DNA of 64,000 bases, from the NCBI GenBank assembly GCA_964016885.1, contig OZ024740.1, positions 96,348,001-96,412,000 of the forward strand. The letters run 5' to 3'. Position numbers and translations under genes: made by a program. The notes below the pieces were generated by a model, which saw nothing but the letters and a program-made list of their open reading frames with translations, did no database searches and was not told the origin of the DNA. Positions 1 through 64,000 of this stretch are shown piece after piece. How positions within the stretch are numbered: the stretch's first letter is position 1; every line of letters begins with the position of its first letter. Origin of the DNA: Eledone cirrhosa (lineage: Eukaryota).

Positions 1-572
1 TTGATGATAATGCTGATGATGTGGAGAAACTGAGGGATAATGGTGATGACTCACTTAATTGACTGAGTACGATTAATTGGATGCATTTTGATTTAGTGTA
101 TTACTAGTTATATGGTTGTGCGAATTATTAGGATGAGAGAGTGTGGGGGGCCTATAACCACACAGTCGTTATAATAATAGTTTGAGAAACACATAAATGA
201 TAATAAGCAGGAATAACACAGTAAATTGGTGATGATAATGACAAATGCATTGTTAAGGTTGATGAACACGATTATTATTATAATATTATTTACGATGTTG
301 ATAATTTTGATATATTTGACGTTGGTTTTCATGATGGAGATTACGCTGATAAACATGAAGTTAATGGTGTCCAAATATATATGTAGTATTCGTTAACTAT
401 TACATGGCCTCTAGTTACGTGAGATAACTTTTCGCGATATAAAATACTGATGGTGTTACCATATTTCTAATAACATATTTCTAATACCATATTTCTAATA
501 ACTGTTAAATACAGTGTGATAAACATCTTGCTTGGCATACGTGGAAATATTTTACAGTTTAAAAAAAAACCC

Positions 573-863
<291 letters not shown>

Positions 864-959
864 AAATTAGTTACTATACTGGAATATACAGGTACGTAAG
901 TTTTATTGAGTTATACACCCAAAGTCTGTTATATAAAAAGATAATAGCTCATTCCACCG

Positions 960-3454
960 GTTGTTTGGAGATTTTTAGAAAGTATGCAAAAACTCCTCTA
1001 GGGCAGGACATTTCGAATTCATCTATGAGGAAACAATGTCTCGTCCTTTGGGCGAGCGCTGATTCCAAGCGTGCTCAGAGACGCCACACACCCCACCCTC
1101 AGGTACCCCTATCCTCTTTTCCCCGAGGTCAGCGCAAAGCGTTTGCGGGCCGCAGTCAGTGTTGTTGCCTCAGAAGACACTGTCCTCCAACCCACCGAGG
1201 AGGTCGTGGTTGCTCTGCGACTCAAACACCCTGAGTCACCAACGCTCTTTGTGGCTTCTCAAGCAGACATCATGTCCGCCATTAGGTCCTTCCCAGCTAG
1301 CAGCTGCGGAGGTGTTGATGGTCTCGGACCACGCCACCTCATGGAGTTTACATTCCCCTTCTCCGCTGAGGCCGAGCGCCGCCTTCTGAGTGCAATTGTG
1401 GCGCTCACCAATAGGCTCATCCATGGTGCCCTGGACGTTTACGCCCGAGGCCTCTTTTTTTGGGGACCAGCCTCACCGCTCCCAGGAAGAAAGAGGGTGG
1501 AATACGCCCCATTGCTCTGGGCAATGTCTTCCGGAGGCTGGCTGCCAAGGTGAACTGCAAGTCCGTAACACACGAACTGGTTGAGGAGTTTAGTCCGGTG
1601 CAACTGGGTGCCGGCCTGTCCGGTGGCTGTGAGTGAGCCGTTCATGTAACCAGGCAGTTCTTCAACAGCTGCCCATCTGAACCGTCATCCAGTGATTCAG
1701 GCACCTCATTGCCAAGCTTGACATGAGAAATGCCTTCAACCTTTTACGTCAGGATCATCTACTCGAGGCCTGCCTCAGCCGAGCCCCCGTCTGCCTACCC
1801 GCTGGTCTACCTGTCATATGGAGCTCCGAGCATGCTCCTTGCTGCTGATAGGTCATACCCTCTACTGCTGGGGTCCAACAAGGTGACCCTTTGGGACCCC
1901 TCCTGTTCGCCCTTGGTATTGACCACATCGCCCGGAGTAACACGGCCGCTCTAAACGTTTGGTATATGGATGATGCTACGTTGCGCGGGCACGTACGTAC
2001 GGTCAACCTGCGCTGGCAGGAATCGGCCTCCAGGTCAACTCAGCCAAGTCGGAGGTGGTGAATGTCAGCCTCGATGCTGCGAGTTTTGCAGCCTCCCTCA
2101 TGGCCGTTTGGTGCATTCTCCGCCAGGTTCAGGAACCTCCAAAGAGGATGTCCTCATCCTCAGGTCACCGCTCCCCTCGCCGGCCATCCGCTCCATCATC
2201 AGGTTCAGGCTTCAACAGCTCCAGTGTCACACGAGCCGACTGGGCTTGATTGACGGCAGCCCACCTCTCTCTCAGTTGAGGAAGTACTTCGCCATGCCAA
2301 AGGTCCTCTATACACTCCGTGACGCTCCGTGCTACACCCAGACATCTCTCCTCGCTGACCTCGATACTTGTATCCGAACAGCAGCCGAGGAGATTAGCAA
2401 CGTCAAGTTTGACGACATAGGGTAGCCACAGGCCACTTTACCTGTTAGGTATCGCGGACTTGGCCTCGGGTCCCCGATCTGACTAGCGTTGCAGGCGTAC
2501 CTTTCGTCGGTAACCTCGTGCCGCGTCCTTGTCAGCAGGTTTCTTCAAAACACGACATAATACTCTGTGTTCAGAGAACGTGTGGCCGCCTGTGTGCCGT
2601 GGGACCGACTGGGACTTAAACAAGTTCACGCCCCTAGTCCTTCTCCCCCTGTTGACGTCAAGTCCCTCAACGCACTTGGGATCCCATTCAGTGCAGCCTG
2701 TACTCAGACAGGCTCTCGCGCAGCTCGACCAGCACCGCCTTTATTATTTTCGTGCGGCCTCCAAACCCCACAGTGGTGCCTGGCTCCAAGTCCTGCCCTC
2801 CTCCACTGGCACGCAGCTAGACAACCAAAGCCTGCTTGTCGCCATTTCCCTTAGACTCGGCCTCCGGATATGCCAGCCACACTAATGTCGTTCTGGTTCC
2901 ACCGTGGAAACTTTCGGCCTCCACCCGCTTTCCTGTCGCCTCAGTGCCGGCCGAATTCCACGCCATGCTGCAATCAACGAGGTCATTAAGCATGGCTTGG
3001 ACGCTGCAGGCTTCCCTTTCCAGCTCCTCCCTGTGAGGCTGGATGGAGGGGACGGAAAAGGCCAGATGGCATGACCATCTTCCCGTTCCGCGGTGGCGAA
3101 CCCCTCGTCCGGGGTGCCCCTTGCACCGACCCTTTCTGCAGCCGCAACCTGGTGCAGTCTGCGACTGACCCAGGTTCTGCTGCACATCGGGCTGAGATGG
3201 CCAAACTCTTCAAATACCGGTCGCTCTCCGACAGGTCTGTGGTCGTACCCCTGGCAGTGGAGACTTCTGGTGTCCTCAGCCCCAGAGCTACCTCCTTACT
3301 CACCACCATAGGCGCTGATCTGGCCAGCCACAGGTGTGAACCCCGGGAGTTGCAGTTGCTTTTCCAGCGCGTCTCCCTTGCCTTTCTCCGGGAAAACGCC
3401 TTCTCCATTCTCCCTGCCGGGGCTGTGTGTGGGCCCCATCGCGTACCGTTTTAG
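960..3454 (+). mobile_element. Decayed CRE-like non-LTR retrotransposon (RT + restriction-like endonuclease), multiple frameshifts
   Basis: Motifs across frames: AIRSFPASSCGGVDGL (~1280), KKEGGIRPIALGNVFRRLAAK (~1487-1550), AKLDMRNAFN (1711-1740), GVQQGDPLGPLLFAL (~1870-1915), WYMDD (1960-1974), RPDGMTIFPF..GEPLV and PLAVETSG (RLE region, 3060-3270). GC-rich island in AT-rich flanks. Confidence 0.85.
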
Positions 3455-4340
3455 TTGTTGTATACACATATTGACTAAACACACACACCCATAAACTATA
3501 ACCTGCGACTTTTACATAGTTATGGAAACTCACATCTACCTAGTTGATGTTGTGTAAATTCCAATGAGAGAGACTTGCGTCTACATTAGAAACCGACTCT
3601 CTCTCTATTGGTAACTAATTATACTTAATATTTTTCTACAGACTGAGTGCTCTTGCCCGTTGATATTCCTACAAATGTATACGAAAGTATATTTATATGC
3701 ATATATAATGTGGTGTATCAATGTATTGTGATATATGTAAGTGAAATGTTTGTATGTTTTGGATGCCGTAAAATGCAAATGGGATACAATAATAGTCGGA
3801 AAATAATTCAGAGATGTGTAGATGAAGGCAAAATAGGCTGAAGAAATAAAAGAATAGGAATCACATAATGTTAGTTTAGTAATTCATTGGTGGCAAGACA
3901 TTTTCGGATTTACTATCCATTAAATGTGTGATCCGTGTGGAGAGAGATAGGTGAAATTCCAATTTGCCTCCCTGGTAGTTGTTTATTTCTTGAAATAATT
4001 AAAACAAAATTAACAGCAAACAGACAGTATAGATACATACATGCACACACACAACACACACACACACATACACACATACACACACATACACACACACACA
4101 CATAATACATATATTTATATAAAATGCATACAGTGACAAATCTCTAGTTTGGGAGTTCAGGAGCTGTGTTGAATTTGGAGTCACCCCTTATTTGTTATCA
4201 ATCCCTGGTTTGCTCTGGCACATAGTAGTAGTAGTACCTGTTAATACCTCATTCAAAGGTTAAATAATAACCTTACTCGAGTGGCGCCAGTAAGGTACTA
4301 TCATCCATTGAAAAGAACCGATTTCGGGAATGTTAAGCAC

Positions 4341-4394
<54 letters not shown>

Positions 4395-4434
4395 CGAAAT
4401 ATATGTCAATTGCACGAACTCATAATCCTTTATT

Positions 4435-4492
4435 TACCGATATATATATTTCGATGATAGCCATTGAATGGCTATGACCTCATGAGATAGTT
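4435..4492 (-). ncRNA. Degenerate type-I hammerhead ribozyme (PLE end)
   Basis: Minus strand CTCATGA-GGTCATAGCCAT-tca-ATGGCTATCATC-GAAA-TATATA-TA, then a ~45-nt tail into (TA)n. Core has one substitution and stem I is weak. Confidence 0.55.
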
Positions 4493-4691
4493 AGTCAGTT
4501 CTTAGATATGCCAGCTCTGGGTTTATGGTGTTGACGGTATCAGAGCCTTGGGACATATGACCTTGTTAGGGATAATTTAATGTTGTCAGAAGGAATAATC
4601 TTAATTGTCATTGGTCAGTTTGTAGATGGTAGTATGATTCGTATTTGACCTCAAACAATCGGGAGGTGTTGTAAAGTTCAAACCGTCAGAA

Positions 4692-4722
<31 letters not shown>

Positions 4723-4726
<4 letters not shown>

Positions 4727-5460
4727 GATATATTAACAAATGGAAACTATATTTATAAAACCATATTTATTTCATTATACATATTTCAAGGACATGAAGT
4801 TAAATTATGGTGCGCTTTCATCAGACAAAATATAATATAGATCAGTTTTGTAAATAAATATTGAATATTAAAAAAAGAATGCGACCATTTCTGTTGGAAG
4901 CTCCCGGATAGTAGGGTTACTAAATTTGTTTAGTCTATTATGCAAATTAGTGTCAGATATGTTTAAATCACAGTAGATTTAAAATAGGCCGTTGGAGTAT
5001 GGATAAAAGAGAAAAGGAAAAGGAAAAGAAAAAGAAAAAGAAAAAGAAAAAGAAAAAGAAAAAGAAAAAGAAAAAGAGAAACAGAAAGAGCAAACTCCAT
5101 ACTACAATGGCCTATTTTAAATCTAGTGTGATTTAAACAAATCCGACACTAATTTGCATAATAGACTAAACAAATTTAGTAACCCGACTATCCTGGAGCT
5201 TCCAACAGAAATGGTCACATTCTTTAAGGTATGTCAATATTTATTTATAAAATTGATCTATATTATATTTTGTCTGGTGAAAGCGCACCATAATTTAACT
5301 TGATGTCCTTGAAATATGTATAATGAAATAAATATGGTTTTATAAATATAGTTTCCATTTGTTAATATATCGTATTTTTACTCCAATAATTTGTTGAGTG
5401 CTTTATATCAGTTATAAAAATATTTGCTTGTTGTATCCCAACAAATTAAATAGAACTTCT
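4723..5460 (+). mobile_element. PLE-derived fold-back element, family A (copy A1)
   Basis: Inverted arms 4723-5003 and 5096-5375, (GAAAAA)n spacer, and an unpaired tail 5376-5460 homologous to the tails at 13960 and 33966. Flanked by (TA)n and (CA)n/(TA)n. Confidence 0.85.
4768..4832 (-). ncRNA. Type-I hammerhead ribozyme in the A1 arm
   Basis: TATTTTGT-CTGATGA-AAG..CTT-GAAA-TATGTA-TA-ATGAAATA. The mirror copy on + has CTGGTGA. Confidence 0.65.
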
Positions 5461-5480
5461 AGACACACACACACACAAAA

Positions 5481-5539
<59 letters not shown>

Positions 5540-5940
5540 TTCACAACCCAGTCATGTTTTTAAAGACGTGGCACAGGCAACTAAGAAATTGTTGTTTTCG
5601 ACGAAATATCTGTGTAAGGAGTTTATACGTGATTTCTTGGGGGAATTTTCCAAGGAAACATTTGAATAATATGCGGTCTGTTTCTGTCTTAATGGATTTC
5701 ACTATGATATTAAAAAGTACGCGAGACCATTTGTGGTGAATAGGATTTGAACTATCCATGATTTGAAATGCATATCTGATAGTTGTAGTAGTCTGATAGC
5801 ATGGGGACAAAGCTTCTCGTGGATGTTAAAGGTGATACCTAGATGATTTAGGCAACATTGATAGAATATTTTTCACATCAAACGCAGCGTTGAAGATAGA
5901 GTTGCACTAGTCGGACCTAATTGTCAAGGGCTATCGTACC
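5540..5940 (-). pseudogene. PLE RT-thumb/linker coding remnant
   Basis: KNILSMLPKS..L and LFN..SIKT..R.LF..FP..YKL..F..SC resemble the PLE motif WFNP..KTNIG..F..HFP..KIFNR..SYSC, also seen at 15275 and 49750. Confidence 0.55.
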
Positions 5941-6093
5941 GTCCATCAATTGTCGTGATACTTTCACTTGTTTAAAGAGACAACAGTTGACACACACACT
6001 CACACACACCCACATACTCACACGCACGCACACACACACACACACATACACACACACGCACACACACGCACAGATTTATAGTGAAAGAGTCAG

Positions 6094-6226
6094 GAACCCG
6101 ACGGCTGAGCTCCGGCCGTTTCGACAACCAGAGGTGTTATGGTCCACCCGGGTCCTTACCACACTTTTTTTGAGTGCTCAACCGGCATACCGCCTATGGA
6201 AGCATCTTAGCTACCATCAGACACTC
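6094..6226 (-). ncRNA. Possible degenerate hammerhead with long stem II
   Basis: CTGATGG...GAAA-CGGC-loop-GCCG-TC, lying between (CA)n and (TA)n tracts. Stem I is poor. Confidence 0.4.
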
Positions 6227-7519
6227 ACACAAACATATATATATATATATATATATAGTCAAGAAAAGGAGGCTCTTGACCTTGTTGCATCTAAAATTAA
6301 TGAATTAATGGGATGGAATGAGAAATGTATTCGCAAAGCGGATGTTCGTCTCGGATAGCTGCATGTGAGTTTATTCCGAGAAACGTAGCAAAGAGGCCGT
6401 AGGGGCTGTTAACATAAATGATAGATTATATGGCATGCCATAGAGGTCAACGGTGTATTTCATCCTTTCGTGATTGGCAAAATAGTGTAGTAACCCAGGG
6501 TACATAGATTGGTCAAGCTGTCAGTATACTGGTCAAGATATTTTGCCTTATTTCTTCTTGCTGTATTTCTTCAAATTATACTCAGGTACACCATTGCAAA
6601 CCATGACTGGACAGAAATCACTAACCTATGGAGGAAAGATGAGTGTGAACAGCGGCTAATGCTAACAAAGGACAGCAATGTTGGAAAAGGCTGACCGTTC
6701 CTTTACACTGACAGTTTCTCATCTTTTCGTTCCACATTTCTATAGAATATCAAATAAGTTTGACTAGAACTGGGATTGAACTCGGAATGAAACGTGATGA
6801 TATTTCAATAAAATAAGTCATTAAGTACAATGCTCTATTGATTCTGATTCTGGCATCAACAAACAAATGAGAATGACAATAGAAGTAACAAAATATATTG
6901 TGAAGTTAAATATACAACATCTATATATGATTTGCTGGCAGCTACTACATGTATGTTCTGGGCGGATTTCAGGCCAACATTTTATTGAAACTTCCCCTTT
7001 AAGAACCATATTTCTTTATCAATTCCTGCCCCTGTAAAAATCACTTTTCTCCTGATAGGTTTGCAGCAAGCACGATCATTTCAAAAAAAAAAAAAAAGTT
7101 ATCATTTGTCTGCAGCTCGATACCTATGAAACATTTCGAATTATTCTTATTGCATGAGCAAAAGTAAATAAACATAAAATTGGAAAGAAAATAATACAGA
7201 TAAATGGAAAAAAAAATGAATTGAACTAACGTGATAAATTGTCTTCCGGAAACTAATGACTAGCTGTGACAAAATTACTTTATAACATAAGCTGCTCCGT
7301 TCCAGGTGGCTGGCTACTCGTACAAACTCTTTGCCTGTGTAGTCATTCCCTACAATGTATCTACCGCGCCACCTAATGCAACTTCCGTTGTTGTATTATT
7401 AGTGTGCTAATGAAGCATAATATCATGTATGTTTTAGATATTGCACTTTCCTTTTATTTTTATTCACATTGATATTGTTATTAATATTAATATTTTTTCA
7501 TAGATTTTCACACAAGCCA

Positions 7520-7638
<119 letters not shown>

Positions 7639-8399
7639 TTCATATGAAAGGGTGAGTAAATTTGATATAAATGGTCGCTAGTATTACAAAGCAGGGCATT
7701 TTTCCGACCTAAAACAGGAAACATATTTGGGATAGTTTTATTCAGTTATTTGATGTTTTTCCTTTACGAAATTATTTATCATATTTTTCGTTTTTCTCTG
7801 TTTTTTTTTATTTCATGTTTTCATTCGTGTGTGTTTATACGTATGTGTGTATGTGCATGTGTATGTGTGTGTGTCTGTGTGTGTGTGTGTGTGTGTGCGC
7901 GTGTGCGTGTATGTGTGTGTGTGTTACACTGCTAGCGTGTTATTAGATTTATGTGTCTCATATTCATTATTTTTTCTTCATTTTTTTCATCTACATCGGC
8001 TTTGTTGGGGGATAAAGTGGTAGAAGTTAGAAGCAGTAAGCTTAGAGCATGGTGATGGTTACGGGGATGGTTCAATTGTTGCTGGTTGGTCAATGTACAT
8101 ATTTGTTAGTTTTCTATTCCCCTTACTTGTTTATTATATGTCAGCTACTGTATGCTTCGTGTTCCACGCATATCTTTTTGATGTGTGGAATCTAGTGTTT
8201 GGAGGTGGTGAGATAAAAATAGAAATACCATAACTTCTCAATGATAACTACATTTGTTTATAACAAACTAACAAACGTATAAAAAGTATTTCTCTTTTTT
8301 GAAAAGAAAGAAAATTATAATGCATACTCCTACTATTCTACAACTACTGTTATTTTCTAGCTTCGACATTATATATTATACAATGTTGACTATTATTAT

Positions 8400-9010
8400 T
8401 ACCATCGGACACGAAACAATGCACATATTTAACTACGACCCATAACATTTTGAATTCAAATTCCGACGAGATCACATTTACGATTTATCCTTCTGGGCTC
8501 TGAAAATAATTAGCCTGGTTATGTACTAGGGCCGATGTAATCGATACCACCTCTTCCTCCATTACTAATACTGGCATTATGTTGTAAAACAGGTATCATA
8601 AATATTATTATTAATATCCAAATGACGGTGGGTTGGCAGTGTAGGTAGGGCATCAGGTTATATGATTTGCGACATAGAGTTATGGCCCATTAAACATTGA
8701 GTTCAAATTCGACCGAGGTTAGTTTGCCTTTCATCCTCACAGTTTCGATAAAATAAAGTAGCTGTCACGCACTGGTGTCGATTTAATCGACTCCCCTTCC
8801 TCAAACTGTTGGCGTTGTGCTTAATGTACAAACAATTATTAACATCTAATTTCCGGTATTTATTTACCACCCTTTAGCTTTTCATTTAAACTTTGCCTTT
8901 CATAATTTTGGGTTCGATAAAGTAAAATGGTTGTCAAGTCTAGGCGTGATGTAATTGAATTGTTCCCATCTACAAACATTTTGTTGGTGTATTGCCTCAA
9001 AATAGAAACC
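8400..9010 (+). mobile_element. Cluster of three decayed tRNA-derived SINE copies (best copy ~8624-8834)
   Basis: B-box GAGTTCAAATTC and TTTGCCTTTCATCCT..TCGATAAAATAAAGTA core shared with the 25476 copy. Imperfect TSD ATTATTAA(T/C)ATC at 8607 and 8835. Confidence 0.75.
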
Positions 9011-11065
9011 TGAGGTTTTAAACGTGTCGACAAAATAGGTTACACCCTTTTGCTTTCCGGTTATTTTAAATTTCGGTAGAGGTCAGATTTAATGTTCGTT
9101 AAAAATTAGAATGGTCTGAATGGCTGGTTTAATAGAGAATTGGAAAAGTGATAAGAAGTTTATAGATAGTTAGACATCGCCTTAGAAAAGTGATAACATG
9201 TTTATCGAAGCTAGACATGGCCTGGGCCAATACTGGCCGAAACCTATAGAAAGTTAAGATACGTTGAAATCGTGGTGCTGCCATTTTTGTCTCTATATTT
9301 CAGGAAATTGTAATGTTTGTAACATTCAAATCAATTGCACCCATCCTAAAATGTAAGGCATTTTTTTCCATCTTAGAAGTTACTCGAGGTATGCAAAATC
9401 TTGAGAGCATAGAACAAATTTATTTCTGATGTTTGTTCCATTTGGTTAGTTTCGGCGTTAAAATCCCACTACATTTATGTACTTTCAAAGTGTTTGTAAT
9501 AGTATTTTAAAACCAAGGTGATATATTCACATCTATATAGCTCGCATTTAAAATCAACACGAAACTTCGCTTCCTTTCATTCCTTCCTATGAACAAATAT
9601 AATTAATTATGTACTATCATACACACGCCTTTGTATAGTTTCAATAGCAAAGATTTTTTATTAGAAAGTATTGCTCCATTTTGAATAAATTCGGAAGACG
9701 TCAGCAGCTTTCTCATGACCCAAAGTAACCTGTTCTCAGAGTAAGAAATAATGAGGGAGAAAGATAAAGATGAATCAATCCAGAGTCTCGCTGTTAATTT
9801 CTTCCTCGACATTGGCTAAATAAATTTAACACTTACCGGAGGAAATATTGAAATCAGAAGTCAGAGGGAAGGATCTAACATGTTAAGGAATTCTATTTGA
9901 CATTCTATTGATTCTCTCAATTACCTCTACATATAATTTTCTATGGAAACTATAACGTAATTGTTCGCATTCGAATGCGATTTATTATAACCTATTGGGA
10001 ATAGAATATAGTGAGATAATGAGATGGAACTGCTCATGCAGTGAAATAGTTAATAGTTCAAACAAACTACAATTAAATAATTATTTCTATCAATGCAAGA
10101 ATATGTTGAAAATTAATATTCTAGTATATGTTGTCTTGGTATTGAGAAATATATGATGTATGAGTAGGTTGTCATTGAACACCTTGTATATGGTAAACTA
10201 ATACTAATACCACAATACACAGATGACGTTAGAATATGATGTATATTTTCTGTAAAATTTGTTTATCAATCCTCTATGTCATTGCAGCATATAACGTTAA
10301 TTATCTTGCCTCATTTATTTCTAATCAGATATATTTCAATGTCTTTGACTTAGATCTCACACTCAAAATTTATCTCAAGTTAAAAATGATTTATTTCCAC
10401 AAGACATTGTCATATATGTTAGTGGGGATTTAAAAAATTATATATTTCATTTAGAAAATAGTGTAATTTTGATACGTCTTTATTAAGTGTGGTAGATCGA
10501 TGATCTTGAATTCCTCCTCATTTATGTAGAAAAGAAATGCTATTGTATGTGTGGAATTTGAAGATAACCTGAGATACGAGAGATATTTAGTTATTATTAT
10601 ACATTTTATTCAATTAGTGTTCCAACGATGTATTCTATGGATCAAATGATGATATCTATTTAGAATATAAAAGTGTATATATTTCATACCAAGCCAAAAT
10701 CAGAAACTGAATAGAACAAAATAACAAAATATTAGGCAGACTCTTTCTATAATTTCAATATTTGTTGAGTGAATGAATATATTTTCATAAATGCTTCTAT
10801 ATGTTGTGTGTCAAATAATATATGCACTATTTTAGGGAACGTATGCATAGAGTTATAGATTTTTTTAATTTTTCGTAAGGGCAAGAACATTTCGAAAATG
10901 GTAACATTGTATTGTAGTAAGTAACAAAGGAATGATTTTCAAAACAAATTTCCATATATATAAGTGTGTATGTGGGTGTGTTTGTGGGGGTGTATATATA
11001 TATATTTGTGCGTGTGCGTGTATAGAGATGTATATAAATACAAATAAATATATATATATATATAT

Positions 11066-11726
11066 ATTTATTAAAATAACAGATTAAAGTTTAAGCAAAG
11101 AATCGCTGCTTTCACCCTTAACGGGATCTTCTGAAACTAACAAAGTCAATCTGTAAACGCATAACTGGATATTTCAAAAAACTTTGCAACCGGAGGAAGA
11201 CAGGTAGACGATACTTTGGTTCGTGGTAACGTTCGGTGGCATATACCATTTACGTGGTTTTGTCTTTGCGGGCTATTGTTCTCCACGCTCCACATATGAC
11301 TTATTATCTTCGTTTTTTCCTTCATTGCCAGAGAACGTCTCTACGCACCACCTAAGGGAACATTAGTCTACGACCTCTTTTATACCATAAACGTGGTTCT
11401 GTCTTTGCGCGTAATTGTTTTTCACCTCTCCTATTAATGACGTATTATTCGTTTTTTCCCGTTCTTTGCCAGCGAACGTTACCTCGAACCAAAGTATCGT
11501 CTTCCTGTCTTCCTCCGGTTGCAACGTTTTTTGAAATATCCAGTTCTGCGTTTACAGATTGACTTTGTTAGTTTCAGAAGATCCCGTTAAGGGTGAAAGC
11601 AGCGATTCTTTGCTTAAACTCTAATCTGTTATTTTAATAAATATTTGCTCTACGGTTCTTATATATTTGATATATATTTTCCTTATCGAGCCCTCTTTGG
11701 ATTTTAGTCTTCAATTTTATTATTAT

Positions 11727-11730
<4 letters not shown>
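11066..11730 (+). mobile_element. PLE-derived fold-back element, family B
   Basis: Inverted arms ~11066-11241 and ~11467-11642. The spacer holds a ~97-bp direct duplication. Unpaired tail 11643-11730 matches 44946-45000 and 52188-52260. (TA)n on both sides. Confidence 0.85.
11570..11620 (+). ncRNA. Hammerhead fold with variant CAGAAGA core (mirror copy 11088-11138 on -)
   Basis: AGTTT-CAGAAGA-tCCC gttaa GGGt-GAAA-GCAG cgattct TTGC-TT-AAACT, so stems I, II and III all pair. Confidence 0.65.
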
Positions 11731-11787
<57 letters not shown>

Positions 11788-11874
11788 TAAGTTATTCCGG
11801 GTTGAATCGGAGCTAACCACAGTAAGTAAGGTACTCAATGCATAGCAGAGTATAACAGTTTTAATATAGATGAT

Positions 11875-11921
11875 ATTCTACAGAACTAGAACTGTTTCAT
11901 TCGGGAGAAATCATCAGAAAA
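11875..11921 (-). ncRNA. Type-I hammerhead ribozyme (PLE end)
   Basis: CTGATGA-tTTC tccc GAAt-GAAA-CAG ttctagtt CTG-TA, then a ~90-nt tail into (TA)n at 11785. Stem I is short. Confidence 0.55.
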
Positions 11922-12204
11922 CCGACGGTCCCACTGATATCGTGGTATTTCTAAATTTTCTGGGGGGTAGAGAGGGTGGTTATTTGGGATAGGTGGAGGT
12001 CATTGGATGATGAAAATAAAGTAAAGGAAATTCTTTAAAAACTATATTTAGAGTAAGAAAGGCAGACAAATTAAGGCAGATTAAATCAAATTTACACTGA
12101 GGGGGGGGGGGTTGCACGCCTGGTTTTTAAGGTTAATTTATTTGAAGCAAACAATGCCTATTCATTGGTGAGCTCTGCCATAATTGTCAGGTATTTTATA
12201 ATCA

Positions 12205-12510
<306 letters not shown>

Positions 12511-13735
12511 TGAAATCACACCTGCTTTCCAGCTCATATAAACTTAACACACTTTCAGATACTTATCCTCCATAAACTCTTATTATTCTCTTTTTAATTA
12601 CCCTTTCTGACTTACTTTCATTTTTATCCTTGTCAATAATTTCATTTATTTTCACTTTTATTTATTTTTACTTCACCCCCCCCCCTTTATTCTCCGATCC
12701 ACTTCCTATTTTCTATTTTTTACTTCCCCTTCTTTTACTTCCCTTTTTCCTCCACTAACTGATTATACTTGTCTTTTGTGTTTTTCAATCCAGATATTTT
12801 CATTTTTATTTTATTTTTGCGCAGCCTATCTTACAATTTTATATTTGTACCTATTTATCTACATTTCAATATGGCTGAACGCCTGAATGTGTGTATACTT
12901 TTTATATATGTACATGAGTGACCACGTATGTGCGCGCGCGTGCATGTGTGTATGTGTGTGTATGTATCTGTGTGTGTGTATGTGTATATGTGTGTGTGTG
13001 TACAGGTGTTCGTGTGGGTGTGTATGTATATATTATACGTATGTGTACGTGTCTTTATATCCGTGTTTTTGACATCTCGGTTTTATGTTTTGTTCCTTTT
13101 TTCTTCTCCCCCCTTCCTTTTTTTACTTACTCAGTTTCATACGTGGGCATGTAAACAGGTTTATATGCGTGAGTATAGGTATGTGTGTGTGTGTATGTAC
13201 GTATCGAACGTATGGAAGTGTAAGTGCGCGTGTTTATATAAGCATAATTATTTTTACATTTCTTTTGTGAGACACGCGTGTCTGTGTATGTATATACCCC
13301 CATTTTTTTGTTTTCTTTAATTTTTTCTTTCTAATTTATAGTTATTATATTTTTATAAATATATCGAGACTGACCCTTTTCTTTTAATTATTACACTCCC
13401 TTACCTCCTTTCTTTCCGCACCTAAGCGTACGAGTGTCCAGGCGTTTTGTGCGTGCGCCTTCATATTCGTATATTTACGATGTAACCATTTCTGTTTGTA
13501 TAATACAGACATATAGATACATTTGCCCTATTTTAGAATTACGCACACTTTCTCACTATACATGTACATGTACACATATACATATATGCACATCTGGGAG
13601 CGTATATACATACATATACACACACCTAACTATATTTCTTGATAGATTTTTATATATTTCAATTTCTATTTCATTTATCTATATCTTTTTTTGATTTTCT
13701 TGATGTGTTTTTCTAAGTATTTGCCCATGTTTTAT

Positions 13736-13813
13736 ATTGCCTCATCTGACGAACGAATGAAGTCGTTTATTTCGTATTCGCCTCATTCGGGAAACCTCTG
13801 GTAGTGAGGTAAT
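13736..13813 (+). ncRNA. Canonical type-I hammerhead ribozyme (PLE end)
   Basis: Stem I ATTGCCTCAT/GTGAGGTAAT, core CTGACGA, stem II CGAATGA..TCATTCG, GAAA, stem III CC-tct-GG, GUA cleavage triplet. A ~100-nt tail follows, then (TA)n. Confidence 0.85.
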
Positions 13814-13913
13814 TATATTGTATTGATTTTTATACATTAAATTTTGCTCTGATACTTACATAGAGCACTCTTCATTTCTATGACCTTTTCTGTTTCCAAC
13901 GGAAATTTCAATA

Positions 13914-13959
<46 letters not shown>

Positions 13960-14375
13960 AGTAGAAGGGATATTTAATTTGTTGGAAATTCAACAAATAT
14001 AAATGTTTATAACTGATTCAGGCACTGGACATATTTCTGGAGTAAATATTCAATGATGTTAAATAAATGGAAACTATATTTATAAAACCATATTTATTCT
14101 ATTATATATATTTCAAGGGTACCGACAACATTGTTACGCTTTCATCAGATGAAATACAAAGTGTGTTTTATACATTTTGATATAGCCAAAAAAACATACC
14201 TTATCAGTTGACTACCCAAGTAAAATTCAACTGATAAGGTATGTTTCCTTGGCTTTGTGAAAATACATTTTGTATTTTATCTGTTGAAAGCGTACCAAGT
14301 TTTTGGTACCCTTGAAATATATATAATAGAATAAAAAGGGTTTTATAAATATAGTTTACATGTATTTAATACCAT

Positions 14376-14376
<1 letters not shown>
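13960..14376 (-). mobile_element. PLE-derived fold-back element, family A (copy A2)
   Basis: Arms 14052-14211 and 14227-14376, 15-nt loop, tail 13960-14051. Hammerhead TATTTTAT-CTG(T/A)TGA-AAGCGTACCAA gttt TTGGTACCCTT-GAAA-TATATA-TA-ATAGAATA. (TA)n flanks. Confidence 0.85.
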
Positions 14377-14412
<36 letters not shown>

Positions 14413-14455
14413 AAATATATAATATAAGATCAAAAATGGTTAAAAGAGTTCCAAG

Positions 14456-14526
14456 TATTTTATTATGCGCACTTCAAAAACAAATATCATCATGGGATGA
14501 TATATGCGTTCTCATCAGATAAAATA
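14456..14526 (-). ncRNA. Type-I hammerhead ribozyme (GAAG variant)
   Basis: TATTTTAT-CTGATGA-long stem II (ATCATC ccat GATGAT)-GAAG-TGCGCA-TA-ATAAAATA. Palindromic stem III, short tail into (TA)/(TG)n. Confidence 0.7.
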
Positions 14527-14791
14527 GGGAGACATGATATGAAGCTTAAAAAAGACTTGTGAGCAGTGAAATGTCAAATCAACATATGAAAAATAAATTA
14601 AGATGGATGTATGAAATTGGGAAAAAGTTTGTGGTGGGGGTAGGGGTTGGAAAAGGTAAGGAAGAGGAACAAATAAGAATAAAGGATGGTGGGGAGGAGT
14701 ATATGAAGGAACGTTGAGAGAGGAGGAGAAATGAGATTGGGAAATTGCATTGCTACATTGTGCTACAAAAAAAAATCACCTCCTACATATA

Positions 14792-14823
<32 letters not shown>

Positions 14824-14926
14824 TAGAGCTAGTACACTGGAGGGTAATATTCGTAGTGGTAGAGCACTCAGTCCGTGGTACGAGTTAGGTAGAAGTGGTT
14901 ACACAACAGTTAATTCACCATAGCGT

Positions 14927-14962
14927 AAACAATTGTTTCACTCATTTCAGATCATCAGCTCG
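14927..14962 (-). ncRNA. Degenerate minimal hammerhead
   Basis: CTGATGA-tctgaaatgagt-GAAA-CAATTG-TT with palindromic stem III. A ~100-nt tail runs to the (TA)(GA) tract. Stems I and II are weak. Confidence 0.45.
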
Positions 14963-15274
14963 GCCTAAATGAAGTTGTACGGAAAAGGAAAAGCAACTTA
15001 CGAATTTGCATAATCAGAAGTAGTCACTTCTCCTGGGGGAGGTAAACCCACAAGAGTTCGTTGTGAGGGAGACAACCGTGGATGCTCGGAATAAATTACT
15101 CATGTTATTCAGAATATTATAGATTGTTGATGTTAGTCAATCGAGAGCTTAGATCTCAAACTTATGATTTATCTCAAGTTAATTTCCGGTGAAATAAGAT
15201 GATTTATTTGCACAATGCATTGTCATAAGCGTTTATACATATATTGGAATTTCTAAAATTATATATTCGTTAAA

Positions 15275-15730
15275 ACTAACGTAGGAAAACAAATTTAGCT
15301 CTTTAGATAGACACTTCCCCATAGGTCACAAATACCTCTCCCTTTTTAAAAGACACAGGATGAAACTATGATACACCTGTGCTAAGAACATGAAGACCCA
15401 CATCAACAACACCCCTAAGAGCAGCACATCGATATATGTGCTGTATATAAAGTATATAATTTCGGGAAACTCTGATTACTAGCGACGAAAACTCGCAATT
15501 CTCTCGGATAGTACTAGATTTGTTGTATAAAGTGGGAAGCACAGGCTGATGAGGAGGCCAATCCTATATATATCGATTCTATGACATCAGCGTTCAGGTA
15601 AACCCTTGAAGAGATGTGGATGCTAAAACGGCATACAGCCTGTACACCGGCTTCTTTAAGTTCATATATTTACGGAAGAATGCGGCACGGTATAATGCTC
15701 GGTGAGGTTAAAGACGATTCCCAATCAAGA
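15275..15730 (+). mobile_element. PLE 3' remnant: coding fragment plus degenerate hammerhead (15541-15643)
   Basis: NVGKQ..LDRHFPIGHKYLSLFKRHRMKL*YTCAKNMKTHINN. Downstream ACAGG-CTGATGA..AAAA-CGGCA-TA-CAGCCTGT. Confidence 0.65.
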
Positions 15731-15924
15731 ATGAGGCTTACATAGCTTGACTCGCAAATACATTTTCCTTCTTGCCCAAATTCTATATGCCCAGGATTTC
15801 TCAACAGAGACAGAAACGTGCCTGTAGTAAAGATGAGGCAGTACATTTGGTGTTAAACTAGAATCTGACTTTAGATCAGTAAATAAAATATACTGAGGAC
15901 CATCCGTCGATCTACGCGTGCTAT

Positions 15925-16595
15925 CATTACCCGCCTCCATTTTTATCGGAGCTTTGATATCAATTCGGAGAAATAGCTGCTCTATCTGATCTCTCTCTGA
16001 TCTCCAAACTCCGCATTCTATCGAGTAACGTTACTTTAAATATTATTCGGGTGGAACCCATTTTGGCCAGTTCTATTCACGATCGTATTCTCTTTATGTC
16101 ACTACGCAAAATTCGTTCTCATAGGAAATGACTGGCATGAATACCTAATTGACGATAGTGAGTTTGGCTTTTGCACTTACCTCTTTCTTCTGGTTACCGA
16201 ATGATGCAACTGGCGCATTACTGTCACAACCCCTGCAATACTCGCACTTATTTCAGACTCCTGTTTCCCATTACTCGTGAAAACACCCCGAGATATTTGA
16301 ACTCTTGTACCTGCTTCAGTGGTGCTGCATTCACATGTAGCATTCTCTACGCAGGTTTCCCTGAAAGGACGAGTGTCTAAGTTTTCACAGCAAGGATTAT
16401 AATTCCGGCTATGCAGCACTTGGCATCAAATCTATCAAGTGCAAGTCGGAGATTAGCTTGGGTCCATTTACCTAAATCCATGTCGTCTGCAATTTGAAGC
16501 CGACTAATTTTACACCTGCCATTCGTGATATTACTTCCTATCCAGCTGCGTATGTTAATCCTGTTCATGAAAACAATGAGAGGGAAATATGAATG
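15925..16595 (-). mobile_element. Decayed RTE-clade LINE RT fragment
   Basis: KISRLQIADD, ALDRF, frameshifted FKYLG/VFTSNGKQESEI, and downstream VTLLDRMRSLEIRE-like motifs. Confidence 0.65.
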
Positions 16596-19149
16596 TACGC
16601 ATTTTAGCTGGAATCCGATTTCCACATTGAATCATTTCACAAAATTATTCATAAAAATATTTTGTTTACAACTAAGAAAAATATTAAATATTAAAGCCGA
16701 AATAATTATTTCCTTGAAAACAATTAACTACACCGTAAGAAATATGGTATGTAGGGAAATATGTAGTAGTAAGAAATGACCACATGGCTCAGAACTGATA
16801 CTTGAAAGCATATTATTTGAACAGCAAACTAGGTCCTTGTCTATAAATACTGAAATGAAGACCTAAAGAGATCTTAAGCGGTGTAGTGTTGACATACATG
16901 TATATTATTTAACGGTATCATAGTTGAGTGTCTGTTTTCTTCTAGGGTGAACGTCTGACAGTTTTTTAAAAAGCAATTTCCTTAATTATATAACAAACGA
17001 TATGAAATATTATACTGTAATTTATAGTTGTTTTTCTATTTTAGAATACAAGTAAAATGGTAGTGGAGGAGTGAACAGTCACGCAAAACTTGGTGTTAAC
17101 AGAAAATAAATGAATGTACACATTCTTGTGAAAATATCATCCTGTGTTTACTATCACACATTTTACAAGTTGAAGGATGTTTAAGGTGTAATAATCATCA
17201 GTTAGGAAGACAATCAAAGTGATATTCCTTCTCTAAAAATAGAATAGCGATAGATCAGATTGGATGCCTGAAACAATCCATCTGATTCATTTTGAATGGG
17301 AACAGTAGGATTAAATCAGAGGAAAATTAAGAGAATTAGCTGATAAGGATGAAGTACCTTAAATTAAATTGTTATCTAATTATACCCACATAAGTTATAT
17401 TCGTTTATACAAACACATAGAAATCACTTAATGCCTATAGTCTTTCAACATATGTAATCAGTCAAACAAACATATATGTTTGTCGATGTAAATTATTGTA
17501 TTGTGAAAAGTACCACTCCAGCAACATACATATTACCTCAGTGCAGGTACATAATCTTCATACTTTCAAAACGGTATAAGATGTAATACAGAAAAATGAA
17601 TGCAACATATTTGTTAGGTTATGATCAAATTATAGATACTTGTGCTTAAGTCTGCACATATATCATATAAACATTTGCTTACACAATTCTCTATATATAT
17701 ATTCATCCATAGTGCAGTACATATGCTTGTAGACAAATGGTGTTTGCAGCGCAATATGAAAGGGAAAATACATTGTTATATTACGGTAACCATTAAAAGA
17801 GCGAATGTGGATAGATCAAGGCATGACTGAATCTACTCAAGTAATGAGCATATAAAAAGGACAGTTTCAGTCAGCATACTACCGGTAATGCATAATATTC
17901 CTTATCTAACTACAATAAACATGCCAACATGAATGGCATGTAGTAATTACTACATAAGTAACCTTAAAGAGAAGAGTGTGTAGAGCATGCACATGAACAG
18001 CTACGTCCCTTCAAAAATCCATACAATCACTGGTATTTGGATTTACCTGTATATATATGTGTGTTAGACTATGTGTAATGAAATAAACAGCGTTGTTTTT
18101 GAATTATTCTAAAATGTATGGTACTCCCAGAAATTATAATTCATATCCGTTACTAAACTATTGTCACTATTATTAATAACCGCCATCGGACATAAAATAA
18201 TAACTCTGTGAACTCTGATCGTATGATTTTCTCATATATTTCCTACATACAACTTTATAGAGAAACTATTATACAAACATACTTTCCTATTGATATTTCA
18301 ATATTTAAAAAATAAATGCGCATTTCATGATATCCAGACTTGAACTGTTACACAATATTCTCATGCCATAGTAACATTTAAAAGTGTTTATCGACAAACT
18401 TTGACACGGATTTAGGTATAAAATGTTATCACAAAAAAAAAACAGAGATAAAAACGTATATAACAGAGGGAAAAAAATCAAATTACGTTTTCCCTATAAA
18501 ATGCTCCACTAAAAGCAAATTGAACACATCTTTTGTTGCTTGCAGATTAAAGCAATTATCTTGCATGCTGTGTGTGTAATCACCCAAAGCTGCTTAAAAC
18601 CGTAGATACCATTTAGCCAAAAATGAAAATAACCATGCAGAAAATGTTCATAGAAACCTGTCAGTCAACCATGAAGAAACAAATCTCGCTCCCTCTTTTA
18701 AAATAACTATAAAGCTTAAATTAAGCTCTATAAGATCAACAGGAATATTTTAGTAATTTTGTTGTCAGTTGTAGAATATTTGATTTGGCTGCCAATTTTT
18801 TATATTATTATTCTGTACTTTTCCTCTTTTTTGTTCTGTTTTATTTATTATATTTTTCTTGTTTCGAGTGTTGAAAATTAGCGAATAAGAATGATCATAT
18901 TACAATGAAATATATTTATGGCTGTCGCAGTTACAAATAATGAAATAATAGATTACCTCATGTTCTGCTTCCACATACCTGTTATTGTCCCACCGGTGCG
19001 TCTACCGCTCTCTTCATAATATCACCAAAATCACCACCAGCATCATCGAAGTACACACATTTCCTATTTAAACATTTTCAGAGTGAGAAAGTAAAGCTAA
19101 ATATTGTCGTGCTCTAGCTGGAAACAAGTTGTATGACAATTGTTCTCTA

Positions 19150-19880
19150 ACATAGTTCAATAAAAAGCTATCGTTAAATTAGAACGTTTGTTAATTTGTC
19201 AGGAAGTGCTTCTAATAAGCACATTCATACGGAGTGTCCATGTGCTCTATGGGGACTTCAGTTATGATGTTATGGCCAGCCCAGATCGAGAATAACTATG
19301 AAATTCATATATTCGCGTGGGCTATTTGTTACAATATACAAATCCATATATCCTGATATAGCAGCATATGTTAGGATCATACGTACATGTTCTGATATAG
19401 AAAATATAATTTATATTATGCCTGAAAGAGATGTGAACGTATACTATTCGTCACTGTTCAGACACTGTTATGGGTTTGAGAATGATGATGTGGAGCTCAG
19501 AAAATGTGCATACTGTGATACAATCCGACGTGTCTTTGCTCTTGCATATTTGCATTGAATACTTCTAGCGTTTGAACCTTATGATGTACATTAATTTGAA
19601 TGGTTGTTATGGTAATCGATGACTTTGCATAAATATCACGCCATAAGAATGATTATCATTTGAATGAACCATTGAATATGTTTGAAATAACAACCAAATT
19701 ACATGGAAAGATAATTAGATTCCACCTCCAGTAGCTGTGACATACACAGAAGGATTAATTCTCTTTTTGATAAACTCATATTCATACAGAAAATTAACGT
19801 TTTAGTGGCTGTACCACAGGCAGGTACACCCTTTTGGTACGTAATTCCCAATATTAATCATCTAGATGCAGTATATTACA
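19150..19880 (+). pseudogene. Tentative decayed Cys-loop receptor/AChBP-like sequence
   Basis: ORF 19298-19558 has IYPDIAAY, IYIMPERDV and C-x12-C. Downstream FEW, FEITTKL and LILFLINSYSYRKLTF follow in the expected order. Matched by eye only. Confidence 0.35.
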
Positions 19881-20562
19881 ATTTTAAACACATCACAACC
19901 GCACTATGCCCGAGTAAATGAGGAGAACATTATTTGTGAACATTTTTGTATATAGATGTTACGCGTCGCCGCTGATCTAGTGCTAAAAATGAACAATAAA
20001 CGAATGTCTGTGAGCGACAGAAGTGACACAGCATGCATATATTAATCACACACTATGCATTTTCCCCAAAATATTGCCAGATAAAACTTTATTAGGACTA
20101 CGTTTATTTCAGGAAACATATTTATTCTTCGATTGTTAGAGAAAATCTTTATGGAGGCTAGTGAAAAACAATATGTAGTTTTTAGTTTGATTAACATTAA
20201 ACAATTTCAACTAATGCCCTACCTATGCAATACTTATTAGTATATATTTTCTAATTAATGGCTGGCTATTAAACATCATTTTGTAAAGTGTAAAGATTGC
20301 ATCTGTTTAAAATAATTGGGACCAGTATTATCAGGGTTAGCATTAGAATTTTCAACGGCATCATCATCATCAATCAAGAGCATGTATACAATTCCTTGTA
20401 AATGTTATACAATAGTTTCTGTGGAATGTAATACCAGCTATTTTCCCTCTGGTTATGTGTAAACCAGAGGTATTGAAATGACAATTGCCTGTCTCCTGAG
20501 TTGTTTGCCTCAAATATCTATGTTACAAATGTTGCACATCATAATTATTGTTTGCACAAATC

Positions 20563-20671
20563 ACTTCATGATCTGAGATCAAATTCCTCAGAGGTTAAGT
20601 TTCCCTTTCCTCCTTACGGGTCGATAAAATAATGTACCAGTAACAGCTGTCGTTGTGCCAAAAGTAGAAAC
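20563..20671 (+). mobile_element. 5'-truncated SINE with 20-bp TSD
   Basis: SINE core. Exact TSD AATTATTGTTTGCACAAATC at 20543-20562 and 20672-20691. Confidence 0.85.
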
Positions 20672-22103
20672 AATTATTGTTTGCACAAATCGATTTATGC
20701 ATATTACGATAAATGAGTGAATCATCTTAGAAAGGAAAAATTCCGCTGTAGATTACCTTGCTCTGTAGTAATTCTAATTATTGGGAGGATTATAATGATA
20801 CACGAAACTTAGTATCAATATTTACATTAATATTAGGAGAATAACAAACCGTTATATTGACTTGCATTGTAAACGCAATCTCGATTTTACCATCACAGCA
20901 GTTTATATAAATATTTCATAGAGGTAAAATTATTTATTGATCGTCCATATGAGCAGAGTTACATCATTTTAGCATTTTGATAATATAGAACTTTCGCTCC
21001 AATTTTTTTAAATCGAATCACAATAAATCACAATGGCTAACTTAATCACAACCTTAGGCTCATTAACCAAAACCGGTACCTGTGGTTTCGTTATTTTTAT
21101 GGTATCAAACATGAATTTACACTTATGCGGTTTGTTGTACACATTCACACAACCGCTCGAAATTCTCCGAAACAAACGTGGAATTGATATCGCCGCTAAC
21201 GTTTGATGATTATTTATATCCATAGTAAGTTATTCACCAATGTTTCCGCGAGTGCAAAAAATTCCATTATATTCTGCTTTCTCGTTCCTTATCTGCTACT
21301 CTTAACTGATCTACCGATATTTCCCTTTCATCTCACAAAAATCACCTTAGTAACACGCGAAATTTGATTGAAAAATATTCCCTCGATTTTAAACCTAAAA
21401 GACTATCTTTACCTAGTAACCTTCACAATCAACCAAGCGAGGTTCTCCTTCATATTAGTATGTTAATCCTCGTTGACAAGAGTCAAATGTCTTGTTCGCA
21501 AAATGTGGTATCTATTTACACGTTCCTTTAATATTCAAAGCATTAATATCCCTGAATTGTTTAACCTACTTCCTAACGTTTGCCGATACGAATAACTAAC
21601 CTAAACCTAAACATTTCAGGTAGGCGCACATGCATATTCCTATTGCCAAATTGTGAACTTAGACTCAGTCTATCTTGCAATTTGTTGAATAGTATCGTTG
21701 TAACTATTTGGCACTGTAATTACTGTGCGTAAGGAAGCTGGTGCAGAATCTCTCTCTCAATAAACTAACTTCAAGCAAATTGCTCTCATAATGACCAAAC
21801 ATATTTTTATCTCATATACAGATCTGTTTAGTGTATCTATTTCCTTCATTCAACTTGCGCATTCTTAGTGATTATCAATCTTTCTTATCCTCCTGTTACA
21901 GTGGCTGTGTACTTTCTTTCGCACTGATCGAGCAATTCAACCACTGGCAGACCACCGTTTTAGAATCACTATTACCACCCATTACCCTCTGACTTAAAAC
22001 AAATGGGTATACGATATATATTACCCTAATCTGGAATTTCTCCGAAACTATCGAAGCCGGCGAAGCCACAATGAGTGTATATGCTTATTCGTTCATTCCT
22101 TCC

Positions 22104-22179
<76 letters not shown>
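22104..22179. repeat. (TAG)n microsatellite
   Basis: Direct reading. Confidence 0.95.
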
Positions 22180-24284
22180 TGATGAGGAGGAAGAGGAGGA
22201 GGCGGGGGTGGAAGGGCGGAGAGAGACGTAGTAGCTTAGTGTGTTGAAGACTTTTGAAAATTAGAGAAATCATGTCTAGGAAAGAATAACTATTCTTAAA
22301 GTAAATATTCGAGAAGTGTTATGTATATATAAAATATAAAAGAAATTATGTAAACTTTGAAAATAAGTAAGAAAAACCTCGAAGGAGAAATGCTCCATTT
22401 CAAAGACAAAGGCGTTAAGAGAACACAGCTGGATTTGTGTAAAGAAAGATGATTGAAACCGATGAGATTATAACTTGCATAATATCACAATACTCACAGC
22501 TTAAATTGATCAAAGATCGTAAACACGATAACATAGCTACAATAGTTCGTTGGGATATTGGCAGGTACTGAAAAGAGCAATCGTTATTTTGTAGGAAGAT
22601 AATTGAATGTCCTTGACAACAATGAACTGAGTGCTTTATGTTCTCCTACAATCCGTATGCGATACCTTAAAGCAAACTGGATATATCAGTCGTTCATATG
22701 AGGTGTATATGTTAATTGACGATATCTCCTTATTTGACACTAGAGAAAATATAATGCTGGGATAAATAGAAATCGACAACTTCATATGCCAACCAATTTA
22801 AATTGGATTCGTAATAACATAAGATAATTTGAATGGAAATATTTGAAAGATGGACTTTGATTATGGAGTAGACTTGGTGCAGAACTGTAAATGTTTCGGG
22901 AATTATATGTAGAGCACTCAATAAAAATTGGGAAGAGTTATTAACAATATGATAGGTCCTTAATCGTAGAAGTGATAATTTTGTTTCTTGCAATTCCGGG
23001 AGGAGACGGCACCTAAGCTAATTGGTCGCAATAACGATAATAGTAACCATTAAAAACATCAGTTCCTAATTTTGTGTCAAAGTCAGAGTTTGGAACATTC
23101 GGAATATGAATTATATTTACCCGAGCACGGAATAACGAGAGTCAAAGACATCTACGAAATAACATTTTAATATAATTTAACTTCTCCTAAGAAGGGAATA
23201 AATATAGTGCACTTTAAATAATAACTAGATGTGCTACTCGGCGTTGCCGGTAAATAACACTGAATTAATTGTGCTTGTTTGATGAAAGAGAATCATGGAA
23301 AGTCTGCATGATTGTATTACATCCGAAAAAATGTCGAAATGTAATTCAAATTACTTAAGGCAAAACGCTGGTTTATAGGAATACATACATTGAAATATTC
23401 TCGTGTACAGTTATACGGACCTGTCAAAGATGCACACAGAGATGTGAAACATTACGGCACGTACTCGTCCAGTGGCTGCACATTGTTGACTAACGCAGTT
23501 TTGTCTAACAGCTATTATCGAACGTTTGACAGATCCTGTTCTCAGTCTGGTTCTCCATGACAATCGGCCAACCCACCATCTTTTGATTATAAAGAGCAGG
23601 CACACTCCTTATTACAATTGGCTTTGGCGAAGGAGTGTGTTTGGAGGAGTGTCGTCTAAAACCATGAAAACAGACACTTTTTCTTCTCCAGAAAAGCCAT
23701 CAGCGACATTTTGGAGTTCGACTTTTAAAGAGACGTTAGGGTGTAGATGCAATGTCTGAACCCCCCCCCCCCACACACACACACATACACACACACGCAT
23801 ATATGATAACACGTGGGTGAATGGCTTTTGAAAATGGGCCTATAATATTGGAAGTTTTCAAGGCATAATATTTCTCTTCAGCCAAGTCGCCATTGTAGTT
23901 TGCACTTTTCAAGTTCCACTTGGAAAGAAATGTGAGGATGAAGTGGGAACAGATCACCCTCCTGCAAAATATATATGATTAAAAGGGCCTTAAATGTAAT
24001 GAAAATGACCCGAATGAATGAGTCTGCCTGAAATATGGGGCAGCCCCTGAATTATTCTTGGAAATCGAGGTGGGTGTAGACTGTTCCTATACTATACCTG
24101 ACCCTGCTATCCACTATTAGGAAACTCAATTTGTATTAATTAATTATTAATTGAAACATAAATTTCCTTTGTTATGTGTGTTTATGTAGGGTATGTAAAG
24201 CTATACGCTATATGTTAATTTATATTGCCTTATGTGTTTTGACCAATGAGAAAGGCTTATTATTAACGAATAGAATTGCATTGA

Positions 24285-24690
24285 TTTGGCAGTACTGGCA
24301 GAGTGTCAGACAACATGCTACGGAGCATATTGTTCTGGTACTTTACATTCTGAACTCAAATCCCAACGATGATAGCTTTTATTCATACTTGCAGGGTCGA
24401 TAGACAAAGCACCATTATTGAACTGATGCCGATTTAATCAACTTTGTCCTCCCCAAATAATTGTTGGCCTTTTACCTGAATCAAAAATCATTATTAATGC
24501 ATTGATTTATGACATTTAGCTACGTTCGTTTTTCATTCAGAGTTCAAATAAAACCGATGTCAACATTGCCTTTGAACTGCCAACGTTCGATAAAAGGAAG
24601 AATCAAAGAACATCCGTAGTCAATTCAGTCACCTTCACCACCCATAATTTACTGTTCTTGTGCCCAAAGTAGAAACCATAACTCTTATTC
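24285..24690 (+). mobile_element. Two adjacent decayed SINE copies
   Basis: TTGGCAG..CTGAACTCAAATCCC..GGGTCGATA, and GAGTTCAAAT..TTCGATAAAA..TTGTGCCCAAAGTAGAAACC. Confidence 0.6.
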
Positions 24691-25475
24691 TATTACTGGT
24701 AGTTTGTTTACCGCTTTATCTGCCAAAACTGTCAAAATTTAGAGTAACAGATATAGAAATTCTTTCATCTTTTTAGAAGTATTCTTCAAAATACTTATAT
24801 AATCGGTTCAGATATTCAAACAATCTTTTACAAAAACATGTTTACAGATAGTCTAAATTGAGATGATTTGGCTTCTAGTTGTATATTCACTCAATACTTG
24901 CTGATATTATTTCGGGATTTTATAATGAAATCGTTGCACAAGAATAATATGTGTGACTACATCTAACCCTTATTTAAGCAACAGATAAAACTAACGAATG
25001 GTCTGACAATATAGAAAACAAACGTAAAAAGAATGTCTCAAGTAAGATCAACCGGTCGTAAAATGTTGCTATTCAAACATTTTTCCATCTTTTCATATAT
25101 TTCTCTAATCACCAAATATAAATGACTAAACCTATTTCTTTTTCACCTATTTCTTTTTCAAGATTCCCAGGGAAGGCATTATATGGTGTGACGTGCGTAT
25201 ACTGTACACTATAAAGTATTGTCTATCTCTTTCTCTGACATAACGAAAAACAAAACTGCTGTGAGAAGGAATTTAAAGTTGTAGAACAAATATGAATTAA
25301 CTTTAAATATCATGCTACATACTTACACCGCTATGTCCAGAGACATGATACAAAATATATCACTTGACAAAAGCATTCAATCCTGTTTTGGTTTTGTAGG
25401 ATACAAATAGTGTGCATAAATAACTGATTAGAAATAATTCTACGTTGATATGAAAGCTATATTATTTGATATGAA

Positions 25476-25661
25476 GGCGGTGGATTGGCAGTATCGGTAG
25501 AGGGTCGGACGCCATGCTTTGACGTATAGAGTTACGGCCCTTGCCATTCTGAGTTCAAATCCCGCCGAGGTTAACTTTGCCTTTCATCCTTACGGGGTCG
25601 ATAAAATAAAGTACCAGTCATGCACTGGGTAATTGCTGGCCTTGTGCCTAACGTAGAAACA
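25476..25661 (+). mobile_element. Full-length tRNA-derived SINE (octopus OK/OR-like) with 15-bp TSD
   Basis: GGCGG start, A-box TGGCAGTATCGG, B-box GAGTTCAAATCCC. TSD ATTATTTGATATGAA at 25461-25475 and 25662-25676. Confidence 0.9.
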
Positions 25662-26939
25662 ATTATTTGATATGAATATTTTGATTCATGCAAGTACAGA
25701 AGATTGTTCAAAACATCTGCAGTCAAATCTGACCTTCAGAGCAAGTGCAAGCTTCGACAAATTTGGAGGCGTAGTGATGATAATCTTCATTACAATATTG
25801 TATAACGTATAATAATGTTCTGACATATATTAGATAATATATAAGAGGCATACATTTAGCCAGGACGTTAATACTTTGACAAACAATCAATGAAATATGC
25901 CAATTCTGAATCCATTGAGTATTATTCGCAGTGTGGTTGAGTCGATATTACTTATACTAATGTTCCGTCAGGTAGGGCAATATGCAGGTACCATTCGGTT
26001 TCTTTAGATAACGTTTTAAATCATTGACGTCACGCTCTTCCCAATGAGGAGGGCATAACAAAATTAAGACAAACTTCAAAAATAAATATTATATTTTGTA
26101 AAACATAATCTCATAGATCAAGGTGATTTTGACATATAATTAGGGCATTTTTGCCCAATATCAGAGAGACGTAACTGATATGCTGTAGAAAAGATTTCTA
26201 ACATTTAAATCGTTAAATTCTAACTGAACCAATAGATAAAAAAGCAGCTCTCAGACACAGCTGAAAAGACTAACATAAAACTTAATACCATATAGACGGC
26301 AAAAGCTGAATATATTACATTTCAGAGATTAAAAATATGTTTACAGTTGCGTCAATGTGAAAGGCCACCACTCTGTAAAAATGCACTTCTTTATGTGATG
26401 AGGATAAAGCCAGCGGGAATGTGTATGGGATGCAAAGGGCGAGGTCATCGTACTTTTTCGCCACGTCATATGATAAACTGGTATACAGAGAATAGAAAGA
26501 CGTAATCCACTGTACATCCATAGCAATTGCACTTTTCCTCAAACAAATTGGCCATATCGTCTATAGTAAACCATTAAAATAGCACTTTAATTTGTACTTG
26601 CAGGATCACTCTGGTACCAATAACATCATATAATTTGAATAAGCTGCAGGAAATAAGATTATGTGGGGCTGTATGGCGTTGCTATTAATTAGCCAGATTA
26701 TTCACGAACATATATTTACGACACTTGACTGTTGAGTCACCTGATTATCAGAAAGTATTTGATAGTCTACTACTCATTAAATGATCAAAGCTTTACAAAA
26801 GTACAATAAACACTAAAAGCAGCCACCCCACGCTTAATCGTAATTGTTACACTACTTTGCTTCTAAAACGCCACAGAATGCTAATCGAACTAGTTACAGT
26901 TAGATCTGAACTAGATGGAGAGTATATCATGCATCACCT

Positions 26940-27006
26940 TATTTTATCTGATGAGGACGTACTGTTGAACTTAACTCAGTTCCTCTGAAATATGTATAAT
27001 AAAATA
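26940..27006 (+). ncRNA. Type-I hammerhead ribozyme (solo PLE end)
   Basis: Perfect stem I TATTTTAT/ATAAAATA, CTGATGA, stem II ACTG..CAGT, GAAA-TATGTA-TA. A ~140-nt tail follows, then long (TA)n. Confidence 0.75.
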
Positions 27007-27149
27007 TACTTGATCACAAGAATACCTATTTTGTTAATATTTTGAACTAATATTAATAACTCTGGAAAACCTTTTCGCTGTTAAGTACTTCCAATCTATT
27101 GAAACACTCATTCTTTGATCTATTCATTGAACCTTGTTTTACTTTTAAA

Positions 27150-27425
<276 letters not shown>

Positions 27426-27491
27426 TGAGAAACAGGATTGGCTAATTGGAGTTCAATGAAAATCAATAATGGTATTCCTGAGAACATCTTT

Positions 27492-27542
<51 letters not shown>

Positions 27543-27546
<4 letters not shown>

Positions 27547-27795
27547 ATATTTCGTTTCTGAATTTCTTTAGCAAGATTCTTTATCTGAAATCTGGTGTTG
27601 AAACCGATATTGTTATGCTTTGGGTGGGTCATGTTGTTGCCAATAAGAAACACACGCACCAGTTGCTTTCACTTCAATGTATTATAATCAATTTATAAAT
27701 TCCTAAATTTATAAATTTATTATAATAAATTGAAGTGAAACAATGGTGCGTGTGTTTCTTATTGGCAACATGACCCTCCCAAAGTATAACAATAT
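27543..27795 (-). mobile_element. Fold-back element, family C
   Basis: Imperfect palindrome 27607-27795 plus one-sided tail 27543-27606, with (TA)n on both sides. Relatives at 653-748 and 51543-51810. Confidence 0.8.
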
Positions 27796-27889
27796 ATATA
27801 AATATATATATTGATAAGTAGAGGTATAGATAATATGTATGAAGGCGTGGTTAGAGGATTGTATATGCAACGCTGAGTTCGATACTGCC

Positions 27890-28300
27890 GATTGACGGAG
27901 AGGCTGCTCAATTTCAAGCGAAGAATGTGCGACCCGTTAGCAGCGTTTTACTCACTTTCTCTTGTCAATCGAATGGGATGAAGATTGTGATGGATTATAT
28001 TTCTTACGTCGACAACCAAGCGCTACACTCGAGGGAGGATTTCGAGTTCTTAGAAATGCAGACCACAGTAGTTGAAATAAGGGCAGCTTAATCCTATGTA
28101 GGAGGCGCAGATCAGCCAGTTGGATTGTCTAACCTGCGTTTGTATGCACACATACCAGGTATCTCTGCCACTATCCTCACTGTAGTCTGCTGCAAATGGC
28201 AGGCGAATGAAAAATATTTAGTCTTGTAGTTTAAGAAGTATCAATGATGTGGATATAAATGAGAATTCCTGACCAGGTATATACACAGAGGCATCGACCT
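27890..28300 (-). pseudogene. Highly decayed PLE GIY-YIG remnant
   Basis: GMCAYKRRLDN, ASYIG and ECSAWLS occur in the order of PLE endonuclease motifs, with many frameshifts. Confidence 0.4.
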
Positions 28301-28739
28301 ATGATCTCATGGGCCTGGCTCTGGGAAATTTCGAGCAATTGAAAGCCTTCTATAGGATAGACAATCAGTATATGAGGTTGTACGTACTGCATGTGGTTTT
28401 ATCAGAGCCTGCATCACTTCAAAGCGCATATAGGTGTTCGGATTAACTCTCCAATTATCGGAAGCGTTTCAGACCAAGCTTTCGAACATTTAATGACGTT
28501 TCTACCGATTCCTTCCCTATGTTATGCTTCTTGTACCACACCCCGGGACGTTGCAGCTAAAGATGCGTATTCCAATCAAATAGGATATTGATATATATAG
28601 TTTCTGATGTATACTAAGAATATATTTTTGTTTTGAGGAGAAATCTAACATCATAGAGAAAAAATATGGAAAGGCTAAAATTTGAGATTAATTATCTGTG
28701 AAAAAATTGTTTAACGCAGTGTTTCTTGTTTAAAACATA

Positions 28740-28845
28740 CCTAAGTTAGCTTTGCCTTTCATCCTTATGGGGTCGATAAAATAAAGTACCAGTAATCTAC
28801 TGGGTAATTGCTGGCCTTGTGCCAAAAGTAGAAACAATTATTATT
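28740..28845 (+). mobile_element. SINE 3' half
   Basis: CTTTGCCTTTCATCCTTATGGGGTCGATAAAATAAAGTACCAGT..GTAGAAACAATTATT, near-identical to the 25476 copy. Confidence 0.85.
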
Positions 28846-29479
28846 TTGTGGTTCGCGTCTGTGTTTATTCCAATATTTACGATGTCAATGTTGTTATAAA
28901 CTCTTTGTGTCCAGCTGCGTCAAAAACAGATATAACTATTCACATAATGTCTACCTACCATAAGCTCCTTTACTGGATCGTAAGAATGTCTAAGCTTTTC
29001 AACGCACTTGCCTGGAACTTTATAATTATTTGGTTTGCTATGGCGATAATTAGCAAGCCATTGGCATTTTTGTCATGAATGCCAGGCGTCTGATTTGCTC
29101 ATTATTAATGTCATTACTATGGGAAGTATGAAACATGTTTCAGGCGGAGGTCCCTCATTCGAAGAGTTGTTAACTTGTATCCAAAGTTGTGCGTTGCCAA
29201 CATTACTTTTGATTCAACCGTGTGAATAGTTTACCACATCTGCGATGAGGTCTTAGGGCGTGGTTTCGTTTTCCATGAAAACCAATTTCTGAATATTCTT
29301 CACTACTTACACTTGTTGTGGTTTTCCTTTTGTTTTTATCAGCTTCTTGAAGATATTATCAATGATTCCCGTACATCCATGAATGCTACCTACAATTATT
29401 TCTATTATCTGTGTTTGATTCTTCTTGTGTAATTCTCTCCTGTCAGACTAACGGCTCTGTACACTTTTTAGTATACACA

Positions 29480-30870
29480 CTGTTTCTTTTGGTGTTGATT
29501 GTTCAATTCTAGTGAGAGTAAGTTTTGAAATATTTTTAAAGTTCCAAGTAACGTTTCGTTATGAATGCTGCCTATATCTTTAATTCCTGAATGTTAGTTA
29601 TATATCTGCCTTTGTGTGCGTTTATGCATCCCAGCGTACCTATTATTATAGAAATTGTTTCTGTTCGACATATTTCTTGTTATACCAAATATTTTGTATA
29701 ATTTCTCCATTGCTTTGATAGATATATATTCGGCTACTTAGAAGTGTTACGTCAGTTAGAAAACACTTTCCTGCTTTCCTTTTGTTTTATTGTAGACATT
29801 GTTCCCCATATCTGATCGTCGTCTTTAAATATTTCCGTAGAGAGGCTTTGATGTTGTTCTGCAAATAAAGTTTCTTCACTATGAATCCTGCATGTTCCCA
29901 AGCATTTATTTAGCTTTTGGAAGTTTGCCTGGCACTTCACATATATTCAGAATGTTGGGGGTCCTTGTAAGGTATGATGTTTAATTGCCATCGTGTTTGC
30001 AGATCTGCTTTCAATTTAGATTTTATATGTTTTCTAAATATCATGTTAATTCACCTTTTTTTTAATGTCAGATATGCAGGTAAGACACAACACATTTCGT
30101 TTCGCATTAGCACATAGTCCGGGCGTGTTTGTGTTAACATTCCATTATTCTTCCTTAGATAATTTTGTGGTTTTATATTGCTTATTTCATAATAGTATTT
30201 TAGTTGCATAATGACACATCCTGTGTTGATTGCCAATATATCTGATTTCGGGTAATGCATTCAAAATAGAGTCATCATTTTTCTTGCTCCTTTAGTCTAG
30301 TCCTCAAAGCCTTTACTACTCTATCAAGTCGTGCAGGCTATTGGGATGTATGTTTCCCATTTTCCTATGTCATTTTCTTTTCATGCAATGTCTTGTCTAT
30401 TTAACCAATGTTAATGTGTTCTTATCTACATGTCTTATTCAGGTTATTGTTTCTTTCTCTTTTCGTGTTCCTTCATGTATCATCACTGCTTTTCTAGTTG
30501 CAATGTTGTAATTTTCTCGTTCTATTTGTCTATGACCGCGTCCTCCGGGTAGGGTATATTCTCTATATATATATACTTCATAACGGTGTTAGTATTGTTT
30601 CTGGTTTCCGTGTCTAAATATTACTACTGAAGTTGATTACTGCTTATAATATTGAAATTCTAATATATAACTACAATACCCAGTATTGTAATACCTACTA
30701 TGATATATCTATCAATAAGTTCAATGTAAACCATTAAACTAACTAAGGTGTCATATCTTTTCCAATGAACCCATTTCTTTTTTAGCTTTGTATTATAGCT
30801 ACATCGTCTATTAATATGTAAAGGTGTTTCAGAACACGTTCTCAAATTTCAGCACCTACATTTATTGTAG
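29480..30870 (-). mobile_element. Very old R4/Dong-like LINE remnant
   Basis: RLE-type C-terminal traces (TDVTL, ISIKAMEKL, ETISIIIGTLG) at ~29620-29770. Boundaries are approximate. Confidence 0.45.
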
Positions 30871-32449
30871 TAATGTTGTACTCCCTGTGTTGCTTAATGT
30901 ACCTCTTCCTAAGTAAATTTGGCGTATTTGCCAAACCCCATACCATATTCTATAGATTTTGCAAATAAGATATAATTCCATATCTGTCACTAGCTGTGCG
31001 GAGGTGACGTACGTGTCCGTCACCTATTGCCACCTGATTGCCGTATATTTCTCCCATTCGCATCTCAGTTTATTGGAACACCTGTCCTTCAAATTATTGT
31101 GGTTCCATTGGACAGGTGATCCATCTGCTGCCAATACACTCTACAAGGGGTCGGGGCACGTTTTGTCTGCATGGCATGGTTGAGGTACCGCTCAGACTGG
31201 ATGTACTGTCTCACCCTCTCCTTCCCTTTCTTTCTTTTTCTGCCCTTAATTTATTTTCTCTCCCTATTCTCTTGCCTTTACTAATCTCTTTTGTTCGCAT
31301 TCGATACTCTTCAATCGTTGTCATGTAAGTTCAATGGCTTTTCATGATATTGAGAGATGTTTAAAATGGTACACATCTTAGAATTCTATTCAAGAAGAAA
31401 GAAAAAAAAAACAAAGCAAAAATACAAAACATAAACATTATACATTCATACCAGACAACATGTAATAGAATGTCCGGACAACATATAATAGAATGGATCT
31501 GTTTACATGTATGTTTACATATGATTGGTTTATGTATTCAATATATTGTATCTCTTCTTTAACTATTTGAAAGAAAACGTTATGTACTAGAGAGTAATGC
31601 GCACCTGAAGCTCCCTTTATAGCTATTACGTTATACAAAACATAGTTTATTATATTATCGCTATAAAGTATGTTGTTGTTCTCATTTAACCAAATTTTAT
31701 TCCATATATTTGACATTAAAATGTTATAAGTTTCAAATAAGGCGAATGAAATATAACAAATCACTTTAAAAAAATATTTTCAAAATCACTGCTTTAATCA
31801 TTATTTCCCTTAGAATAATTGATTTTAAATGCGATGTCTTTTTTTTATATATTTAAGCCAAAATCCACGAAACATAAATTAATATTAACTGTATTTTTAC
31901 GAATCACACTTTTGAAATACATTGTGTCGCAAACGCAAGATATTGTATGAATTGATATCACTGAATTCCACAGTCAATGTTCGCATAAATTAAGAACTTT
32001 ATTATTATGTGCAAATAAATAAATATTTAGCGGACAGAGAATGGGCGTTCATGCTATTTAGATGAAATATACTTGATAGATCCATCTCTTTCTTTAAACT
32101 ATGAATTTAATAAATATTCTATAGAATGAATAAACTATACTTAGAAAGGAATTTCTGACATGTAATAATTCCGGAAAATATATTGAATTTCATATAATTC
32201 TGAATGGAGAATGTAACGCCAAAGAAATTAATTTTCCATTATGTCATTAAAATAAACCCGAATTCAAACAATGTGTTTACATTAAGATATACAGCTATAT
32301 TGAGACGGAAATATGTACATAACAGTTGTAAACATTCTGATTTTTGGCTAAGATATAAAAGCGATGTTAACAATTATCGACCTCTCAGTAAATCGCACTC
32401 CGCTACAGATAAGATTAAAACACATTTGTAAGTGCTACTGTATTATTTC

Positions 32450-32950
32450 TATACATTGGGACACACAGGAAATTCTTGAGAGGAACGGAAACTGGTTCAA
32501 TATACAACGTTGATGTGTAAAAAAGAGTGTATATGGATGATTTGCGATAACATTTGCTTGCTTGTGTTGGGCGGAAAATTAATAGGATATCTCCCGGTGT
32601 CGAGGGGATTAATGTGAAATATCAGCCCTTTCTTTTGAATATGTGTAGTTGTGCTTTTTATTAAGAATATTCCATCTGTTCACATTACTATACTGGCATT
32701 TCCTAGAGCCATTTGAATAATGCCGGGTAATTCCATATTTGTTTTTTTTTTCAATGTGATGGAGAAATCCATGGCGCTGGCAAGTTTCGTATAGAATCTC
32801 ATGTCTGAGAATCTGAAGGTCAACTTAAAATTTACCAAATTGTTTATATCTGACTTTCGATATCGCCATATAGATAAATTCAGCTTGTTTGTTTTGTCTT
32901 AGGCCACCTCACATCAGTGATCCCGATGTCATATTTCCTGTCTTCTGCAT
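32450..32950 (-). pseudogene. Tentative decayed pentameric ligand-gated channel extracellular domain
   Basis: One frame with one stop: KLNLSI..FRFSDMRF..MELPGII..IVM*TDGIFL..FHINPLDTGRYPINF. The G-to-PxD spacing matches Cys-loop receptors. Confidence 0.3.
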
Positions 32951-33921
32951 GATCAATTACGAATGGAATATTGTAAATCGTTATTGATGATGTGAGATAT
33001 AACGTTGATGGCGCATGAATGAGTATCCATGCTGTTATTGTGCGATACCCAAATGCTGTTTGGACTGATGTTAAGTTTTTGCATCCCTATTTATGTTTCA
33101 GGGCGAGTATGTATAGGTCACTGTTTAAATTGAAATTTATGGTATCGCCTAGAGCGGATTTTAACATCAAGACTCCTATCTCATTTAGTGTCAAGTCAGA
33201 TTGTACAAATGTTTCTATCATCACAGGCAAAGCAACCACATTGTGTACTACTGATTTATAGTGGGCAGAGAATTACGAAGACCATATTTTACTTATTTAT
33301 ATTATATTTCCGAGATACTATTTCGTTGTTACATATACAACCATAAGATACATTTTCCTATACACTCGTATCATTCCTCGTAAGAGATTTCCTGATTGTA
33401 ACAGATTTCCCGTTAACGATATATTTATTTCCATAAGATCTATATGGAAATGCAGATCTATTACAGTTAAGAATATTTGATCAATATTACACAATATATC
33501 GATAGTCGATAGACTAGATCTCAGACCTCATACACTTATCAAGTAGGGTGAAAATTGTCAAATCGGACCGAAGAGACAATGTTTCCACTGGTCTTATTAT
33601 CTGTCAGTCGCATTCTGTTTTCTTTTCACTTCATAAATCTAGTTTGTAAATAACATTATTCTTTCTGCACCATTTATTTAACATGTCCAACACCACCATT
33701 CTACAACAATATATATTATTATTATTTGATAATGCATTAAAATGATGAAACCGGTAATAGACAATTATTAAATATATAAATAAATCAACTAATACCTTAA
33801 CACTTCACAGAAAGTAAAATATTTCGTTTTAATCATTTTCTCACCCACAAAAAAAGAGAGGAATAAATAAAAACGGAAACAAATATGTTTTTCTTCCTAA
33901 TAATCGTCTTTTTCTCCCTTT

Positions 33922-33965
<44 letters not shown>

Positions 33966-33966
<1 letters not shown>

Positions 33967-34422
33967 AAGTTTTATTTAAATTGTTGGGTTAACAACGAGT
34001 AAATATTTATAACTGATATAAAAGCACTCAACAAGTATTTGGAGTATATTTACGATATTAAATAAATGGAAACTATATTTATAAAACCATATTTATTTCA
34101 TTATATATATTTCAGGGATATCATATAAAAAATATGTTATGCCTTCTTCAGACAAAATACAATATAAACAGTCTTATAAATAGATAGATTCGACATACCT
34201 TTCAACTTCGACTTCTATTTGAAAAGTTGATTTGGTACCAAATCAACTTTTCAAATAGAAGTCGAAGTTGAAAGGTATGTCGAATCTATCTATTTATAAG
34301 ACTGTTTATATTGTATTTTGTCTGAAGAAGGCATAACATATTTTTTATATGATATCCCTGAAATATATATAATGAAATAAATATGGTTTTATAAATATAG
34401 TTTCCATTTATTTAATATCGTA
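33966..34422 (-). mobile_element. PLE-derived fold-back element, family A (copy A3): perfect 372-bp palindrome plus tail
   Basis: 34051-34422 is self-reverse-complementary about GGT|ACC (34236/34237) with no loop. Tail 33966-34050. (TA)n on both sides. Confidence 0.92.
34314..34379 (+). ncRNA. Intact minimal type-I hammerhead (identical mirror at 34094-34159 on -)
   Basis: TATTTTGT-CTGAAGA-AGGcATAaCATAT ttttt ATATGaTATcCCT-GAAA-TATATA-TA-ATGAAATA. Confidence 0.82.
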
Positions 34423-34477
34423 TATATATATATATATATAAATATACGTATATATGTGTGTGTGTAATACTTAATAA

Positions 34478-34643
34478 TACTTCAAAAGGCATGCTTGCTG
34501 GGAACAGCAAGAAGACTCCGATCCGACACGTCCTGAATATCTGAGGCTGCAGGTAGCGGGTTTGATATACTTTTCAACAAACATTCCAGTTAAATAACAT
34601 CAATGATTGAGACTCAAAGAACAATAATAATAATAATAATAAA

Positions 34644-34676
<33 letters not shown>

Positions 34677-34677
34677 T
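34478..34677 (+). mobile_element. 3' tip of Dong family A with (TAA)n tail
   Basis: LQKACLLGTAR-encoding end and 3' UTR match 37455-37585 and 60048-60185. (TAA)n at 34622-34677. Confidence 0.85.
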
Positions 34678-37601
34678 GGTTGATATCCTAAACTTAGTGG
34701 TAGATTAAATGAACAATCATAGTTGGAAACCTATGAATCTAAGATATGCAGACAAGGAACACCAGCTAAGGTAAACAAAGTCATCCCATATCTTAAGGCG
34801 AGGAACCTTCACCAATGCAACAATATACTCAACGGAACAGCAACTGCGGTGAGGAAATTACTTGGCATAAAACGAGAGGAAACAACAAATAAGAAAGATC
34901 AGATCGTTGGTGGAAGAAATGACTGAATGGTCAAATCAGGGAAATGAGAAATTATATTGTAAAGATTTAGTCCCTACTGAATGGGACGCTACAAAATATC
35001 GACACTAAAAATAGACTGGAAATAAAGTACAAAACTAGGAGGAAAAAGCTAAATATTATGATAGAGGAACTGAAGAAACGCATTGCAGCAAAGAGTGCAA
35101 AAATTAGGCGATACGAGAACAGAGTCAGTTAGTATAGACAGAACCGCATGTTTGACAATAGCCAGAAGATGCTGTTTGGACAGCTTGAAGGGAAAGAAAG
35201 AGGCAACGACTTGATCCCTGAGGCGGAACAAACTAAAACATTCTGGAGAGGAATATGGGAGCAGGATGTTATACATAATGACCAGGCAGTGTGGATTGGG
35301 ACTGTACAAAAGCAGATTAGTGAACAAGCACACCAACAAACTGATTTAAGTATCACAGTTGAATATCTTAAAGGGCAGGCCAGAAAACTAACCAACTGGA
35401 AATATCCAAGCCCAGATGGTGTGCAGGGTTATTGGATTAATAATATAACATCCCTCCACCCGAAACTAACAACCATGTTCAATGACTGCTTCGGGTGAGG
35501 TACCAGAGTGGTTGACAAACGGTACCACAGTCCTGATAATGAAAGACCGAATCAACGGTAATGATGTTACCAACTATAGACCTACCACATGTCTATCCGT
35601 AATGTGGAAACTGTTAACAAACAATATGTCTGAGGAAATCTACCATCACCTCCATACAAATAACTTGTTACCGGACGAACAGAAAGGATGCCGAAAGAAG
35701 TTCCGTGGTACAAAAGACCAGTTACTTATTGATAAGATGGTATTGAGGAATTGAAATAGGAGACACACAATTGTTGCCATGCGATGGATAGACTACAGAA
35801 AGACATTCGACATGATGCCTCATTCTTGGTAACCAAAAGCCTATAGATATTCAAGGTGGCAGATAACAGCAGACAGTTGTTGAGCAAAAGTATGAAATCA
35901 AGGGAAATAGAATTAACATCGGGTGGAGAATCCTTGGGAGGGGTGAAGATGAAGAGAGATATCTTCCAGGGAGATAGTCGGTCCCCTCTGTTGTTTGTGA
36001 TTGCCCTGATACCCCTGACCATTATACTGCGAAAAGTGAGAGCAGTATACAAGTTGGGAAAAGGAGAGCTTACCATCAACCACTCCTCTTCAAGAACGAT
36101 CTTAAACTCTTTGTGAAGAGTGATAAGGAGTTGGATGTACTTTTGACACTGTCCGTATTTTCAGCAGTGATATATGTATGCAATTAAGTATTAATAATGT
36201 GGAGTTCTAGTGATGAAGAGGGGTATATTGAGCAGAAGCAACGGAATCCGGGTACCAACAGGTGAGATGATAAAGGAAATTGCCAATGAAGAAGAATACA
36301 AATATCTAGGTGTTCTGGAGGTAGATGACATAAATAACAAAATCACGAAGCAATAGATAAGATCTGAGTACATTAGGAGAGTAAGGAGCGTATTAAAATC
36401 ACATCTAAAGGAATGTCATAAGTGCAGTGAATTCCCGAGCTGTGTCTATTATTAGGTACAGTGCGGGAATTCTGATATGGAATGTTGCTGAACAAAAATA
36501 AATGGATAGGAAGACTAGGAAGCTATTGACTATATACAACATGTTCCACAAGAGGAGTGATGTCAATAGACTCTACTTAAAGAGATCTGAAGGCGAAAGA
36601 TGTCTTATGAGTATATATGGCTGTGTTCAGATGAAGAAAAACAACCTGCACAAATGCGTGACTGAGAGTAGCGAGCCAATGTTCAGAATTGTACTGAACG
36701 AGAGGACAATAGACCAGGGGACGTCCAAGGAGGAAATAACAACAAGGAGGAAGAGCAACCTTCATGACAGATCCCTTCCTAGTACCTTCTTTGAGAAAAC
36801 TGAATTTAGAGATCCACAGACATGGAACTGGTTAAAAATAGGAGACTCAAAAAGGCTACAAAAGGAATGCTAATGGATGGGCAAGAGAAGGGCCTCAGAA
36901 CGAAGTGGATGAAATACCAGATTTACAAGGAGGAGGCTATCCCACTGTGTACAATCTGTGGAAAAAGAGAGGAGACTGTGGCTTACATTGTATCCAAGTG
37001 TAAACACCTAGCCCAGACTCACTATAAAGGCTGGAGACATGATGTGATGGACAGGGTGGTCCACTGGCAGCAAAGTAAACAATTTACCACATTCTGAGAT
37101 GTGGTATGAGCACAGGCCAAAGTCGGTGATAGAAAACGATCAGGTGAAGGTGCTATGGGATTTTAGGATACAGACTTACAAGAAACTGGAATACAATAGG
37201 CCTGACCTTGTGGTTTTGGACAAGGAAAAAAGATCGTGCCTGATTGTAGATGTAGCCTGCCGATTAGACACGAGAGTGCAAGAAAAGGAGATGAGAAAAT
37301 TAACTGATACCAGGACTTAAAGTGGGATGTAAAAAAGATTTGGAACTGCCATGAAGTCAGAGTCGTCCCGATTGTCATAGGCGCACTAGTTAATATCTCG
37401 AAGAGTTTCCAAGGATGGTTATAGAAAATTAGTCCAGTCCCACTTTTTGGAACACTTCAAAGGCATGCTTGCTGGGAAAAACAAGAACCCTCCGATACGT
37501 CCCGAATATCTAAGGCTGCATGTAGCGCTTGCTTTTCATTTCAATAAACTTTCCAGTTAAAGAATATCAACGACTGAGACTCAAATAATAATAATAATAA
37601 C
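34678..37601 (+). mobile_element. 5'-truncated, decayed R4/Dong-clade LINE, family A
   Basis: NYRPTTCL, EQKGCR, KDQLLIDK, IFQGDS, YKYLG, CTICG..ETV and RPDLVV..VDVAC. Collinear with the 60120-63511 ORFs. (TAA)n at both ends. Confidence 0.92.
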
Positions 37602-37603
37602 GA

Positions 37604-40600
37604 TTTATTTATTGGCCACAAGTGCTGACATCAAGAAAAAACATACAGACGGCACAGGACAGTACTGGACGGTACGATGATGGTTTTGTGCGTGTAAATT
37701 TTTTTTATTGTTTATATAAGAAAAGAAAAAAGAAATAGAAACATATATATATATAAACAATAAAATTGAACATTGAAACAATGAAAAATTCCCCAATAGG
37801 GGGAAAACCTCCGAGGGTTACGCGTGGCGAAGACCACACAAAAGAACACGGCCACACTGACCACCAGGGCAACCGCCCTCTCTCAATTTTTCCATTTCTC
37901 AAACTACAGGTGTATATTCAGAGCGGTCCCGTTCACTAGGACCATTCTCGATACATTCACCTACCATTCAACAAGCTTGCTAGAAAGCACAATGGCCTCT
38001 CCACCCTGACTTTCAAGTGAAACTTGAAAAAGTTAATTAGGGATTCGCCGAAGAGAAAAGTGTCTGTCTTTATGCCTTTCAACCTTGACCACCACACAAT
38101 TTCTTTCGCCATGGCCAGCAGGCTGATGAAAACCGCTGCCCTTCCTCCTCGATGGAAGACTGTGAGACCATCTCCACAATGGACTCAGTCGATAACTGGA
38201 TCAGTCCTATGCGCGACAGCAACTGTTCGACATAGATCCCAAGTCACCAATGCTCGGGCACTGAAGGAGCGCGTGCACGACGGTTTGTTCGCTCTGCGCG
38301 CATCTCGGACAGGCTCGGCTGACGGCACCTCCGTGCCTGTAGAGCATATGTCGAACCAGCAACGCACCCCGGTAGCACTGCCAGGTGAGGGATTTTTCTC
38401 CATAGGCCCTGGCCAGAAAGTTCTCAGGAAGAGAGCAAAGAGCTGATCTTCTTCGACGCCCAGGATCTCTACGAGAATGTCGTCGCTCTTCCCCTCGACT
38501 TGTCCTCAATAGAGCGCCAATGTAGATGTTCCACCGATACTGGTGCCCAGCTGGCAGAGGGCAGTGAGCGCCTGGAGACATTCCACTTTCCAAGCGCTAT
38601 CCCTCGGATTTTTTTTACCCTGGACTACAGCTCCGTCACGGAGACGAGCTGTGGGAAAACGTGCCTGGCGAACGGCGCCAACACCTATTCACCGTCGGAT
38701 TTTCCGCATCCTAGTTCGCGTCGGACGCCCCTCATCGCCTCCAGTTTGTGCAGTAACGGCTCGAGAGCCAATATGTTCAAGAGAGACGAGAGGTGACAAT
38801 CCTGGCGGACCGGGCGCATGATGCTGAACGGCTGCGACAGGTGACCGTTTACCTTCACAACTGAGCAGATGCCGCTGTACATCGCAGCGATCCAACCCCT
38901 GAAAACGGGCCCGAAACCGGCTACCTCGAGGACCGCCGCCAGGTACCGATGGTCGACCCTATCGAATGCTTTGAATTGATCCAAGTTTATCAGGTCCCCA
39001 CCCATGCCAAGTTTCTTAACTTCCCTCTCTACGATGCATCGCATGAGGTGGATGTTGTCGTGTATGGAGCTGTCCGCAATGGCGCATTTCTGCTCCTCTC
39101 CCACCAGATCATCGAGGACAAGCGCCAACATGGTTTCTAACACATTGGTCAAATCTTGAACTCTGTGTTTAGCAGCGTTATGGGCCTAAAATTATCGATA
39201 ACATCCCCCTTCTTCGGTCCTTTTCTCAGCAGCGCCACCGCTCCCCGGCTCACAAAACTGGGAATGCTCCCTATCTTCTGCCTGTTGCAGTATACGTCTG
39301 CCAAGAGGTCACCGAACAAGTCTGGCATAAATGCATAAAGTTCGTAGGGCAGACCATCCAAACCTGGCGATTTACTCCTCGTGCATTGAGCCATCGCTTC
39401 CTGTATTTCACCGGCTGTTATTGGCTTTTCGCAAAACTGTGCTGCGGTCGTCGAGAGCCGAGGCAGTGCGCGAATATACACTGAAGGCCATAACCCGTTC
39501 CGACCCGCCGCTTCTCCCGAACAGTTCAGCAAAGTGTTGCTGAAAAGCCTCACACATCTGCTGTGGTTCGAGCAACACGCGCCTGTTGTGGTCAGACAAA
39601 ACCGAATTGTGGCCTAGTTTCCTTCGTCGCGCCCTGCCACCCGGGCCCATTTGGACGGCTTTTGTCCCTTCGTGTTTCAGACCTCGCGCTCTACATCTGA
39701 CACCGCAGCCTTCGTGTTTTGCTTCGAAGAATTGATCGAGTGCCAATCTCACCGCAAGCACGTCGGTTGCGATGCTTGTCCTAAACGCCTCTTCTAGCTT
39801 TCTGAACTAACTCTCCCTCTACTCTATTTTCCTCTATCACTACTCCTTTGCTAAATCTAATTGACTCTACTTGAATTGCCCTTTTCAGGGCGAACCACCT
39901 CCTGTTGTTGACGACCACTCCCATCAACGCCCGCTTAACTAATACGCTAATCCACTCTCTGTAGGCTTTGCGCGCCGGGAAAGACGCGTTCAGCTTCCAG
40001 TATCCGGGCACTTGTCTATGAAGTATGTCTATGTCGATCTCACAGATCACAAATTTGTAGCCTGTGTAGTTGACTATTTTAAATTTTTGACAACTTATAC
40101 TAGCCTTATCTACTTCTCTGCGGAATACCCTATCGAGGTACGATCTGGATGACCCCCTGCGGTTTGTCCATTTCCACATTGCCACATTCGGGTGCTCCAG
40201 TCGATACCTGTCAGACAGTTCAAAACGTATGAGCAGGTTGGTGAGGCTCTTGCACCCTCCTGGCCTAACCATTAGCCCCACACAATACCAGCGTGCATCC
40301 AAGATACCGTTCCAGTCGCCCACTAACACTAAAGTGCGGGACGTTCCAAGAAAGTTCTCTAGACGTCTGAAGAAATCTGGCCGTCCTTCCCCAGTTAGGG
40401 CGTAGAAGACTACTAGTGTGAAAGCTCTGCCTCCGCTGCCGGTCACGTCCAGCACCACCTACTTACCTACTGGGTCCAGGAAGATGGCCTGTATGGCGAG
40501 ATAGAAGCCTTTCCGAAAAAGGACGGCAAACCATCCCCCCGATCCTGGACGGTGTGAGATGCGTATACATCGTAGCCGCCGGAGTTCGGTGCGAAGGCTC

Positions 40601-41859
40601 GTGCTTCGGAGATTCTGGTCTCCCTGATGGCTACCACATCTAAGTTTAGTGACCTGAGGTCGTTGAGCAGGTGACCCTGCTTCCAAGATGATCCCAGGCC
40701 ACGTGCATTTATGCTGCCTATTCTAAGTAAGGCCATGTTGGATGAGAAACGAGGCAAGTGAGAAAGGTTCACTAATATTGATCGTGTGGTAAAGTGATAG
40801 TGGAACCATCCTTTGGTTGGTCATGGGTGTTTACAAGAGGATGTCAGTATATATGCTCTTGGTAACCGACCCACTGAAGTCTTCAACTGCGTTGGGGAAT
40901 TTTTGTTTTAAAAGATTGTACTGTTCTATGTTGATATCAATGATGCTTATGTTTTGTCGGGAGAGTTCTTGGTGTTGGTGGAGTGTAGTGGATTTTTTCT
41001 GTGATGTCTGTGATGTATATGTTGTATGAGTTCTTTATTTGCAATATTTATGGCTGTGTACTTTTTGAAAGGAGGGGTGATTTTGTTGCGGTTTTCTTCT
41101 TGTTGCTTTTGGGTGTGTGTGTTTTGATGTGTTTGCGTTTTGGGTCTTTTTGGTGTTGTTGGTGGTGGTGTGGTTGTTGTTGGCGGTGGTGCTTGTGGTG
41201 GTGATGGTGATGGTGGTGGTTTGGCTACAGTCTCCTTGCAGCCTCTACCCCGCTTCGTGTGCCTTCGCTTTTAGAGGTTGAAGCTATTTTTTTTTTTTTT
41301 TGTGGCAGACCGCATCAGACTCCATGCCGGATTCTGTGGCGTCTGGGAGAGGTATGCGCTCTACGGCTGTTGGTGGTAGTAGTGGAGCCCTCTCTGGCGA
41401 TTTTGGTGCTGGGGCAGCTACTGAAAATGTAGCTACTGGTGTTGCCGCCACTGATGCTGCTGCTTCAGTTGTCCGTGGCCTTGGTACGGGTTCCACGCAC
41501 GTTACCATCCTAGTCACCGTGGAAGTGGCTTCTGCGTTTGTTGCCTGCCCCGCTTTTAGTAGAAGCGGACCAGGTATTGGAAGGAGAGGGGCCGTTTTCC
41601 TCGCTGTCTTCTGCGGGCAAAAGGCCATAAGGAGACCCTTTGACTCACAGAGATAACATTTTGGCCGTCTTCTTTCCACGCTTATAGAGAGTTGGAGTCC
41701 TTCCCCGTATTATTTCCGAGTGAACCCCTGTATTAGGTGGGTCACTTCTTTTAAATCTGTATAAAGTTTAAAACTCGAATAAAATGTTTAGAACGGTTGA
41801 AAACGAGGTAAACTGTTGACAAAAAACCGGAGGCGATAAGAAGCGTGGCTTCAATAGCA
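37604..41859 (-). mobile_element. Tx1/L1-clade LINE with internal deletions (ORF1 zinc knuckle, APE, RT, C-terminal CCHC)
   Basis: CYLCESKG..C (ORF1); SINARGL, VVAIRET, LVGDWN, YLDR, GYWKLN (APE); KSPGLDGLP, NFRPITLLN, LDQFKAFDRVDH (RT; YADD region deleted near 38690); CPRC..TVVHALLQC. 3' AATAAA at ~37606. Confidence 0.88.
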
Positions 41860-41875
41860 TAATAATAATAATAAT

Positions 41876-44800
41876 GGATGAAAATGAAACAATCCGACAT
41901 GGGGGAACGAGACGCCCTCCCTAAAATCCAGAACTTCAAACAAAACCAAAGGATAATACACAAGACAAACATAGCTCTCAAAAACATTATCATCACAAAT
42001 AAATTAAACATTACTGATCTAAATCATCTCTATTATGCTTCTGCTAAAGTCAGTACTCACATATGTGGAGTGAAAATGAACAAACAAAGAATTCCCACAA
42101 AACAACCTACTTGGCAACAAAAGATCAATCGCCAAATAAACCTTCTCCGATCTGACATAAAATGTTTGGAAACTTCAAATTAGTTAAAACTTGTTAAACA
42201 AACTAATCTGATAAGATTGAAAAGAAAATACGATATAAATGCAACAATTTACATAGACGTGGTGATAGAAACAATCAATCAAAAGGTGTCGGCCAAAGCT
42301 GCCCGTATAAGGCGCTTTGAAAAACGATCTAGAATCTATAAGGACAATAATATGTTCAAAAACAACCAAAGAAACTTCTACAGAAAAATTGGCAGGTCAA
42401 CATACCTGCTAAAACAATACCACCAAAAGAGGAAGTGCAAGAATTCTGCGAAAAGATCTGGGCCGAAGAAAATGTTCATAATACACATGCCCCATGGATA
42501 GACAGACAAATGAAAGATACAGCTCATCTTGAGGAACAAACATGGAAACATAACAGTTGAATATCTGCGTTTAGCTCTTAGAAAATTCAACAAATAGAAA
42601 TCCACAGGTAAAGACAAAATACAAAATGTTTGGATACATCCCTTCACAGAGTCTCATGAGCTGTTAGCCCAACTTTACAATGAAATGGTTAAGGAGTCAG
42701 AAAAGATACCATCATGACTAGTTAACGGCATTACATTCCCAATTCCGAAGAATGATGAGATAAACAATCCCAAAAATTACAGACCGATAACTTGCTTGAT
42801 CACAATGTATAATATTTTAACATCTGTCCTAACTGAATATACATATGATCACCTGATAACAAATGATATATTTCCCAATGAGCAGAAACGAGTCTCATAT
42901 GGCTGTAGGCATCAGCTTTTGGTTAACAAAATGATACTGGAAGATTGTCATAACAGACTCAAAAATGTATCAATTTCTTGCATAGATTACAAAAAAGCAT
43001 TCGATAGTTTGCAACACAGTTGGATTGAAAAGTGTTTAGAGATTTTCAAAATATCTCCCGTTGTCACGAGGTTCCTGTCATTCAGTACGAAGACATGGGA
43101 AACGACACTCCTTTTGAATAGTGAAAACAGCTCACTGGAAGCTGGAGAAGTTAATATTAATTGTGGAATTTTTCAGTGTGACTCATTATCACTATTTTTA
43201 TTCTGCATCGCACTCATACCATTTAGTAAAATGCTCAATGAAACAATGGATATAATGTCTATGACAAAACCATTAATCACTTGTTCTACATGAATGACCG
43301 GAAACTATTTGCAAAAAAGTATGAGCAATTACAAGTGATCAGTTCATTGATGATATTAAAATGGAATTTGGACTAGATAAATACGCCAAAGCCACTTTCA
43401 CCAGAGTAAAGTTGGTGAGAAGTTCAGACATTAACGTTAATCGGGGGAATGTGATAAGAGAATTGATCAAGGGGAAACTTTAAAATATCTAGGCGTTTGT
43501 GAAGGAGACGGAATCAAGCACTCGACAATGAAGAAAAGGAAAACGAAGGAATGTTACCGCAGAGTAAGAGCAATCTTAAGAACGGAGTTGAACGCAAGGA
43601 ATAGGATCGATGCCATAAACACGCTTCCCATACCAGTAGTAAGATACAGTTTCATGTCATCTATAGGTCAAGCACAGAGATCCGTAGTCTCGATACAATA
43701 ATTAGAAAATTATTAACCATGCACAGAATGCTTCACCCAGATAGAATATATCTCCTAGGAAAGAGGGAGGACGTGGATTAATCCAGTTAGATATTGCTTT
43801 GAAACTGCAACAATTGGATTATCTACATATTTACATGATTGGATGATCAAACTCGTTTTGAAACATGAAAGCTTCAAATGATCATGCTCCATTGCAAAAG
43901 ATGCAGAAACATACAGTAATGAAATACAAATTTCAAAAGTTCCATTTACTACTGACATGGAAAACAATGCAGGGAAAAGTAACTACAAAGAAAGAACTGC
44001 TACAGAAACTGGCTACAAAAGAAGGCAAGAAAAGCCTCTGTATGGAAAATACCCAGATAGAGCTAACCTTCCTGATGTTGACAACATGTTAACACATCAG
44101 TGGTTGGCATCCTCTGTACTGAAATCGGAGACTGAAGGACTGATTATATCAGCATAAGATCAGTGTCGGCCAACAAATAATTATCAAACTAAAATAATAA
44201 AAAAGTGGATGCAAGCTATCATGCTGTGTATTTAAAAAACAACCAGAGACCATTGACCATATAATTTCAATGAGCTCAAACTGAATCACTAAAGAGGTAC
44301 GACAGAGCTGCACAATACAAACATTGGAATATGTGTAAGCATTTTGACCTGCCTCATCAAAAGAATTGGTGGGGAGCATCAACCACCTCCTGTACTTGAA
44401 AAAGATCATATCTCAATATTGTGGAACTTTAGCATCCAAACAGACTGAAAAATAAATGCAAATATACCTGATATAATATTGAAGGACATTAAAAAGAGGG
44501 TATGCCTACTAATTGATATGTCCGTTCCAATAGACAAGAATGTATCTATAAACACATTTGAAAAATTGAGCAAGTATAAAGACATGGAGATAGAAATTGG
44601 AAAAATGTAGAAATTGAGAACTAAAACAATACCTGCGGTTGTAGGCGCTCTGGGAATGATACCTAATGCGTCTAATGATTACTTATCGCAAATCCCAGGA
44701 GGCCCGCGTATAGGAGAAATACAAAAGACAGTACCAATGGGAATTGCCCATATACTAAGGAAGATTCTGTCAATATAAGTAAATCATAAGTCTAAACACC

Positions 44801-44945
44801 TAAAGATGCATGTGTGTGTATGTATGTTCTTTCTTGAACATGGCGGACCTTGTTGTCTCTTGAGGTCACTGGTTGTGGCTTGGTGATAACTCGTATGAAC
44901 ATATAACAAGATAAATTCAAATATAATAATGATAATAATAATAAC
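41876..44945 (+). mobile_element. 5'-truncated, decayed R4/Dong-clade LINE, family B
   Basis: NYRPITCL, IDYKKAFDS, GIFQCDSLS, LKSETEG and RLE motifs. Collinear with 55018-58100. (TAA)n at both ends. Confidence 0.9.
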
Positions 44946-45402
44946 AAATGTGAAGACTAAAATCCAAAGAGGGCTCGATAAGGATACATATATATCCAAT
45001 ATGTGTATATGTTCATGTATATGTATGTATATATATATATACATGGATTATCGTTGTGTATGGGTATGAGTTGCTGTATGTTTGTATATACGGGTGAGAG
45101 TATATGTATATATATATATGTATATATGTATATATGTATGTTGGTATTGTTTTATACAAACATATATGTATGTATATGTGTATATATGGGTATGTATGTG
45201 TGTGTATGTGTGGTTGCACGTATGTATGTTGTGTATATGTGTACATAGGGGTTCGGCTATATGTACCATTGTTGAACATATGTGTATTTACGTGTAGGTA
45301 TGTGCGTGTATGTGCGTTATAGACGCATGTATGCGTGTATATTTATATATTTATATATGTATATATAATGATATGTATACACACACACACACACACACAT
45401 AA

Positions 45403-45448
<46 letters not shown>

Positions 45449-45967
45449 GGGTTTAAGTGTTTGTTCTATACGTTCGTATGTGTGCGGGTATAATAGTCGC
45501 GCCGGGGTTTACGTACGTGTGCGCGTGTGTATGTTTATGTGCATGTATACGTATGCATGGCGTGTTTTCATGTATGAACGTGTATATATGTGTATATCTT
45601 TAATTATTATTACTTTTACGATTTTAATAACCTTTGTCACTTTCGTTCAACAAATTGACTTACATTATTCTTAACTCCGAAGCCGAGAATCATTCGGTTT
45701 CCTAAATATATTAGTCTAATGACTCCATTTATACCACAAAAGTGTTTTTTTCTTTGCGTATAATTGTTCTCACCTTTCCACATAACGACGTATTACCTTC
45801 GCTTGTTTTCGTTCATTCCCAGAGAACGTCTTCACGAACCAAAGTATCGTCTACCTGTTTTCCTTCGGTTGCAACGGTTATCGAAATATTTACTTCTGCT
45901 TTCACATATTGATTGTTTTTGTTTTTAGTTTCAGAAGATCCAGTTAAGGGAGAAAGCAGCGATTCTA
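44946..45967. mobile_element. Rearranged PLE family B remnant (inverted tail plus microsatellite-rich 3' region and CAGAAGA hammerhead at ~45927-45965)
   Basis: 44946-45000 is the family B tail on -. 45595-45965 matches the reverse complement of 52280-52860 and the 11.4-11.6 kb arm. Confidence 0.75.
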
Positions 45968-48939
45968 TATATATATATACAGAGACATCTGGTCTGCTTT
46001 ATTTGAAATTTCTTTATGTATATTTCTAAAAGTTGTTGCCTCGTTTTGGAGGACTGAGTTCTGGGAAGAGGAAGGGGAGTAGTGGGAGGGATGGTTTAAC
46101 ATACAGTAGTATTATCTCCTCTACCCCCTCTTTTACTGAAACATCTTCTCTTTCCTTCTCCATTGTAAAGATGCCCTTAAGAGGTCCATTGTTGGCCTGA
46201 AATCCAATTAACCTGTCCTGTTTCTGAATATTAGCTTAATATACGTGTACAGTTTCATCAGGATCGGATCACAGATCAGAGAACAATACAAACGCAAATA
46301 AGACAAAGAAAGACTTATATATTAACTCAGTGCGACTCTGCTGCATTTTTTTTGAGATGTGAAAATCTCAAATCACCATGGAAAATCTTCATTATGATTT
46401 ATGACTTGCCATGGAATGTAATACTATTACCACAATATGCAATTTGAGACTTATGACATTCTGCATCATGTTACCTGCGATTTTACAAAATGCTGGTCCA
46501 AATATCTGTCAATTAAAAGAGATGAATACCAACTACAAGTAACTAATGTGTATATGCATTCTAAGGAAGTGTGCTATCAGAACTGCTCAGGCGTCTCCAT
46601 GTTCAACAATAAGAGCATCTACAATGGAGCTAATAACACGTACAATCATTATTGATAAAACGTGTAAAACGGTACATAATTAGAACATTACGCTATAGAA
46701 AGCTACCTTTAGTCAGAGGGCCCCTGGATATCATTCTACAAGATTTCAGAGAAAAGCAAGAGATGAAAAGTGTATAGATGAACATCCGTGTCGGCTAAAT
46801 ATTTGAACAGATTTACGCTGCGTACAGCAAACATAATAATCTCATTTGTTTCATGATATTTTTAAGTCTATAATGGTTTGCTCATTAAAAATGTAACTAT
46901 ATTAATAACTTACTAATGTAAAAACGTGGACGTCATAAAATTCATGTTGAAACAATATACAATAAAAGATCAAGCATTATGAATATATCACAAAAGAAAA
47001 GAAATGAAATAAAAAAAACACACAGGTATAAACATATTTAAGAGCGAAGGAATGAAAACAATGAAATCAATTTTATTGTAAATCGGTTTTACTACAGCCC
47101 CTTGATATGGAAATCCATAAATTTAATGGAAGTATCTCCTTCAAAAAGTAATGTTACATTGTGTCTTCAATAATTTAATTCAAGGATGAATAATGTTGAT
47201 CAATTAATTGGTTTGCAAAAATGTAAAGAATAATAATTAACAATAAGTGGGATTTTTATTCACACGCACACCCTATTATAAGTATGCTATATGTGATTGG
47301 GTATGTGCACACAAACATACACACACACACATACGCACATAAACATACACACACACCCACACACACACACACACATACGTACACACACACGTACACACAC
47401 ACACACATATATATAAAATTATATATAAACAATGCTATCTGGAATATTGAGTTTGAAGCGCAGGTGTATAGGAACTCGTAGAATAATAGGGATACCTTAA
47501 CGGAAGTAAGCAGTTAAAACACCAAAACCCCTTCAATGACAGTGTCGGTTAAAATTTACCTCTAAGAATACAAATGACGGGGTAGAATTGCGTTGGGTCA
47601 CAGATGTGACAGTAAAAAATGAGGAAAGGAATAAAATAAGCGATGGACGATCTTACAAACTTTAAAATACACTCATCAGCTTTTAGACCAACTGTTGTTA
47701 CAGCCGGTGCAAAAGAGAAAGAAACATGTCTACTGGCACAATGTGTGTTTGAGGAAGGAACAGATTAGATAGTCTGATAGAGATGTCAGAGAGAAAAGAA
47801 TATCAAATGCGTCTGCATGGCCTCGTGTCGCTGTTAGTAAAGACAACAATGATTATGGTGGTGAAGGAGGCAGCAAGCAGAATTGTCGATTAGGCGCAGT
47901 GGAGGGGGGGGGGCATATGGGAGAAGGGATGAAACACCAGAAGGAAGGGAAGATTAGGAGGGGTAGAGAAAGAATGGATATAATGGGGAGGAATAGAGCA
48001 AGAAATAGCCGACGCTATCTGTGATAACATATATACAATGTTATCACAAACATTTGTGGCATGATGCCGAGTGGATCCTCTTTCTGACTCGTCTGTCAGT
48101 CTGTCTATCTAATATATTCGTTCCTTATACAGACATCATAACCCCAGATTCGTTTGTTTCTCTGCTGTAGGAGCATTCTATTTTGTGTGGGACTTTTAGT
48201 TAAATTGTCGAAACCATAGGCGTTTTAAATGCTGATATTTTTAAGCGTTTGTGAGATCGTTTCTCGTCCATTTTCTCTCCAATTCAGCAGACTTGCAAAC
48301 ACAACAAACTACTTAACAACACAGCATGTACTAAGAAACACACACTTACACAATCCCAAATCACATTCCTTCGGTTTCCGCCACCACCCCCTACATCCAC
48401 TCAAATTTCACCTTGACCTAAGTTTCCTTGGCCTTGATAAACGATCCTTGACAACGGATCACCTGGATATCCAACACACATACGCATGAACAAAACTATA
48501 CATTACAATATGCACTTCAACAATCACTCATACATGTGCATTCCCAGAACTGCCCGAACACAGCCAAAACACCTTTGTAGATAATACCTACACATGTGGA
48601 TATATACACACCCGCACACACCAAAATGCACACCAAAAATACATAAAAGTCACAAAAACATCACATACATCACATATACACACACATACGTAAATACTCA
48701 CACATATAAAAAAAGGCCAATACACACCTTCTCTAGACTCACTTACAGACACTCGTTCAACACACGTGAAAATAGACACTCCCACGCAATCGCACCGATG
48801 CACATACATAGATTGTACTGACACACACACACAAACATAAAGTAAAACATCATAGAGATACATTATAAGACTGCGGCAGAGGCTAAAGCCAAGATCATCT
48901 ACCAATTTTTCCCTTCGACACAGATACAAAAAAACGCCA

Positions 48940-48979
<40 letters not shown>

Positions 48980-48983
<4 letters not shown>

Positions 48984-51470
48984 GAAGAAGTGAAAAATAA
49001 CATGGTCAACAGTACAAAAAAGGGATTTATTTACTGTCTAACGATTGTTTCACTGAATAAGTTGTCTAAAAATTGCTGAACACTTGAAGCAGTGCCACTC
49101 AATTTCAAATAATATGTTAGCTTAAGTGAAATCATAGACTCGCTACCTACGTAAACCTCTTGTTGAGTGAAAGAACGCCGTACGCTACCACTATCCATAA
49201 TAAGATGTATTCACAACCTCTAACTGGATTACCTATAACGATATTTGGTTATCCTTTATATATATATATTACCTTTCATAACGAAGATTTACCTAGAAGC
49301 GGCCACAAAAACAAACAAGTCTATATACCTTGCACCAATAATACTTCAAACATACAACCCAATATTACCAGCAAACACCAAATGAAAAGCCCACACCTAA
49401 ATGCCACTCATACTACACCCCAAAATACCCACCTAAAACTTAATTTCTCTACCTCTTCTCACATAGAATATAATGACTTTCAAAAAACCATTCATCCTAT
49501 TACTCCAATATATGTTAACAACATTACTAACACAATTCCTAGTAATCAGACTAAAACACCTAAATCAGTTAATCTAACTAAACCTATATAGAATTAATAC
49601 AGTAATCCTAAGTCTCTTAGTAAACATCCTGATACATCGTATACATATAAAAAAACAATATCGAAACCGTAAGAGACGGGTTACTTTTTTAATGCTCTAT
49701 TTAATCTACAAATTAAAGATAATATCCCTAAAATGGGTTTACTATCCCAGATAAAAACTTCCCGCGAAACCATAAATACCATCAAATTTTAAATAGATCA
49801 AATGTCAAATTTTCCTACATCACTACCAAAACTATACAACAACATATAAGTGCGTACAACGCATATAAATGTAAAAAAACCACAAATATACCACCAACTC
49901 ATCAAACCAACAATAATACTAAAATAAACCACCACAAACCACCATCTCCTTCATCTATAACAAGTCGAGTAAATTCCACACCAAATTTGACTAACTCCCC
50001 TAATATAATATTCACGAATTGTTTTAACTGTAGATTCAAATGAAATTGCCCATTAAAGGGAAATTGTCTTATTAATAACATAGTCTATAAATGTAAAACT
50101 AAGAACTCCACTTATTCATATATAGGAGCTACATCTAACCAATTTAAAGTAATATTTAATACACACAAACATAGTTTTAAAAATGCCGCATAGCTAATAC
50201 AACATCCTTGGCTGAAACAATTAATAATTATAGAAAGAAAAATATCGATTACCGCCTGACCTGGAGTGTGTTCAAAAGGGCCAACACTTATCAAAATAAT
50301 ATGAGTGTAGGTTATGCTCCCAGGAACTATTTGATATCATGAAATCAAAGGATATCCTATTAAATAAGCGACAGGAATTAATTATATCTTGCAATCATAG
50401 AATTAGGAGAACCTTCAAATATTATAAACCTAATTAATATACAACTTAGACTTATATTTTACATATTATTATAATTATTTTTTTTTTATTTAGTTAACCT
50501 ATAATTAGTATTTTACTACAGAGAACTTCATAATTTGATTTACCTCTTAGAGCTCTCTTTTCATAAAATTAATACCTAAAAGTATACCTATAAACTAATT
50601 TAATTTCCTGTTATGAATCTAGATTCCTTGTAGTTTATATAAGATTGGTATTTCTCACTACTACCCTTATCCCAAAATATTACTTTCCTTCGTTTTTTAA
50701 CAACATTATTTAATAACATCTAATTCTTAGTTATCACATTGATATGTATTAATATAAATTTATCCCTATAAGTATACCTATAAATTAATTTAATTTCTTG
50801 TTATAGATCTAGATTCCTTGTGGTTTAAATAATATTGGTATTTCTCACTAATACCCCTACCCTAAGATTTTATTTTCCTTCGTTTTTAACATTATTCTTT
50901 AATAACATCAAATATTCGTGTACCCTTCGTTGGCTTGACTTCTTTTCATCCCCAAAGTATTATTTTCATTCAAAGTATTCTTTTCATTCAAAACATAAGT
51001 CTGCACACCTCTACACCTAAATTAAATTTCTACTACCATTATTCTCTCAACTTGACCTCTAACTACTTTTCTATTGGTCAATTCAAAACCTGTTCCCAAT
51101 CAGACATTTTATATTAATTCTTTGTTGTTTTTTTTCAATAAACAAATCTCATCATTTCTAAAGACAGCCTGTATATGTGAAGGTATGTATATTTCCTCTG
51201 ATAATTTGTAATATGTTTACATAGATCTATATGATATACATACCAACGTACATATACAACATAGAAACGATCGTAAAAGGATGAATTTTTTTTAACATAA
51301 GGAATTTGTTCTTTGTTTTTATTTCATTGTTTTTATTAATTCATCTTGAATCCGTTTTCCTATGATTTTCATGGAAGATGTTTGAATGCATCTCCTCTTT
51401 TCATGATATTTGAATAACATTGAGTTCTTCATACGGATTGGACAACACCGTATATTTTGCTAGATTTATC

Positions 51471-51472
<2 letters not shown>
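48980..51472 (+). mobile_element. Decayed 5'-truncated Penelope-like element (thumb + GIY-YIG) between (TA)n tracts
   Basis: DKNFPRNHKYHQILNRSNVKFSY (~49750), CPLKG, NIVYKC, YIGATSNQFK..NTHKHSF (~50120), LLNKRQELIISCNH (~50360). 3' hammerhead-like CTGATAA..GAAA-CGATCG-TA (51198-51275). Inverted hammerhead-like segment at 49036-49140. Confidence 0.82.
50580..50917. repeat. Tandem duplication, period ~190 bp, in the PLE 3' UTR
   Basis: AGTATACCTATAAA..TCTAGATTCCTTG..TTGGTATTTCTCACTA..TAATAACATC occurs at ~50581 and again at ~50770. Confidence 0.85.
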
Positions 51473-51541
<69 letters not shown>

Positions 51542-51542
51542 T

Positions 51543-51810
51543 GATACGAAATCGTGTGTCGAAACAATTATTGTTATCCTTGGGGAGGGTCATATTTTTA
51601 TAATATTGCCAGAAATAATAACAGAACACACTCACTGTTTGGTTGGGGTTGGTTTTCACTTCTGTGTCTTTATATTCCAATAGTTAATTTATGTGGCAAT
51701 TAACGTTCATCATTGATTCACCAGCGGTTACAAATACAGATATAGATATATATTTATATATAGTCTATCAAAGTTCTTTCGTTACACATCTGCGACATCA
51801 TTAGTGATAC
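51543..51810 (-). mobile_element. Family C single arm with upstream degenerate hammerhead (51765-51810)
   Basis: Homology to 27585-27680. Minus strand TATCA-CTAATGA-tGTCGCA gatg TGTAAC-GAAA-GAACTT-TGATA. Confidence 0.55.
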
Positions 51811-52187
51811 TATTATGTTTGCCCCCATTTTTATTTAATCTCTCTCTATATATAAATATATATATTTCACAAAAAAGGATAGGAATGACTTCACTTATAG
51901 TTCTAAACAATTTGATTTAATTTTATAATATAATATTATGAGTTGCTAGATCTAGTATATCAAATTGTAATAATACAAGGAGGATTGGTTACTCCTTCAT
52001 TACGTTCACTGGTTGGTGACGCGCGTTTCACTACTGATTATCTCAAGGTTTAATCATTATCGATCTAGCCCGACTCTGGAACCTAAAGATCGTCGCATCT
52101 CTGTGGTAGTAAACTGACGTACATCTAAACATTGAATGCTTATCTGGATTAACCTACAGAAATTTCCGTTACACGCGCTAGATAATA

Positions 52188-53563
52188 AATGTGAAGACTA
52201 AAATCCAAAGAGTGTTCGATAAGGATGAATATATCTCAAATATATAATCATGTAGCAAATATTTATTAAAATAGAAGATTAAAGTTTATGCAAAGAATCG
52301 CGGCTTCCACGATTAACGGGATCTTCTGGAACTAAAAAAAAAATCACTATGTGAACGCGGAAGTAAATATTTGGAAAAACGTTGCAACCGAAGGATAACT
52401 GGAAGTCTATACTTTGGTTCGTGAAGACGTTCCCTGGCAATGAACTGGAAAAAGAGAAGATAATACGTCATTATTTGGAACGAGTCGGACACCATGCTTT
52501 GAAGCATAGAGTTACATCCCTTTATGATCTGAGTTCAAATTCCGCCGTGGTCAACTTTGCCGTTCATCCTTACGCGGTCGATAGAATAAAGTACCAGTAA
52601 TGAACTGGGTAATTGCTGACCTTGTGCCTAACATACAATCAATTATTTGGAACGAGGAGAACAATTACACGCAAAGACAAAACCACGTTTATGGTATAAA
52701 TAAAGTCGTAGAGAAAACGTTTGTGGTATACATGGAGTAATTAGATTAATGTTCTATTTAGGTAACCGAATGATTCTCGGCTTCGTAGTTAGGAATATTG
52801 TAAATAAATTAGGTGAAAGAAAATGACAGGTTATTAAAATCATAAAAGTAATAATAAGTAAATATATGCATACACACATCTATACACCTACATTCACGTA
52901 CTTACACGAAAATACACCACAACCATGCATATATATATGCATGTACACATAAACAGACGCACGCGTAGGTAAACCAGCACGACACATATACCGACACACA
53001 TATAAACGTATACACCAAATACAAATATAAATATATAAGACATATACACCAAATAAACCTACAAATATATATACATATATAATTATACACGCACGCATAA
53101 ATGAGTATATAACGAACACACACACATCCCTACAGGTAAATACGCATATGTAAATCAAACTCACATATACCAAAACACCATGTACACCTACACACACCAT
53201 ACATACGTGCAAACACACGTTCACACTCATAAATACCCATCTATACACATATACATATATATAACTGTGTATATAAAATACCAACATACATATACATATT
53301 TATACGCATATACACTCACCCGCATAAACAAACATACATCAACTCATACACATATACACACATATACATATATACATATATACATATATACATATACTTA
53401 TATAAATATACATATACATATACATATACGTACAGGTATACATATACATAAACACCTACATATATATAAATATCTCTGTAAATCCACAAATGCAAAACTA
53501 ATATTATTCACGTACACATACATGCGCACGCACCCCACATACGCACAGACACACACACACACA

Positions 53564-53614
<51 letters not shown>

Positions 53615-54177
53615 CTCATAAATACACATAAATATACCAAAAAACTGATATACACACATACAGATATACACATAACCATATACACACATACCAGTATATA
53701 TAATATATACACCTATAACATATACAAGCATATATACGTACGAGAAAGTATTCGTACCTCCACAAACACACGGGTAACGTATACTTACCTATACAAATAA
53801 GTAATGGTATACATATTAAATATACTTAACTACCACATTAAATTATCCGTGTTCGTATTATCCGTTAGGTTATAATGTGGGGCTGTAATACAGGAAAGAT
53901 TTATGAAATGTTTGTTTACAAGCCGAAATTGTCTTGGATGTTTTGATTAAGATGCGATCATTGGCGTAGAGCAGTTCCAGTGCTTCAGCGGATCAAATAT
54001 CGCATGGTCTTTTATTTCAGCTATACGATCTAACCCTTGCTAGGATCTACCAGTGTAATCTATATTAGGCGCGGTTGTCTTTTTGAGTCCAGATATATGC
54101 TGAAAGTGACGTCATGTTCCTTCTTAAAATGTTAAGAAAAGAATGGGTGTACATGTAAAGACGTTGATTCGATCTAT
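52188..54177 (-). mobile_element. PLE family B 3' portion: GIY-YIG C-terminus, microsatellite-rich UTR, CAGAAGA hammerhead, tail
   Basis: QRLY..THSF..TSLSAYIW..W*IL..SY..RPCDI*..E..ISAC (54165-53910). Hammerhead at ~52283-52333. Tail matches 11643-11720. Confidence 0.78.
52485..52641 (+). mobile_element. SINE nested in PLE family B, 15-bp TSD
   Basis: TSD ATTATTTGGAACGAG at 52470-52484 and 52642-52656. B-box GAGTTCAAATTCC. Confidence 0.9.
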
Positions 54178-54950
54178 GTTTACTTTGCATAGGTTCCAGT
54201 GGATCACTCTGCCCATCACATCATGTATCCAGCCTTTATAGTGAGTCCGGGCTAGGTGTTTAAACTCGGATACAATTTGAGCCACAGACTCCTCCCTCTC
54301 TCCACGGATCATGCACAGTGGGATAGCCTCCTCCTTGTAAATATGGGGTTTCAGCCACTTCGTTTTGAGGACCTGCTCTTGCGCAGCCATTAGAATTCCT
54401 TCTGTAGCCTTTTTAAGGTCTCCTCTTCTCAACCAGTGCCATGTCTGTGGATCTCTGAATTCCGTTTTCTCATATAAGGAACTATGAAGGGATTTTTCAT
54501 GAAGGTTGCTCTTTCTCCTTGTTGTTATTTCCTCCGTGGACATTCCCTGGTCTATTGTCCTCTCCTTCAGTACAATTCTGAGCATTGGCTCATTACTCTC
54601 GGTCACGTATTTGTGTAGCTTGTTTTTCTCCATCTGAACACAGTCCTCTATGTTGATAAGCCCTCTTCCATATTCAGATCTCCTTAATATAAAGTATATC
54701 GACATTACTGTTGTAGATAGTCAATAGCTTCCTAGTCTTCCTATCCATTTCTTTTTGTTCAGCAACATTCCATCTCAGAATTCCCCCACTGTTCCTAATA
54801 ATAGACACAGCTCGGGAATGTACTGCACTTATGGCATTCCTACTGTTCAGATGTGACTTTAATACGCTCCTTACTCTCCGAATGTATTCAGATCCTATCA
54901 ATTCCTTCATTTTTTTTGTTCTTGATGTCATCAGCCTCCAGAATACCCAA
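54178..54950 (-). mobile_element. Internal fragment of Dong family A
   Basis: EYIRRVRSVLKSHLNSRN, GRGLINIEDC and LKKATEG..AAQEQ are near-identical to the 729-aa ORF. Confidence 0.9.
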
Positions 54951-55017
54951 ATCCTAGTATACTTTTTTTATTCTTATTATTCTTCTTATTATTATTAATA
55001 TTATTATTATTATTATT

Positions 55018-58000
55018 ACAGCTGCATTTATCTTGCTTTATGTTCATACGAGTTATCACCAAGCCACAACCAGTGACCTCAAGAGACAACAAGGTCCGCC
55101 ATGTTCAAGAAAGAACATACATACTCACACATGCATATTTAGTGTTTAGACTTGTGATACTTATATTGACAGAATCTTCCTTAGTATATGGGCAGTTCCC
55201 ATTAGTACTATCTTTGGTATCTATCCTATACGCGGGTTTCCTGGGATTTGCGATAAGTAATCATTAGACCCCTTAGCTATCATTCCTAGAGCGCCTACAA
55301 TCACTGGTATTGTTTTAGTGTTCAATTTCCACATTTTTCCAATTTCTATCTCCAGGTCCTTATAATTGCTTAATTTTTCAAATGTTTTTATAGATACATT
55401 CTTGTCTATTGGAACGGACATATCAATTAGCAGTCCTTCAATATTATATCAGGTCTATTTGCATCTATTTTTCTGTCTGTTTGGATGCTAAAGTTCCACA
55501 AGATTGAGATGTGATCTTTTTCAAGTATGGGAGGTGGTTGATGCTCCCACCAATTCTTTTGATGGGGCAGGTCAAAATGCTTACACATTATCCAATGTAT
55601 GTATTGTGCAGCTCTGTCATGCATCTTTAGGTATTCGGTTGGAGCTATAGGACTGCACATTGAAATTATATGGCCAAAGGTCTCTGGTTGTTTTTTACAT
55701 ACACGGCATAATGGGCGGCTGCATCCATTTTTTATTATGTTGGCTTGGTAATTCTTTGTTGGCAGACACTGATCTTGTGCTGACATAATCAGTCCTTCAG
55801 TCTCCGATTTCAGTCCAGAGGATGCCAACCACTGATGGGTTAAAGTTTTGTCAACATCAGGATTGTTAGCTCGTTCTGGATATTTTCCATACAGAGGCTT
55901 TTCTTGCCATTTCTTAGCCAGTTTCTGTAGCAGTTCTTTCTTTGCAGTTATTTTTTCCTGCTTTGCTTTTTCTGTGTTTTTCATTTCGGTAGTAAATGGG
56001 ACTTCTGAAATGTGTAGTCCATTACTGTATCTGTGTGCATCTTTTGTAATGGAGTATGATCCTTTGATGCTTTCGTGTTTCAAAACGAGTTTGATCATCT
56101 AATCATGTGATTCCCTTAGATATGTAGATAATCCAATTGTTGAAGTTTTCAACGCAATGTCGAACTGGATTAACCCACGTCCTCCTTCTTTCCTAGGGAG
56201 ATATATTCTATTTGTATCTGCCTTAGGGTGATGCATTATGTGCATGGTTAAGAATTTTCGAATTTTTGAATCGAGCCTACGGATCTCTGTGCTTGACCAG
56301 TTGATGGCATTGTAACTGTAGGTTACTATTGGTATGGCAAGCGTGTTTATGGCATCGATCCTATTCCTTGCATTCAATTCCGTTCTTAAGATTGCTCTTA
56401 CTCTGCGCTAACATTCCTTCCTTATCCTTTCCCTCATTGTGTAGTGCTTGATTCCGTCTCCTTCACAAACACCTAGATATTTGTAAGTTTCCTCTTGATC
56501 AAGTTCTCTTATCACATTGCCCCGATCAAGATTAATGTCTGAACTCTTCAGCAGCTTTCCTCTGGTGAACGTTGCTTTGCCGCGTTGATCTAGTCCAAAC
56601 TCCATTTTATGGCATCACTGAACTGCTCCACAGTGGATAATAGCCCTTGCAATTATTCATCATTTTTTGCAAATAGGTTCAGGTCATCCATGTAGAACAA
56701 GTGACTAATGGTATTGTCATAGACTTTATATCCATGTTTTGTTTCTTTGAGCATTTTACTTAATGGTATAAGTGCGATGCAGAATAAAAGCGGTGATAAA
56801 GAGTCACACTGAAAGAATTCCACAATTAATATTAACTTCTCCAGCTTCCAGTGATTTTGTTTCACTATTTAAAAGGAGTGTCGTTTCCATGTCTTCATAC
56901 TGAATGACAAAAACCTCCTGACAACGGGAGATATTTTGAACATCTCTAAACATTTTTCAATCCAACTGTGTGGCAAACTATCGATTGCTTTTTTATAATC
57001 TATCCAAGCAATTGATAGATTTGTGTGTCTATTATGACAATCTTCCAGTATCATTTTGTTAATCAAAAGCTGGTCCTTACAGCCATATGAGCCTCGTTTA
57101 CACCCTTTCTGCTCAATGGGAGATAGGTCATTTGTTATCAGGTGGTCATATGTATATTCAGTTAGGACTGATGTCAACATTTTATACATTGTTGTCAAGC
57201 AAGTTATCGGTCTGTAATTTTTGGGATTGTTTGTCTCATCATTCTTCGGAAGCAGGAATGTAATGCCGTTAACTAGCCATGATGGTATCTTTTCTGGCTC
57301 CTTAATTATTTCATTGTAAAGTTGGGTTAACAGCTCATGAGACTCTGTGAAGGCATTTATCCACAGATTTTGTATTTTGTCTTTTCCTGGGGATTTCCAT
57401 TTGCTGGCTTTTCTTAGAGCCAAACGCAACTTTTCAACTGTTATATTTTCCCATATTTCTTCCTCGAGGTGAGCCGTATCTTTCATTTGTCTATCTATCC
57501 ATGGGGCATGTATATTATGAATTTTTTCTTCGGCCCAGATCTTTTCCCAGAATTCGTGCACCTCCTCCTTGGGTGGTATTGATTTAGCAGTCATTGTTGA
57601 CTTACCAATTTTTCTGTAGAAGTTTATTTGGTTGTTTTTGAACATATTATTGTCCTTATAAAATCTAGATCGTTTTTCAAAGCGCCTTAAACGAGCAGCT
57701 TTGGCCGACACATTTTGCTTGATTATTTCTATCAGCATGTCTATGTCACTTGTTGATGTTATACTGTACTTTCTTTTCAATTTTCTAACTCTAGTTTGTT
57801 TAACATGTTCACGTACTTTATAGTTTGTTAACATTTCTATGTCAAATCGGAGATGGTTTATTTGGGGATTGATGTTCTCTTGCCAAGTAGATTTTTTGTG
57901 GGAATTCCTTTGTTTTTTCATATTCACTCCACATAAGTGAGTGATGACTTTAGCCGATGCATAATAGAGATGATTTAAATCAGTAATGTTTAGTTTGATT

Positions 58001-58954
58001 GTGATGATAATGTTTTTGAGAATTATGTTAGTCTTGTGTATTATCTTTTGGTTCTGTTTGGAGTTCTGGATCTTTCCCCCATGTCAGATTCTCGTTTCCC
58101 CATGTCAGATTCCTTCATTTTCCTCCATTCGATCATAATTTCATCCTTCAAGTTGGCAAGTTCATTCTCATTCATTTCTTTATTATTTACGATCTCATTG
58201 TTTTCATTTGGAGTTTCATCTTGAGCATGCACTCCCTCCACTTTTTGGATCCTTTCTTTGATTTGTTCTGTTGTCAGTGATTCCGCCCCAACCCTGGGAT
58301 TCGAAGTGTTACAATTTACCTCCTTTTAACTGACACATGTTTCATATTCCCTTCGATGACTTTGTGCTAATAGCTTGATCTGATCAATTTCTATATCAGT
58401 TAGTAACTTTTTTTTTACAATATTTCTTCGTATATTGGCTAGTTTGTTACTGTCAATATAGCCTCTGTTTTGGGGATGTTTCTTTTTCCAGTTGATATAT
58501 GTCTGTTTTGTATTCGATGTATTTGTTGGGTAGTACATGGCAGTGTAGAAAGCCTCAAGGACTTCTTTATTATCTTCCCTTGACCATTTTTCTCTCTTTT
58601 TATTTGGATTTCTTGGTGGTGAGCATGGAGGGCCAACAGTAGGAGTATTCCGGTTATGGGAGGTCTCCAGCTCCGAAGTGATGGGAAGGTTTGAATCATT
58701 AGCTGATTTTTCTACCCCAGTCTGGTTCCTCTCTGAGGGACGCGGCCCTTTTTGACCCGGGTGACGGCCGATCCAGTATGAGATTTTATCATTAGACAAA
58801 TACTTTATTTTGTCGCGTTTCATCCTTATCCGCCAAGGGGTAATCATTTCGTGTTACCACTTCTAGAACGAGTGTCAACCAAGACTAGAGGGGTCTTCTT
58901 CCCCTAGAGACACGGCTATTCCTCGTCGGCCGTCATCCCGGTTTTTCTTGGTCA
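55018..58954 (-). mobile_element. Apparently full-length but disrupted R4/Dong-clade LINE, family B
   Basis: Fragmented ORFs 58847 to 55180: KWSRED, NYRPITCL, EQKGC, WIDYKKA, HLFYMDDL, YKYLG, CRVC..H..C, NRPDII and VIVGALG. (TAA)n-like tail at 54975-55017. Confidence 0.92.
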
Positions 58955-59977
58955 CGGGGTTTTCTTTTTTGTTGTTTTTTAAATTGTTTTATCATGAGTG
59001 GTTCCTTAATGTGAACATTGCGTGGCTTAAGAATGAAATTATTAATAATATAATATACTTTTTGCCGAAGGTGCCTATTATTGTTGTTGGCTATGTCGGA
59101 GGTGGTGCTGGGGCTTTTTCTATTGTTGGTGGGGAAGGGGGAGCCAGCAGTGCCATAGTCGTTGACGTGTGGCCGGTGGCCGGGTCACTAAGTCAATCTA
59201 TTTCTATATTTTGCTAGCCTCTCCCTTGTCTAGTGATAACGCCACCTTCCGCTTTCTTAAGTTAACAGAAGGTAATGGGGGAATAGTGGTGGTAGCAATG
59301 AAGGAGTGGTGGCGGCGGTGATGGGATAGTAGTGGCAATGATGGATGGAGTGGTGGCGGCGGTGACTATAGTGATGGCGTTGTCGTTACTGAGTGTTGTT
59401 GAATAGACAGACTGTAGTTTTGTTTGATCTGTGTATCTATGCGTTTGTCGCGTATGTTTAATATATGTGTTGACATATTTCTTAATATTGGAATTAAACA
59501 TTTTGTTAAAACTTCAGACAATAATAATAGTAATTATTATTATTATGCTGAGATTGGTGGTAGTGGTGGTGAAATTGCCGTTATCTGGCTGTTGTATTTA
59601 GTGTACACAGAGGGGTGATGGGGTAGGTGGTGTATCTAGTTTCTGGTGTTGATGAAATTACTGTTATTTGGCTTTTCTATATAGTGTAGACAGAGGGGTT
59701 TTCTTCCATTTATAACCATTTTCTTTTTTGAATATAAAATGTATAATATAAAATTGAATATTTGAGCGATATAACAATATATTATGGATCCGAATTTTTC
59801 TGAGACTTGAGTCGGATGTTTATGTATCATTTGTACTAAGAATTGTTATTTCACAATTGATTTAAATATGTTAAAAATCAAAAATGTTAAGGGAGCGATT
59901 TCATGACCTTCTATCCACCATGTGCGTCTTCTTCCCTTCTTATTATTCTTCCCTTCTTCTTCTTCTTCTTCTTCTTC

Positions 59978-60033
<56 letters not shown>

Positions 60034-60044
60034 GTTATTGTTAT
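59978..60044. repeat. (TTA)n tract, i.e. the (TAA)n tail/target of Dong family A
   Basis: Direct reading. Abuts the element's 3' UTR. Confidence 0.9.
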
Positions 60045-60119
60045 TCCTTGAATCTCAGTCATTGATGTTGGTTAACTGGAAAGTCCGTTGGATTGAATAT
60101 CAAGCCACTACCTGCAGCC

Positions 60120-62309
60120 TCAGATATTCAGGACGTATCGGAGGGTTCTTGCCGTTCCAAGCAAGCATGCCTTTTGAAGCGTTCCAAAAAGCGTGAAGGG
60201 GCCGATTTTCTTTAACCATCCCTGGAAACCTTTGGAGATAGTCCCCAGTGCGCCTATGACAATCGGGATCACTTTGACTTCATGGCAGTTCCAAATCCTT
60301 TTCACCTCCCACTTTAGGTCCTGGTATCGGTTAATTTTCTCCCTCTCCTTCTCTTGCACTCTCGTGTCGAACGGGCAGGCCACATCCACAATCAGGCACG
60401 ATCTTTTTTCTTTGTCCACAACCACCAGGTCAGGTCTATTGTGTTCCAGTTTTTTGTCCGTCTGTATCCTAAAATCCCACAGCACCTTCACCTGACTGTT
60501 CTCCATCACCGCCTCTGGCCTATGCTCATACCATTTCTCAGAATGTGGTAGATTGTTTACTTTGCACAGGTGCCAGTCGATCACCCTGCCCATCACATCG
60601 TGTCTCCAGCCCTTATAGTGGGTCTGGGCTAGGTGTTTACACTCGGACACAATGTGAGCCACAGTCTCCTCTCTCTCTCCACAGATCCTGCACAGTGGGC
60701 TAGCCTCCTCCTTGTAGATATGGTGCTTCAACCACTTCGTTTTGAGGGCCTGCTCCTGCGCAGCCATTAGCATTCCTTCTGTAGCCTTTTTGAGGTCTCC
60801 TCTTCTCAACCAGTTCCATGTCTGTGGATCTCTAAATTCAGTTTTCTCAAAGAAGGTACTATGAAGGGATTTTCCCTTAAGGCTGCTCTTCCTCCTTGAT
60901 GTTAGTTCCTCCTTGGATATCCCCTGGCCTACTGTCCCCTCCTTCAGTACAGCTCTGAGCATTGGCTCCTTACTATAGGTCACGTATTTGTATAGGTTGT
61001 TTTTCTCCATCTGAACACAGTCCTCTATGCTGATAAGACCTCTTCCACCCTCAGATCTCCTTAGGTAGAGTCTATCGACATCACTCCTCTTGTGGAACAT
61101 GTTGTAGATAGTCAATAGCTTCCTAGTCTTCCTATCCATTTCTTTTTGTTCAGCAACATTCCATCTCAGAATTCCCGCACTGTACCTAATAATAGACACA
61201 GCTCGGGAATTTACTGCGCTTATGGCATTTCTGCTGTTCAGATGTGACTTCAATACGCTCCTTACTCTCCGAATGTATTCAGTTCTTAACAATTCCTTCA
61301 TTTTTTTGTTCTTTATGCCATCAGCCTCCAGAACGCCCAAATACTTGTATCCTTCCTCAGAGTCAATTTCCTTTATCATCTCACCTGTTGGTATCTGGAT
61401 CCCGTTACTTCTGCTCAACCTACCCCTCCTCATCACAATGACTCCACATTTACCAATACCAAACTGCATACATATATCACTGCTGAAAATACGGAGAGTG
61501 TCAACAAGCACATCCAACTCCTTCTCACTTTTCCCGAAGAGCTTAAGATCGTCCATGAAGAGGAGGTGATTGATGGTAAGCTCTCTCCTTCCCAACTTGT
61601 ATCCTGCTCTCACTTTTCGCAGCATAATGGTCAAGGGCATCAGGGCAAGGACAAACAACAGAGGGGACAGGCTATCTCCCTGGAAGATACCTCTCTTGAT
61701 CTTCACGCTTCCCAAGTATACTCCAGTTGATGTCAACTCTGTCTCCCAGGACCCCATACTCCTGCCCAGCAACTGTCTGATGTTATCTGCCACCCTGAAG
61801 ATCTCCAGGCTTTTGGTGATCCAGGAATGAGGCACCATGTCAAATGCCTTTCTGTAGTCTATCCATCCCATGGCAAGATCAGTGTGTCTCCTCCTGCAAT
61901 TCACCATTACCATCTTATCAATAAGCAACTGGTCCTTTGTACCACGTGACTTATTTCGGCATCCTTTCTGTTCGTCCGGCAACAAGTTGTTTGTGTGGAG
62001 GTGATGGTAGATGTCCTCAGACACAATGCTCGTCAACAGTTTCCACATTACGGGCAGACATGTGATAGGTCTATAGTTGGTAACATCATTACCCTTGATT
62101 CGGTCTTTCATTATCAGAACTGTGGTACCTTTTGTCAACCACTCTGGCACCTCACCCGACACCAAGCAGTCATTGAACATGGCCGTCAGCTTCGGGTGGA
62201 GGGATGTTAAATGTTTAATCCAATACACCTGCACACCATCTGGGCCTGGTGATTTCCAGTTGGTTAGTTTTTTGGCTTGCCCCTTAAGAGTTTCAACTGT
62301 GATATTCAA
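60120..62309 (-). CDS. Reverse transcriptase-CCHC-restriction-like endonuclease (open C-terminal 729 codons of the element ORF)
   Basis: NYRPITCL, WIDYRKAFDMVPH, GIFQGDSLSPLLF, HLLFMDDLKL, YKYLG, CRICG..H..C, RHD, RPDLVV..VDVACP..EK..Y.DL. Confidence 0.9.
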   Translation of the reverse strand: MNITVETLKGQAKKLTNWKSPGPDGVQVYWIKHLTSLHPKLTAMFNDCLVSGEVPEWLTKGTTVLIMKDRIKGNDVTNYRPITCLPVMWKLLTSIVSEDIYHHLHTNNLLPDEQKGCRNKSRGTKDQLLIDKMVMVNCRRRHTDLAMGWIDYRKAFDMVPHSWITKSLEIFRVADNIRQLLGRSMGSWETELTSTGVYLGSVKIKRGIFQGDSLSPLLFVLALMPLTIMLRKVRAGYKLGRRELTINHLLFMDDLKLFGKSEKELDVLVDTLRIFSSDICMQFGIGKCGVIVMRRGRLSRSNGIQIPTGEMIKEIDSEEGYKYLGVLEADGIKNKKMKELLRTEYIRRVRSVLKSHLNSRNAISAVNSRAVSIIRYSAGILRWNVAEQKEMDRKTRKLLTIYNMFHKRSDVDRLYLRRSEGGRGLISIEDCVQMEKNNLYKYVTYSKEPMLRAVLKEGTVGQGISKEELTSRRKSSLKGKSLHSTFFEKTEFRDPQTWNWLRRGDLKKATEGMLMAAQEQALKTKWLKHHIYKEEASPLCRICGEREETVAHIVSECKHLAQTHYKGWRHDVMGRVIDWHLCKVNNLPHSEKWYEHRPEAVMENSQVKVLWDFRIQTDKKLEHNRPDLVVVDKEKRSCLIVDVACPFDTRVQEKEREKINRYQDLKWEVKRIWNCHEVKVIPIVIGALGTISKGFQGWLKKIGPFTLFGTLQKACLLGTARTLRYVLNI

Positions 62310-62440
62310 ATCAGTCTGTTGCTGTGCCTGCTCACCGATCTCCCTCTGTACTGTCTCAATCCACCCTGCCTGGGCATTGTGTCTAACATCCTGCTACCAT
62401 ATTCCTCTCCAGAATGTTTTAGCTTGTTCCGCCCCAGGGA

Positions 62441-63511
62441 TCAAGTCGTTGCCTCTTTCTTTCCCTGAAGCTGTCCAAACAGCATCTTCTGGTTGTTGTC
62501 GAACATGCGGTTCTGTTTATACTGACTGACTCTGTTCTCGTATCGCCTGATTTTGGCACTCTTTGCTACAATGCGTTGCTTCAATTCCTCTATGATAATA
62601 TTTAGCTTTTTACTCCTAGTTTTGTATTTTATTTCCAGTCTATTTTTAGTGCCTATGTTTTTTAGTGTCCCATTCAGTAGTGACTCAAGCTTTCCTATGT
62701 CATTTCTCATTTCCCCGATTTGCCCACTCAGTCGCTTCTTCCACCACGGCTCTGCTCTTTCTTGTCTGTTGTTTCCTCTCGCTTTTATACCAAGTAGTTT
62801 CCTCACCGTATTTGCTGTTGCTTTGAGGATATTGTTGCACTGGTGAAGACTCCTCGCCTCAAGGTATGGGATGACTTTGTTTACCTTAGCTGTTGTTTCT
62901 TTTAACTTTTTCCTGTCTACAAATCTTAGGTTCATAAGTCTCCCACTATCATTGTTCAACTCATCTACCACTAAATTTAGGATGTCAACCGAATCTTGTC
63001 CTAGCCCGTCAGCATTCATCTCCTCAGTGGCCGTATCTCTGTTCCAGGTATTATTTATCTCAGTATTCAGATCATTGTCTGCTTCGGGTGGTTCCTCCGT
63101 TCTCAGGACCTCCTCACCTTCATTTCCCGCCGGCTCGCTTGTCTGGCATACTACACCCGCCATCTCCAAGCCATTCTCTCTGCTCAGTTCCTCCAGTTCC
63201 AGCTCGCTTATCCACCCATTAGTTCTTATTACCCGAGCCTGCCCGGCCAATTTTTGTTCATCTAATTTAAATAAACCAATCTCGTTCCAGATGTTATGCA
63301 TTCGTCTCCTGTAGCCCCTCTCCTTGGGGTCACTTTTCAGGTAGCATTGCATAACAGTTCTATTCAATTCTTTCGTCCAGTTGGTTCTGGCCCCTTTCCT
63401 TCTTCTTCTTCCTCCAACATCAGCAGTATTTGGTTGACAGTCAGGTTCCTGCTGCTGAGCCAGGGGGCACCTGTTGGGTGAGAGTCTGTCACATGACGTT
63501 CTAGTCTCCAT
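62441..63511 (-). CDS. N-terminal part of the same retroelement ORF (separated by a frameshift and a stop)
   Basis: WTKELN..MQCY, PWWKKRL and EELKQRI..RRYE..QNRMF. Continues in frame in the 35148 copy. Confidence 0.8.
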   Translation of the reverse strand: METRTSCDRLSPNRCPLAQQQEPDCQPNTADVGGRRRRKGARTNWTKELNRTVMQCYLKSDPKERGYRRRMHNIWNEIGLFKLDEQKLAGQARVIRTNGWISELELEELSRENGLEMAGVVCQTSEPAGNEGEEVLRTEEPPEADNDLNTEINNTWNRDTATEEMNADGLGQDSVDILNLVVDELNNDSGRLMNLRFVDRKKLKETTAKVNKVIPYLEARSLHQCNNILKATANTVRKLLGIKARGNNRQERAEPWWKKRLSGQIGEMRNDIGKLESLLNGTLKNIGTKNRLEIKYKTRSKKLNIIIEELKQRIVAKSAKIRRYENRVSQYKQNRMFDNNQKMLFGQLQGKKEATT

Positions 63512-64000
63512 TTCACCGTTATTCGAACTGTTTATGTTCGATATTTAAACACTCTTATCGAGGATTGGCGAATGTATGTTTACATAGCCATCTGTGGATC
63601 CGCCGTCCCACTTGGCCCTTGTGTGGCATTATCACCACGCTGTATACGGACACACATAAACAAACAAACACACGGGCAGAAAGGGCCCCAAAAATGAATA
63701 AGCATAAGTTTCATTGTAATGTAGTATTCGAATGTCTGACTTAGTTTTTGTTTTTTAAGTTTTACTTTTTCCCCCCTCTTCTCTGTCCGTCCGCCTGCTT
63801 CTCTCTTCATTCTTATTTTCTTTACGTTTTTGGGGTTTCTTTTTTGGTTTTTGTTTTTCTCTGTTTGTTTTTCTCGTTTTTTGCTGTTGTTGCTGTGCTG
63901 CTTTTGTTGTTTGTTTTTTCTTTTTTCTTTTGAGTCTATCTATATATTTTGATGCCTTCCTCTTTGTTAGTAGTAGGAATTCTATAATGTGGAAGTGGCA

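Follow-up and report, generated by a model that had tools for sequence, protein, structure and literature searches.

A loop-less palindrome in the Eledone cirrhosa genome, identified by its motifs as a young Penelope-like terminal repeat, and its probable origin by priming at two sites

How can an insertion come to form an exact palindrome without a loop and with a tail on one side only? The question is raised by a locus in a 64,000-nt stretch of the Eledone cirrhosa genome (hereafter the window, which contains no N). Positions 34051-34422 form an exact palindrome of 372 bp, with arms of 186 bp each around the centre TTTGGTACCAAA; mismatch begins at 34050/34423, and all others of the window's 25 longest palindromes are microsatellites. 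In our element numbering, q1 corresponds to 34236 on the minus strand and to 34237 on the plus strand, and q273 to 33964. The tailed arm (33964-34236, minus strand) covers q1-q273, the tail-less arm (34237-34422, plus strand) covers q1-q186, and the two meet at GGTACC (34234-34239). The insert is non-coding and lies between an (AT)19 microsatellite (33926-33963) and a (TA)n run (approximately 34421-34440). Family members generally sit inside (TA)n, where a target-site duplication cannot be told apart. The exactness of the palindrome, its GGTACC centre and the (TA)n on both flanks had all been reported by a first-pass annotation and were reproduced here; the tail is one-sided, as described there, but measures 87 bp (33964-34050, minus strand) instead of 85 bp. 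All 30 compared loci end at TTTGC/AT, with AT directly after the element end, two of them being tandem read-through into an open reading frame (ORF).

A search of the 3.0-Gb genome with the arm gave 941 first-look candidates, of which 40 were scored; 29 of 29 other best copies differ from the arm at one base. This base, in the loop of hammerhead stem II, is a T at 34346 (plus strand, mirrored at 34127) where the family has A. A 40-mer with the family base has 705 exact matches genome-wide and the version with T only three, namely both arms and locus L033. The latter was considered as donor of the rare T and rejected, as it carries further differences that are absent at the locus. A wider core pattern has 2212 matches in the genome. 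Tandem copies occur in L039, L085, L115 and L124, and partial tandems yield penelope-like terminal repeats (pLTRs). In L039, a different reverse transcriptase (RT) frame of the YRDD type lies directly upstream of the family copy (3815-4948).

Longer copies carry a single ORF, many copies of which are broken by small frameshifts; among the 14 long loci scanned, it is intact in one (740 aa, L124). This ORF contains YRDD, and its structure model (pLDDT 85) has telomerase RTs as best fold matches (ranks 1-2), as expected of a telomerase-related RT. Pfam, PDB sequence and profile searches gave no matches for it; the homolog P0012 matches RVT_1 below the cut-off, and a homolog at 43% carries the label Octopus bimaculoides. 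By eye, the C-terminus reads IIY...YVG followed by R, H, E and N, which are kept in homologs, with no profile match to GIY-YIG. The L124 protein further has RWR and DKT (RWK or RWR and DKT are found in all four homologs read, one with a variant DKT context), the linker CNCRDRSKC, a single C between IIY and YVG, and CDLC and CRH; CCHH is absent. The Hydra clade is marked by RWK, DKT, a CxCX5C linker, the lack of CCHH, and CxxC and CxH around E/N (PMC8557442), and two further traits of that clade, insertion in (TA)n and a hammerhead in the pLTR, are also present. Judged by these motifs, the palindrome belongs to a young Penelope-like element (PLE) of Hydra-clade type and consists of its terminal repeat, the pLTR, alone. 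This identity had escaped the first-pass annotation, as had the fact that the inverted-plus-tail layout is already published. A repeat annotation of octopus names PLEs, with hammerheads and palindromes unmentioned in the consulted part of that paper (PMC13282606).

Other PLE remains in the window include pLTR pieces that carry hammerhead motifs and end in (TA)n, at 26948 (plus strand), 4824 (minus strand) and 5226-5537 (plus strand), the hammerhead core near 5270 being broken (CTGGTGA). By tblastn, a degraded stretch at 49792-50422 (plus strand) matches the endonuclease region of PLEs. RT-encoding LINE pieces in (AAT)n were found at 34485-37600 and 60120-62393 (minus strand), with repeats at 34485/37459 and a 757-aa frame that ends QKACLLGTARTLR; these pieces may be Dong/R4-like. 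Inspection by eye of 40 frames of at least 120 aa revealed no host exon; the window may still lie in an intron.

The hammerhead deserves a closer look. Each arm contains CUGAAGA (at q86), an 11-pair stem II, GAAA, a 14-pair stem I with one bulge, a stem III that consists only of the self-complementary AUAUAUAU, and the cleavage triplet AUA. All drawn pairs are standard, and none of 3000 arm shuffles matched the manual descriptor. On the plus strand the motif covers 34307-34385, with the core at 34322-34328, GAAA at 34360-34363, stem III at 34363-34370 and a predicted cut after 34371; its mirror on the minus strand covers 34088-34166, with the core starting at 34151 and a predicted cut after 34102. 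All elements of a type I core (CUGANGA, GAAA, three stems and an NUH site) can thus be drawn. An Rfam search returned no hammerhead at the gathering score or up to E 10; matches to miRNA families lay below the gathering score and were discarded, since any long hairpin gives them. The hammerhead fold of the 85-nt piece is computed at -6.3 kcal/mol, as against -10.5 kcal/mol for the minimum-energy fold. Across the five related hammerhead sequences of the window, pairing holds in 60 of 61 cells and stem II has two double-sided changes, but with so few sequences the covariation is not significant (74 of 500 shuffles equalled the score). We regard the hammerhead as a minimal, dimer-type motif with predicted cleavage, as a very short palindromic stem III is typical of hammerheads working as tandem double structures (PMC6466107).

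The first-pass annotation had read a complete hammerhead in each arm and on both strands. The motif itself is there, in the minimal form just described, and its presence on both strands is a mere consequence of the palindrome, as one transcript holds one sense hammerhead. With a single sense hammerhead per strand, in inverted layout, the locus lacks the defining feature of non-LTR retrozymes, a tandem array in which two or more sense hammerheads follow one another (preprint 10.64898/2026.07.22.740005, consulted in part). RNA of the whole palindrome is computed to fold into 184 pairs at -282 kcal/mol, and a transcript from either side would meet the antisense arm first; the hammerhead would therefore be sequestered. 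The suggestion that such a hairpin, if transcribed, hides its own ribozyme is consistent with this prediction.

End points of the arms are informative for the way in which the insertions arise. Altogether 97 arms were compared at their 3′ ends: 48 end at site 1 (about q184-192), 43 are tailed and end at site 2 (q273-279), two are tandem run-ons and four end elsewhere. The tail of our locus is the interval between these end points (q186-192 and q273-279), and its tail-less arm ends at site 1. Each 3′ end point directly precedes one copy of the same ~32-nt motif (local score 42, found in 0 of 2000 shuffles); the first copy, after site 1, lies at 34014-34044 (minus strand), and the second, past site 2, is present only in tandem elements. 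A better (AT)4 match at q127-134 serves as end point in only 2 of the 97 arms, and site 1 is therefore not merely a place of microhomology. Tail-less arms also stand alone (L093, L100, L113, L119 and L121), which means that site 1 can start an insertion. In L090 and L101, arms break into AT repeats at q135, which is the predicted hammerhead cut site and also an (AT)4 run.

Among 96 arms, 19 have their 5′ ends at q-3..+6, seven at q-60..-4 and 25 at q7..63. The pile-up lies at TCACT, ~24 nt past a TATAA word and ~70 nt upstream of the hammerhead, and the GGTACC junction of our locus falls 2-3 nt inside it. We infer that the TCACT edge is the RNA start of the element; the same TCACT was called initiator-like in a rotifer PLE (PMC3846280), and the promoter in Drosophila lies inside the pLTR (PMC2377424). 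Alternatively, the pile-up may reflect stopping of the RT at a U-run immediately upstream, and of seven upstream partial tandem copies read, which start at q71, 104, -64, -437, -497, -1424 and -1879, none starts at TCACT. A non-family base before ACTACC was found in 96 genome matches, with 56 junctions, about four of which look like internal deletions. Sixteen of the 56 have an extra G, an excess against base composition (p 6e-4) but not against an empirical control (12/40); outside the hot spot the figure is 2/17 (p 0.20), and in 12 of the 16 cases the opposite arm would also supply the G. As a trace of the cap, this G is only suggested. At 13960-14385, a related PLE subfamily has left an old fold-back with arms that are 80% alike, a tail on the left and the junction G/ACTACC at 14210/14211, so that one arm starts at ACTACC here too; such palindromes evidently persist and decay.

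Inverted pairs were surveyed in 67 loci of contig 1, drawn from the 40-mer list. L090 and two pairs with gaps >310 nt were excluded before pair and permutation counts, 37 redundant loci were removed before the letter and permutation analyses, and low-complexity columns were dropped before letter counts. An adjacent inverted arm is present in 41 of the 67 loci, in 14 of which both arms start at q-6..25. The combination of a pLTR with an adjacent inverted, 5′-truncated copy and a one-sided tail, as published for PLEs together with head-to-head pLTRs and junction palindromes (PMC8557442, PMC3846280), is hence the common state, and the locus is ordinary for its family. Copies with the same architecture, whose lack would have spoken against the first-pass interpretation and for which it had proposed a genome search, do exist: five loci have exactly the same centre, and L137 is also an exact palindrome over 186 bp. 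The common centre, together with the single base that separates the arm from its best relatives, agrees with the young age proposed earlier. Inverted stubs of ~12-17 nt that start at site 1 were seen in L043, L147, L186 and L189, and short repeats of the 5′-most sequence (ACTACCAAA...) at the junction, as if the RT had restarted at the RNA end, in L009, L176, L181 and L183.

We propose, with a probability of roughly 0.6, that the palindrome is a twin-primed pLTR insertion on sense RNA whose arms were joined at the RNA 5′ end. Within a (TA)n run, the element protein would cut both DNA strands; one strand would be primed at site 2 and give the tailed arm, the other at site 1 and give the tail-less arm, each priming site being directly followed by a separate copy of the ~32-nt motif. 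Sense RNA would serve as template for both cDNAs, both of which would run off at the putative 5′ end at TCACT, and the self-complementarity of GGTACC would join them without a loop. The hammerhead would be carried along uncut, as stem III is expected to form only with a further sense copy, and neither strand of the locus offers one.

The main competitor, which we consider unlikely although it retains real weight, is the fold-back of the first-pass annotation: a single cDNA from site 2 snaps back and copies itself as far as site 1, with a later central deletion where the arms differ. It is close to the self-priming of PMC3846280, which was described on an antisense template, whereas the 5′ edge here lies on an initiator-like motif of the sense strand. 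Fold-back readily accounts for the identity of our two arms, including the rare T found on both of them and at only three places against 705, so that copying of the second arm from the first is possible at this locus. As a plain rule for the family it does not hold. Pairs of one tailed and one tail-less arm make up 38 of the 41 (93%), as a copy stopping short would give, but the other three have two tails, which counts against it; pairs without any tail are absent. The tail-less arm is the longer one in 14 mixed pairs and the tailed arm in 11, with 13 within 10 nt. In the former 14 of 41 pairs (the complex locus L130 included), it extends beyond the 5′ end of the tailed arm by 15 to 3,326 nt, where it refers to the tail-less arm, and fold-back would need later deletions in the tailed arm of up to 3,326 nt; in these 14 pairs each arm has sequence of its own, and neither can be a plain copy of the other. 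Solo tail-less arms and the separate motif copy at site 1 also speak against fold-back, and self-copying would meet the better (AT)4 first.

Letter statistics are more even-handed. Arms of a pair share 70 non-majority letters, compared with 6.7 in permutations (maximum 26; 500 runs, 56 pairs), and discordant ones number 35 in the same pairs against 146 when permuted, which indicates that both arms come from one donor type. Letters seen in no other sampled locus are on both arms in 32 cases and on one arm in 84 (19,666 columns); the former favour fold-back, as does the correlation of paired 5′ ends (Spearman 0.46, 56 pairs). A donor with the arm-shared rare letters was not found in any of three tests; for L037 and L044, the search gave only the two arms or a third copy with one of six letters. 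The missing donor would be explained by a copying error that reached both arms, and equally by a donor absent from the assembly. Both it and the correlated 5′ ends count against twin priming, and a perfect fold-back followed by a one-sided central deletion would give either asymmetry, which weakens the twin-priming model further.

Improbable, in our estimate, is a secondary origin of arm identity, in which the rare base passed from one arm to the other by arm-to-arm conversion or when the assembly consensus was polished. This base stands at the edge of a T-run, is absent at 34346 from the contigs of sequencing runs X1, X3 and X4, and belongs to a family in which frameshifts are widespread, all of which would suit such an origin; the runs lack depth on 33300-33521, however, and may simply lack this allele. 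Near-symmetric pairs have 11 rare letters on one arm and a single shared one (3,137 columns; the locus base is set apart, since L033 has it), and short palindromes are therefore not generally homogenised; the arms of the old palindrome at 13960-14385, at 80% identity, say the same. Still less credible is the idea that the palindrome spreads as a whole, be it as a self-standing mobile unit or under selection as a dsRNA or ribozyme regulator. Besides the five loci with our centre, three others (L067, L076 and L105) have a common centre at q4/q12, as this idea would predict, but the shared centres fall on self-complementary words, the five differ in subfamily letters (L138 from our locus in several places), and arm and junction sizes vary continuously from 17-nt stubs to 3.4 kb. 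Finally, a chimeric fold-back read or assembly artefact has a negligible probability, for although four sequencing runs over 33300-34400 yielded short repeat-derived records only, none of them spanning the locus (zero depth at 33300-33521, the right junction outside the covered range), its ends are asymmetric and typical of the family with the tail on one side only, its left and right flanks differ where a fold-back read would mirror them, and the layout recurs in 41 of 67 loci.

A fuller version of the twin-priming reading is held more tentatively, at somewhat less than even odds: a protein dimer may bind the two motif copies, prime both strands and join the cDNAs at the 5′ end of capped mRNA. 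If this is true, the palindrome centre maps the transcription start, the insertions record the last step of Penelope transposition, head-to-head repeats no longer need antisense self-priming as their origin, and the RNA motif recognised is named. The origin of the inverted repeats and tails of PLEs has been called open (PMC8557442, PMC11167929). In the open literature, taken without supplements and subscription content and in part by excerpt, we found no paper that proposes two-site twin priming for inverted arms of PLEs or describes this family. Inverted pLTRs, junction palindromes and tails are known already, and what is added here are family statistics that bear on the mechanism. With hundreds of young copies, an intact ORF and two motif-marked start sites, the family is well suited to such work. 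Its sharp 5′ edge lies ~70 nt before the hammerhead, so that clustering of 5′ ends due to an RNA start can be told from clustering due to the ribozyme edge. Transcription of the many long perfect hairpins would make them a genome-wide source of dsRNA.

In LINE-1 twin priming, each of the two target strands serves as a primer, and microhomology joins the resulting cDNAs. The model proposed here likewise has two target-strand primers and joining by microhomology, but LINE-1 inversions are non-overlapping, whereas here the primers would start near the same place and a true inverted duplication would result. A closer parallel is Poseidon_Ac, a PLE whose protein cleaves and extends both strands in vitro and for which two internal RT start sites on the RNA define the tail (PMC11167929); its target is AT-rich as well, and the hammerhead is dispensable for insertion there. 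Poseidon_Ac belongs to another clade and has its sites in the ORF, whereas those of our family are upstream of the ATG, each with its own motif, and the consulted part of that paper gives no model for inverted arms.

The minimal, dimer-type hammerheads (type I) that occur in PLEs and in animal retrozymes likewise combine an intact core with a very short palindromic stem III, but double hammerheads need tandem sense copies (PMC6466107), whereas our locus, with a single hammerhead on each strand, is no tandem retrozyme. With the Hydra clade of C-terminal EN+ PLEs, as far as described in the sections consulted (PMC8557442), the family shares RW[K/R], DKT, CxCX5C, CxxC/CxH and the lack of CCHH, as well as the pLTR hammerhead and (TA)n targets, an assignment drawn here from motifs; its C-terminal domain is a candidate for the GIY-YIG type of that clade. 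It differs in its unit of ~3.85-3.9 kb against 'generally <3 kb', in RWR against RWK, and in its tail of 87 bp, where 30-40 bp are stated for PLEs. The published PLE insertion unit (PMC8557442 fig. 2; PMC3846280) also has head-to-head pLTRs, a junction palindrome and a one-sided tail, as well as a TCACT initiator-like motif ~20-25 nt past a TATA-like word (PMC3846280), whereas the whole insert at our locus is the pLTR alone. In PMC3846280, as excerpted, junction palindromes are read as self-priming on an antisense template; the family described here fits priming of sense RNA at two sites better.
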